Source: Macrostomum lignano
Lineage: Eukaryota
Assembly: GCA_002269645.1 (NCBI GenBank)
Contig: NIVC01001219.1
Location: 45,253 to 109,252, forward strand
Length of the DNA stretch: 64,000 nt
Direction: 5' to 3'
The notes beneath the pieces are model-generated. The model ran no database searches. It was not told the origin of the DNA and worked only from the letters and a program-made list of their open reading frames with translations. Numbering within the stretch: the stretch's first letter is position 1; each line of letters begins with the position of its first letter. This document shows positions 1 through 64,000 of the stretch, piece after piece. The position numbers and the translations under genes are program-made.

Positions 1-91
1 TTGTCTCTTTATTTTGCATTAATTTAGAGCTTTAATTCGTACTACTAATAGTAGCTTCAAAAATTAGCGAAAGACACATACCAAATTGCTT

Positions 92-1584
92 GATGATCCC
101 TCAGCGGTAGCCACTACCAGATCGATGATCCCTCAGCGGTAGCCACTACCAGATCGATAATCCCTCAGTGGAAGCCACTACCAGATTGATAATCCCTCAG
201 CGGTAGCCACTACCAGATCGATGATCCCTCAGCGGTAGCCACTACCAGATCGATAATCCCTCAGTGGAAGCCACTACCAGATTGATAATCCCTCAGCGGT
301 AGACACTACCAGATCGATGATCCCTCAGCGGTAGCCACTACCAGATCGATAATCCCTCAGCGGTAGCCACTACCAGATCGATAATCCCTCAGTGGAAGCC
401 ACTACCAGATCGATAATCCCTCAGTGGAAGCCACTACCAGATTGATAATCCCTCAGTGGTAGCCACTACCAGATCGATAATCCCTCAGTGGAAGCCACTA
501 CCAGATCGATAATCCCTCAGTGGAAGCCACTACCAGATCGATAATCCCTCAGTGGTAGCCACTACCAGATCGATCCCTCAGTGGTAGCCACTACCAGATC
601 GATAATCCCTCAGTGGAAGCCACTACCAGATCGATAATCCCTCAGTGGAAGCCACTACCAGATTGATAATCCCTCAGTGGTAGCCACTACCAGATCGATG
701 ATCCCTCAGTGGAAGCCACTACCAGATCGATGACCCCTCAGTGGAAGCCACTACCAGATCGATAATCCCTCAGTGGAAGCCACTACCAGATCGATAATCC
801 CTCAGTGGTAGCCACTACCAGATCGATAATCCCTCAGTGGAAGCCACTACCAGATCGATGATCCCTCAGTGGAAGCCACTACCAGATCGATAATCCCTCA
901 GTGGAAGCCACTACCAGATCGATGATCCCTCAGTGGTAGCCACTACCAGATCGATAATCCCTCAGTGGAAGCCACTACCAGATCGATAATCCCTCAGTGG
1001 AAGCCACTACCAGATTGATAATCCCTCAGTGGAAGCCACTACCAGATCGATGATCCCTCAGTGGAAGCCACTACCAGATCGATGACCCCTCAGTGGAAGC
1101 CACTACCAGATCGATGATCCCTCAGTGGTAGCCACTACCAGATCGATAATCCCTCAGTGGAAGCCACTACCAGATCGATAATCCCTCAGTGGAAGCCACT
1201 ACCAGATCGATAATCCCTCAGTGGAAGCCACTACCAGATCGATAATCCCTCAGTGGAAGCCACTACCAGATCGATAATCCCTCAGTGGAAGCCACTACCA
1301 GATCGATGATCCCTCAGTGGAAGCCACTACCAGATCGATGATCCCTCAGTGGTAGCCACTACCAGATCGATAATCCCTCAGTGGAAGCCACTACCAGATC
1401 GATAATCCCTCAGTGGAAGCCACTACCAGATCGATAATCCCTCAGTGGAAGCCACTACCAGATCGATGATCCCTCAGTGGAAGCCACTACCAGATCGATG
1501 ATCCCTCAGTGGAAGCCACTACCAGATCGATGATCCCTCAGTGGAAGCCACTACCAGATCGATGATCCCTCAGTGGAAGCCACT
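92..1584. repeat. Minisatellite, 32-bp unit GAT(A/G)ATCCCTCAGTGG(A/T)AGCCACTACCAGATC, about 46 copies
   Basis: Unit recurs at 92, 124, 156 and onward. Confidence 0.97.
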
Positions 1585-2177
1585 TAAAACCGCTACTTCA
1601 GTGTCTAAGCATGGTAGAGATGGTTGCCATAACAACACATAGAACAAGTCAAGACTCCAGAACAACTAGTTGATCCATAAAACCCAATGGTACAAGCTTA
1701 CACAAGCTTACGAAATATATTTTCACTAATCCCTATCTCTCGTTCTCGTTAATGTCCCATCAACCCGAACCTCAGTCAGAACTGATGTAAACAGACGATA
1801 CCGTGCAAAACCCTGCTAGTTGGTACATTGCACATATACAGGATAAAGGCTTGCATATAAATCAAAAGCATTCCGTGTGCAGTTGGCAAGTAATGAAGGG
1901 GATGTTGCTGTATTTTTTTAGCAGCAGTAGTCGAATAGTGGCCCGGTCTGACATCCGCAGCCGGTCTATCACTGACTTTGATCGCACCGAAACATATAGT
2001 CTAACTGGATTGCTTCTTCTAGGGTGAAGCCAGACTTGTTGAGAGTTTCATCACTAAATTAGCGAGATTTACCGTACATGTAGTTAGTTATCTTTTGTTA
2101 TACTTTACTATTCATTCCAAGAGCTTCCCTGATGCTGAAAATAAATAACACTTATTCAAAAACAAATGTTCCTTAAC

Positions 2178-3169
2178 GGATCTGAGTGCAGGAACCGAAG
2201 GATCTGAGGGTAGATACTGAAGGATCTGAGAGTAGGTACTGAAGGATCTGAGGGTAGATACTGAAGGATCTGAGAGTAGGTACTGAAGGGTACTGAGGGT
2301 AGGTACTGAAGGATCTGAGGGTAGGTACTGAAGGATCTGAGGGTAGGTACTGAAGGATCTGAGGGTAGATACTGAAGGATCTGAGAGTAGGTACTGAAGG
2401 ATCTGAGGGTAGGTACTGAAGGATCTGAGAGTAGATACTGAAGGATCTGAGAGTAGATACTGAAGGATCTGAGGGTAGATACTGAAGGATCTGAGAGTAG
2501 GTACTGAAGGATCTGAGGGTAGGTACTGAAGGATCTGAGGGTAGGTACTGAAGGATCTGAGGGTAGATACTGAAGGATCTGAGGGTAGGTATTAAAGGAT
2601 CTGAGAGTAGGTACTGAAGGATCTGAGAGTAGATACTGAAGGATCTGAGAGTAGGTACTGAAGGATCTGAGAGTAGGTACTGAAGGATCTGAGGGTAGAT
2701 ACTGAAGGATCTGAGAGTAGGTACTGAAGGATCTGAGGGTAGATACTGAAGGATCTGAGAGTAGGTACTGAAGGATCTGAGAGTAGGTACTGAAGGATCT
2801 GAGAGTAGGTACTGAAGGATCTGAGAGTAGGTACTGAAGGATCTGAGAGTAGGTACTGAAGGATCTGAGAGTAGGTACTGAAGGATCTGAGGGTAGATAC
2901 TGAAGGATCTGAGAGTAGATACTGAAGGATCTGAGAGTAGGTACTGAAGGATCTGAGAGTAGGTACTGAAGGATCTGAGAGTAGGTACTGAAGGATCTGA
3001 GGGTAGATACTGAAGGATCTGAGAGTAGATACTGAAGGATCTGAGAGTAGGTACTGAAGGATCTGAGAGTAGGTACTGAAGGATCTGAGAGTAGGTACTG
3101 AAGGATCTGAGGGTAGATACTGAAGGATCTGAGGGTAGATACTGAAGGATCTGAGGTAGGTACTGAAGG
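2178..3169. repeat. Minisatellite, 22-bp unit GAAGGATCTGAG(A/G)GTAG(G/A)TACT
   Basis: 22-bp periodicity; it accounts for ORFs 2156-3190 and 2592-3212. Confidence 0.97.
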
Positions 3170-4000
3170 TTTGGTGACAGATTTCTGCATAGGATTGAGT
3201 ACCTACCTGCATTGACGGATTGATTACATTGAATGTAATTTCCGGTTTGGTGCCAAATTTTGGAATGTGACTCAGCAGTTTCAGACGAATTATCTCAATT
3301 AGTCACCCAATCATTGTCACCGAAACTGGGTCACGGAATCGTACTAATTTTCGAGACTCAAACCAGTAATTAAAGCTAAGCTACGACCTATGATATACCG
3401 GTTATTTCCAATTAACACACTGAGAGCCCCATCGTCAATTTTCTCTGATATGCTAGACACTGGCTTAAACGCTGAGATGACCAAAGCAAATTTTTTCTTT
3501 ATCAGCGCAGCACAGAAGGCAATAAAGAAAACGGCTTCTTATGTATTTTTCATGGGATTTCGACGCAAGCTGGTCGACCGTTGAAATTTATACCGAATAG
3601 GAGAAAAACTAGGGAAGGTGTTGTACTTTAACTACTGCCATCTTTGTTGCACCGATGTCGTTGCTTGTTGCCATGGACATCTTAGTTCTGTACTACGCTA
3701 AATAAAGCGCGCGCAACGCAACCTTTGCATTAATTAAAACTTGCTCTGCCAGCGCTCTGTAACTACAGAAGGGTTTGGTGATCCCGGATGTGACCGACGA
3801 TAAACCCTCGGCTGCTTCCAAACGCATCTTTCATCGGCCCTTTCTCCCATCTTGCCTCAACAACATAGTTATAGACGGATCTTTTCCTTAGTTTCAGCTT
3901 CGCCTTCCGTTCCTATTAAAGCTGACGAGAACTGGCTCAGTAAGTAAAATTTTATTACTAATTCAATGAGACCTTATTCCAGCCTCTTCGTATTTGTAGC

Positions 4001-5056
4001 TTCAGTCTGCCCTGTGCCATGATGCCAGTAGATGGTGCTAGTCTCCAGGGTTCAGTCTGCCTGTGCCATGATGCCAGTGGTTGGTGCTAGTCTCCAGGGT
4101 TCAGTCTGCCTGTGCCATGATGCCAGTGGTTGGTGCTAGTCTCCAGGGTTCAGTCTGCCTGTGCCATGATGCCAGTAGTTGGTGCTAGTCTCCAGGGTTC
4201 AGTCTGCCTGTGCCATGATGCCAGTGGTTGGTGCTAGTCTCCAGGGTTCAGTCTGCCTGTGCCATGATGCCAGTAGTTGGTGCTAGTCTCCAGGGTTCAG
4301 TCTGCCTGTGCCATGATGCCAGTGGTTGGTGCTAGTCTCCAGGGTTCAGTCTGCCTGTGCCATGATGCCAGTAGTTGGTGCTAGTCTCCAGGGTTCAGTC
4401 TGCCTGTGCCATGATGCCAGTAGTTGGTGCTAGTCTCCAGGGTTCAGTCTGCCTGTGCCATGATGCCAGTGGTTGGTGCTAGTCTCCAGGGTTCAGTCTG
4501 CCCTGTGCCATGATGCCAGTGGTTGGTGCTAGTCTCCAGGGTTCAGTCTGCCTGTGCCATGATGCCAGTAGATGGTGCTAGTCTCCAGGGTTCAGTCTGC
4601 CTGTGCCATGATGCCAGTAGTTGGTGCTAGTCTCCAGGGTTCAGTCTGCCTGTGCCATGATGCCAGTGGTTGGTGCTAGTCTCCAGGGTTCAGTCTGCCT
4701 GTGCCATGATGCCAGTAGTTGGTGCTAGTCTCCAGGGTTCAGTCTGCCTGTGCCATGATGCCAGTGGTTGGTGCTAGTCTCCAGGGTTCAGTCTGCCTGT
4801 GCCATGATGCCAGTAGTTGGTGCTAGTCTCCAGGGTTCAGTCTGCCTGTGCCATGATGCCAGTAGTTGGTGCTAGTCTCCAGGGTTCAGTCTGCCTGTGC
4901 CATGATGCCAGTGGTTGGTGCTAGTCTCCAGGGTTCAGTCTGCCTGTGCCATGATGCCAGTAGTTGGTGCTAGTCTCCAGGGTTCAGTCTGCCCTGTGCC
5001 ATGATGCCAGTGGTTGGTGCTAGTCTCCAGGGTTCAGTCTGCCTGTGCCATGATGC
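4001..5056. repeat. Minisatellite, 49-bp unit TTCAGTCTGCCTGTGCCATGATGCCAGT(G/A)GTTGGTGCTAGTCTCCAGGG, about 21 copies
   Basis: Unit starts at 4051, 4100 and onward. Confidence 0.97.
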
Positions 5057-5089
5057 GCAGTCTCTATAGATATTTCAAGTTTCTTCAGA

Positions 5090-5445
5090 GGAGAATCAGG
5101 GTCTTCAAAAAAGAATCAGGGTCTACAGAAGGGAATCAGGGACTCCAAATTGAATCAGAGTCTCCAGAAGGGAATCGGGGTCTCTAGAAGGGAATCAGGG
5201 TCTCTAGAAGGGAATCAGGGTCTCTAGAAGGGAATCAGGGTCTCTAGAAGGGAATCAGGGTCTCCAGAAGGGAATCAGGGTCTCCAAAAGGGAATCATCC
5301 TCCAGAAGGGAATCAGGGTCTCCAGAAGGGAATCAGGGTCTCCAGAAGGGAATCGGGTCTTCAGAAGGGGAATCAGAGTCTTCAGAAGGGGAGTCAGGGT
5401 CTCCAGAAGGGGAACCAGGATCTCTTGAAGTGAATGGAATCAGGT
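5090..5445. repeat. Degenerate 20-bp tandem repeat GGGAATCAGGGTCTCCAGAA
   Basis: Direct periodicity. Confidence 0.9.
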
Positions 5446-5870
5446 CCCTAAAGGAATTATATCCGATACAAGTATCGCGGTGGCAAACCTTACATTATGA
5501 GATGCATTCATGAATAAATTTCTAATCTATTTAGGCAGTCGCTTGGGGCGAGAAATCAAGATATCAATGAAATCATTCGCGAACTTTCAGCTCTCCCTTT
5601 CTAAAAACTTTGCACTTTTGTGTGCCTCCACCATTCTCCCCGATCTTTCATCACTCACCATTGGCCCTTTCTCTTTGAGGGGTGGCATACAAATCCCATA
5701 TAGCAGTCTCCCATTTCTCACATGTCCACTAGTAGCAATTGCATTAATTATATCTGCTAATCTCATAGCCCTGAGCACACAGGCCACTCAGAGCTCAGTC
5801 GCTGAGGGCATAAATCATATTGCATCTGGAGTGGAAATCAGCTGGCTGAACTGTTGGTAAAACATATTTT

Positions 5871-6571
5871 CACTGACAGCCAAATTGTCACTGGAACCCA
5901 AATTGTCACTGTCAGCGAAATTGTCACTGACAGCCAAATTGTCACTGACAGCCAAATTGTCACTGACAGCCAAATTGTCACTGACAGCCAAATTGTCACT
6001 GACAGCCAAATTGTCACTGACAGCCAAATTGTCACTGACAGCCAAATTGTCACTGACAGCCAAATTGTCACTGACAGCCAAATTGTCACTGGAACCCAAA
6101 TTGTCACTGTCAGCGAAATTGTCACTGACAGCCAAATTGTCACTGACAGCCAAATTGTCACTGACAGCCAAATTGTCACTGACAGCCAAATTGTCACTGA
6201 CAGCCAAATTGTCACTGACAGCCAAATTGTCACTGACAGCCAAATTGTCACTGACAGCCAAATTGTCACTGACAGCCAAATTGTCACTGACAGCCAAATT
6301 GTCACTGACAGCCAAATTGTCACTGACAGCCAAATTGTCACTGACAGCCAAATTGTCACTGACAGCCAAATTGTCACTGACAGCCAAATTGTCACTGACA
6401 GCCAAATTGTCACTGACAGCCAAATTGTCACTGACAGCCAAATTGTCACTGACAGCCAAATTGTCACTGACAGCCAAATTGTCACTGACAGCCAAATTGT
6501 CACTGACAGCCAAATTGTCACTGACAGCCAAATTGTCACTGACAGCCAAATTGTCACAGACAGTCAGATTG
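5871..6571. repeat. Minisatellite, 18-bp unit GACAGCCAAATTGTCACT, nearly perfect
   Basis: 18-bp periodicity that is open in several frames, which explains four ORFs. Confidence 0.98.
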
Positions 6572-6906
6572 CCATCGAAAGTCAATTAAACCACATCTAC
6601 TGTAACTCCCTCTCCAATCAGCTGTCAGGTTGGTTATTATTTCAGCGAGTTTCCAGTCCAGCTCGCTGATTTTAGAACTCCATGACACTACGGCTCAGCC
6701 TTATTGGATTCGACGCCAGTCGACCAATCGAAGTTCTCCGGCTGGGCCACAGAAAACGAGCTGGCTGCAGCAGCTAACCGTTCGATCCGATCTGCTTCTG
6801 ATCAGCAAAATAACTGCTGTCTTCTCACTGATTTTGCAAAGCTACAGGCAGTCCTGTCACTCAGGCCGGGCACGACGCACCAGAGAGAGACAGACAGACA
6901 GCGACA

Positions 6907-7141
6907 ATGACCTCTGAGGAGGAGGACGAAGAAATGTCGGAGCCGTACCACGGCCTGTTCCAGTCCGGCCAGCAACAGCAGCAGCAGCAACAGCAGCAGC
7001 AGCCCGAGTGCATTCAACTGGAACAGCCGTCCGCAAACGGAGCAGCAATGCTTGCTTCTAGAAGAAAGCCAACTACGAAAAGCCAGTGGTCGTATCTGGC
7101 ACATAGACTGACTGTCTATGGTCGGACCACTTCGATGCCAG
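6907..7141 (+). CDS. DEG/ENaC sodium channel, exon 1 (acidic and poly-Q N-terminus, ending YGRTTSMP)
   Basis: ATG at 6907; donor G|GTGAGT at 7142 is phase 1 and joins in frame to 11233; YGRTTSMP(G) resembles the pre-TM1 T-S-x-HG region. Confidence 0.7.
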
Positions 7142-7158
7142 GTGAGTGGAAACATAGG

Positions 7159-7749
<591 letters not shown>

Positions 7750-8737
7750 CTGCCAACTCAGCCTCTAGAAGCAGCCAGTTTACCAGTTTCTGAAGCAAAA
7801 ATGTAAATCTGTTGCGCAGCCTGAAGTGGCTCAGTCGCACAGCAGATCATTCATTTGCCAACATGCCGGAATAGTCTCCAATCTCTCGGTCATCTCAGCC
7901 TCGCTAATTCGGAATAAATGGAATTTCTCTGTCGGCAAAGTGCCGAGTTAGAATGCAGGCCGCGGTTGCCAGGCAAAAAGTTCCCAGACTGCTCATGTAT
8001 TTTGAGCTTTGCAGGAAGCGCACCAGATCGTGGGGATTTCACAAATCGGCGCATTTTTCTTTTTGGTTCTCCCTGCTCCCGGGCTAATCCCCAATTAGCC
8101 GGAGTCTGGCGGGCTTATGAACGCATGGTTGGAGTCGGTTGCTATGGTAACGCCAAAGTTGCTTAGCGGGCTGGCTACCTTGCAACAATTTTAGCTGTCT
8201 GATATTAATATTTGTTGCCTGGGCAAAACAGCTGTGAATATTGCGAATCGCAAACAGCCCAAAAGTTGCAGCCTGTCTGTATTTCACAGGAACGCTGTCA
8301 GCTATAGAATAATATGTCAAGTTTCAATATTAAAATTGTGCCATTAGAGAAAATTGCAGGTGTTTTGTAAGAGATCGATTCACAATGTAAATTACATAAG
8401 TTTTTATAATATATAACATTTTTGGGGGTGAATAAATTAATATAGCGAGGTAAAAACTAGGAATACTTAATCCTCTGCTCTAAGGTTTCGAAATTTCGAG
8501 AATGTTTATCCAAGATTTCCTATTCAAAGTTATCACAGGCAGCAACTATAAAAGTTTCAACTGCACTTAAAGCAGGAACTGAACTTCTCCAAAGGAATCT
8601 TTGGTCTGGCAGTCCTCATTGTTCTAAACTGTGACAGTTTGCGCTGTAGTAAAAGTGACTTATAGGTTCAGCTAATGCTTGCACCCATTTTACAGCTGTG
8701 TGGACTGAAGCAAGGCAGAGTTAATCGTCTTGATTAA

Positions 8738-8804
8738 GAGTCGGAATCGAACCCCTGACCTTTAAGTCGTGAGTAGGACGCTCTAACCACTAGGCAAAAA
8801 CCCC
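8738..8804 (-). mobile_element. tRNA-like SINE head fragment (related to SINE family A)
   Basis: Reverse complement GCCTAGTGGTTAGAGCGTCC...GGGGTTCGATTCC has A and B boxes and resembles the heads at 17360 and 51572. Confidence 0.6.
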
Positions 8805-10510
8805 TAGCACGTTTAACACTGTTTAAAACTTCTTAGACTTTCACAGGAAGTCACCGAAAGTTGGGGAAAAGATTATATGGATTTACAAAGTCGATCATTA
8901 GACAAAGAACCTTAGGGGCCTATTGTTCTTACGAGTAGAAGCCAGGCTCTGTAGCTACTCAGAACGAAGCAAAGGAAGACAAAAGATGAGCTATTAGGCC
9001 AGGAAACGCCAGCAGACAATAGTACTAATTTTTACCTTCGGGAAAATTCATTTAGAAAGCAAGAGTGAGAGAAGAAGATTAAGGGACGGCGAGCAGAGGA
9101 CCGCCTGGAGGTGCCGAAGTGGGCGGGGCCACCGGCGGTTTGGCCGCATCCGGTTTCGTGACCGGGCGGATTCCAGGAAATGAGTGAGCGCGCCTTCTCC
9201 GTAGGCCTCGGTCGGCTCCGAGGCAATTGAAGAAATTCCCGCCGCATTCAGTCCCGCCCCGCTTGCCTCCCAGGGAGGCAGTGGAAATGCAAACCTGCAC
9301 CTACAACCCGTTCGGGGTGCAGCGGATTCCGCCGGAGTGACCCGCAATATCTGCGGCCAGTTCGTGCCTTTCTCAGCTTTCAGGCCAGGCCGTATTGATG
9401 CGCCTGTGTTTGCTCTGGAGGGAGTGGGGGCCCGCCATTGTCCGAGTGTCCGGGGCTCAACTGCCCGCACTAAACCTGCCTATAACGGCCACTTCTATGC
9501 CTCTCTATAGCTGCCTTTTTACTTTCCTCTGTCTTTGAAATGTTCCTCGCCTTCCGAAGCCGGCAATTTCTACCTGACAAAAATTTTGTTCTGTGCAATG
9601 ACAATGTATAGCTTGACAACTTGAAAATTTGAAACAATGAATGACTCAACGAATTATTATTGCTAAAAAAGTCTTCAGCAGCAAGATAGATAAATCATTT
9701 TTTAGCAATAAAGCAACCGAGGCAGGCAAAATCGATTTAAAACCTATTTGCAAGCCAGAATAAATACTAACAGATACCAGATTTTACGCTAGACGGAGTT
9801 TTTAAGAGACTGCCAATGGTAGCCGGTGAAACCTTGATTAAAAAACGGTTTTGTTTTTAAACCGTCGGTGCACTGACCGCCCAGAGGGTGTACGTGTATC
9901 CTTGTAGTCAAGCAGATGACCTCACAAAGATGTTTGAACATGAGTTTTTTGGATTTTCATATAATCCCAACTACCCGAGTCCCGAACATACGGAATTAAT
10001 TCAGCTTACATTAGCCTGAAATAACGGAGCAGGAAACTGTTCTGAGAGCACTCGCATCACTTTCTTCATTGAAATTGGTTTCCCAGCTGTCTGCTGAAAG
10101 TCTACAATGATGATTTGCATTGCATTAAAGCTTGCTTCCTTCTTGGCCTATTCAAAGTCGCGGAGTATGTTTCGCATGTAGCTTTGAATAAATTTTCTTA
10201 GAATGGGTGTCAGCCTTCCAATGTTTGCAAATGCAGTCGGCAGTCAGTCAGGCTGACGGCAAACAAGACCGCCTCAATGTGTCTATTGGCGTGCAAAGTT
10301 TTGGATTTAATCCCAAGCTTGGCTGAAAGTCTGATGAAAAGACTGAAGTCTTTTTACAGTTTAAATAGATACTGAAATGCACTAGTGCAAATGATTACAC
10401 AGTTGTTTATTTGAAAACAGAATGGTTGAAACTAGAAATGAAATTGAACATATAGCTCAATATTTTAATTAAGGGTGATTGTATGATTAAACCAATAAGA
10501 GTGACGAGAG

Positions 10511-11205
10511 GGATTGAGGCGGGGTGGATGATAAAACGAACGATAGGGACAGAGATTGAGGCGGGTGGATGATAAAACGAACGATAGGGACAGAGATTGA
10601 GGCGGGGTGGATGATAAAACGAACGATAGGGACAGAGATTGAGGCGGGGTGGATGATAAAACGAACGATAGGGACAGAGATTGAGGCGGGTGGATGATAA
10701 AACGAACGATAGGGACAGAGATTGAGGCGGGTGGATGATAAAACGAACGATAGGGACAGAGATTGAGGCGGGTGGATGATAAAACGAACGATAGGGACAG
10801 AGATTGAGGCGGGTGGATGATAAAACGAACGATAGGGACAGAGATTGAGGCGGGTGGATGATAAAACGAACGATAGGGACAGAGATTGAGGCGGGTGGAT
10901 GATAAAACGAACGATAGGGACAGAGATTGAGGCGGGTGGATGATAAAACGAACGATAGGGACAGAGATTGAGGCGGGTGGATGATAAAACGAACGATAGG
11001 GACAGAGATTGAGGCGGGTGGATGATAAAACGAACGTTAGGGACAGAGATTGAGGCGGGTGGATGATAAAACGAACGATAGGGACAGAGATTGAGGCGGG
11101 TGGATGATAAAACGAACGATAGGGGCAGAGATTGAGGCGGGTGGATGATAAAACGAACGATAGGGGCAGAGATTGAAGCGGGTGGTTGATTAAACAAACG
11201 GGAGG
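10511..11205. repeat. Minisatellite, 41-bp unit GGGTGGATGATAAAACGAACGATAGGGACAGAGATTGAGGC
   Basis: Unit offsets 10681, 10722, 10763. Confidence 0.97.
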
Positions 11206-11232
11206 GACAGTAGGGATTTGTTTCAATCTTAG

Positions 11233-11595
11233 AAGCTATGGAATTGTGCGACTTTGAAACCCTTCTAGGCGTCACCAGACTGACCGAAGCGTCCAGTACG
11301 GCCAGCCGGTTCTACTGGTGCCTGCTGGGCCTGATGGCGTCCAGTTTTTGTATCTACCACGTCGTGTGGCTCATCTACGCCTTCGAGACCAGCCCGGTGA
11401 GCTCTGTGCTGCGTCAGGGCGCCACACCGTTCATATTTCCCGACGTAACAGTCTGCTCGATGACGCCAACGGACGCAACCTTAGTTGCAACGCATCTTAA
11501 CGCGAATAGCAAGTTGCACTATTTCTACTCAAATCTAATCATACCGCCGAGGTGGATGCAGTTGCCCAAGATTCGTGAGGTGCTCAATTCCTCTG
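11233..11595 (+). CDS. DEG/ENaC exon 2 (TM1 and FPDVTVC motif)
   Basis: Acceptor TTAG at 11232; GVTRL..SRFYWCLLGLMASSFCIYHVVWLI is TM1; FIFPDVTVCS matches the family FPAVTICN motif; donor GTAAGT at 11596. Confidence 0.93.
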
Positions 11596-11674
11596 GTAAG
11601 TAGTAAATAGCTCTGTCGTGCATGGGGTGGGCTGCGGGTGCCCTGGCTACATAGTAAGCCAGTTTTACTATCCA

Positions 11675-11965
11675 GGAGCAGAGTAGCTCAGTTGTAAAGT
11701 GTCCGACGGTCGCACCAAATCATCCGGGTCCGATGCCAGATATCCTGGTTCCATATTCATTTGGGACTCGCGAAGGAATATTAACTTAAGGGTTGTGCTG
11801 CTCTCCTAAATTAGGGCCAACTCAAAAGTTGCAGAGCCGCCGTACACCTATGTGAACATGGGTACGAGTGCGTGCCGTATTGGCGCGCTTGTATGTGTTC
11901 AGGAGTCAGAGCAATGAGCAGGATTGAGACGAAGTCGCTGAAGGCATTGCGTCAGGATGGCCACG
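11675..11965 (+). mobile_element. Degenerate tRNA-derived SINE, family B
   Basis: Decayed tRNA-like head; body GTACGAGTGCGTGCC..ATTGGCGCGCTTGTATG matches copies at 31794 and 53800. Confidence 0.6.
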
Positions 11966-12077
11966 ATCTCTCTGCAAATATTATGCATACGATCGGGGAG
12001 GCTGTACAACCTGGGAGATCTGAGCAGCGGCCCCATTTTTCCTGTCTGTTTTTCTTGTCACCTCTACAGATTTAAAA

Positions 12078-12430
12078 CCCTTTTGGCCGCGCCGAATAAG
12101 TCTATGGTCCAATGTAAAAGACGTTTATTTGTCCCGGCCAAGTTCTGTGATTTGGGGGTCAATGTTGAGTTGTTGGGAGACAATCAAAGTTGATTGTCTG
12201 CTTTGAATGAGTTGATCTGTTACGACTTCCAACTGTCGAGCCAAAAAAACTGGTTAACAACTGCTCGCTTTCTAAAACACTATAATTTGTTGCTTGTACA
12301 TGTATTTATTTGAGTACGTACTTTCTTGTGGCTCATTCGTTTGTCTTATTTATTTGGATCGTTTATTTGGCCGGGACAAATAAACGTCTTTTACATTGGA
12401 CCATAGACTTATTCGGCGCGGCCAAAAGGG
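12078..12430. mobile_element. MITE, about 353 bp, with a ~64-bp perfect terminal inverted repeat
   Basis: CCCTTTTGGCCGCGCCGAATAAGTCTATGGTCCAATGTAAAAGACGTTTATTTGTCCCGGCCAA at 12078-12141 is the exact reverse complement of 12367-12430; TSD not clean. Confidence 0.88.
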
Positions 12431-13794
12431 GTATAAATTATTACTATTATTATTATTATTATTATTTCCGTTTATTTATTTCTTTGGTCTGAAGCAAAAG
12501 CAGAGAACTCGTTTCTTGGCCGAGGCGAGTCATATATGGTTGCTCAAGCAATCCAATTCATAGCTCGAAATACGAGTACAATAGAGATCGTTTGGTCTCG
12601 TTTGCGATAGAGAACAACATCCTTTATATTCGTCTGGAGTCTGAATGATAAAAATGTTCCGACCTAAGCAGATGGCCTTAAAGAAAAAAGCCAGTATACG
12701 TTCAGGAAGAGAAAAGTAGTAAAATTACTTGAAATAACTTTTCTCTGCTGCATGTATATTGCCTATAAATTAATTTATGTGACCTCAAACGCAACTAAGA
12801 TCAGTTCGTATTTTATATTTGACTTTGATGTCTGTTCTCGAGCATAGTATGCAGCTGGCAGTTAAAAGTCATAAAATGTTAACTACCAACGGTTGCAGCA
12901 AGTGGACAAGTGAATAATGCATAAATGAGTAAATTAAATAAGTGAATCCGAGGCAGACTACGCTATAAATGAAGCTCGCTTCAATCTGTGAAGAATGGAT
13001 AGCAAAGTGTTTATTTGTTGAGCTATTTCTGCACTGCATGAAAGCACACTCGTGGCATCTACTGTTGACACTGAAAGCTGCATTGGAGGGTAACTGAACC
13101 AGGTCCGTGGACAGAAAACATTGGAGGATTGGTGACTGTAAATGGGGAAGTTTGTCCCCCCATCTCCTCCTCGGGGTGATACTTCAAAGCCGAATTCACC
13201 ACTCCACCCAATGGATTTGAATTGTATAGAGGATAAAAAGAGAGGAAATGGGGAGAATAGCTTCTCATGGAGAGCTACTATGAGTCTGGAATTAGCATGC
13301 AAGCTTCCTGTTTCACTCTCTCCAATTCTCTTTGTCCCAGTTACAGCATCGCATCGAATCCCAGCCTCCCATAAAGCCCCACTCAGCCTGTCTTGTAAAA
13401 GTGGAGCCTTTTTGCTTTGCCATTGTGTTCGGTTCCTCTGTCGGGACTCTGGACCGTTTGCAATGGGCGTTTACCGCGCTCCACCGTGCGACTAAGTGAC
13501 CCTATTTTGGGGGGAAAATCCGCAAGAAGGACCAATTAATCTATTAACTGATTGAATGGCAAATGGGGTCACAAGCTATTAAATCTGTGCCATATATAGC
13601 AAGACAATGAGGAATTGCATCTGCGCAGCTTAGGCCATTGCCTAATATCCGATACTTAGGTCACATTTTGCTGAAGGTTTTAACTTCAGGGAAAATTGTA
13701 CGATAAACTTTGCCCTAAATTTCAATTCTTTGAGTGCACGTTCAGCTTCAACCCAGATCAAAATTTACAAAACAGTAATTACAGGAAGGCTGGG

Positions 13795-13965
13795 AACAAC
13801 CTGGCGCAACGCCTTCGACAACAACGTCCCACAACCAGCGCTGAGGTAGCTCTGTACGCAGGCACGCACTCATACACACGCTCACACACGTACAAGTACA
13901 CACTCTGTAGGGGAATCGAACCAGGATTTGTAGCACGAGAGTCAGACGCGTTTAACTTGAGATCA
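13795..13965 (-). mobile_element. SINE family B-related copy (tRNA-like head plus partial body)
   Basis: B box GGTTCGATTCCCC on the minus strand; CTGGCGCAACGCCTT..CAACCAGCGCT is shared with 53821-53860. Confidence 0.6.
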
Positions 13966-15365
13966 AGGCATTATATAAAGACTTTTTAAGACATGATGGA
14001 GCCTGGAAGCACGTTTCAATGACGTAAAAGCAACCAAGATGGCTGTAGGATTCGGGTGTCCAGCCGTCTAATGAGCATCGAGAACCCGACCCATGATCGC
14101 CAGGGCTCTCTCGGCCTAAACTGTCCAACCCAATGCATAATTTGGTTTTGGGAAAAGAGTTTATAACAAAAAAGACAAGTGAAGAGAGAGAGAGGAGTGG
14201 CTGTAGCGAGACCGATGCGTCTTAGTCAGTCGGTCCTGTCGCAGAACCAGCGCGCTGCCTTGACACTTGACACGTGTCCGCCATGACTTGCCCAAGTAAG
14301 CCGCCGCTCGCACGAGCGCAAGCGCTTAAAAAACTCCTGAAAGAAATAAGCGATCGCTAGAAAACAACCGACAACAACTGCGATGAAGGGGTGAGGCGAA
14401 AATTTTGTTGAACCTTTACGACTCTCAGTTCTTGTTTATACACCTATTCAAGTTTACGAAGCTCTGCGCAATGCCGACGTTTTTGACAATGGGATCGGGG
14501 CGTGGAATTCGGAACTCTCTCGGACAAATGTTCGGCCTTATCAGCCCCTGAAATTCTCCGGTTCCCTCGATGCATTTTCCTTGTTGTCGCTGTCCGAAAG
14601 CAGTGAACTAAAAATTTTCTGGCCTGTATAACTTTTAGTACAATTTTCATTCACTTCTTTGGGAATTTTTCCTCGAAGCTATTTGCTCCCTTTCCCAGTG
14701 TTAGCGATATTCAATTCCCACACAAGCACAGATTGTTGGAGTTGCCTCTCTCACTATCTGATAGTCAATGTTAAGCTCTGCCGGCTGTCCACCTTTGTCC
14801 TACAGTGTTTTTCCTCGTGTCTTACCGTGCTAGCAATCGGGTTTAGGGCGTGGGGTTGAGCACCGACGCTGTGCGTCCTGTGTACGAAATCTGAGAATTT
14901 GCATTGTCCTACAACCGCAACGGATGATCAAATTTCTCATTCTTTTTACAAAGCTGGCTTGACCAAGGACATGTCAGTACGGTTTGGGGCCAACTAAAAT
15001 TCTATAAAAGATTTTGCTTTTAATCCTAGCTGAAGCCAATAGTTTGAACTCTGATCAATAGAGTTAGCGGTTGGCTGCTGAACAATGAATGTCTCTTGCT
15101 TGAGCGCTAACCCCTATCTCCTTGGCCGGTGGATGCCACATCCAACAGGGGGGGGGGGAATTAGAGTTCCTGTCATTCTTCTAGCTTGGCTATCTCTTGC
15201 ATTTAGTTTTTGGAGGAGTGCAATTTTTTGTGAGGGGGACAATTAGGGAACCACTGGTGTGAACAGCATGAGTAGCAAGTTTGGGGGTAGGGTTGATTGC
15301 CTATGAGGATTGCTATGTAGGTCATTATCATATCCTTCTCTGCAGGGTTAGCAAATCGATTAAAT

Positions 15366-15756
15366 TTCACTTCAACTGTTTTATAGGCCTTTAGAAGGTG
15401 GGAAGTCTTTGCTGTAAGGGGCAGGCCATTAGGCTAAATGGATCAAAAAAGAAGACTGAAAACTGCCACATTAATTACTTATTTTCTGTGAGTTTTATCA
15501 AGAAAACTATCCAGTTGACCACAAGCTTTTCTTTATGCTCTGAATCCTGAAAAAATGACAAGAAGTGCTTTCAACTTGTTCGTAAAATTGATAACTTGGC
15601 TACGCCGCACTGGTTCACAAAGATGCTGAAGGACTATCATTTAACCGTGTTGTCTGCAGCACAATGGGCCATTTAAAAGCTTTTTAATGCAAGCGCAATA
15701 AGTACTTTTCAACCTATAATGGGCTTGGCTGAGGTATTTCAGAAAAATGTCTGGCA
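15366..15756 (+). repeat. Dispersed ~390-bp repeat, copy 1 (inverted relative to 24640-25011)
   Basis: A core of about 145 bp (TGGCTACGCCGCACTGG...GAGGTATTTCAGAA) reads identical to the reverse complement of the second copy. Confidence 0.92.
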
Positions 15757-16089
15757 AAGCTCTGAAATTTCCTGGCGCATTGCGAGGAGGAAAGGTTGTA
15801 GTAGAAACCAGAAGGTGTACTTTTTCACAAATAAATGCCACTAATATCAGCAGAGTGACATTTGGACTGGCGATATACTCGTATTTAACAGATGATGAAG
15901 GCATGCAGAATTTAACCCTTGATATTCTGTGGTTTGAAATATAGACTTCCAAATGTCTAGCTTTGGAGATCGCATGCACCTGCAACGATGTTCACCAATC
16001 AACTGAATTCTTAGCCTAACTTTTTGCTCCGAGCTGCCTATCTAGCTTTTTTCGAACATTTTCTGAAGACCTCGGCATCGAGGCTCAGG

Positions 16090-16440
16090 TACATTGAGAG
16101 CAGTATAATCGATGTACTTTTGTTGAGAGCATGTTGGGATCTCGGCAAAAGTGCATTGAGCACAGGGTGGGATCTCAGCAGAAGTTCATTTAGAACAGAT
16201 AAGATCTTCGCAAAAGTACATTGAGCACAGGTGGGGTCTCGGCAAAAGTACATTTAGAACAGGGTGGGATCTCAGCAAAAGTACATTTAGAACAGGACGA
16301 TGTCTTGACAAAAGTACGTTGAGCACAGGGAAGAACTCGAAAAGATTACATGCAGAACAGATAAGATGTCGGAAAAAAGTACATTTTGAACAAGTGAGAT
16401 CTTAGAACATTTAGAAGAGTACGAGATCAGGATTGAACAT
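16090..16440. repeat. Degenerate ~33-bp tandem repeat (CTCGGCAAAAGTACATTGAGCACAGGGTGGGAT)
   Basis: Recurring AAAAGTACATT and GGGATCTC motifs. Confidence 0.75.
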
Positions 16441-16469
16441 GTAATTGTACATATTTCTTCTCCTTCCAG

Positions 16470-16865
16470 AAACGAGACCAGATGTGCGCCAGAAGATCAT
16501 GCGCTATTTGCAACTGCAAATCCCATCGGTTCTTAAATTTATGATGAACGTGAGCACATCGGAGCGCAACTCAACGGCCGAGTACAAGACCGAATCGTTG
16601 AGGCAGCACTTCAAGATGCTGCGCGGCACCTTCAACATGTACGCCGCTGGCTACACCTTGGACTCGCTGATTATCCGCTGCAAATTTGAGGGCCGCAACT
16701 GCAAGAAATCCGAGATGAGGCTGGTTGTAGACAATCACCTGTGGAACTGCTACACTATGAGGCCGACTGAGCGCAATGTCACGTCAATGGAAGGCCTGGA
16801 CTTGTTTATCCTGACCCACCAGCAGCACTACACGGAGTCTGAGTCGCAGAGCAGCGCGGATACCA
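16470..16865 (+). CDS. DEG/ENaC exon 3 (finger/palm region)
   Basis: Acceptor TCCTTCCAG, phase 1; GYTLDSLIIRCKFEGRNC, LWNCYTM and GLDLFIL match family motifs; the 3' boundary (A|GTACTA) was chosen for phase and is less certain. Confidence 0.88.
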
Positions 16866-17359
16866 GTACTAACCCTTCATCACCAATTGTTGCTAATTTC
16901 TAGACTGAAAAGCTGAACTCGAAACCAAGGACCGCTAGAAGTTACCTTTGTATCAGGTTGTAAATATCGTAAATATTGCAAAATTATTTGAAAGCTCGTC
17001 TGTTTACTTTTATTTAGCGATGCTTTTAAAGATACAACGGTAACTTCTAGTGGTCCTTGCTTGAAACTCGTGTGAAAATTTCACTGAAGTCCACTTTTCG
17101 CTGCCAAATGCATCAGCAATATAGGAAGCTAGAAAGTGGTCAATTGTCTTAACACTAAATTGACAATAGCTCAGCCTCTGGACTTCCGAATTTCCGAATC
17201 AAGCAAGTGTGCAGGGGCTGTTTTCTTAGAAATGCTAGTTTAGACAGGAAAAATTCCTTATTAATAATACAATTTTCAAACTGATATACCGGCTAGATCA
17301 ACTTTTGAGTGAAACCGCACACCATGCAATAACGGTGGTGCTGTAATAATGATAGCATA

Positions 17360-17620
17360 GGGGTTGTGGCCTAGTGGTTAGAGTATCGGATTCCTAACTG
17401 AAAGGTCGGGGGTTCGATTCACTACCCATTCGGAACAATTTGTGTCCTTGAGCAAGACACTTAACTCTGCATTGCTTCAGTTCACCCAGCTGTAAAATGG
17501 GTGCCAGCATTAGCTGGGGTAATTGAGGGTGTGTGTGGCGACCCCCCAGTCCTTGGACTGAACAGCCGTACGCAGCCTTCAGATGCGCCGCGCAATAGCT
17601 GCGGCTGAGCTGTCGGTTGC
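17360..17620 (+). mobile_element. tRNA-derived SINE family A with a CORE-like domain
   Basis: A box TAGTGGTTAGAG and B box GGTTCGATTC; TGTGTCCTTGAGCAAGACACTTAAC..CTGTAAAATGGG resembles the MIR/CORE domain; near-identical copy at 51572. Confidence 0.88.
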
Positions 17621-18267
17621 TGCCCCATTAGGGTAGGTGTAATCAATTATTATAGTTTTTATTATAGCACATCGAGCTCTTTAGGATTAGGGTTGGGGTT
17701 ATGATTTCTGTATCCGCAATTTTGAAAATTAAAATTCGAGATATACCTGACATCAATTCCTAACTTCGATTGTACAATTGCAGCGAAAGTTGACCTTCAC
17801 TGAAATTCGCACCATCCGGACATTTTCAGTTTCAGCTGCCCGTACGGATAGTGCGGTTAAATAGATGGTTAGAAACGACAATAGCGGAGGGGTAACCCCG
17901 TTGAAACAAACTCTCTCGCACCGGTCTATCCCGGATCGGATTCCCTGATGCGGTTGCACTAATGCTGGTCTGAGGCCTGCAATATTATTTACACTCATAA
18001 GGGCCAAACCTCGATACTGAGGGTGTTTTCATATCGTCCAGACTTTTTGATTCTTACCGTGAAGCCACCCCTCAGGGCGCAGTGAGAAAGTACCTTCGTG
18101 TGATCGAGTGAATGACAGCTTTTGTCCTTTTGCTAGAGTCTGGAGCCATGGACATGGCTGGTTGCGGGTTCTGGCTGCGCCAAGGACTATAGTATTTAGA
18201 AATCTGTTACCAAATGAATGCTCTTTCTATTTGCGAACTTTATTGAGAGCATTACTCAAATTTGCAG

Positions 18268-18362
18268 ACTGCTCATTCGCCCACAAAGAATACGACTGGG
18301 CAACACTGAAAATATCCAGCAACTGGAGCACCTCCAACTTCTGGAAGCAGGAAAATTTTAAG
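18268..18362 (+). CDS. DEG/ENaC exon 4 (CSFAHKEYDWATL...QENFK)
   Basis: TTTGCAG acceptor and AAG|GTGAGC donor; phase 1 in and phase 0 out bridges exons 3 and 5. Confidence 0.72.
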
Positions 18363-18584
18363 GTGAGCCTGCGGTAAGGAATTTGAGCGGGGGCGAGTCT
18401 ATAACTAAATCAGTTCTGTTTTGATTTCAGAAACACGAAAAAACACTTTTCCAGTAGATTAGGATAGATAGTTCTTTTCCCAGCTCAGCTTCCCAATGAC
18501 TCGCCATTTTTTAGCAATGCAGTTGTTTAGGAAATAATTGGCTATGGTTAATCAGATGCTTCGGATTGTGTTTGAAATGCATTA

Positions 18585-19245
18585 ATACAGTAATACATTA
18601 ATATAGTAATACAGTAATATAGTAATAGTAATATTAATAGTAATAGTAATATAGTAATAGTAATATAGTAATATAGTAATACAGTAGTACAGTAATACAG
18701 TAATACATTAATACAGTAATAGTAATACAGTGTCAGTAATACAGTAATACAGTTATAACAACAATACAGTAATATAGTAATACAGTAATACAGTAATACA
18801 GTAATACAGTAATAAGCTCGTATAGTAATATAGTAATATAGCAACATAGTAATATAGTAATACAGTGTCGGTAATAAAGTAATAAAGTAATACAGTAATA
18901 CAGTAATACAGTAATACATCAATACAACAATACAGTAATAAAGTAATACAGTAATACAGTAATACAGTAATACAACAATACAACAATACATTAATACAGT
19001 AATACAGTAATACAACAATACAACAATACAGTAATAAAGTAATACAGTAATATAGTAATATAGTAATATAGCAACATTTAATATAGTAATATAATAATAC
19101 AGTGTCGGTAATAAAGTAATAAAGTAACACAGTAATACAGTAATAAAGTAATACAGTAATACATCAATACAACAATACAGTAATACAGTAATACAGTAAT
19201 ACAACAATACAACAATACAACAATACAACAATACAGTAATACAAA
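18585..19245. repeat. AT-rich 8-bp satellite (CAGTAATA)n with variants
   Basis: Direct. Confidence 0.96.
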
Positions 19246-20482
19246 AATGTTAATGTTATGTTAATTTTCATCACGTTGACATGTTTCGCCTCCCTTTTTT
19301 GTTGCTTTGCATAGCAAAACAATCGCGTGACTCGCCGGTAGAACCGCAACTGCAGGCCAAATCTATTCGAGTATTAAAGGGGCTTCCTTTGAAAAGATTA
19401 AACTTTTTCGAATTCCTAATTCACTTGGCGCCAAACTTCTCTATTATAAAATATTTGTTTTCAAAAATTTTCTCACTTCATAGCAGAGGGTATATGTTCA
19501 TCCTTGACGCATCTTTCCATCTGCCATGGGAAGAACGTTTGTCCAAATGCACTTGAAAACCAGGCTCCTGATTGTATGAGCACTGCTCTAATTTGCCTGC
19601 ACGCTTGTGCAACCCTCCCTCTTATAGTTAATCAAGTTGATTGCTTTTCGCTGCAATCAGCTCACTAAGCTGTCTCCGAGGCTGGCTCCAGAACAGCACT
19701 CTTCACCTGAGGTTTTTTATCTCCGGCCCGAGCTCTGTAGTGGCCCCACTCCAGTTTAATCCGCTGGTCAAACACCTGCATGTCCGATGTGTCGGGGGAA
19801 TCCAAGCTGGAAAGAGTGGGGGAAGAGATCTGGATCGAGTGACCCAGCTCAAGAAGCCTGTCCTAACGTAAGGCATCGCTTTGTCTGAACAGCATTTTCA
19901 GCTTGAGACTGCACGCTCGGCTGAGAATTGAGCTCGCAATTAACGCCGAGACGGCATAGTAGTCTCTTTCTGTAAGACACAGTAGTTAAGAAGTTAAGAA
20001 ACTGGAAAGAGTTGGCTCGTATTTGCATGCAGCTCTAGGTCAGTGTTCCACAGACTTCTTCTAACCTCGAATGCCGGATAAACAATCCAGCTTATGGCTG
20101 CGGGCCGGATAAGAAAGAAGAGAGCTGAGAAGAGACACAAACCTTGAGCGGGCCGGATTGCTATTGCGAAGTTTCGAAGGACCCGACGGCCGGAGTTCGA
20201 CCCCTGAGCTAGGTCTTTATTTTCGCCGCCGCCTCCAGTAAATCAAGACTTGACCAATCAAGAAAGGGCTTGTTTTGGGTCTTCTTCGTGGAAGGACTGA
20301 ACGCTCTTAAATCTGATCATCCTCTATTAAAAGTTTCCAAGAATTTTGTTTGTAAAAAATGAAATTAAAACATTTCGTTTGACCGTTAGCCTATTCGAAA
20401 AATGCAACCATCGACAGCAAAATATGTACACCAATACTACTGACAATCGTTTTAACGATTACATTTCCTGCTGGTGCGCTAG

Positions 20483-20735
20483 GGCCTGATCACCAACGCA
20501 CTGCTGCCGCGCTACGACTCTAACGGCATCCGGGTAGCCATCCACGAAGAGAACACGTTCCCGCACGAGGGCCAGTCCAGCTTCACCATAGACAGCGGCA
20601 AACAGGCTAACATGGAGATACGGATGCTGGAGCTGCGCAAGCTTGATAACCCGAAGTCCAGCTGCGTTAAGAACCGGAAAAACATCAAATATAGGCAGGC
20701 TTCGATGAACGATCTGGAGAACTTCAACGATGTAA
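20483..20735 (+). CDS. DEG/ENaC exon 5 (GIRVAIHEENTFP)
   Basis: Missing from the ORF track on this strand. Translates GLITNALLPRYDSNGIRVAIHEENTFPHEG...SSCVK, matching the family G-x-R-V-x-I-H-x4-P motif. Donor is 20732 (GTAAGT) or 20736 (GTATTT); only the latter keeps frame. Confidence 0.9.
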
Positions 20736-21007
20736 GTATTTCAAGCTAGCTCGTAACCGCAGGCAAGTCTAGGAACTTATTATCAAAGTCAAAATAATGA
20801 GAGTATCTGCATGAATACGAATCGACAGACAGTATTACTTGTACTTTAAGCATTAGTGAACACATCCTCTCTTGTTTGTCTCTTAGGAATAGACTTTTCT
20901 TCCGATTCCATTTGATATTGAATTAACTGGCTCAGTGTCCGGTTACTCAGTGAATTACAATCTTGGTCCAGCATAAAATAAGAGAACTGATTCCTCCAGT
21001 AATTCCC

Positions 21008-21425
21008 CACAGACATGATACTCCACCGAAGACGCACTTCAAGAACATCCCTCACAGACAAGATACTCCACCGAAGACGCACTTCAAGAACATCCCTCAC
21101 AGACAAGATACTCCACCGAAGACACACTTCAAGAAAATCCCTCACAGTCATGATACTCTACCAAAGACGCACTTCAAGAACATCCCCCCACAGACATTAT
21201 ACTCTATCGAAGACGCACTTCTAGAACATCCCCCACAGACAAGATACTCCACCGAAGACGCACTTCAAGAACATCCCCCCACAGACATGATACTCCATCG
21301 AAGACGCACTTCAAGAACATCCCTCACAGTCATGATACTCTACCAAAGACACACTTCAAGAACATCCCCACAGACATGATACTATGCCGAAGAGGCACTT
21401 CAAGAACATCCCCACAGACATGTTA
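21008..21425. repeat. ~45-bp tandem repeat CACAGACAAGATACTCCACCGAAGACGCACTTCAAGAACATCCCT
   Basis: Direct periodicity. Confidence 0.92.
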
Positions 21426-21470
21426 CTCCATCAAATCCTTTTTGAATAAAATTCCCTCCCTGCTCCGCAG

Positions 21471-21844
21471 ACACCGTTCCTGAGCACCCAGAGGACGACA
21501 TAGTGCACGAGTACCAGAGACTTCTGCTAGGCAAGTGCGGCTGCTACAGCCACGAAGTGCCGGTTCGGTCTGACCTGCCCGCCAGCCGACTCTGTTTCAA
21601 CGTATCGACTACTCTTCAGGTGATGCTGGATGTGCTAAACCGGAAATTCAACTGGACTATACGATACGATAGACTAGAAACTTATGGAGATTTGGAAAAG
21701 TTCAATAGTATCGAACAGTTGTTGAACAGCACATTTCCAGTGTTGCTGAGAAGTCATCAGTTTCTGGACGCGGCAATTGCCACATCGGAGGGCATGCTCT
21801 GCTACGAGACTCACTCCAGACAGATGTGGCGTCTGGCGCGACAG
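21471..21844 (+). CDS. DEG/ENaC exon 6 (thumb, KCGCY)
   Basis: CCGCAG acceptor; EYQRLLLGKCGCY matches the thumb CGC motif; CAG|GTGAGT donor, phase 0. Confidence 0.88.
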
Positions 21845-21932
21845 GTGAGTAAAAGGATGTTTAAACCAATATATCGTTGACAAGCATAAATACCTAGCTC
21901 ACCTACTTCCGGTCTTTCTAACTCACCTCAAG

Positions 21933-22104
21933 ATGACGGAGTACCCCCCGAACTGTTACTACCGCGAATACGTCACCTCGTATTCCGTGACCGACTGGCC
22001 CCGGCTTAAGGACATCCCCTACCTTGTGGAGGACGAGATACTGACCAACAGGGAGGATAACTGCATGGTGAAGAAGAACTTATTTGTGCACTACGAGAAT
22101 CGCA
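21933..22104 (+). CDS. DEG/ENaC exon 7 (PPNCYYREY..SVTDWP)
   Basis: Matches family C-x-P-x-C...Y...S-x-x-x-WP; CAAG acceptor phase 0; A|GTGAGT donor phase 1. Confidence 0.9.
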
Positions 22105-22199
22105 GTGAGTTGCAGATAATGCTTGAGTTTGGTTATAATGTTTGCAGTACGACCACTTTGACAACCTACTGTTAGATTAACTGCCATTTGATTGGGAAC

Positions 22200-22810
22200 G
22201 ATTTTGACAACCTAGTACAAACGATTTTATTCACAGAAATTTTTACAACCTACTAGCAGACTAAAAACAATTTCGATAACCTACTATCAGACATTTCGAC
22301 AACCTACTATCAGACTAAAAACCATTTCGACAAACTACTATCAGACTAAAAACCATTTCGACAACCTACTATCAGACTAAAAACCATTTTAAATTACTGA
22401 AATGTCAATTTCAGTTAAGGGTTAAGGTTTAAGGGTTAGGGTTAGGGTTAGGCTAGGGTTTGGGTTATAAGGTTGACAGATTTTTTAAGATTTCAAGGCT
22501 TATGGGGGAGCATCGCTGAGATGTCAAGGAGGGAGTTGATATGTTAAGGCTTGTGGGGGGAATTGCTGATATGTCAAGGCTTACAAGGGACTGCTGAGGT
22601 CCCTTGAAAAGCATTTTTGGCTTTCCAACGGGGGCGCTGATTGCTAGTATTAGACTAAAACCGTATTGACAACCTACTATCAGACTAAAAACCATTTTGA
22701 CAACCTACTATTTGACTAACAACCAGTTTGACAACCTACTATTTGACTAACAACCAGTTTGACAACCTACTACTAGACTAAAAGCCAGTTTGACAACCTA
22801 CTATTCGGCG
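22200..22810. repeat. ~31-bp repeats (GACAACCTACTATCAGACTAAAAACCATTT) in two blocks around a TTAGGG-like tract (22415-22467)
   Basis: Direct. Confidence 0.8.
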
Positions 22811-23569
22811 AACAACCGTCTGAATTCCACACGACCACACCTCATTAGAGACACCGAAAATGTGCATCAGCGGGACTTATACAGCAATTACCATTGCAAA
22901 AAGACTTCTCAAACGCGTTTGCCTGCCCTCAAAAGAGCGCAGTTCTACTCTGCATTCGAACATTGCCGCCATGGATTAATTCTGGTTAAGAATTGCCCCA
23001 AAATGACTAGCTGATCTGCTACTGGTTTGCACTGGAAATCCTTGCAGAACAGACGCATATCGGCACATTAATCCGCATTGAATGCTACTGCAGTGGGCAA
23101 ATCAGAGCGCGTCAGAGGCAATAAAAATATAGCTAACCAGCCTTTGCATTGAAGACGATTCCATTAATTCCATTGCTTAAGAAACTTTGCATACCATTAC
23201 CCTCCTGATCTGTCGGCTTATCTATGAGTTTCTCGCAGCGAATGCTGCTACAGTAAGGCATTGGGATGCCGGATTTATGTTTTAGTGCCATGAATGTCCC
23301 CTCAGTCACTGAATTCATTAAAAGCTTTGTCAGCGATTGCCAGCTGAAAAAATGCTCCAATCCCAATTTCTATCAACGTATCGAAAAAAGCAGGGTTTAA
23401 TCTTGGCTTGAGTTCGGCCCGGTTAAACTAGAACTAGAAGCACGAGTGCTATTTTAACATGAAAATTATTCTCAATAATCTGCATTTAGATGGAATTTCA
23501 TGACTTGCTATGAAAGGTATCTGAAGGGGCACTGGATTTAACATCCCTGAAAACATTTGCTTTAGACAT

Positions 23570-23591
23570 TACGAGCTAGATACAGACAGAC

Positions 23592-23658
<67 letters not shown>

Positions 23659-23671
23659 TAGACAGAGAGAC

Positions 23672-23752
<81 letters not shown>

Positions 23753-23777
23753 TACAGACAGACAGACAGACAGACAG

Positions 23778-23835
<58 letters not shown>

Positions 23836-23836
23836 C

Positions 23837-23890
<54 letters not shown>
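23570..23890. repeat. (CAGA)n microsatellite
   Basis: Direct. Confidence 0.98.
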
Positions 23891-23892
<2 letters not shown>

Positions 23893-24639
23893 ACATGGCA
23901 GTGGCAAAGATGACGACGCGACGAGGACAGATGCGGAAGAGGAGCTGCTAATCCGTGAGCAAAATGAATCCCCGAGGGAGTGAATGCGGCACTAGCAGCC
24001 AAGAAAAAGCACAGCCTGCCTGCAACACTCCAAGCAACTCAATCTCAGATTTGCCGGCGAACAAGCGCAGGAGACCGACTGGCTGGTCAAAGCTGGTCAG
24101 AGCTGCTGGCGTCTGCTGGGACTGCAGAGCCGATCGGAGTATCTCATGAGCTGCTGCGGCCACCGACCGCACTTAATCAATCAATCACTGGCTGGATGTG
24201 GCGGCGGTGGTGTGTTGGACGGGACAAGATTAGCGGACGCCCGGGGGCTCTTGCCCGGGGACTCGTCCTCAGTTGGAACCTAATTTCAATTTATGAAAAT
24301 GTACTCCAATAGCTGTTTTAGATAAAAAAATGGATTGCCTGGCTGGAGAGGCAAGAGTCGTTCCTGCTTTGCTGACTGGCACAGGAATCTGTAAGTTAAA
24401 TATGATGCAGACTACAAGTAGTTATCTTCATTCATTTGTAAGGTCTGCGAGTTGCACTCTCTGAGAGAGCGGGGCTGATAAGAGTAGCAGAACAATCCAC
24501 TAGTCTGGTCCTGGGTTCGCGGCCTGATATGGGCTAGACTTGCTACATATCATGAGGGCCAGACTCTCAGTGCTATGTACGTACTGGTAGGAAATGGGGA
24601 CTTTCTGGGAACTGGAAATGAAAGCGGTGACTTTGCTTG

Positions 24640-25011
24640 GCCAGATATTGTTCTGAAATACCTCAGCCAAGCCCATTATAGGTTGAAAAGTACTTATTGC
24701 GCTTGCATTAAAAAGCTTTTAAATGGCCCATTGTGCTGCAGACAACACGGTTAAATGATAGTCCTTCAGCATCTTTGTGAACCAGTGCGGCGTAGCCAAG
24801 TCATCAATTTTACGAACAAGTTGAAAGCACTTCTTGTCATTTTTTCTGGATTCAGAGCATAAAGAAAGGCTTGTGGTCAAGTGGATAGCTTTCACGATAA
24901 AACTCACAGAAAATTAATAATTAATACGTCTCGATCCATTTAGCGTTATGGCCTGTCCCTTACAGCAAAGATTTCCCATTTTTTAAAGGCCCATAAAACA
25001 CTTGAAGTGAA
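24640..25011 (-). repeat. Dispersed ~370-bp repeat, copy 2 (inverted relative to 15366-15756)
   Basis: See copy 1. Confidence 0.92.
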
Positions 25012-25851
25012 CTTGGATGGGACTTGGAACTTGGGAGGTGAACACGTCTGGCTATCGAGCCACAGACCCCTGGGGCTTGTGTGTGCACGAAAATAGAATA
25101 GAAGAGTCAATAGAAAGTCAAGACAGGTTGGGCCATAGACAAGAGACAAGCAAGCCTAGGATTGGACAAACGAGATTGGTCTTGCAGTCAGAAATTCGTT
25201 TTTTGTCTATGGCTCAACTTATCTTCATTCACTTCACTTGTTGTGGCGTACGGTGTACTCTCTGAAGTCATTCGAGGTCAGTAATGTGCTGTGTTTGCCA
25301 AAGCAACAGTAGAGGAAGTAGCGAAAATGTTTGCAATAACGATTTATAAGAGAGAAAGTAACGATTTTATCTAGTTACTTTGAAGTCAATTCTTTATTTT
25401 CCTAAACGAAAATAATACGCTATTCATTTTGCAATTCTCAACTGCATTGCATCTGCCCACTGCCTGTATATGATGTAGCATGTCCTATGGCTACTGTCGC
25501 CTCACGGTGTTGATGCGCTGTTGTCGTACCACAGCCATAGCAACCATACTGAGGGGCCAATTATTGAATGGATCACAACCTCATTACTCCTTTTCTTAAT
25601 TTTTACCATTAAAAGTGCATCCTTCTATTACATCTACGCTCGTATACCCGTACATTCATCTCCATCAATCAATTCTAAATTATTTTCATAATTTTAGTAA
25701 CGGTAACGAAATATCGAAAGAGTTCAGAAAAAACTAACGATTATTGTTCAGAAAACGCTGAATCTCTTAAATTATTAGTACACCTGCAACTTGCAGGCAA
25801 ACATAGAAAATTTAGCAAAATACAGTTTAATCTATGGCCAGAGGCACTCAG

Positions 25852-26000
25852 TGCTTTGCTTTCAGCCGATTTCAAGGCTCACTGAAACTGTCTATGGCCA
25901 GAGGCACTTAGTGCTTTGCCTTCAGCCAATTTCAAGGCTTACTGAAACTGTCTATGGCCAGAGGCACTCAGTGCTTTGCCTTCAGCCGATTTCAAGGCTG
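25852..26000. repeat. 60-bp unit, about 2.5 copies (CTATGGCCAGAGGCACTCAGTGCTTTGC...)
   Basis: Direct. Confidence 0.85.
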
Positions 26001-26191
26001 CCTATGGCAGTAAGTGCCTAGACAGCCTTGATAGATAGACAAACTGTCTATGGCAGTAAGTGCCAAGATTCTGTTCTGAGAATTTTCGTCTCCGCCTAAA
26101 GTTACATTACGATTGAATTGTCAGTTACTCATGACCTGACGCTAGCACGATCATCTGCCTCCTCATTAACTTCTTCCCGCCAAAAATACAG

Positions 26192-26475
26192 CCAGCTGGG
26201 TCACTACTGCCAAGCGAGTTCGTGAAAATGTCATTCGAGTTTCTGTCCGGCCAGTCAGCCTAAGCTCGGACGTGTACTTCGAAGAGCAGAGCTACTCGGT
26301 CTGGCAGGTGGTCGGCGAGCTTGGCGGCGTCCTCGGCCTCTGGTCAGGCCTCACTTTCACCGGCATCTGTGAGCTGCTCGAACTCCTAGCTGAGGTGTCA
26401 TCCAGCCTGCTGCTCATCTTCATGCAGAAACTTCGTCGAGGATTAACTGGAGGCGTCTCGGACGGCCTGTGGTGA
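26192..26475 (+). CDS. DEG/ENaC exon 8 (TM2, stop TGA 26473-26475)
   Basis: TACAG acceptor phase 1; RENVIRVSV..YSVWQVVGELGGVLGLWSGLTFTGICELLELL is the TM2 signature. The joined CDS is 2172 nt (723 aa) with the 20736 donor. Confidence 0.95.
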
Positions 26476-26805
26476 CAGTCCGATTGAATCTTCCCCTGGG
26501 CTGGCTGCGTCATGCTGTGCTCATGCCAGTCTGTCCTAAGCATCTCTGAGTCTCTGCAACTATCGATATGTCCCTTAAAAACTGTTTGTCTAGTCATCTG
26601 TTCATGTGTCTGTAGTGGAAGAGTGCACCCGCCTATCCAGTCTCATGGTTTTTGTATGCACCAATTTCATATTTCTCTGCTTATTGTTTCTGAAATCCCC
26701 CTATCTTTGTACGAGTCTTGCTACTCGTGTCTAATTGTCCAGCTTTTTTCTATTGTCTGTGTGCAGCTTCGATCATTTTTTACCTGGCTGCTACAGTGTA
26801 CGCTG

Positions 26806-28301
26806 TAACCTGTCCGTTCCTTCTTACCTGTTCCGTATGTCCTTATTCCCAACGTCTTCTTACCTGTTCCGTGTGTCCTTATTCCCAACGTCTTTTTACC
26901 TGTTCCGTGTCTCTTTATTCCTCACGTCATCTTACCTGTTCCGTGTCTCTTTATTCCTCACGTCCTCTTACCTGTTCTGTGTCTCTTTATTCCTCACGTC
27001 TTCTTACCTGTTCCGTGTGTCCTTATTCCCAACGTCTTTTTACCTGTTCCGTGTGTCCTTATTCCCAACGTCTTTTTACCTGTTCCGTGTGTCCTTATTC
27101 CCAACGTCTTCTTACCTGTTCCGTGTCTCCTCATTCCCCTCGTCTTCTTACCTGTTCCGTGTGTCCTTATTCCCAACGTCTTTTTACCTGTTCCGTGTGT
27201 CCTTATTCCCAACGTCTTCTTACCTGTTCCGTGTGTCCTTATTCCCAACGTCTTCTTACCTGTTCCGTGTGTCCTTATTCGCAACGTCTTTTTACCTGTT
27301 CCGTGTCTCCTCATTCCCCTCGTCTTCTTACCTGTTCCGTGTGTCCTTATTCCCAACGTCTTTTTACCTGTTCCGTGTGTCCTCATTCCCCTCGTCTTCT
27401 TACCTGTTCCGTGTGTCCTTATTCCCAACGTCTTTTTACCTGTTCCGTGTGTCCTTATTCCCAACGTCTTCTTACCTGTTCCGTGTGTCCTTATTCCCAA
27501 CGTCTTCTTACCTGTTCCGTGTGTCCTTATTCCCAACGTCTTCTTACCTGTTCCGTGTGTCCTTATTCCCAACGTCTTTTTACCTGTTCCGTGTCCTTAT
27601 TCCCAACGTCTTTTTACCTGTTCCGTGTGTCCTTATTCCCAACGTCTTTTTACCTGTTCCGTGTGTCCTTATTCCCAACGTCTTCTTACCTGTTCCGTGT
27701 CTCCTCATTCCCCTCGTCTTCTTACCTGTTCCGTGTGTCCTTATTCCCAACGTCTTTTTACCTGTTCCGTGTGTCCTTATTCCCAACGTCTTCTTACCTG
27801 TTCCGTGTGTCCTTATTCCCAACGTCTTCTTACCTGTTCCGTGTGTCCTTATTCCCAACGTCTTTTTACCTGTTCCGTGTCTCCTCATTCCCCTCGTCTT
27901 CTTACCTGTTCCGTGTGTCCTTATTCCCAACGTCTTTTTACCTGTTCCGTGTGTCCTTATTCCCAACGTCTTCTTACCTGTTCCGTGTGTCCTTATTCCC
28001 AACGTCTTCTTACCTGTTCCGTGTGTCCTTATTCCCAACGTCTTCTTACCTGTTCCGTGTGTCCTTATTCCCAACGTCTTTTTACCTGTTCCGTGTGTCC
28101 TTATTCCCAACGTCTTCTTACCTGTTCCGTGTCTCCTCATTCCCCTCGTCTTCTTACCTGTTCCGTGTGTCCTTATTCCCAACGTCTTTTTACCTGTTCC
28201 GTGTGTCCTTATTCCCAACGTCTTCTTACCTGTTCCGTGTGTCCTTATTCCCAACGTCTTCTTACCTGTTCCGTGTCTCCTCATTCCCCTCGTCTTCTTA
28301 C
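26806..28301. repeat. Minisatellite, 36-bp unit TTACCTGTTCCGTGTGTCCTTATTCCCAACGTCTT(C/T), about 41 copies, three interspersed variants
   Basis: 12-aa periodicity in all frames; a 2-bp deletion near 27590 swaps frames. Confidence 0.97.
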
Positions 28302-28839
28302 TGTCCGTGTCTCTTTTTCTTGCGTCTTTTGAAAGTCTTGCTTGTTACTTTCGCTTGCCGCCTTTTGCTTACTACGCTCGTACGAGCTAAATCTGCTTCA
28401 AGTTTTCTTCCCCTGTCTGCGTCTGTCCATTGAAGCTCACCTTTCTGCCATCGTCTAAGCAATTAGATCATTAAACTGTTACGCTGTTCAGCTGTCACTT
28501 GAACACAGGAGACCAGCCCAGTCTTCACTCTCTAGATGTCCATGCTCACGTCCCATTGCAACCATGCACCGCTGCAGCCAGTTCAGTCAGAGCCCTTTAA
28601 CAATGAACTTTTACTGCAATTCTATTGAACTTCTCAAAAGCTGTAGATAAAATATTGCCAGCATCTATTTTGATTTAAGCGATTGTTTTGCTTTTTTCGA
28701 CTTCACTTGATTTGCCACAAAAAGTTCTTTATGCTCGTAGTGTCGATTATCTTTCCCTTAACTATTGTATGTCCGCCCAAAGGCTGTAGTTCACTATGTT
28801 TTTAGGTTCTCAGACACAGGGTCCTCAGCTGCTTTATAA

Positions 28840-29584
28840 CCTTGGGTGCTGCATGTTCACACACTGGGTCTGCAGCCACTCTATGACCCGGGGTGCTTCA
28901 AGTTCACACACTGGGTCCTGCAGGCACTCTCTGACCCGGGGTGCTTCAAGTTCACACACTGGGTCTTGCAGGAGCTCTATAATCCGGGGTGCTTCAAGTT
29001 CACCCACTGGGTCCTGCAGGCACTCTCTGACCCGGGGTGCTTCAAGTTCACACACTGGGTCTTTCAGGAGCTCTATAACCCGGGGTGCTTCAAGTTCACA
29101 CACTGGGTCCTGCAGGCACTCTATAACCCGGGGTGCTTCAAGTTCACACACTGGGTCCTGCAGGCACTCTATAACCCGGGGTGCTTCAAGTTCACACACT
29201 GGGTCCTGCAGGCACTCTATAACCCGGGGTGCTTCAAGTTCACACACTGGGTCCTGCAGGCACTCTATAACCCGGGGTGCTTCAAGTTCACACACTGGGT
29301 CCTGCAGGTACTCTATAACCCGGGGTGCTTCAAGTTCACACACTGGGTCCTCAGCCACTCTATGACCCGAAGTGCTTCAAGTTCACACACTGGGTCCTCA
29401 GCCACTCTATGACCCGGGGTGCTTCAAGTTCACACACTGGGTCCTCAGCCACTCTATGACCCGAAGCGCTTCAAGTTCACACACTGGGTCCTCAGCCTCT
29501 ATGACCCGAAGTGCTTCAAGTTCACACACTGGGTCTGCAGGCACTCTATAACCCGAAGTGCTTCAAGTTCACACACTGGGTCCT
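28840..29584. repeat. Minisatellite, 48-bp unit CACACTGGGTCCTGCAGGCACTCTATAACCCGGGGTGCTTCAAGTTCA
   Basis: 16-aa periodicity in the ORFs. Confidence 0.96.
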
Positions 29585-30469
29585 CGGCTATTATGTGATA
29601 AAGGCATTGCTATATGATAAATCACGGATGTACAAACATCAATTAATCACAATCCAACTGTCATTTTCTATATATAAATAGTATAGTGCATTGACTACAG
29701 ACAAAGATTGTGCATCACTCTAGTCCCACAATATTGCATGTAAAAATTTGAACTGAACATGCATGTTATGCAAATGCAGCTATTTTAACACGAGATTGAT
29801 ATATTGGATGAACTTGAAGTAATTGAATTTATTTCTGTGCGTGCCCTTTCATACTCTTGGATTGTAGACCCAATTACTCGTGCGATTACTCAGCTAATCT
29901 TAATCTTTAATTAGTCAGCTGATTGAGTGAGATGTGTACACAGAACAGGATTAAAACGTTCTCTCTGACCTTAGCAGAATTCACGTATTTTTAAACGCAG
30001 ACTTTTTTTGCAGTTTTTACTGGATTATTTTTTATCACGCATTGGCCAGGAGGAAATGAAGTGTTTATTGAATTTCTGAAAAAACTAACCAGCAGAAGAT
30101 AAGTTCCAATTTGAACCTGCGAAATGCTTTCATATTTAGTATAATAATAGCTGTAATATAGTCACAGACCTGCACTAGTTGCCAATCAAATTATGCACAA
30201 GGCTGGAATTAATTTCTTTCCAGTCTTTTTTGTTTCTGAACTCTTCTCCAATAGCGTTTTTCCGCCCGGTTGAACAGGTACTCGCAACCGAAATTGGTTG
30301 AACACAGGTCAGCGCGCCTCATCTTCGAATGTTGGCTGGTGCTCTGAGATTCCTGCAGTCACTCTCGGTACTTCGTATTTGTCAAGCCTCAGCTGGTTGG
30401 AAGCCAAAGAGATATCGGAGACAGGGAAGGCAAAACATGAACTTCTGAAGGAAATCATAGGAGACTCGT

Positions 30470-31630
30470 TGGAGGGAGACAAAGAGAGAGAGACACACAC
30501 ACAAAGGGAGGGAGACACAAAGGGGAGACACACAGAGAGATAAGGGAGAGAGATACAGAGAGAGAGACACACACAAAGTGAGGGAGACACAGAGAGGGAG
30601 ACACAGAGGGAGGGAGACCCACGGAGAGACACAGAGGGAGGGAGACCCACGGAGAGACACAGAGGGAGGGAGACCCACGGAGAGACACAAAGTGAGGGAG
30701 ACACAGAGAGGGAGACACAGAGGGAGGGAGACACACAGAGAGACAAAGGGAGGGAGACACAGAGAGGGAGACACAGAGAGGGAGATACAGAGAGAGACAC
30801 AGAGAGAGACACAGAGAAAGACACAAAGGTGGACACAAAGGGAGGGAGACACAGAGAGGGAGACACAGAGGGAGGGAGACCCACGGAGAGACACAGAGGG
30901 AGGGAGACCCACGGAGAGACACAAAGTGAGGGAGACACAGAGAGGGAGACACAGAGGGAGGGAGACACACAGAGAGACAAAGGGAGGGAGACACAGAGAG
31001 GGAGACACAGAGAGGGAGATACAGAGAGAGACACAGAGAGAGACACAGAGAAAGACACAAAGGTGGACACAAAGGGAGGGAGACACAGAGAGGGAGACAC
31101 AGAGGGAGGGAGACCCACAGAGAGACACAGAGGGAGGGAGACCAACGGAGAGACACAAAGTGAGGGAGACACAGAGAGGGAGACACAGAGGGAGGGAGAC
31201 ACACAGAGAGACAAAGGGAGGGAGACACAGAGAGGGAGACACAGAGGGAGGGAGACACACAGAGAGACAAAGGGAGGGAGACACAGAGAGGGAGACACAG
31301 AGAGGGAGATACAGAGAGAGACACAGAGAGAGACACAGAGAAAGACACAAAGGTGGACACAAAGGGAGGGAGACACAGAGAGGGAGACACAGAGAAAGAC
31401 ACAAAGGTAGACACAAAGGGAGGGAGACACAGAGGGAGACACAAAGAAGGAGACATAGGGAGAGAGACACAGAGGGAGACACAAAGAAGGAGACATAGGG
31501 AGAGAGACACAGAGGGAGACACAAAGAAGGAGACATAGGGAGAGAGACACAGAGGGAGACACAAAGAAGGAGACATAGGGAAAGAGACACAGAGCGAGGA
31601 GATTCACACAGAGTAAGACACAGAGACACA
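30470..31630. repeat. GA-rich compound repeat (GGGAGACACAGAGA) with ~230-290-bp higher-order blocks
   Basis: GGAGATACAG marker at 30781, 31015 and 31305. Confidence 0.93.
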
Positions 31631-31793
31631 CGGATGCAAGGAAACAGAGGGAGTTGAAAGAGATTCCCATCAGTGGAGGCTCACAAAAATATTAACAATA
31701 AATGGCTACTTAGCAAAGAGCAAAAGACACAAACAAAAAGAAGCCAACTTACACAAAACTATTCCCAGATCAAACTTATAAACGGCGCTGAAT

Positions 31794-32144
31794 GAGGGGG
31801 CAGTTAGCCCAGCGGTCTAGCGCAGCTGCTCTGATGCGCCAGCGACCCAGGCTTGATTCCAAGTGCAGCCACATTAATTTGGGGCTGAATTGGAATCTCG
31901 GCTTGGCTCTGCTCGTGCAATTAACGGCCTTGAGAGCCAACCCCCCAAGGCGCAGTAAAGTGTACATGCCTAACAATTGATAAAGTTAGGGCCGCTGTAC
32001 ACTACTGTGTGAGTGTGTGCCTGCGTACGTATCCGCGCGCTTGTATGCCTGCTCAGGGAAGTCGGCGGAATGGGCAGCAATGCCTCTCGCCGGTTGTGTG
32101 CCAATGTCGCTTAAAGTGGCACACAACCCCCTGCCTCTAATAAA
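31794..32144 (+). mobile_element. Full-length tRNA-derived SINE family B with a 14-bp target-site duplication
   Basis: AAACGGCGCTGAAT at 31780-31793 and 32145-32158; tRNA-like head GGGGCAGTTAGCCCAGCGGTCTAGCGC..GCTTGATTCC; short A-rich end. Confidence 0.85.
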
Positions 32145-32789
32145 AAACGGCGCTGAATTCCAAATAAAGCAGTAAATTAGGCAGAATGGAATAGATGGAA
32201 ACGATTCCTTGATCTAACGGTCAGATGTACGAACTACAGTCGTATAAACTTCAAAGCGCTGCACTCCATGTTTAATTTTATTAATATTGCATTGCTTACG
32301 GTCAAGTTTCCAGCCATACACACTGTGTACTGTACCAGTAAATTGGTGATAAAAGGCTGCCAGCAGAGATGTGCAACATTAAAGCCAAGGTCTGGCCGGC
32401 AAAATTAATGGGCTAAATTTGCAACCGAGCTACCATCCAGCAGTAGGAGCTTGCTTTAGTTGCTTAGAGATTTCACTGACAACTTCATCGGAGCCAACAA
32501 TTCTCAATGATTAAATCTCATGGCCTGTCTTCAAAGCATGAAAAACATGATCATTTTGTTGATTTTTGCTACAAATTAATTCTCTTTAAGTAATCTTAAT
32601 CCCTTTCGGGACTTGTGCGACAGAAGAGCGCCGAGTGCTTTCGACTTTTTTCCTCGCGATTTTTCTTTGACAGCACAACCTGTGCATTGATTGCCGTCTT
32701 TTTGCTTCTTTCTACCTTTCTCTGCCTTTTCTCCTCAGCTCTAAATCAATTTTTTTATCAAGTCTCTCTGTCTCTGCATCTCATCTCAT

Positions 32790-33884
<1,095 letters not shown>

Positions 33885-33931
33885 CTGCGGCGATTTGTGG
33901 AAAGGCTGCTTCGCCCACCGTCCACCCAACG

Positions 33932-34165
33932 GCTCTAGCTACTTCCTCCACCCTACTGCTCTAGCTACTTCCTCCACCCTACTGCTCTAGCTACTTCCTC
34001 CACCCTACTGCTCTAGCTACTTCCTCCACCCTACTGCTCTAGCTACTTCCTCCACCCTACTGCTCTAGCTACTTCCTCCACCCTGCCGGTCTACTTCCAC
34101 CACCCTACCGGCCTACTTCCACCACCCTACCGGCCTACTTCCACAACCCTACCGGTCTACTGCCT
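33932..34165. repeat. 26-bp intronic tandem repeat GCTCTAGCTACTTCCTCCACCCTACT
   Basis: Direct. Confidence 0.92.
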
Positions 34166-34194
34166 CTACGCCATCACAATGTGCCCGATCTTAC

Positions 34195-34472
34195 CTAGCA
34201 CAAGCGGCTTGTCAATCAGAAGCCTGCCGTCCTCCAGATGCATCGGCGAGCCAATCACGAGCCGACCGTCTGTCACAAGAAATCCGCGCCGCCGCCTGGT
34301 CAACTCCGGCGCCGACGAGGGGGCCGTCGGCAACGCCGGCAGGTCGCCAAAGTCGGCAAGGAGAGAGCCGGAAGTGCTGGATGCCGAGGTCGCATTGGAC
34401 CAGGGCACGCTGACCAGGATGGACTCGGCCGTTCGTGCTTCCCGACAGGCTGCTCTCAGGCAGGGAAACAGA
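34195..34472 (-). CDS. Neurotactin-like gene, exon 4
   Basis: TTTTCCTCTCCAG acceptor phase 2; CLR..., LVTDGRLV..P, KPLVLG; G|GTAAGA donor. Confidence 0.88.
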
Positions 34473-34543
34473 CTGGAGAGGAAAATTATTGAATTCTCAT
34501 CGGTCAGTGAAATCGGAATTCATTGAGACAGAGGGTTTGTTAC

Positions 34544-34695
34544 CTATTGTCCATCTGCATCGCGTTCATGGCCCGCTGCTGCACCACCAAAGCGGGACTG
34601 GACAGCCACAGCTTGTGAAAAAGGCCGCTGTAGTCATGGCCGAGAGCCAAGTGCAGAGCCAGGCTAGCGCCGCTACCGATGCCCAGCAGGGTCAC
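34544..34695 (-). CDS. Neurotactin-like gene, exon 3 (nucleophile elbow VTLLGIGSGA)
   Basis: Aligns to VTLFGESAGA...GLF..AI with the catalytic Ser replaced by Gly; phases 0 and 2 fit the neighbours. Confidence 0.9.
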
Positions 34696-34805
34696 CTGGG
34701 TTGAGGTTGGAGATAATAGTTTGTAAACCTTTGTATTAAACGCTTTGTTTACTAAGACTTCATTTTTTAAAGCTTGACCCTGACTACCGCACTGCCGCTG
34801 CACTA

Positions 34806-35632
34806 TAGATCTAGTTTTCGCCCTCCAGATCTAGTTTCCGCCCTCCAGATCTAGTTTTCGCCCTCCAGATCTAGTTTCCGGCCTCCAGATCTAGTTTCCG
34901 CCCTCCAGATCTAGTTTCCGCCCTCCAGATCTAGTTTCCGCCCTCCAAATCTAGTTTCCGCCCTCTAGATCCAGGTTCCGCCCTCTAGATCCAGTTTCAG
35001 CCCTCCAGATGTAGTTTCCGCCCTCCAGACCTAGTTTCCGCCCTCCAGATCTAGTTTCCGCCCTCCATATCTATTTTCCGCCCTCCAGATCTAGCTTCCG
35101 CCCTCTAGATTCAGTTTCCGCCTTCTAGATCCAGTTTCCGCCTTCTAGATCCAGTTTCCGCCTTCTAGATCCAGTTTCTGCCCTCCAGATCTAGTTTCCT
35201 CCCTCCAGATCTAGTTTCCGGCCTCCAGATCTAGTTTCCGCCCTTTAGATCTAGTTTCCGGCCTCCAGATCTAGTTTCTGCCCTCTAGATCCAGTTTCCG
35301 CCCTTTAGATCTAGTTTCCGCCCTTCTAGATCTAATTTCTGCCCTTCTAGATCTAGTTTCCTCCCTCCAGATCTAGTTTCCGCCCTCTAGATTCAGTTTC
35401 CGCCCTCCAGATCTAGTTTCCGCCCTTTAGATCCAGTTTCCGGCCTCCAGATCTAGTTTCCGCCCTCTAGATCTAGTTTCCGCCCTCTAGATCTAATTTC
35501 TGCCCTTCTAGATCTAGTTTCCTCCCTCCAGATCTAGTTTCCGCCCTCTAGATTCAGTTTCCGCCCTCCAGATCTAGTTTCCGCCCTCCAGATCCAGTGT
35601 CCGCCCTCCAGATCCAGTTTCCGCCCTCCAAA
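34806..35632. repeat. 20-bp intronic minisatellite AGATCTAGTTTCCGCCCTCC
   Basis: Direct. Confidence 0.96.
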
Positions 35633-35734
35633 TCTTGTTTCCATCCCGAATCCTAAATTCCTGGCCTTGGCCGAGCTCCTGGCCGCGTCCAGCCTCTTCA
35701 AGTCCCGCTCAGCAAAATGAAAACCAGCGCGTAC

Positions 35735-36682
35735 ATTTCCTGGCGAAGCGCCAAAGGCGCGCAGATTTCGACGCAGCCAGCCAAGCGCCACGCCGGCGTC
35801 GCCGAGCGCCATGTTGCCGCCGCCGTCGCGCCACGGCGACTCGTCGTTGAGATCGCGGTGGGTCAGGTGGCCCGCGGCGCCGAGCCGGTGCCGCACTCGA
35901 ACCAGAACTACGCCGTCACCATTGCTGCCGTCTCCAACAGCCAGACGGTCCGGCAGGTGAAGATGCCGCGGCGACGCCAATCCCAGCAGGCCAGCCAGGA
36001 CGACCACTGTCGGTAGAGCGTCTTCGACGGCTTCTTCCTCGTCCGCCTCGCCTACCAGCGGGTGAACTGCGGGCGTTGCCAGGTCCAAGTACAGGCAGTC
36101 GGCGTCACCGCGGACCCGGCCGGCGATGTCCACCTGCGAGCAGGCGATCGCCTCGGAGTCCCAACGGCCCAGCCAGGGATAGCGGAGGCCGCGCCTGTGC
36201 CACGGCAGCTGGACTTCGTCGGGCGTCAGACGCCAGGCCTGGGCGCAGCTCGGCTGGTCGCGGACCGGCCTGGCCGGCAGCAGTTGCCACTGGCCGACTG
36301 GCGACAGGGCGAACGGCACGCCGTCGAAGCGATAGACCCGGCGCCAACTGACAGCGTCGTTGCCAACCGCCACTAGGCTGACGTTGGTGGCCTCCAGCAC
36401 GCCGCAGTCGATCTCGCGTTGGGCACCGCTCGCCCGATCCCGATAGGCCGGCTGGTAGACGGGGCGGCGGGCGCGGTCGGCGCTTAGCGCGATCGGCAGG
36501 GCGACAGCGAGGGCGACGCAGAGCAGCAGGAAGAAGGCAACGGCGCCGCGGGTCAGAAGGCGGGCCCGACGCGAGTTGGCGTCAGCGGCGGCGTTGGCCT
36601 CCTCGAACGTGGCCAGCGGGGCCAGCTTCTCTTGGGGCTCCGGAGGCAGCGGCAGCGGCGGAGGTGGAGGCGGCGGCTGTGA
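35735..36682 (-). CDS. Neurotactin-like gene, exon 2 (poly-Pro, TM helix, start of the esterase domain)
   Basis: 948 nt in frame: GAVAFFLLLCVALAVALPIALS (TM), FDGVPFALSPVG, DADCLYLDLATP, RHRLGAAGHL, GNMALGD..ALGWLRRNLRAFGASPGN; donor AAT|GTACGC. Confidence 0.92.
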
Positions 36683-36744
36683 CTGTCAGTTCAGAGTACA
36701 ATAAGGTTGGTAGTAAACCACAAGTGGCCCTACGAGCTGCGGCA

Positions 36745-37200
36745 GCTGTTTAGGACAGGTGAGGCAGCTGTCTATAACAGGTGAGGCAGCTGTTTAAAAC
36801 AGGCGAGGCGGCTGTTTATAACAGGCGAGGCGGCTGTCTATAACAGATGAGGCAACTGTCAATAACAGGTAAGGCAGCTGTTTATAACAGGTGAGGCAGC
36901 TGTCTATAACAGGCGAGGCAGCTGTCTATAACAGGTTGAGGCAGCTGTCTATAACAGGTGAGGCAGCTGTCTATAACAGGCGAGGCAGCTATCTATAACA
37001 GGCGAGGCGGCTGTCTATAACAGATGAGGCAACTGTCAATAACAGGTAAGGCAGCTGTTTATAACAGGCGAGGCAGCTGTCTATAACAGGCGAGGCAGCT
37101 GTTTACGCTCGTATAACAGGCGAGGCAGCTGTCTATAACAGGCGAGGCAGCTGTTTATAGCAGGGTGAGACAGCTGTTTATAACAGGTGAGGCAGCTGTA
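36745..37200. repeat. 22-bp intronic tandem repeat AGGCGAGGCAGCTGTCTATAAC
   Basis: Direct. Confidence 0.93.
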
Positions 37201-37531
37201 GAAAGCAGTGGAAAGACCATGGGGGTGTATTTCAAATACACACATTTTTCCTTTGTCTGGATTTCCAAAAATATTTAACCAATTGCCATGAAAATCCAGA
37301 ACACGGGCTAAAATTCGGTTTGCGAGCTATCGTGAAATGGGTTGTGTGTATTTGTAATACACCCCCGTGGTCTTTCCCCATGGGGAAAATAGCGTGGTCT
37401 TTCGAACTGTTAAGGCTAGCTACACTCTTTTTATACGTTCGCTTGTAAAACCGCAAGTTTTAGTGGCGTTGAACAGCAACCAAAACATTAAACAATTTTG
37501 ATACAACGGCTGAACCCTGACAACAACTGAC

Positions 37532-37675
37532 CCCACTTCTCGATGCCGAATTGACGGCAGCAGCGGCGGAAATTTCACGCAGCGCTCCGTCGGTCAGCGG
37601 GTCCGCGTAGGACACCCGGGAGCGAGCCCCTGCCGGCCTATTGCGTTGATGATTACTGAACGAACTCGCCAGCAT
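37532..37675 (-). CDS. Neurotactin-like gene, probable exon 1 (MLASSFSNHQRNRP...SRSG)
   Basis: ATG at 37675; GGG|GTCAGT donor phase 0 matches exon 2; joined CDS 2175 nt (724 aa). Confidence 0.65.
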
Positions 37676-38261
37676 AGCGATGGGTTTTTTCACTTTGATG
37701 CAGTTCAGAGGCTGGACTAGCTCAGTGCAATGTAGATTTATATACACGAATCCGGAGATGGGACTGGGCGGCCTAAGAGGTGAATCACGCATCCGCTAAA
37801 TATTTCTCAATTGATGCTGGCTCTTCCTACTTCATTTAGTTAAGCCGGTCCGGCCAGCTCAAGTGGATGGTGAAACCTCAGCCTCCGTTGGCATGCGGCC
37901 AGAGCGATCAAGTGCGGGAGTCAGTCGGTCTCCAAGTCAAGAGAGTGGCCGATTTTTTTTCGCCACTTGGGCTCCTAATGACCAGCTCACTTAATCTACC
38001 CTGTACACCAATACATGCCATTACGTTAATTGCCGGTCAACGTGGAAGGCAGAAGGCTCGTGCATTTTTTCTTGGCGAAGCAATAGACTCAGACTCAAAA
38101 CACAGCGGCGTTTTTCTTTTTCAAAAAAATGAAACCCAGCATCGATAATTAATCCCGATGACAACCGCTGTTGGCAAGCGATGAGAGATGGCGAGGGTCT
38201 GCTGAATTCCATAGGATCGTTGAAATTATACCTCGTATTTTGATGCACCAGACTCAATATT

Positions 38262-38516
38262 AATACATAAGACTCAGTAGTGATACATTAGACTCAATAT
38301 TGATACATTAGACTCAATATTGATACATTAGACTCAGTAGTGATACATTAGACTCAATATTGATACATAAGACTCAGTAGTGATACATTAGACTCAATAT
38401 TAATACATAAGACTCAGTAGTGATACATTATAATCAATATTAATACATAAGACTCAGTAGTGATACATTAGACTCAGTAGTGATACATTAGACTCGGTAG
38501 TGAAACATAAGACTCA
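38262..38516. repeat. 20-bp minisatellite GACTCAGTAGTGATACATTA, segment 1 (continues at 40496-40623 and 45231-45393)
   Basis: The same unit resumes in register after each insertion. Confidence 0.95.
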
Positions 38517-40495
38517 CCCGCCTGGCTGTCGTAATCCGGTTTTCATCCGGAGCGACGTCCGGAATTTCATCCGGTACGTAATAAAAATGTCCCATTTAAA
38601 AACCGGATGAGAGCCGGATGAAAAGTTTACAAACCGGATGAAAACATGCATATTTGACCTTTCATCCGGGTGTTCAACCAACATTAGTCCGGAAATTCAT
38701 CCGGGAAGCTATCGGGAAAGCCGCGGAGAACAGGGCGGAGCAAATTCCGGAGCGAATCCGGACGAAATGTATGCACGCCTCCACCGGATGAGAAACCGGA
38801 CGAAATTCCGGATGAATGCCGGATCAAATGTATGCACATGTCTACCGGATGAGAAACCGGACGAAATTCCGGATGAATGCCGGATCAAATGTATGCACAT
38901 GTCTACCGGATGGTAAAGCAGATGACATGTTAAAGAACCAAGTAAGGTTGACAACAAGACGAAATCTTTTGAAAACGTAAGAAAACAAATTGCTGGAAAC
39001 ACCTCAAAGAAAGCAAGGTATATTGCACTTGCACAGAGGGTGGCCAACCTCTAATTCACTGTGCTGGATAGAGTAGTGGAAGCTGAATATATTGAAACCG
39101 AAGATAATTGTTAAAGTTGCGTGTCGCTAAAAATGCAAATACACAAGACATGCTTGAGTCAAAAATAGAATGGCAAAACCTCACATTGGGTGGACAAATC
39201 AGGAGAAATGGAGAATCAGACGACACACTGTCTTTTGGGCGGCTACAAATTAGTACCAGGCAGAAAAACTAGAAATTTCACAGAAGAAAAACTTCCAGCT
39301 ACACGAAGAAACAGGCGCAGAAAAAAAACTCACTTATAAAATTGGGGACAACAGAAAAAATAGCGACATATACATTTTTCCATACTGGGAGTGAAACAGA
39401 AAGTGTCAACAGAAAACCAGAAACGCAGACCCGAGGGCGATATTACCTATCAGCAGAACAGTGATTACTGTACACGTTAGTAACGTTAAGTAACGTTACT
39501 GTTCTAAAAAACCCACCATGATGTACAGATTGCAGGCGATGGGTACATCGTGCACTTTACATACTGCAGAATTTTTGAGGAATTTTTGTCCTCATGATAT
39601 GCTACTGTCTAATCGAGCACATGCTCTTAAGACCCCTAGGCGCTACATATTTGATTCGTGACCAATAGTAAGTTGCAGTCGCAGAAGCAGTAGTGTCATG
39701 AGCATATTCGCGCCACGCCGCGGCCACTGGCAATGGCACACGGCTCCCTCTTATATCCTATAGTCTGCGACAAAACGACTGGCCCACGACTATATAGCCT
39801 ATACTATCCCATCAGGGAAAGTAGCATATCTTCCGCAATGTCCACATCGCCGGCCGGACGCTGACTTGTGGGCCCAACCTCTGCGAAGACAGTTCTGGCC
39901 AGGTCAAAGATCGCGCTAGCGGGGGCTGTTTATTTAGGTTCAACACAGAAAAGGGATGACTTCTTAAAAAAACACAATAACACAGCTATTTTAAAAAAGC
40001 ACAGAAAAACACATAAAACAGCAGTGGTCACACTGGTCACTCATTACATATTTCTTTACCTAATAACAACTCAACGCGGTCTTGCAAATTACATACTCAT
40101 AAAAAATCCAAGTCCCCTTTCTGAACTCGGTATTTCATCCGGACTTCTTCCGTTTCGTGCATCGGTCTTTATCCGGCTTTCGGCGGGTCAATGGACGGAT
40201 GTAAAACCGGACGAAATTCCGGACCAAAATATGCTTTCTTCCGGTTTTCATCCGGTTTTCAATCCGGCTGATTGTTCGAGTTTAATCGACGAGTCAACCG
40301 GATCAAAAACCGGATAAAAAGAGTCACAAAGAGAACTCTTTCATCCGGCTTTACTCCGGATTTCGGCCCGGTTTTTGGTCCGGAAAAAAACCGGATCAAA
40401 ACCGGATCAACATCTTTTTGGTCCGGAAACACCCCCCTAAAACGGGTTAAACCGGACGAGGCCGGATGAAAACCGGATTACGACAGCCAGGCGGG
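38517..40495. mobile_element. Non-autonomous TIR DNA transposon, 1979 bp, CACTA/EnSpm-like
   Basis: Perfect 34-bp TIR CCCGCCTGGCTGTCGTAATCCGGTTTTCATCCGG; 2-bp TSD CA; dense CCGGA subterminal motifs in both orientations. The superfamily call is inference. Confidence 0.85.
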
Positions 40496-40815
40496 CAGTA
40501 GTGATACATTAGTCTCGGTGGTGATAAATTAGACTCAATATTGATACATTAGACTCAGTAGTGATACATTAGACTCGGTAGTGAAACATAAGACTCAGTA
40601 GTGATACATTAGTCTCGGCAGTGTTAGTGAAGGGGAGGCAAAGACAAAGACAAAGACAAACCGAGTGTGGCGATGGCGAGGCAGCGAAAAGCCAGAGGAT
40701 GCAACCCCAAGGCCAAACAAACAAATGACTGAACGAAGGAGAGAATTTACGAAACGGCGGAAATAAGGCTGGGGATAAGAACGGAAATAAAACTTTGAAC
40801 ACAAGCAAAAGTTAT

Positions 40816-40935
40816 TCAAAGGCAGCTCTCGCTAAAAGCACCAGCAAAACGCGAACCAGCCCGCACAGAATCAGCAGATGGAAGGTAGGCAGTAACAGCA
40901 TCACTTCGCCAGTCACCGATGCACTTCACCTCTTG
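40816..40935 (-). pseudogene. C-terminal fragment of the YR (QEVKCIGDWRSDAVTAYL...*) carrying the catalytic W and Y
   Basis: Continues LGLSV from 42112 in frame once the LTR and one TSD copy are removed. Confidence 0.9.
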
Positions 40936-40939
40936 AACA

Positions 40940-42111
40940 TGTAGTGTGAGCATCTTTGCGTGTATTTTGTTGTAAATTGACTGCATTAGTTTCTATATTG
41001 TTATTGAATTGTTATTTTGCTTGTTTAGTCATGCGTTTTTTGTGTACTTTTTCTAGTTGGTTGAAATCTAAAATTGTAAACAGGTTAGAGTTAGACGCCA
41101 AATTTGTGACTCAGCGGAGGGTTGAGTTTGTCTGCGAACCCCAGCTTTGCGCGGTCAGCCAATCAGAACCGGCCTGGACCCTGGCACGCGGCAAGTTTCA
41201 GTTCTACCCGGCGCCGCGGGCACAGTTCAATTCGGCTTATCGTGCGGCCGGCCAGACGACCACCACCCGGCTTGAGGGGAGTTTTGAGGGTTGTGACTCT
41301 GACTATATATGAAAGTGTGTTTTGGCAATCGGATCTCGCTTGCTCCTTTTCCCCGGTTTGTCTTGTCCAGTTCCCGGCCGGTGGCCCGATTTTCCTCCTC
41401 TTGTTGGTTCGCGCTTTGAGGCGTTTGATTTCATCACCCCCGGTCCATATCTTTGTTCCCGCCCAACCGCAGTAGTCTTGTGGCGTAACGTCTACGGCAA
41501 ATTCCTGTCTGAAGTCGTCGCTATCAAGCGCGGTTAGATAGAGACTGTCGGATCTGATCAAGTACGCGGCCTCGACCCCGAGGGCCCCAGTGTTACACTG
41601 AAGGGCAGTGCCGATAGAACTTAGTCGGTACTCCGTTGAACGGTCGGTTCGGCAGGGCTCTCGTTTGAGAGTAGGTTCTGGCTTAGGCCAGGGGTTAGGA
41701 GTCTTCTCCGTGGTCCTGTGTTCGGTGCCTCCTTCTTCTTCAGCTGAGATCCGCTTGTCAGTGCATAATATAATCATTATTATTAACCGTTATTATCGTT
41801 TTGTCAACTCTAGTTATCTGCGCCGTTTGTCTAAATCTTGTAACTCAGCTAATCAAATTAAACCGTCAATCAAGTTAGCTATTCTTGAAATAGGATTATC
41901 ACTCTCTAAATCTTTCGGTTGTGTTCCCTCGTGTTCTTTATTTTCTTGTACTGTACCTGCGGCTATTGGAGAAGACTGGTAGAACTCGCCGACCGGCGAT
42001 AGGCGATTAGGATTAATAGCTTTAAAATCTCCGAACGCTCCAAGTAGGTTTGTCTAGGGCCTAAATAATTGCTCACCGTGCATGCTATTATCTAATTGCC
42101 TATTTATCACA
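40940..42111 (+). mobile_element. Solo LTR, 1172 bp, TG...CA, 4-bp TSD AACA
   Basis: TGTAGTG..TATCACA termini; AACA at 40936-40939 and 42112-42115; CCAAT at ~41160, TATATA at ~41304, ATTAAA at ~41856; no internal gag/pol. Confidence 0.85.
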
Positions 42112-42950
42112 AACAGATAGTCCGAGACGGTAGGCCCAGGTGGCACCACCTCTGCGCAGGCTGTGCGCTGAGAAAGAACGAGCGTCCTGCTCAGCAGTTG
42201 CTAGGCAGCGCTTGAGGTACTTGTCGAATCTTGAGGCAGACAGGACAACAGAGGATCCGCTCGCCAACTGGTAGGAGAACACAGGCTGCCTGCAGCCAAG
42301 CTTGCTGACACGGAGGTGACCCTCTAGCGCAGCCACTGGGCAAAGCGGATGTCCATCTTTTAGCCTTGGAAGCAACACCCGGTGCAGCTTCGCGCCGAAC
42401 TGATTCGTCTTGCCATAACTGACAGAGAGCACAACCCCCTTCGGGTGGCGTTGAAAGGCTGAGACGGAGATCGGTGAAGCGGACTGCTGACTGGGCAGGA
42501 GACTGGAGCGCCGAAACATCCCCCACCAAGCAATAAGCGTCACAAGCCAGCAGACTCTGTCAAGCGAACTGCTCGAGTTAGGCCGGTTTTTCACAGACAG
42601 CAGCATCGCAGGCGAAATCGGCAGCTTCCGTCTTGGTCGCTGGCCCATCCTCCGTTTAGCGCCGCGAACGAGCAGTGAGACCAGGTGGTGTTTTGTTAGG
42701 TCCTCAGCACCACAGGCTTTGAACCAGCTGGACAGTGCACTGACATGGACACGCAGACTGTTGAACGATCTCAGGCGGCATTCGACTAGGTGAGCCAGGT
42801 AGTTGAGTAGCACCGACCGGTCGGATCGAGCCGGGTTGGTCCCGTTCTCGTTGCAGAAGCTGTGCCAGGACCGGACGGCCGATGAGATCGCCCTGCGTGA
42901 CTGCGGTGCGTATGCTGCGGCGAGGAGGCTGGAGGCGGCGGCGCCGAGGG
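42112..42950 (-). pseudogene. Tyrosine recombinase of the retroelement (N-terminal and catalytic core, interrupted)
   Basis: WHSFC, YLAHL, GMFRRSSL (Arg), GKTNQFG (Lys), CPVAAL and FSAHSLRRGGAT (HxxR). Confidence 0.93.
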
Positions 42951-43860
42951 TCGGCGTTGCAGGGAGGCGGCCTGTGAAAATAAAAAACGGGAGGCAAAAA
43001 CAGAAAACGCGTGATTCGAAAACTCCACAGGACAAACTGGCACAGACCCGTAAACACGGAAAATAAAGTTAAGCAACTCATGACGCGAGTGCAGGCGGGA
43101 CCCTGCATCAGCAAACAGCTGATAGGCACCAGGAACGTGAAAGACCTCAAATTCAACGTCAAAACGCAGACAGAGCAACGCCACAGACTGCAGCAACCAC
43201 ATCAGACGCGAGTCCTTGGAGACACCTCGCCTTAGAATCCAACACGCCGTCTCATTGTCGCAGTACACAGCAAGCCGACAACCAGCCAAGGATTGGCCCC
43301 ATCTCAAAACAGCCAGCAATATAACCACAGCCTCCTTGTAATTGATGCAGTAATTCTGAAAAACACCATTTGCGTCGATCTGCCAGTCAATAAAGCATCA
43401 ATCACGAATCCCATCACCATCACGGAGCACCGCCGCGGCTCCTGAAGACGATGAGTCAGTCTCTATGGCAACACAAGCCCTTGGCGAAGTCCACAGGCCA
43501 ACACCGATGCGATGTTGCAAAGCCAACCGCCACCAGGAGAGGTGGTGTACCACGGAGGGACTAACAAGAACCCTGTCATGAGGCCGATGCAGCTTGTTAA
43601 CAATGTCGATAAGAGGTCGGAGGAAAACTCTCCCGTGCCGAACAACTTGCGACGCCCAGTTTAACTTGCCTGGGCCTCAACAGCTTGCTGGTGAATGGTA
43701 GCTGATCTGTGATTTGCCATCTCAGTGTGGTTCTTACAATCCATAACTTTATTAGTAATTCGAAAGCCATTCTTCACACCATCGAGCACGAACCTGACAC
43801 GGTCCTCCGGCATCTCGGTCCCAGCCAGCTCTTCCCGTCAAACCGCAAACACAAGGTCGC
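42950..43860 (-). pseudogene. pol remnant: N-terminal region fused directly to the RT thumb/connection and RNase H
   Basis: VLDGVKNGFRI..NHRSA..HQQAVEAQ is followed by GKLNWASQVVRHGRVFLRPL, ETDSS, INYKE, YCDN and HVPGAYQLFADAGSR; no YxDD core; internal stops. Confidence 0.85.
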
Positions 43861-43957
43861 TCGACAACTCAGTTGAACTCGGGTCAGAGCTCCCCCGTGG
43901 GGGCACAGGAGGGTGACCCGGCGGCAGACATTGAGTCCTGTGCCCCCACCTCGCACG

Positions 43958-45048
43958 CTAGTTTTTTGAAAGTTGGCCCGGGTCCCCATCAGCGTAGGCT
44001 CGGGCTTCAGAGTGCGGCTGTGAGCACCTGCGGCACTGATGGGCGAAGCGGCAGTGAGTTCTGTTGCAGCCGCTAAGACTGTTGAAGTCGAAACAGACAG
44101 GTGGCTGCGTTCGCTTTCTAGGCGCTGTTGCATTTATCATTTTGTCGGTGCCATCAAGTGTGTTGCCACCAGACCCAGGTCTGCGCTAACAGCGCTCCAC
44201 CGCGTTCCATCATGCTGGAGAAGCCGACATTCGTCATCATATCTCATGACTTTAATGCGATCGAAGCCTAAATCTAGCAGGTCACCAATTCTAGCGTTAT
44301 GTCGGAGATGATCGATCAACTCGGATGAATCGATTCTGCCATCAACAATGTGCAGCAGTTTGCCATCACGCAGCATTTGCACCAGTAAGTTACAGCTACC
44401 GGAGATGAAATCGCCAAACGACAGTGACTCGGGACTGACGTGTTTCAACCTCTCTGGCTTTGCCGCTCCCACAACAGACTGGCTTCCTTGTCTCCGCTTA
44501 CGCTCACTGATAAAATCAACGACTCTGTACACCGCCGGCGCCCGAGCATGCGAAATTGCAGCCCCAGCCTGCCCGAGTATTCACTCGCCAACCAAATCAT
44601 GCCACTCACCGGGAGTCTGATCACGTTCTCTCGCAGCCGCCGTGCCACTGTGACGCGCTTCAGCGAGCTCGGCTTCGAGCTGAGCCTCTCTTTTTTTCAG
44701 GTCCAGCAGCCGAATGCGCAGTTCAGTCTCTCGCAGCTGATCCTCGAGACCGCCTCCCGTTGCCGCCCGACCCTCGGCCGAGGCGCCCACCGCCGGTAGC
44801 ATCTCGTCCTCAGGTGGAGCCAGACTTAGCTCGGGTGCGCCCGCATTCGTCGGTGATGTCTTGTCATCTTGAGCACGACGAGATGAGCCTCTGTCCTGCT
44901 CCAACGCCTGCCGCTCAAGCTCCTTGGCAATGCTGAGTTTTAGACGACTTGTTAGCTCTTGCTTATTGCCATTAGTAGGCAGGCCGCGCTCACTAAGGGC
45001 TTCTCGTAGCGCTTTGTTAGTTGCGGGCAGTACAAGGCTATCTGCCAT
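43958..45048 (-). pseudogene. gag-like ORF with an N-terminal SAP-like motif and a C-terminal Cys/His finger, broken by a stop (44583) and a frameshift (~44140)
   Basis: LREALSERGLPTNGNKQELTSRL (SAP-like); YDDECR; CFDFNSLSGCNRTHCRFAHQCRRCSQPH. Confidence 0.82.
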
Positions 45049-45921
45049 GATTCAGCAAAAAAAAATTCAAAAATTCAACCGCGAGCAACCCCGCGCAGCC
45101 ACAAAGGTGGCGGCCTAAATAGGCACGCGCACGCACAACGCACCCACCACCCCACCATACAGCCAGCACCCAAACAGCCCCCCTTGCACTAACAGCGGTT
45201 AGCCCTCGCGGGCTCGCGCAAACCGATGCAATACATAAGACTCAGTAGTGATACATTAGTCTCGGTAGTGATACATTAGACTCAATATTGATACATTAGG
45301 CTCAGTAGTGATACATTAGACTCGGTAGTGATACATTAGACTAAATATTGATACATTAGATTCAGTAGTGATACATTAGACTCAATAGCGATACACTCAA
45401 AGATTGGAACTGCTTGAATATACCTGACTTGGTGGGCCCTAACGACTGGATATAGATCAATAAACTACGAGTACAAGTGGTGAAATTACATACAAAGTAA
45501 TAAAGGATTCAGACAACAATTCCAAATAAAGAAATGTATTACTTCAGAGATGTTCAATCAGGCCTTTGCCATCTGCAGAACCGGATAGCAAAATGTCATA
45601 TAATATATATTGTTGAGATAAGAAACAGCGCGCATGCGAGGGTGAAAAAATGCTGCACAGAAAATGCAAACTTCAGCTTAAGCTTTCATAAGTAGTCTGG
45701 TACACAATGTGTTTTACGTACGGAATCTTAGCTTTTTATAGGCACTTCCAGCCAGCCAATGAGGTGCAAAACTGATATAAATGAGACCAGTCTTTGTGGC
45801 TAAATATTCTACTAATAGTACCTTTACTCAGAGAATCGTGTTTATTAGATGAAAATTCGAATAAGTTGGAAAAGCTGACAACACAGAATTTTGATTTTTC
45901 AAAGCTCTCAAGCTTGGCAAG

Positions 45922-46324
45922 CCCGCATAAAAGTGGGACGGTCACAATTTTTTGGTGACGGTAAAAAATGTGTCACTGCTTGTCACATCAAAATGTAACA
46001 CTGCTTGTCACATTTTTGAGTCACATTGATCGGTCACATGAGCGGCCGTTTCTTTTTGACGGTCACATTGGAGGGTCACAAGAGAGACCGTTTATTTGAC
46101 GGTCACATTGGAGGGTCACAAGAGAGACCGTTTATTTGACGGTCACATTGGAGGGTCACATGAGAGACCGTTTATTTGACGGTCACATTGGAGGGTCACA
46201 TGAGAGACCGTTTATTTGACGGTCACATCAGAGGGTCACAATGGAGGGTCAAATGTGATACCATTTTTTGCTGGTCACAAAACAGATCACAAATTCAAAA
46301 TGTGCCGTCACACTTTTATACGGG
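45922..46324. mobile_element. ~400-bp MITE with CCCG..CGGG termini and internal 40-bp tandem repeats
   Basis: CCCGCATAAAAGTGGGACGG versus the reverse complement CCCGTATAAAAGTGTGACGG; many GTCACA motifs; TSD not clean. Confidence 0.75.
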
Positions 46325-46745
46325 AATTGGGACGTTTACCAGCGCTGGCATATACCAGACAACTAAAGTATGTTAGCTACAAATGAGAAATAGATGAACT
46401 ACTATTTTTGTAAAACAACATTTAAAAATCCAGACAGGACATATAAAGTTTTGAAAAAAGCGTTGAAGAACAAAATTTGATGTCCTATTATTAATAATTA
46501 CTATAAACTATAAAAATATGACTAAATATAATTAACACACCAGCACCCATGAAGCAAATACACGAAAATAAACAAGAAACGACAAGAGAAACCGAACACG
46601 GATGGCTATTACTAGCAGTTCAAAGTTTGTTTTCCGACTTCTAAAAAAATTGGCAAATTTTATGAAAATGAGTCCAGTGATTAATGAGCCGAATCAACAG
46701 GACTGCACTGTCCTCTTAACGATCAACAGGCGCCCCCAGTCTGGC

Positions 46746-47040
46746 TCACGACCAGTCGTCCTCGTTCGGCACATCGGCCGGCCTTGGCTGGAAAGTTCCG
46801 CCGCCGACGCCCAGGCCGAAACTGTCGTCGATGATGTCGACGGTGCGACCGATGCCGCGTCGAATGTCGCGATACTCGCCGCGTCCGCGTCCGCGGCCGC
46901 CGTAGCCGTTGCCCGAGCAGCCTTCGCGTTCGGCGATTGTCTCAAGCCATTCGGGCACCGGCTGTTGGGCACTGCGGAGATTGCCGACTAGCTGGTGGGC
47001 TAACGGCCCGTCTGCGTTGGGATCGAAGAAGCTGATGGAT
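46746..47040 (-). CDS. vasa: vasa/DDX4-class helicase, exon 5 (last)
   Basis: CCCCAG acceptor phase 2; SISFFDP..QPVPEWLE; acidic Trp tail EDDWS*. Confidence 0.9.
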
Positions 47041-47155
47041 CTGGGGGATGGAGATTAACATAGTGTCGTTGAGGATTTTGTTACACATAGTTGCGGAGTT
47101 GACTCAATAATGCCTTGGAACTACTCCTAGGAAGGCTGTGAGATCAAGCTTAAGA

Positions 47156-47640
47156 ATGCTGGTGGATTAGCGCAGCAGATGCTGGTGGATTAGCGCAGCA
47201 GATGCTGGTGGATTAGCGCAGCAGATGCTGGTGGATTAGCGCAACAGATGCTATGCTGGTGGATTAGCGCAACAGATACTATGCTGGTGGATTAGCGCAA
47301 CAGATGCTATGCTGGTGGATTAGCGCAACAGATACTATGCTGGTGGATTAGCGCAACAGATGCTATGCTGGTGGATTAGCGCAACAGATGCTATGCTGGT
47401 GGATTAGCGCAACAGATGCTATGCTGGTGGATTAGCGCAACAGATGCTATGCTGGTGGATTAGCGCAACAGATGCTATGCTGGTGGATTAGCGCAACAGA
47501 TGCTATGCTGGTGGATTAGCGCAACAGATGCTATGCTGGTGGATTAGCGCAACAGATGCTATGCTGGTGGATTAGCGCAACAGATACTATGCTGGTGGAT
47601 TAGCGCAACAGATGCTATGCTGGTGGATTAGCACAACAAA
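47156..47640. repeat. 23/28-bp intronic minisatellite ATGCTGGTGGATTAGCGCAACAGATGCT
   Basis: Direct. Confidence 0.95.
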
Positions 47641-47657
47641 GCTCACGATAGCCTCAC

Positions 47658-47875
47658 CTGCCCAGATTGCCGCAGCGCCCAGTCCGGCCAATCCTGTGCA
47701 CATAGCTGGAGTCATCCTGCGGCAAGTCGTAATTAATCACCAGCGATATGCCTGAGATGTCGATGCCGCGGGACATCATATTAGTAGTCACCATCACCGG
47801 TGTGGTGCCGCTGCGGAACTCGGAGAAGGCCCGCTGACGCTCGGCCGGCGGCCGGTCGCCGTGATTATTGGTGGC
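47658..47875 (-). CDS. vasa: vasa exon 4 (motifs V-VI)
   Basis: Missing from the ORF track: ATNNHGDR..SRGIDI..VINYDLP..YVHRIGRTGRCGNLG; CTAG acceptor, AG|GTGAGG donor. Confidence 0.94.
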
Positions 47876-48254
47876 CTAGTTGAATACGAAGTAATCAATC
47901 AGTACAGGTGCACTCATAGATTAACCAAATAGAGCCTGATATTATCATATTAATAAACGCCTAAATTCCAATACTGGATCGAAGCTTCACAATTGGTCGA
48001 AAACTGCAGCTGCAAGCAGTCATTACCCATTCCGATGACCCCTGAGCATGCGCGCGCTGACTCAGGGTGCACAGCAGCCCTGACTTGATGGCGTGCTCAA
48101 TGGTCAGAAAAATAGGCATAAAAATATGACTGATTTGCCTTCTTCACTGGCTGCGGATCAATTGTCGTCATGATTTGAAGCTGTGACTCAGGCCCTTTCC
48201 TTACCTACAACCACAGAGACTAGAATAACTTATTCTAGTATATCTGAGACTACA

Positions 48255-49292
48255 GTAAACAAGCAGACACACAGTAGACATTCGAGTGACAGACAAGCAG
48301 TGACACAGCGGACATGTCAGTGACAGACAAGCAGACACACAGTAGATACGCGAGTGACAGACAAGCAATGACGCAGTAGACATGCGAGTGACAGACAAGC
48401 AGTGACGCAGTAGACATGCGAGTGACAGACAAGCAGTGACGCAGTAGACATGCGAGTGACAGACAAGCAATGACGCAGTAGACATGCGAGTGACAGACAA
48501 GCAATGACGCAGTAGACATGCGAGTGACAGACAAGCAGTGACGCAGTAGACATGCGAGTGACAGACAAGCAGTGACGCAGTAGACATGCGAGTGACAGAC
48601 AAGCAGTGACGCATTAGACATGCGAGTGACAGACAAGCAGAGACACAGCAGACATTCGAGTGACAGACAAGCAGACACACAGTAGATACGCGAGTGACAG
48701 GCAAGCAGCGACGCAGTAGACATGCGAGTGACAGACAAGCAGTGACGCAGTAGACATGCGAGTGACAGACAAGCAATGACGCAGTAGACATGCGAGTGAC
48801 AGACAAGCAGAGACACAGCAGACATGCGAGTGACAGGCAAGCAGTGACACAGCGGACATGCGAGTGACAGACAAGCAGACACACAGTAGATACGCGAGTG
48901 ACAGACAAGCAGACACACAACAGACATGCGAGTGACAGACAAGCAGAGACACAGCAGACATGCGAGTGACAGGCAAGCAGTGACACAGCGGACATGCGAG
49001 TGACAGACAAGCAGAGACACAGCAGACATGCGAGTGACAGACAAGCAGAGACACAGCAGACATGCGAGTGACAGACAAGCGAGTGACAGACAAGCAGACA
49101 CACAACAGACATGCGAGTGACAGACAAGCAGAGACACAGCAGACATGCGAGTGACAGGCAAGCAGTGACACAGCGGACATGCGAGTGACAGACAAGCAGA
49201 GACACAGCAGACATGCGAGTGACAGACAAGCAATGACACAGCAGACATGCGAGTGACAGACAAGCAGAGACACAGCAGACATGCGAGTGACA
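48255..49292. repeat. 34-bp intronic minisatellite ACAGACAAGCAGTGACGCAGTAGACATGCGAGTG
   Basis: Direct; it explains the Cys-rich ORFs. Confidence 0.96.
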
Positions 49293-49317
49293 GGTGTCCC
49301 TCCGCTCAATGGCTCAC

Positions 49318-49887
49318 CTCAAAGCCCTTGTCGCACAGCAGCATGCCAATCAGGTTGGCCGTCTCCTTTCGTTCGACAAACACCAAAACTTTTCGCTCGC
49401 CAAATCCATTAGGCTCTAGGTCGCGAAATTCTGCTAGCAAAGCTAACAAAGTGGCGACCTTGTCGCCCTGAGACACTTCGCGTACCTCCTGGGTCACGTC
49501 GGGACTGGGCTTGCCAACCCGGCCGATGCTTAAGAACAAGTAGTCCTGGGCAAGGTAGCTGCCGGCTAGAGTCTGCACAGAGTGCGGGTAAGTAGCGGAG
49601 AACATGATCACCTGGCGCCGCTGATCGGCCGATTGCATAAAGGCCACAACGTCCTCTTGGAATCCCTGTTCCAGCATCCGGTCGGCTTCATCCAGTACAA
49701 TAAGCTTAGTTCTAGCCAGGCTAACTAAATTGCGATTAATGAAATCTTTCAGCCGGCCAACTGTAGCAACCAGGGTGTGCGCGCCGGACTGCAGGCATTT
49801 CACTAGGTGGGCGTGCTGGATGCTGCCGTGAATGCGCTGTACTTTTAGGCCGACCGGCTTGAAATAGACGGTGCACTGGTCGTACAC
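49318..49887 (-). CDS. vasa: vasa exon 3 (DEAD, SAT, motif IV)
   Basis: LDEADRML, FSATYP, LVFVERK; 570 nt, phase 0/0. Confidence 0.95.
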
Positions 49888-50102
49888 CTGAGAATTGGCG
49901 ATTGGCAAGATGGGTATATACAGTTTTGTCAGATGATAAGAGCACAAATTTTATACAGAAAATTGCTGTACTTATTATCTGCAGCATTAGCTAATCCTGG
50001 TATCAAGCCATCCATGTTCAAGAGCCCAATATTTCAAATACCACCTTAATAAGTTTCCAGGCTTCTCTTTTCCTTCGTCTTGTCAGGCTTTGTCTTCTTC
50101 TG

Positions 50103-50573
50103 CAGGGGCGGATTTAGGGGCGGAAGGCCAAAATAGCTTGACAGAACATATTGCGTCCCCCCCAAAAAAAACCTAAGTTTGCGCCACCTAAACTTGTTTT
50201 TTTGCCCCCAAACACATTTTTTGCGGCCCTAAGCTTGATTTTTCGCTCCCCTACACGCATTTTTTGCGGCCCTAAGCTTGATTTTTCGCTCCCCTACACG
50301 CATTTTTGCGGCTCTAAGCTTGATTTTTCGCTCCCCTACACGCATTTTTGTGGCCCTAAGCTTGATTTTTCGCTCCCCTACACGCATTTTTGCGGCTCTA
50401 AGCTAGATTTTTCGCTCCCCTACACGCATTTTTGTGGCCCTAAGCTTGATTTTTCGCCCCTACACGCATCTTTGCGCCCCCTAGCTTTGGTTTGGCTGGC
50501 GCCCTTATACTCGTGCTGGCGCCCCAAACTTGGACCGCCTCCCCCCCCAAAATGAAACTCTAGATCGCCACTA
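50103..50573. mobile_element. Degenerate MITE (CAGGGGCGGATTTAG ... CTAGATCGCCACTA) with an internal 44-bp tandem repeat
   Basis: Imperfect TIR resembling hAT-type ends; no TSD found. Confidence 0.55.
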
Positions 50574-51130
50574 TGCATACATGCGTCAAAAGTTATGATC
50601 AATCTTAAACCACTTGATGTCGGTTACAAAACACGATTTTCGAGTCACAGCTACCCAAATCGTTGTTACTGTCGCTTATGTTGCTTCACAAATTCACAAT
50701 TTAACGAGATGCATTTCTGATAGCGCTCAATCAGTTTGTCTAAGTCAGCGTTCCAGATATTGGCTCCACCGTCCGCTCACGCGGCACCCAGTTCGCACGG
50801 TGATGCTCGAACATTGGCGTGCGACCAAGAGAGTGGACACCAAATGCATCAAAGGTCTGCGGTCGCTGTTTTACCCTGGCGCTGGCATGCCATGATGAAA
50901 TGAGTTAGAATAGATGCCAACCCTCATATCTGTCTCTTTGGCAAAATTTCAAATCGTGTTTTCGCCTTCTAAAGGTTGCAACTTGTTTTGTCAACATGAA
51001 ACACAGTTTCAGGACAGGTTTGGTCTGTGGTCTATATCAGAAGCCTAGCTAACTTTACAGTAGCTAAGAGAGTCAGTAGCAATTATTTTGAGCCTCCAAA
51101 TCTTTCTAAGACAACAACAACAATTCTTAC

Positions 51131-51451
51131 CTGAGTAGCCAGCTCCCTTGTAGGCACAACAATCAGCGAAGTTGGATAGCAGACTCCATTAAAGACAGTA
51201 TTATCAGTACTGAGCGTATCCAATAGCATTTTAATAATAGGCAGTAGATAGGCCAGAGTCTTGCCAGAGCCAGTCTGAGCGCAGGCCAGCAGATCGCGGC
51301 CAGACGCTACAATGGGTATAGCATAGGCCTGCACAGGGAATAGCCTATTGATTTTAAACGAATCGGTGACCACCTTCAGCACGGAGTCGGGCACGCCAAT
51401 TTCTTGCAGCGTTTTAATTGGAGGCGGCTTATTGCTACCGGTCAGTTCTAC
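51131..51451 (-). CDS. vasa: vasa exon 2 (Q motif, motifs I and Ia)
   Basis: VELTG..., FPVQAYAIP..GRDLLACAQTGSGKT, PTRELATQ; TTTTACAG acceptor, CAG|GTAAGA donor. Confidence 0.95.
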
Positions 51452-51571
51452 CTGTAAAATGCGGACAGCAGATTGAATATTAAATACAATTAATACTACT
51501 TTTTATTAAGTAGCCAAGTAAAAACTAAGAATGACCTTTTACAGGTATGTTTAACCTTTAAATTTATGGTA

Positions 51572-51825
51572 GGGGATTGTAACGTAATGGTTAGAGCGTC
51601 GGACTCACAACTTGAATGTCGGGGGTTCGATTCCCGATTCCACTGGAACAATTTGTGTCCTTGAGCAAGACATTAACTCTGCATTGCTTCAGTTCACCCA
51701 ACTGTAAAATGGGTGCCAGCATTAGCTGGGGTAATTGATGGTGTGTGGCGACCCCCCAGTCATTGGACTGAACAGCCGTACCTTCAGATGCGCCGCGCAA
51801 TAGCTGCGGCTGAGCTGTCGGTTGC
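51572..51825 (+). mobile_element. SINE family A (CORE-like), second copy, in vasa intron 1
   Basis: Colinear with 17360-17620. Confidence 0.88.
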
Positions 51826-51951
51826 ACATCTGGTCTTTTGACAAGGAGATGGGTAATTCTACCTAGGTTCCGCTCCTAGTAGCAATCAAACCGCCTTGCA
51901 TATTGTCCATGCCGCTTACAACCCCCCCCCCAGCCAAGCTGATTTACGAAC

Positions 51952-52782
51952 CTCAATCTGGTCAAAGATAGGCGCATTAACGCCAGTCTTAACCGACATC
52001 CGAGCGATGGCTTCCACTGTGAGTTCGGTAGGTATATAGGTCTCCCGCACGATGGGATCGCCGGCAGCAGCGTCATCGGCACCAACGCGAGTCGGACAGT
52101 CGCGCGCGATGTGACCGGGCTGGTTGCACTTGTAGCAAACTTCGGCTGATGCATTCGGACAATCTCTAGCTATGTGTCCGGTTTCTTTGCACCTGTAGCA
52201 GGCGCCGTCACCTCCGCCTCCACCTCTGCCGCCACCTCCTGAAGGCTGGTTGGGACAATCTCTAGCTATGTGTCCGGTTTCATTGCACCTATAGCAGGCG
52301 CCGTCACCTCCGCCTCCACCTCTGCCGCCACCTCCTGAAGGCTGGTTGGGACAATCTCTAGCTATGTGTCCGGTTTCATTGCACCTGTAGCAGGCGCCGT
52401 CACCTCCGCCTCCACCTCTGCCGCCACCTCCTGAAGGCTGGTTGGGACAATCTCTAGCTATGTGTCCGGTTTCATTGCACCTGAAGCAACCTTGTCTTCT
52501 TCCGGAACTATCTCCGCCTCCGCCACCGCCACCGCTGCCGCCAAAGCCTATAGAAGCGCCAAATCCAGTAGTAGAATTAAGCCCAGTTGGCGGGCTAGCA
52601 ACGGCTCCGTTAGACACAGTGGCGCCAGCACGGCCGCCATTGAAACCAGTGTTAATAGCGGCATTAGTCTCTATACCCAGCGCGACTGGCTGGGAAGCTG
52701 GGTGATGAGGCACAGGAGGCGACGGGATTAGCCCGTTGCTACTTGATGGGCTCGCAGATTTCCAAGCTCCACGTCCAGCCAT
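51952..52782 (-). CDS. vasa: vasa exon 1 (Gly-rich/RGG, five CCHC zinc knuckles)
   Basis: Five C-x2-C-x4-H-x4-C motifs; [16 protein letters not shown] matches the vasa GINF..YD.I region; GAG|GTTCGT donor; joined CDS 2235 nt (744 aa). Confidence 0.9.
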
Positions 52783-53109
52783 AATTTGTTTTTCAAGTTC
52801 TCAGAAAAAGCCGGGATAGCAATAAATAGCAATAAGTGCCTTGGTGGCTGGCCTACATTGGGCTGAGACTCGCACGACAAGCCCTCAGATTAATTTATCA
52901 AAAAATCAAAAAACATTTTTTAATCTCTAAAAGCTAGTCAGAAGCTTTAGTTGCTGAGAGCTAACCTACCCCTTTCCACGTATAATCGTTAATTTCAAGG
53001 ATAAATGAGTAAGAGCTTAAATACGATATAACAAAGACTATTTATTGTACAAATTTGTTAACTAGCAAATTTATCAGTCAAATAATTATGAGTCAAACAA
53101 CTATAAGAG

Positions 53110-53586
53110 CTACAGTCCCCGTCGAGGAGTTCTCTCAGACTGGTCGTCGGCGTACTCGTATGGCCTGGCGCGTTTAGTTTTCTGTGGAAACGGCCTAAAG
53201 AATGGCATCGGCTTGTGAAACACGGCCGTTAAATCATCCAGCGTGGGACCGAATCGTTCGCGATTGTCAGCGAGCCGAACTAGGCTGGGCTTCAATGGTG
53301 CAGCAGCTAAGGACTCCGACTCGGCAACGCTGCTAGACTCAGCCGGCATAGGCAGAGTGGAATCGTAGGGTTGTCGCTTACTGGGATGCCAGCATAGGAC
53401 GAATCCGCCGCAGTTGCTAACGGCAATGGCGTCTGATTGGTCCAGCTGACGCTTGGGGCTCTCGCCGCTGTTGTCAAGGGTGGCAGCGATATGGGCGGGC
53501 AGGCGGATCCCGCATTGCTGTTGCTGGTGCGCTCTACTAGTATACAGTTGAAAGCTGTTGAGAAGCGGCCTAATAATCCGCTGCAT
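53110..53586 (-). CDS. MRPL42: Mitochondrial ribosomal protein L42 (MRP-S32 family), intronless, 158 aa
   Basis: IAVSNCGGFVLCWHPSKRQPYDSTLPMP...GPTLDDLTAVFHKPMPFFRP resembles, from memory, MRPL42 (ALTSDGRTIVCYHPS..PYEHTKPIP..GP..EQLSKMF); Arg-rich N-terminus; ATG follows a strong acceptor at 53605; AATAAA at 53046-53041. Confidence 0.8.
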   Translation of the reverse strand: MQRIIRPLLNSFQLYTSRAHQQQQCGIRLPAHIAATLDNSGESPKRQLDQSDAIAVSNCGGFVLCWHPSKRQPYDSTLPMPAESSSVAESESLAAAPLKPSLVRLADNRERFGPTLDDLTAVFHKPMPFFRPFPQKTKRARPYEYADDQSERTPRRGL

Positions 53587-53799
53587 TGTCAGAGTCTGCG
53601 GCGGCTGCGGAAATAAGAGAGAGAGAGAGAGAGAGATTGCAAGCTTGGATAATGAGCCAACGTGTAAAACACATAGCCTACTAATGAGTAGTAAGAACAA
53701 AATGTGAAGCAAATATTCTATGTACACTGTAGCTAAATTTAACTATGAAAAAGTGAGTTCTACGGGTCTTAGCTCGTAAAATACGAAATCGATAATAAT

Positions 53800-54040
53800 A
53801 CTCCCAGGGCTGTCGGCACCCTGGTGCAACGCCTTTGGCGACATCGTCTTACAACCAGCGCTAATCAATTCTGCCCATTCCGCAGACTTCTGAGCACACA
53901 CAAGCGCACCAATACTGTATGCAAGCACGCACTCGTACACAACGCTCACACAGAGTGTACAGCGGCCCTTGTGACTGTCTAATCGTCAGGCATGTACACT
54001 CTCTGTGCCTTGAGGTTTGGCTTTCATAGCTGTGAATCTC
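53800..54040 (-). mobile_element. SINE family B copy (partial)
   Basis: AGTGTACATGCCT..GGGCCGCTGTACACT..GGAATGGGCAG is shared with 31930-32085. Confidence 0.75.
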
Positions 54041-54312
54041 ACCACACAATCCCTAAATAGATGAGGCAAGACAGGGGGCCCGTGGCGCTAGAGACGCTTT
54101 TAACGCTGAGCACTTTCTCATTTAGAAGCTCTTAATCAGTGAATTAACTTCTTACTTAGTGCTAGTCAGGGCTCAAGGTTTGTCTTCTGTCAGCTCTCTT
54201 CTCTCTAATAATCTATTCTATCCTCTTCTTCTCTCCCCCTGTTTAAATAGTTTTTATTAAAGCGTCACAATCGCAGTGCCATTAGTCATCCTTAATCCAA
54301 ATTCAGGATGCC

Positions 54313-55180
54313 AAATTAAAGGCCGAGATCCCAGCTGGCATCAGTCAAAGATGTCCAAATCCCAAAGTAAAAGTAGAGATCCCAGCTGGCATTAGTCAAA
54401 GAGTTCCAAATCCCAAAGTAAAAGTAGAGATCCCAGCTGGCATCAGTCAAAGATGTCCTAATCCCAAATTAAAAGCCGAGATCCCAGCTGGCATCAGTCA
54501 AAGATGTCCAAATCCCAAATTAAAAGCCGAGATCCCAGCTGGCATCAGTCAAAGAGTTCCAAATCCCAAAGTAAAAGCCGAGATCCCAGCTGGCATCAGT
54601 CAAAGAGTTCCAAATCCCAAAGTAAAAGTAGAGATCCCAGCTGGTATCAGTCAAAGATGTCCAAATCTTAAATTAAAAGCCGAGATCCCAGCTGGTATCA
54701 GTCAAAGATGTCCAAATCTTAAATTAAAAGCCGAGATCCCAGCTGGCATCAGTCAAAGAGTTCCAAATCCCAAAGTAAAAGCCGAGATCCCAGCTGGCAT
54801 CAGTCAAAGAGTTCCAAATCCCAAAGTAAAAGTAGAGATCCCAGCTGGCATCAGTCAAAGATGTCCAAATCCCAAATTAAAAGCCGAGATCCCAGCTGGT
54901 ATCAGTCAAAGATGTCCAAATCTTAAATTAAAAGCCGAGATCCCAGCTGGCATCAGTCAAAGATGTCCAAATCCCAAATTAAAAGCCGAGATCCCAGCTG
55001 GCATCAGTCAAAGATGTCCAAATCCCAAATTAAAAGCCGAGATCCCAGCTGGCATCAGTCAAAGATGTCCAAATCCCAAATTAAAAGCCGAGATCCCAGC
55101 TGGCATCAGTCAAAGATGTCCAAATCCCAAATTAAAAGCCGAGATCCCAGCTGGCATCAGACAAAGATTTCCAAATCAAA
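54313..55180. repeat. 51-bp minisatellite GAGATCCCAGCTGGCATCAGTCAAAGATGTCCAAATCCCAAATTAAAAGCC
   Basis: Direct; 17-aa periodicity. Confidence 0.96.
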
Positions 55181-56325
55181 TTTAAAATACCAGCAACTCT
55201 GCCCTACTCTTTACATTACTGGAACTTTTTGACTCACAGAAGTTGCAGAAGTCTGCAGACTCCATGTTTCCAGATTTACTCAAACCTAACAATTGATAGA
55301 AGTATTAAAGTTCAGAGAATTAATAAAATAATTGATACTTATAATGAAATAAAAAATACACAACTTAACTAGTATTTAGCTTGGAAAAAAAACAGGGTGC
55401 TTGACACAAGCGTATAAATATATACCAATGTATAGTCCTAGGATTTGAATTATAATTAATATTTTCTGTCTATAATTGTAATAATAGGGGTAAAACAAAG
55501 GAACACGGCTTACGAGCTACTCTATCTGTTTGATACAGTCTCAAATTATCTTTTTGTTCTCAAGTAAATATAAAATAACCATTATATTCATAGCAAAATA
55601 ATCAAGAGAATTGAATGCGTTACAACATTTCTATCCAGTTTATTTATTAACTTATAAACTTTACCAAACTAAAATAAAACGGAAAGCAATTCAAAAGCAA
55701 CTTAGAATAGTAGTCAGTAGTGTTAGCAGTAGTAGGCACCCAAATAAGACAAGAAATCATGCAATTTTATTATATTATAAACGTAATAAAAATTGAAAAT
55801 GGCGCAATATAGTTCAAAAAAACTATCTGGCTTACCTTGAATGAGGCATGGAATTTAACTGTGAGCTGTCTCGCTAATACCATCAGAATAATTTTATATA
55901 CTATACAGTTTAATAATGTTTGCATTATCTAAATTTATCTTAAAAATTATTATGCAAGAAAACAAAGCGCAGGCAATAATGGCTAAGTATAAAAACTATT
56001 TATTGGTAAATTTGTGAAAAAAACTACGGTTTAAAAAATCTATTGACGAATGTTTGACTGGCAGTTTTTGTAATCGATTTGTAAAGATAGTGAACTACAA
56101 AAATAATCAGTAGAATTATATAAAGTTACAAAAAATGGATTTGTCCGTGCAGAAAAACCCTAACGACAAGCACGAATATGTACAGTACACGAATGTAATA
56201 GTGCTGAGATTCCCGTTGGCTTAGATCAGTGATTGGCAAACATGAAGGCCTACAACGACACTCGGAGTCTTTCGAGACTTCACAATAGCAATCCATTCTG
56301 CTCAAGGTTTGTGTTGTCTCTTCTC

Positions 56326-56372
<47 letters not shown>

Positions 56373-56702
56373 CTCTTTTTTTCACTCTCACTTTTTCATC
56401 TCTCATCCATCCATTCCCTCTCTTCTATACCTGTTTTCCTCTCTCAGTTGGCCTGCAGCCGTGAGCTAGATTCTTATCCAGCCCTCGAGGTACAAAAGTT
56501 TGCCAACACCTGACTTAGACGAGCCAGGTGCCATAGTCTTGTTATGACTTATGAAGACTAGTGCTTACAATAATCTACTTCTATTATTCAGACTGACTGG
56601 GTTCTCAAATGTTAAACCTGCTCACACTAAGACAACGGGATTAGAATCTGCTAATCTGCACACACGCAACAGTATATAATATTAATACACAGTAAATATA
56701 GA

Positions 56703-57260
56703 TCAAAAACCGAACATTTCCTGGCTAGCGTAAGTCATATACAAGAAGCCATCTTCGTCTCTGTCGCAGTCGTACACCTGGCCTAGGGTGGCTGACATAG
56801 CAACTAGGCATTTATTATTCACTAACAGGTAGAACGCCTGATTTTGATCGATACGAATGCGCTGCCTAATTATAGCAGCAAATTGGCCAACGGTGAGCTC
56901 TTCTGGCACGAGAAACTTAGCCTTGTCCAAGCTAGCTAGCGAGCGCTCGCGCGGATACCGTTCAACAATAACTGGCACCTTGGCTGGGAAGCGGCATTTA
57001 ATATGCGCCGATTCAGCCTGGCGCTGGCCTAGGGTCTTCTTAGCCTTGAACCGGGCAGGCTGCTGGCCCTGCTGGCTACTGGGGCTGGAGGACTGCGCCA
57101 GGGCGACTCGTAGCGAACTGGCATGAAGAGTAGAGAACAGACCAGATTTATTCAGCGCAATCTTATGAATTACTACTTTGGATTGAAATTGATTCTTATG
57201 CAGAGAAAAACTCAATTTCAAACTGGATTTCGTCAGTAGTCTCTGCAGTGCATGCATCAT
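56703..57260 (-). CDS. MAP1LC3: ATG8-family protein, LC3 (LC3C-like) subfamily; 5' end uncertain
   Basis: KVPVIVERYPRE..LDKAKFLVPEELT..FYLLVNNK..MTYASQEMFG+F*; a possible phase-2 acceptor at 57118 means the true start may lie in an unfound upstream exon. Confidence 0.9.
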   Translation of the reverse strand: MMHALQRLLTKSSLKLSFSLHKNQFQSKVVIHKIALNKSGLFSTLHASSLRVALAQSSSPSSQQGQQPARFKAKKTLGQRQAESAHIKCRFPAKVPVIVERYPRERSLASLDKAKFLVPEELTVGQFAAIIRQRIRIDQNQAFYLLVNNKCLVAMSATLGQVYDCDRDEDGFLYMTYASQEMFGF

Positions 57261-59096
57261 TTTTAGTTTGATTGTGTGATTACATGTAGCTTTTTTTAAT
57301 TCATAAGAAGTTTATCAAATTCTAAAAAATAGCGTCTATGTCCCTAAATCCATTATACTAAACGTGAGTAGTATAAACTACTGAGCTCAAAACTTAAGCA
57401 ACCCATGTCGGCTTTTTCTATTGCCACAATACAAAGTGGCCTATCTAGGGGATAAATGAGATCTATAGTTGAGACTCAGCTATCTGCTGCATGCAGACAC
57501 AGACAGCTTGAGATTTTGAATTTTGAAACCTAAATTCATTTAGTTTTAAATACCTCAGTTATTACAATCCTAATTGTCAGCATATTAAGTTTGCCAATAA
57601 CGTGAAAGAAGTTAGTATTCTGTTAAAAAATTCATGACTAGCATTTTAACATTCCAGTGAGAATGAAACTATTCAAGTATAAAAACTACCATACTGTGTA
57701 CAAATATATTAGTTTGAGTAGACTCCAGGTACCTAAATCCTTTTGCATTGCAGCTTTGTATCAGCAACTATGACAAGTCGAAAAGGAAGCTTATTATAGT
57801 TTTTTCATTGCAAGACTTTCTTCTGCAAAGCTGTGCAAAGCTCAAAATCTTTGTTATTGAAGGCATGCAAATTCGGAAATCCGATAGATTTGACACCAAT
57901 ACAGATCTGTGTTTGCCAGAGCCTAGTAAGGCCAATACTGAGCTCTTTTTCCTGGAACCCAGACAATTAATAATTGATCAAGCATTTTCTGGCATAGCTA
58001 TGACACATGACAAAGTGGCTATATCTGGTGCAGCATTATGCCTAGTAATGCCAATAAAAGACCATGGTTAACAGTTAATACATTGCCAAAAGTAGATCTT
58101 TTTGGAGATGTGAAATGTGTTCCTGAGAGTCAAACTTATTGAATTAGGCTAAATGAAAACTTCTACATAATGGAAATTGAATATTATTAAACAACATGAA
58201 AAGCCTCTTTTACTGACCAAGTCTTGCATTGCCAAGAGAAAACTGTTAGAGAGAAGGTTGAATTGTACAAGCCACTATCACTGTCAAATGTTCTATTTCA
58301 AGAGTCCTTTCTAATGATTCAGCTATATAGCTCTAGATACAAGGCAGCTTATATGCTTCCTTAAGTACCAAAGGATACCAAACAAAATGTACTCAAATGT
58401 ACTCAAATGTACTCAAACATATGTGGCAAAGGCAAGATACAAAGAGGTATTACATGTATTACAAGCTGTTAGCAAACAATGAATGTGATGACAATGATTC
58501 CATTCTAATGAACAGCCTTTTGCCTACTTCTTGGTTGATTAAGTGTTGACTCTACAAAACTTTTGAATACTAAGCTGCCTATTCATAGTCTAAAGGAAGG
58601 TAAAAGTCGGCATATCATTTTAGTAAATGGTATAGAATTTCATTAGAATTGTACTAAGAATACTGTGGTAGTGAGGCTACTACTACATTATTAAACATAA
58701 TTAATAAACTTATAACTAATAACATAACTAATAAACTTAAACACAAAACATAAAATTATTAAACATTGAATAAACTAGGACCTATCTTTGATTTATCTAT
58801 CAAAAAGTTGCTTTGTCCTTTAGTAGCTAGGTTTTTTGTTTGTTATTACTAAGATTCAAAATCATATTCAAAGTCTAATTTTAAGATGTAATTTAGAAAG
58901 TCAAAATATTATACTCCTATTATATAAAAAAACCTAACTAAGATAAAAAATTGCATTTAAAATCTAATTTGAAAATGCAATCTTGAAAATCAGGATGTTA
59001 TAATATTTTTATCACAAAAAATAAACTTAGCCTAGTAGGCCTAATTAGTATATAAAAATATACTAGACAAAACCATTGCACACTATTGCATTCTAT

Positions 59097-59463
59097 TAGG
59101 GGTCCTTAACCTGCAACCTGCGAGCCCTTTTTGTGCAGCCTGCAGCAACTTCTAGTAGTTTGCATTATGTGTAGCCTGCTAAGTCTATTATTAGATTCTA
59201 TTGTGCAGCCTTTGAAAATATGAGTATATGCAACTCCCAAATCATTTAGATTGCTATTTTAGCCACTCCTAGCACATAAATATATAGATAGTCAAGAGTA
59301 GGAAGGAATGCCTGCTAATATCAATAAGGTTCAAGGCAAATGATGTAGGGGTTGGAGGTTAAAAGGGTTAAGGGGGGAGAGGGAAGCACGCAGCTTATAG
59401 ATCCTAAGCCAATTGTCAATGTGTCAATGTAGCCTGCCACCTATAAAAGGTTGGAGACCCATG
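59097..59463. mobile_element. Degenerate hAT (Charlie-like) MITE
   Basis: TAGGGGTCCTTAACCT ... AGGTTGGAGACCCATG; flanks CATTCTAT and CATTAGAT match at 6/8. Confidence 0.6.
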
Positions 59464-59760
59464 CATTAGATGATAGTATAGGGTGGCCTACAAAATGCAC
59501 CTGATTTAAAACAATAACTTTTGTCATTTGCAACCAATGTAAACAAAATTCTAAAACAATATTGCAACAAGTATAGCATTATATTTGTAAAATTTATATA
59601 CTTTACCACTCACACTCATATACACAAAGCATAGTGAATGCAGTGCATGCCTTGAACTTGTTTTTTTTAACATTCAACTTTAGACTTCCTCTTGTATATA
59701 TATATATACAAGAGTACAAGAGTATACAAATATATAATACATATATTATATATGTATAAT

Positions 59761-60647
59761 CAGTGTTGGGCACCAGTCCGTTAATAAGTGTTAATCCGTT
59801 AATAAGCGTCAATAAGCGTTAAGTTAAGATTTTTCATTAACGTTAACGGACTATTGTTAAGATTTTTTTGAACTAACGGATTAACAAATTTGCATTAAAA
59901 ATTTTGTGAATTAATGATAAATTCATCGTTAACGTAGTGTCTATGTCAATGACCAAAGACGCAAAGAAAGAACGAAAAATAGAAGTCTTACAAGAAGTTT
60001 AAACATTACGAACGTATTTGAGCTTACCTATATGCCTAAATATAATCTCTTTATTTATGACGATGATCATACAGACATACATGTAATTAACAACTTCTTA
60101 CAAATAAACTTTAAAATAATGAATTAAAATAGTGTGAAACTTTATTTCTTGCGCGTGAGCATCGATTGCTTTGATTCACTTCTGTCCCAATCTTTCGCAA
60201 CTTTCTGCTGCGCCTGCTAATGGTACTGAAACAACCTTCCTATGCGTATTTAATTATGAATTTCTCGTCATTAGCTTTTAAGTTTCAAAACAAAATAAGT
60301 TACTTTTTTTACCATATGCTTTACTTTTAGTAGTATTATGCATGCAAGTTTTTAAAATGATTATTTATTACTTTTTTAGCTTTCAAATAGCTTAGATGAC
60401 CTCTGTGTTTCGCTAAAAAGATGGAATAGCAAAGATGTGCATTACGAAGTCTGTTTTGGAAAAAACGTGCAAGATTTCCGTATTTTCTATGTTAACATTA
60501 ATGGATTAACGCTTATTAACGATTATCAGTTAACTTTCAGTTAACTTAACGAAATTAGGAGCTAAAAAGTTAAGATTTTTTTGTTTTAATGCTAACGCTT
60601 TTGCTATTAATGGAAGTTAAGATTTTCATTAACGGTGCCCAACACTG
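59761..60647. mobile_element. Non-autonomous TIR element, 887 bp, 14-bp perfect TIR CAGTGTTGGGCACC, apparent 6-bp TSD TATAAT
   Basis: TIRs read directly; GTTAA/TTAAC subterminal motifs at both ends. Confidence 0.85.
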
Positions 60648-61734
60648 TATAATATATGGAATATATATAATAATATCTATAATGATAATATGGAATATAT
60701 ATAATATAATATATAATAATATATAATATATAGAATATATATGGAATATATATGAGTGCTTGCTTATGTGCATAAATTTCTCAAATATAATAATATAATA
60801 TTTGGTACATATAGCCAAAAAATGTTAGTTATTCCTGTTATTTATCCAAAATTACATTGTTTTTGCTTAGGTTTCTTTTATAGATAAGTTGCATTTTTGG
60901 TTAAAAAGTAAGTTGCATAAATTATAGAAGCAGATATGGATGTTAATCTAAATTATATTAATGGCTATCAGACAAGCTCACAAGCAATGATTTATGACCC
61001 TAAAAGTTGCGATAACCATGCCTATTTTATTATGACCACAAGTATGGCAAAATCATGTAGCTATGAAAATCCTACCAATATAAACATATGCCCAACACCT
61101 GTCCAACCCATCCAAACCAGACGGGTAAAATGGCTGCAGGCCAAGGTAAGTTGCAAAATTGAAAATGAAAAAAATGAAAAATTGGGAGAAAAAAAGAAGA
61201 AAAAAGGAAAAAAAGAGGGAGAAGAAGGAATTAGGAAAGGGAAAAGAAAAAAGAGAAAGAGAAGAAAAGATAAAAAAGGCAAAAAAGTCATATACAAAGG
61301 GAAAACGAAGTTGCAATTAGGAGAAGCTAAGTTGCAATCGGGAGGAACTAAGTTGCAAATCTAGACAAAACTAAGTTGCATTGGATAGGTGAATTTTTGA
61401 GGCTAGGCTAGAAATAAAAAGGAGAAAAATGCCCATATCCTACTGTTAGTAGGCTAACAAGTTTAGAATCAATCTTTTTTATTTGGAAATTATACTAGGC
61501 CCCTACTAGTAGGATTTTTGTTACAATTAAAAAAAAACTTAATAATGTTATGCATCTTAGTAAGGCATACCTATAACCCTCAAACATTTTAAGCTTAAGT
61601 TTTATTGTACATGAGGAAATGCACTTTTGTAAAGATATAATCTTAAGACAAACATTTCAACTAGAGCTTGTTTGTTTTTTCCATAGTGAATCTATACAAA
61701 AATATATATATAAGGTCTCTTTGTAACCAGGTTA

Positions 61735-62690
61735 TGCTTGTTATTTGAGGTTGCTTGCGGTCTGGGGGATGCTTGCTATCTGGGAGATGCTTGCTATCTA
61801 GGGGGAAACTCGGCAGAAGCACCTCTACACCTTGAATCGAGTCAGGAGCAGTTCACCAAGCAAGAACAAGTAGGCGCCGCCGGCAGAGTGACAGACTGGC
61901 GTAGACGCCCACCCGCGGTTATAGTCCTACCTGAAGATGCGCACGTGCAAGATGCCTCCTTCGACATTTGAAATGCAGCTGCAGTAGCTACTGCCATGCA
62001 TGAAATGGGCTTGCCGGTCTGCAGGCTTATCACTGAAGGTGACCTAGATGTGGCACGCGCTTGTATCAATCTTGGCCTCTCACAGTGGTGGACATCACAG
62101 TGCAGGGCGCAGTCAGAAAGCTGTACAGGCTTGGCTACCACTGCGGCTACGACATCTGAGCCAGTGGGGGTGCAGTTTTGTGTGTATGCATTTGTACAGT
62201 TGCGCTGTTTTCCCCTTTTCTCTCCCCCTGTTTTTTCAGCCACTATAATATTGGTACATTTATCCTCCCCTTGTTTTAAGGTGCTACCAGTGCTGTTTGC
62301 ATTTTGTTCATCCCAAGCTTGCTATCTAGGGGTGCTTGCTATCTAGGGGATGCTTGCTATCTGGGGGATGCTTGCTATCTGGGGGATGCTTGCTATCTAG
62401 GGAATGTTTGCTATCTGGGGATGCTTGCTATCTGGGGATGCTTGCTATCTGGGGTCTGGAGGATGCTTGCTATCTGGGGTCTAGAGGATACTTGCTAGCT
62501 GGGGTATGCTTGCTATTTGGGGTTGCTTGCTATCTGGGGGATGCTTGCAGTCTGGGATGCTTGCTATTTGGGGATCTTAATTGCAAGGCTGTCTTAGAGG
62601 GGACACAGCGGGAAGGCGCAGGCGCCCATTCTGCTAGGCTATTTGGGGATCAATGTTTGAATGCTGTCTGGGGATGCTTGCTGTCTTGGG
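61735..62690. repeat. 18-bp satellite GGGGGATGCTTGCTATCT in two blocks (61735-61805, 62315-62690) around a unique insert
   Basis: Direct. Confidence 0.88.
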
Positions 62691-64000
62691 ATGTTTTGTT
62701 TTTAGAAGGAATGTCTGTTGTTTTTTATGAAGGCTTTATTTTGCTATTTATTTGTTATTTGTAAAGAACAAAGATTCTATCAAGATGTCCCCATTGGGGG
62801 GCGAAGATTGCTAGTACAAAACTATACTTGTTCAATAGATCAGATTATTCTTTTTAAAATGACACCTTATTACTTGTGATATCTATGCCATACATTATTA
62901 GAAAAGTATTGCAACAATAAAAGACATTTTTGTATTGCAACAATATAATGGTTTTTTAATCTTTTGCATACTAATAGGTAGGAATTCCCTAACCAATGCA
63001 GGGATTTATTTTTTACCAGAGACAAGGTGCAAAATTGCACTTTATGCTCAATTTCAAGGTGCAATTTTCAGGCTCAAAGTGCAATTTATCTTTTTTTCTT
63101 ATTTTTAAGGTAGTACAAATAAGGCTTCAATGGAAAAATAGGTTATGAGACCGCACCTAAACTGCATCCACTTTTCAATTTCAAGGTGCAATTTTAAAAT
63201 TTAAGGTGCCATATGCACACTCTGTGCACAAAAAATAAACCTAGACTATATGCTGGCTCTATGGTGCAATTTTCTATATACTGGATAGGCCCTAGTTTAA
63301 GTTTATGCAACCATTTTTGTCTGTTGTATGCTAGGATTTTCCAATGTATAAAATATTCAGGAGTAAAAGACTATAATTGCTGCTATTTTGCATATTAAGA
63401 TATAATATTTTAAATAAATTTATCATTATCGGATAGGCCTTAGGCTTTGCCTTTCCTAGGCCTTAGAATTATTTTCCTAGACTTATACAGACTTATCACT
63501 AATGACATAAACATAGGTGATAGGCCTAGACAATAACATTACATTGCTATTGGAAAGAAAATATATTGAATTAAATATTGATAATAATGTGAATGAGTGA
63601 TTAGGCCTATTTTTATATCAATAGGCCTAACTAAATAGGCCTAAGTAGGCCTAGGAACAAATAGTAGTAGTACTAGAGGCTATGACGTATTTTGGCTCGA
63701 TCATGTCTAGGCCTATTAGGCAACCGATCAAAAGGGCGACAAAGGCGACAAAGTCATCTATTGTCAAATTGACGAATGGCAAGGCCAAGGCGTTGGATGG
63801 ATGGATGGAGGATATTGATAGGATGGATAGGCCTGACTGTCACGCCTTTACATCATTTTACAATGGTTAAGGGTACTACAGCAAGAGCAAGTTTTTAAAT
63901 GGGACTCCTGTGCAGTGCTGATTGTACTGTGCACCGAGGCAGTAGGTCTAGTAGGCCTAGTAGGCAGCAGCAGTAGTAGTAGTAGTAGTTATTAGTAAGT

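Follow-up and report, generated by a model that had tools for sequence, protein, structure and literature searches.

The MRPL42 and vasa genes of the flatworm Macrostomum lignano probably form an ordinary two-gene spliced-leader (SL) operon, expressed from one precursor RNA. The window analysed, a stretch of 64,000 nucleotides, is 100% identical to M. lignano contig NIVC01001219.1 of the published assembly Mlig_3_7 and contains macvasa (DDX4) of this species. Its minus strand carries, in transcriptional order, an LC3-type ATG8 gene, MRPL42 (mL42) and vasa/DDX4, and each of the three genome copies has this strand and order. MRPL42 is followed head to tail by vasa, with 310 nt from the MRPL42 stop codon (53110) to the vasa acceptor and no gene called in the interval up to the vasa ATG (52782), as operon adjacency requires. 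When re-derived by script on the minus strand, every sequence feature that the initial annotation had listed in proposing an operon here was found where it had been placed. No SL RNA gene was found in the window with up to three mismatches allowed, nor did the window contain matches to Rfam families or tRNAs.

The vasa gene was modelled on the minus strand as five exons with a predicted product of 744 aa. Exon 1 (51952..52799) consists of a 17-nt leader (52799-52783) and coding sequence from the ATG at 52782, including five CCHC zinc knuckles, which correspond to a 96-nt repeat present in 3.5 copies. The splice model assigns the Q motif and Walker A of the DEAD domain to exon 2 (51131..51451), the DEAD box and SAT to exon 3 (49318..49887), the helicase C-terminal motifs to exon 4 (47658..47875) and the C-terminus, ..NEDDWS followed by the stop codon, to exon 5 (46746..47040), the deposited 3' end mapping to 46746. 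Pfam domains are the five CCHC zinc knuckles, DEAD and Helicase_C, and the top non-self matches are DDX4/vasa proteins from many animals at 40–44% identity; by its core, knuckles and closest relatives, the predicted protein is a vasa/DDX4 DEAD-box helicase. Exon 1 used as a homology query matched unrelated CCHC proteins only, its repeats having saturated the word index, and was discarded for this purpose. The published annotation assigns vasa to human DDX4 and to UniRef50_A9J0E5 (M. lignano DEAD box helicase) and places it in the stringent neoblast-enriched class (Grudniewska 2018, Supplementary Table 2).

The MRPL42 ORF (53586-53110, minus strand) encodes a predicted protein of 158 aa. It matches the Pfam family MRP-S32/mL42 (PF10210) with 27.9 bits and E = 3e-6, slightly below the 29.2 cut-off, and all six of its PDB matches are mL42 chains (best E = 4e-4) with the common core C(W/Y)HPS..PY..T.P.P. 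Among the short matches of a full-library HMMER search, all nine that were scanned belong to PF10210, with scores exceeding the cut-off. Both profile and solved chains thus place the predicted protein in the mL42 family. The same full-library search returned giant 'MRPL42-like' proteins, which were dismissed as spurious, being translations of perfect tandem repeats that matched 36 times at 26% identity. Upstream of the ORF, a (CT)n-TTATTTCCGCAG tract leads to the AG at 53606-53605 and forms a putative trans-splice acceptor (53605..53635, minus strand), with 18 nt between this AG and the ATG at 53586. The mature-message body (53110..53604) would accordingly consist of an 18-nt leader (53604-53587) and the coding region from ATG 53586 to the stop at 53110. 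The deposited MRPL42 coding region (P0055, PPQTLTMQRII..) starts at 53604, the first base past the AG, and the computed frames put the SL AUG in frame with MRPL42, giving MPPQTLT plus the 158 aa. A second CAG lies nearby at 53598-53596; its counterpart in each of the other two genome copies reads CTGCAG, which matches the consensus.

The MRPL42–vasa intercistronic region (52800..53109, minus strand) is 310 nt long, and 308–310 nt in all three genome copies. It contains the poly(A) signal AATAAA at 53046-53041, ~240 nt ahead of the vasa acceptor, an ATTAAA at 52924-52919, the SL-like 9-mer ATTTATTGC at 52827-52819, a pyrimidine tract and the acceptor AG at 52801-52800 (context ctttttctGAG), from which 17 nt lead to the ATG at 52782. 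An AG less than 20 nt from an ATG is not unusual by itself, and 20 AGs occur in the 333 nt between the MRPL42 stop and the vasa ATG. Among these, the AG at 52801-52800 has the top pyrimidine tract (0.75) and is preceded by 39 nt free of AG; being a GAG, it departs from the usual YTNCAG consensus.

The initial annotation had assumed a flatworm SL-operon setting, and this is indeed the case in M. lignano, which has many operons and one 35-nt spliced leader that ends in AUG and serves all positions. SL trans-splicing affects 30% of its genes and 85% of its neoblast genes, and operons hold 15% and 39%, respectively, two-gene units being the commonest operon size (75% of operons) (PMC5730564; PMC8629364). 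Gaps of trans-spliced gene pairs peak at ~100 bp, the distance distribution is bimodal and, according to the operon authors, distances inside operons are inflated by repeats. The published rule defines an operon by a repeat-adjusted gap of <1 kb and an SL-spliced downstream gene (Wudarski et al. 2017, PMC5730564; Ustyantsev & Berezikov 2021, PMC8629364).

The MRPL42–vasa gap of 310 nt (~240 nt from AATAAA) falls under the 1-kb limit of this rule. SL splicing of the downstream gene is supported by the TRANSSPLICED flag on the vasa entries Mlig019643.g4 and Mlig022987.g4 (Grudniewska 2018, Supplementary Table 2) and by the deposited vasa coding region, which starts at 52797, no more than 2 nt past the AG at 52801-52800; the deposited proteins P0059 and P0060 begin with LEKQIM, the first full codon if the message begins at 52799. 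Gene boundaries in the public annotation were set by TBONE, which split transcriptional units wherever SL reads peaked or poly(A) sites occurred, and 5'-partial starts of MRPL42 and vasa at the two AGs are what would be expected if transcripts had been cut at SL-read peaks. The two acceptors picked in the initial annotation, 53606-53605 and 52801-52800, coincide with the deposited coding 5' ends, the former exactly and the latter within 2 nt. In addition, MRPL42 and vasa have a common unit prefix, Mlig019643 (g2/g4) in one genome copy and Mlig009745 (g2/g3) in another, these being the two copies with both names recovered; the third copy yielded the vasa name only (Mlig022987 g3). Transcriptional units were named by clustering short-read assembled transcripts (StringTie/TACO); a common prefix shows only that the short-read assembler joined MRPL42 and vasa, and read-through could give the same result. 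Because of the TRANSSPLICED flag, the 5' ends at acceptors, the common unit prefix and agreement with the operon rule, the MRPL42–vasa SL operon is well supported, in an indirect manner, co-transcription resting on annotation and naming. The operon proposed earlier is thus supported in part, for its MRPL42–vasa section.

The GenBank coding regions on NIVC01001219.1 for LC3, MRPL42 and vasa are all 5'-partial; the deposited models also have the vasa CCHC repeats collapsed and an LC3 devoid of a start codon. The protein collection contained no transcript-derived copies, exact look-up of the MRPL42 and LC3 proteins of the window giving no match, and the MRPL42 and vasa protein clusters comprise GenBank genome-derived members only. 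The TRANSSPLICED flag concerns vasa, the rows covered of Grudniewska 2018, Supplementary Table 2, including neither MRPL42 nor LC3. The Wudarski supplements yielded no matches for MRPL42 or LC3 flags or for an operon list, and the literature search returned nothing on the specific MRPL42–vasa pair.

In the operon model, a single precursor RNA would span MRPL42 and vasa. The MRPL42 message would be cleaved and polyadenylated past the AATAAA at 53046-53041, or possibly past the ATTAAA at 52924-52919, and the 35-nt SL would then be trans-spliced onto the AG at 52801-52800, capping the vasa message, with the same leader being trans-spliced onto the CAG at 53606-53605 for MRPL42. Under this model vasa would have no promoter of its own, and its transcription would be driven by a promoter located 5' of 53606, within the repeat-rich spacer or ahead of LC3. 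The neoblast-enriched expression of vasa, set against the broad expression expected of a mitoribosomal gene, may point to additional regulation, for instance by an internal promoter or through differences in RNA stability.

That contrast in expression also speaks for a different arrangement, in which both messages are SL trans-spliced and most vasa transcription starts at a dedicated promoter in the 3' part of MRPL42 or in the 310-nt spacer. Here vasa would be an independent gene preceded by a short outron or else the downstream member of a 'hybrid' operon with an internal promoter, and the common unit would reflect read-through or an assembly merge; the transcriptional units do derive from short-read assembly, and trans-splicing alone is no proof of an operon, as only ~40% of M. 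lignano SL-spliced genes are placed in operons. However, the 100–240 nt that separate the MRPL42 poly(A) signals from the vasa acceptor belong to the operon peak of the bimodal distance distribution published for M. lignano, and the prefix is common to MRPL42 and vasa in both copies with both names recovered. A dedicated vasa promoter is considered unlikely.

About equally unlikely is a three-gene operon of LC3, MRPL42 and vasa with one promoter upstream of LC3. The LC3 ORF (57260-56703, minus strand) contains a deposited 5'-partial coding region (56703..57119) of 138 aa, which starts with SSLRV, ends with ..QEMFGF and includes the stop codon; three contigs encode this identical protein (P0057). 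It matches Pfam ATG8 with 129 bits, and its PDB matches are closer to LC3C (8e-42) and LC3B (2e-33) than to the best GABARAP-family member, GABARAPL2 (~1e-26). The C-terminus, ..QEMFG-F, retains the Gly for lipidation, and judged by fold, closeness to LC3 over GABARAP and this Gly, the predicted protein belongs to the LC3 subfamily of ATG8. Coding status is doubtful for the in-frame upstream extension (57120..57260; 47 codons from ATG 57260), which differs more between copies than any other segment (8/141 nt versus 2/417 in the ATG8 domain). The extension contains a CTGCAG at 57248-57243, a consensus-type acceptor; splicing there would bring the SL AUG into frame. No AG marks the 5' end annotated for LC3.

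The constant strand and order of the three genes agree with such a three-gene unit, and no other gene was called among them or within 4.3–6.7 kb (depending on the copy) upstream of LC3. MRPL42 being g2 and vasa g3 or g4, a g1 is left over that could be LC3. The spacer between LC3 and MRPL42 (53607..56702, minus strand) is 3.1 kb long and repeat-rich, with a 51-bp tandem array (54311-55177, 867 bp), a dispersed repeat (53817-54037, 220 bp) and a (GA)n run (56328-56369), and repeats inflate within-operon distances. Yet, counted from the AATAAA at 56004-55999, the first poly(A) signal of LC3, ~1.3 kb is left once the tandem array and the dispersed repeat are removed, which exceeds the 1-kb limit, the adjustment covering repeats detectable in the sequence only, so that the true value may be lower. 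Furthermore, the spacer varies between genome copies (2.9, 3.1 and 4.5 kb).

The two-gene operon is preferred over both arrangements, and the pairing of its members calls for no special explanation, because operons are common, holding 15% of all M. lignano genes and 39% of neoblast genes. For the same reason, the earlier suggestion that the locus links germ-plasm-relevant functions found no support. It is very improbable that the linkage is functional rather than neutral, whether through a gene order conserved in flatworms or macrostomids, through a vasa-specific effect of the SL AUG, or both. On the vasa message, the computed frames show that the SL AUG opens a 24-codon upstream ORF overlapping the vasa start codon; if it matters, this ORF could restrain translation of the vasa message specifically. 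Conserved mL42–vasa order, possibly including LC3, would if true couple vasa dosage in stem and germ cells to mitoribosome or autophagy supply. No DEAD-box neighbour was found within 10 kb of the closest mL42 relatives placeable on contigs, namely GCA_001039355.2, which we take to be a brachiopod assembly, and one environmental contig, with no flatworm locus among them. Least probable of all is that the two AGs are chance AGs or cis-splice acceptors of unannotated upstream 5'UTR exons: AGs are frequent (20 in the spacer) and the vasa site is a GAG, but vasa carries the published TRANSSPLICED flag, the spacer has no GTRAG donor and the deposited 5'-partial coding regions begin at both AGs, whereas cis-splicing to an upstream exon would have given longer gene models.

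The MRPL42–vasa operon resembles known M. lignano SL operons in genome, 35-nt leader, same-strand adjacency, SL-spliced downstream gene, gap of <1 kb, two-gene size and inclusion of a conserved neoblast gene; it is no different in kind, apart from the GAG of its vasa acceptor in place of YTNCAG (PMC5730564; PMC8629364). It is likewise comparable to the SL2-type operons of Caenorhabditis elegans in the proposed polycistronic precursor, in upstream 3' end formation coupled to downstream trans-splicing and in gaps of ~100–300 nt, although C. elegans has a dedicated SL2 leader for downstream genes and M. lignano a single AUG-ending leader for all positions. C. elegans operons are enriched for germline-expressed and for mitochondrial or housekeeping genes. 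One leader class for operon and non-operon genes is also found in tunicates (Ciona, Oikopleura) and chaetognaths, lineages independent from M. lignano, and their intercistronic regions are often far shorter.

Overall, the MRPL42–vasa operon is probably real but ordinary and essentially catalogued already, both 5' ends being annotated at these splice sites. The locus exemplifies a known trend, namely, that conserved stem-cell and germline genes of M. lignano are usually SL-spliced and often in operons; it opens no new question, and its main value is practical. For the construction of M. lignano lines with a vasa reporter or driver, a promoter is not to be expected in the 310 nt upstream of vasa and is likely to lie past MRPL42, in or beyond the repeat-rich 3-kb spacer, and a knock-in or deletion at MRPL42 may disturb vasa too.

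MRPL42 and vasa are best read as an ordinary two-gene spliced-leader (SL) operon. LC3, MRPL42 and vasa follow one another on the minus strand, and 11 sampled segments of the window (~5.6 kb, 57560-51112) each matched NIVC01001219.1 of Mlig_3_7 at 100% identity without gaps. Two more copies of the locus are present in this assembly (GCA_002269645.1; contigs NIVC01001463.1 and NIVC01001306.1), 93-100% identical to the window in the compared segments and both with the gene order ATG8 - MRP-S32 - CCHC/DEAD helicase, consistent with the partial genome duplication known for the sequenced M. lignano line. Pfam identifies LC3 as an ATG8 protein (129 bits); its best relative of solved structure is LC3C, and its ORF ends at 56703. 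The MRPL42-like ORF is 99% identical to the GenBank protein BOX15_Mlig019643g2 (Macrostomum lignano); its Pfam score falls marginally below the cut-off, its PDB matches are all mL42, and the short full-library matches scanned are clear PF10210 members (9 of 9). The third gene combines a helicase core with five CCHC knuckles, its best relatives are DDX4/vasa proteins from many phyla, and our exon model (minus strand, 52782-51952, 51451-51131, 49887-49318, 47875-47658 and 47040-46746) encodes 744 aa. The knuckles are encoded by a 96-nt repeat (52157-52488; 3.5 genomic copies, 98% identical), and the deposited vasa proteins of 686, 685 and 717 aa have one or two repeat units fewer than the genomic model, probably due to collapse during short-read transcript assembly.

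All coordinates of the initial annotation, which had placed MRPL42 directly upstream of vasa in a candidate trans-spliced operon, proved correct upon re-examination. On the minus strand, the MRPL42 acceptor AG (53606-53605) ends a (CT)n-TTATTTCCGCAG tract 18 nt ahead of the MRPL42 ATG at 53586; the poly(A) signal AATAAA occupies 53046-53041; and the vasa acceptor AG (52801-52800, context ctttttctGAG) is 17 nt ahead of the vasa ATG at 52782. By itself an AG close to an ATG means little, as 20 AGs occur between the MRPL42 stop and the vasa ATG. Among the 20, the pyrimidine tract is richest at the vasa AG, the 39 nt upstream of which are free of AG, and the MRPL42-vasa spacer contains no GTRAG donor able to make this AG a cis-acceptor. 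The other two copies have an equally good site, a consensus CTGCAG, 9 nt downstream of the MRPL42 acceptor position. Just upstream of the vasa acceptor, the spacer (52838-52814, minus) reads CACTTATTGCTATTTATTGCTATCC. The 9-mer ATTTATTGC within it also occurs in the leader's 3' part, and all three copies retain it; with 18 SL 9-mers in 128,000 window positions, ~0.05 would be expected in the spacer.

M. lignano uses a single 35-nt leader, CGGTCTCTTACTGCGAAGACTCAATTTATTGCATG; ~30% of genes receive it and 15% have been placed in operons, and the distances between SL-spliced neighbours peak near 100 bp. Under the published operon rule, the downstream gene is SL-spliced and the repeat-adjusted gap is <1 kb (Wudarski et al. 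2017; Ustyantsev & Berezikov 2021). For the Mlig_3_7 annotation, the TBONE pipeline divided assembled 'transcriptional units' into genes at poly(A) sites and SL-read peaks. The GenBank coding regions of MRPL42 and vasa are 5'-partial and start at the proposed acceptors: on the window's contig, deposited MRPL42 begins PPQTLTMQRII, corresponding to base 53604, the first past the CAG, and deposited vasa begins with the earliest complete codon in a message that runs from 52799. In Grudniewska et al. (2018, Supplementary Table 2), vasa (Mlig019643.g4, Mlig022987.g4; human DDX4) bears the feature TRANSSPLICED and is assigned to the stringent neoblast class. Moreover, MRPL42 and vasa share a unit prefix in both copies for which the two names were recovered (Mlig019643 g2 and g4; Mlig009745 g2 and g3), vasa on the window's own contig being Mlig022987 g3. 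Since prefixes were assigned to clusters of near-identical assembled transcripts, one prefix for two unrelated genes implies that some assembled transcript must cover both. Public annotation supports the central interpretation through the TRANSSPLICED flag, the 5' ends and the unit names, which makes the proposed operon essentially already catalogued; our literature search found no paper singling out the pair.

In such an operon, one precursor RNA would pass through MRPL42 on into vasa and be cleaved after AATAAA at 53046-53041 or after ATTAAA at 52924-52919, the latter leaving a gap of ~100 nt, and the leader would be spliced onto 53604 for MRPL42 and onto 52799 for vasa. In the computed reading frames, the leader AUG reads directly into MRPL42, whose protein would gain MPPQTLT, and is out of frame for vasa, where it would open a 24-codon upstream ORF spanning the vasa start. 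From spacing and the short-read assembly, co-transcription of the two genes appears probable. The main rival, an internal promoter driving vasa, draws on the neoblast enrichment of vasa, which yet adjoins a presumably housekeeping gene, and we consider it unlikely.

LC3, which the initial annotation had also tentatively included, is a possible further member. The 3.1-kb LC3-MRPL42 spacer comprises a tandem array of 51-bp units spanning 867 bp, a (GA)n run and a dispersed repeat, and measures 2.9, 3.1 and 4.5 kb among the copies. From the first LC3 AATAAA to MRPL42, ~1.3 kb remain after repeat subtraction, slightly above the 1-kb rule, counting detected repeats only, so that the true value may be lower; the gene numbering has room for LC3 as g1 of the MRPL42-vasa unit. 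The dispersed repeat (53817-54037), ~200 nt ahead of the MRPL42 acceptor, falls within the region in which to look for an operon promoter and has three further copies in the window (~31920-32110, 11833-11927 and 13797-13842; 72-83% identical).

The LC3 gene model lacks a start codon, its deposited coding region beginning at AGT 57119 (SSLRV..) in all three copies (regions compared: window 57260-57087, minus; 6535-6700 and 4167-4330 in the other copies, L001 and L003). This limit is not preceded by AG; it follows genomic CATG, identical to the final 4 nt of the spliced leader, in the window (57125-57122) and L001, and TCTG in L003. MRPL42 of L003 is likewise cut directly after its own ATG (QRIIRP). 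Both limits may be false SL peaks from partial leader trimming. For LC3, the leader AUG would be in frame after splicing at CTGCAG|A, 57243/57242, with a product of 180 aa, or at GCGCAG|T, 57093/57092, with one of 130 aa whose N-terminus resembles that of LC3C; at 57118/57117, ccAG|TTCG looks strong but would yield just a 14-codon ORF.

Long tandem arrays fill the vasa introns, the vasa 3'UTR and the LC3-MRPL42 spacer (46020-46241, 47156-47638, 48259-49293, 50178-50487 and 54311-55177; periods 40, 28, 34/68/102, 42 and 51 bp), and their copy numbers vary among the three genome copies. Each 40-bp unit in the vasa 3'UTR contains one AATAAA. Downstream of the vasa stop, at a distance of 1.7 kb, begins an unannotated ORF with a SAP domain (within 45048-44040, minus; 155 aa, Pfam SAP 31.7 bits), and a Cys/His-rich ORF comes after it. 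Given the published length of the vasa message, 3943 nt, the 3'UTR would measure ~1.9 kb and extend to the SAP-domain ORF, which may derive from a transposon or represent one more unannotated gene on the same strand. Two minus-strand ORFs are unrelated to the operon: a carboxylesterase-like fragment (35534-36400; Pfam COesterase, 61 bits) and, at 2156-3190, a low-complexity ORF that matches FF and MBD weakly.

The suggestion that the cluster links mitoribosome, autophagy and germ plasm functionally found no support: 85% of M. lignano neoblast genes are SL-spliced and 39% are in operons, and germline markers of another phylum are likewise dominated by operonic and trans-spliced genes. A helicase neighbour of mL42 was absent at both non-flatworm mL42 loci inspected. 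The practical use of the probable MRPL42-vasa operon lies in the choice of promoter for transgenesis.
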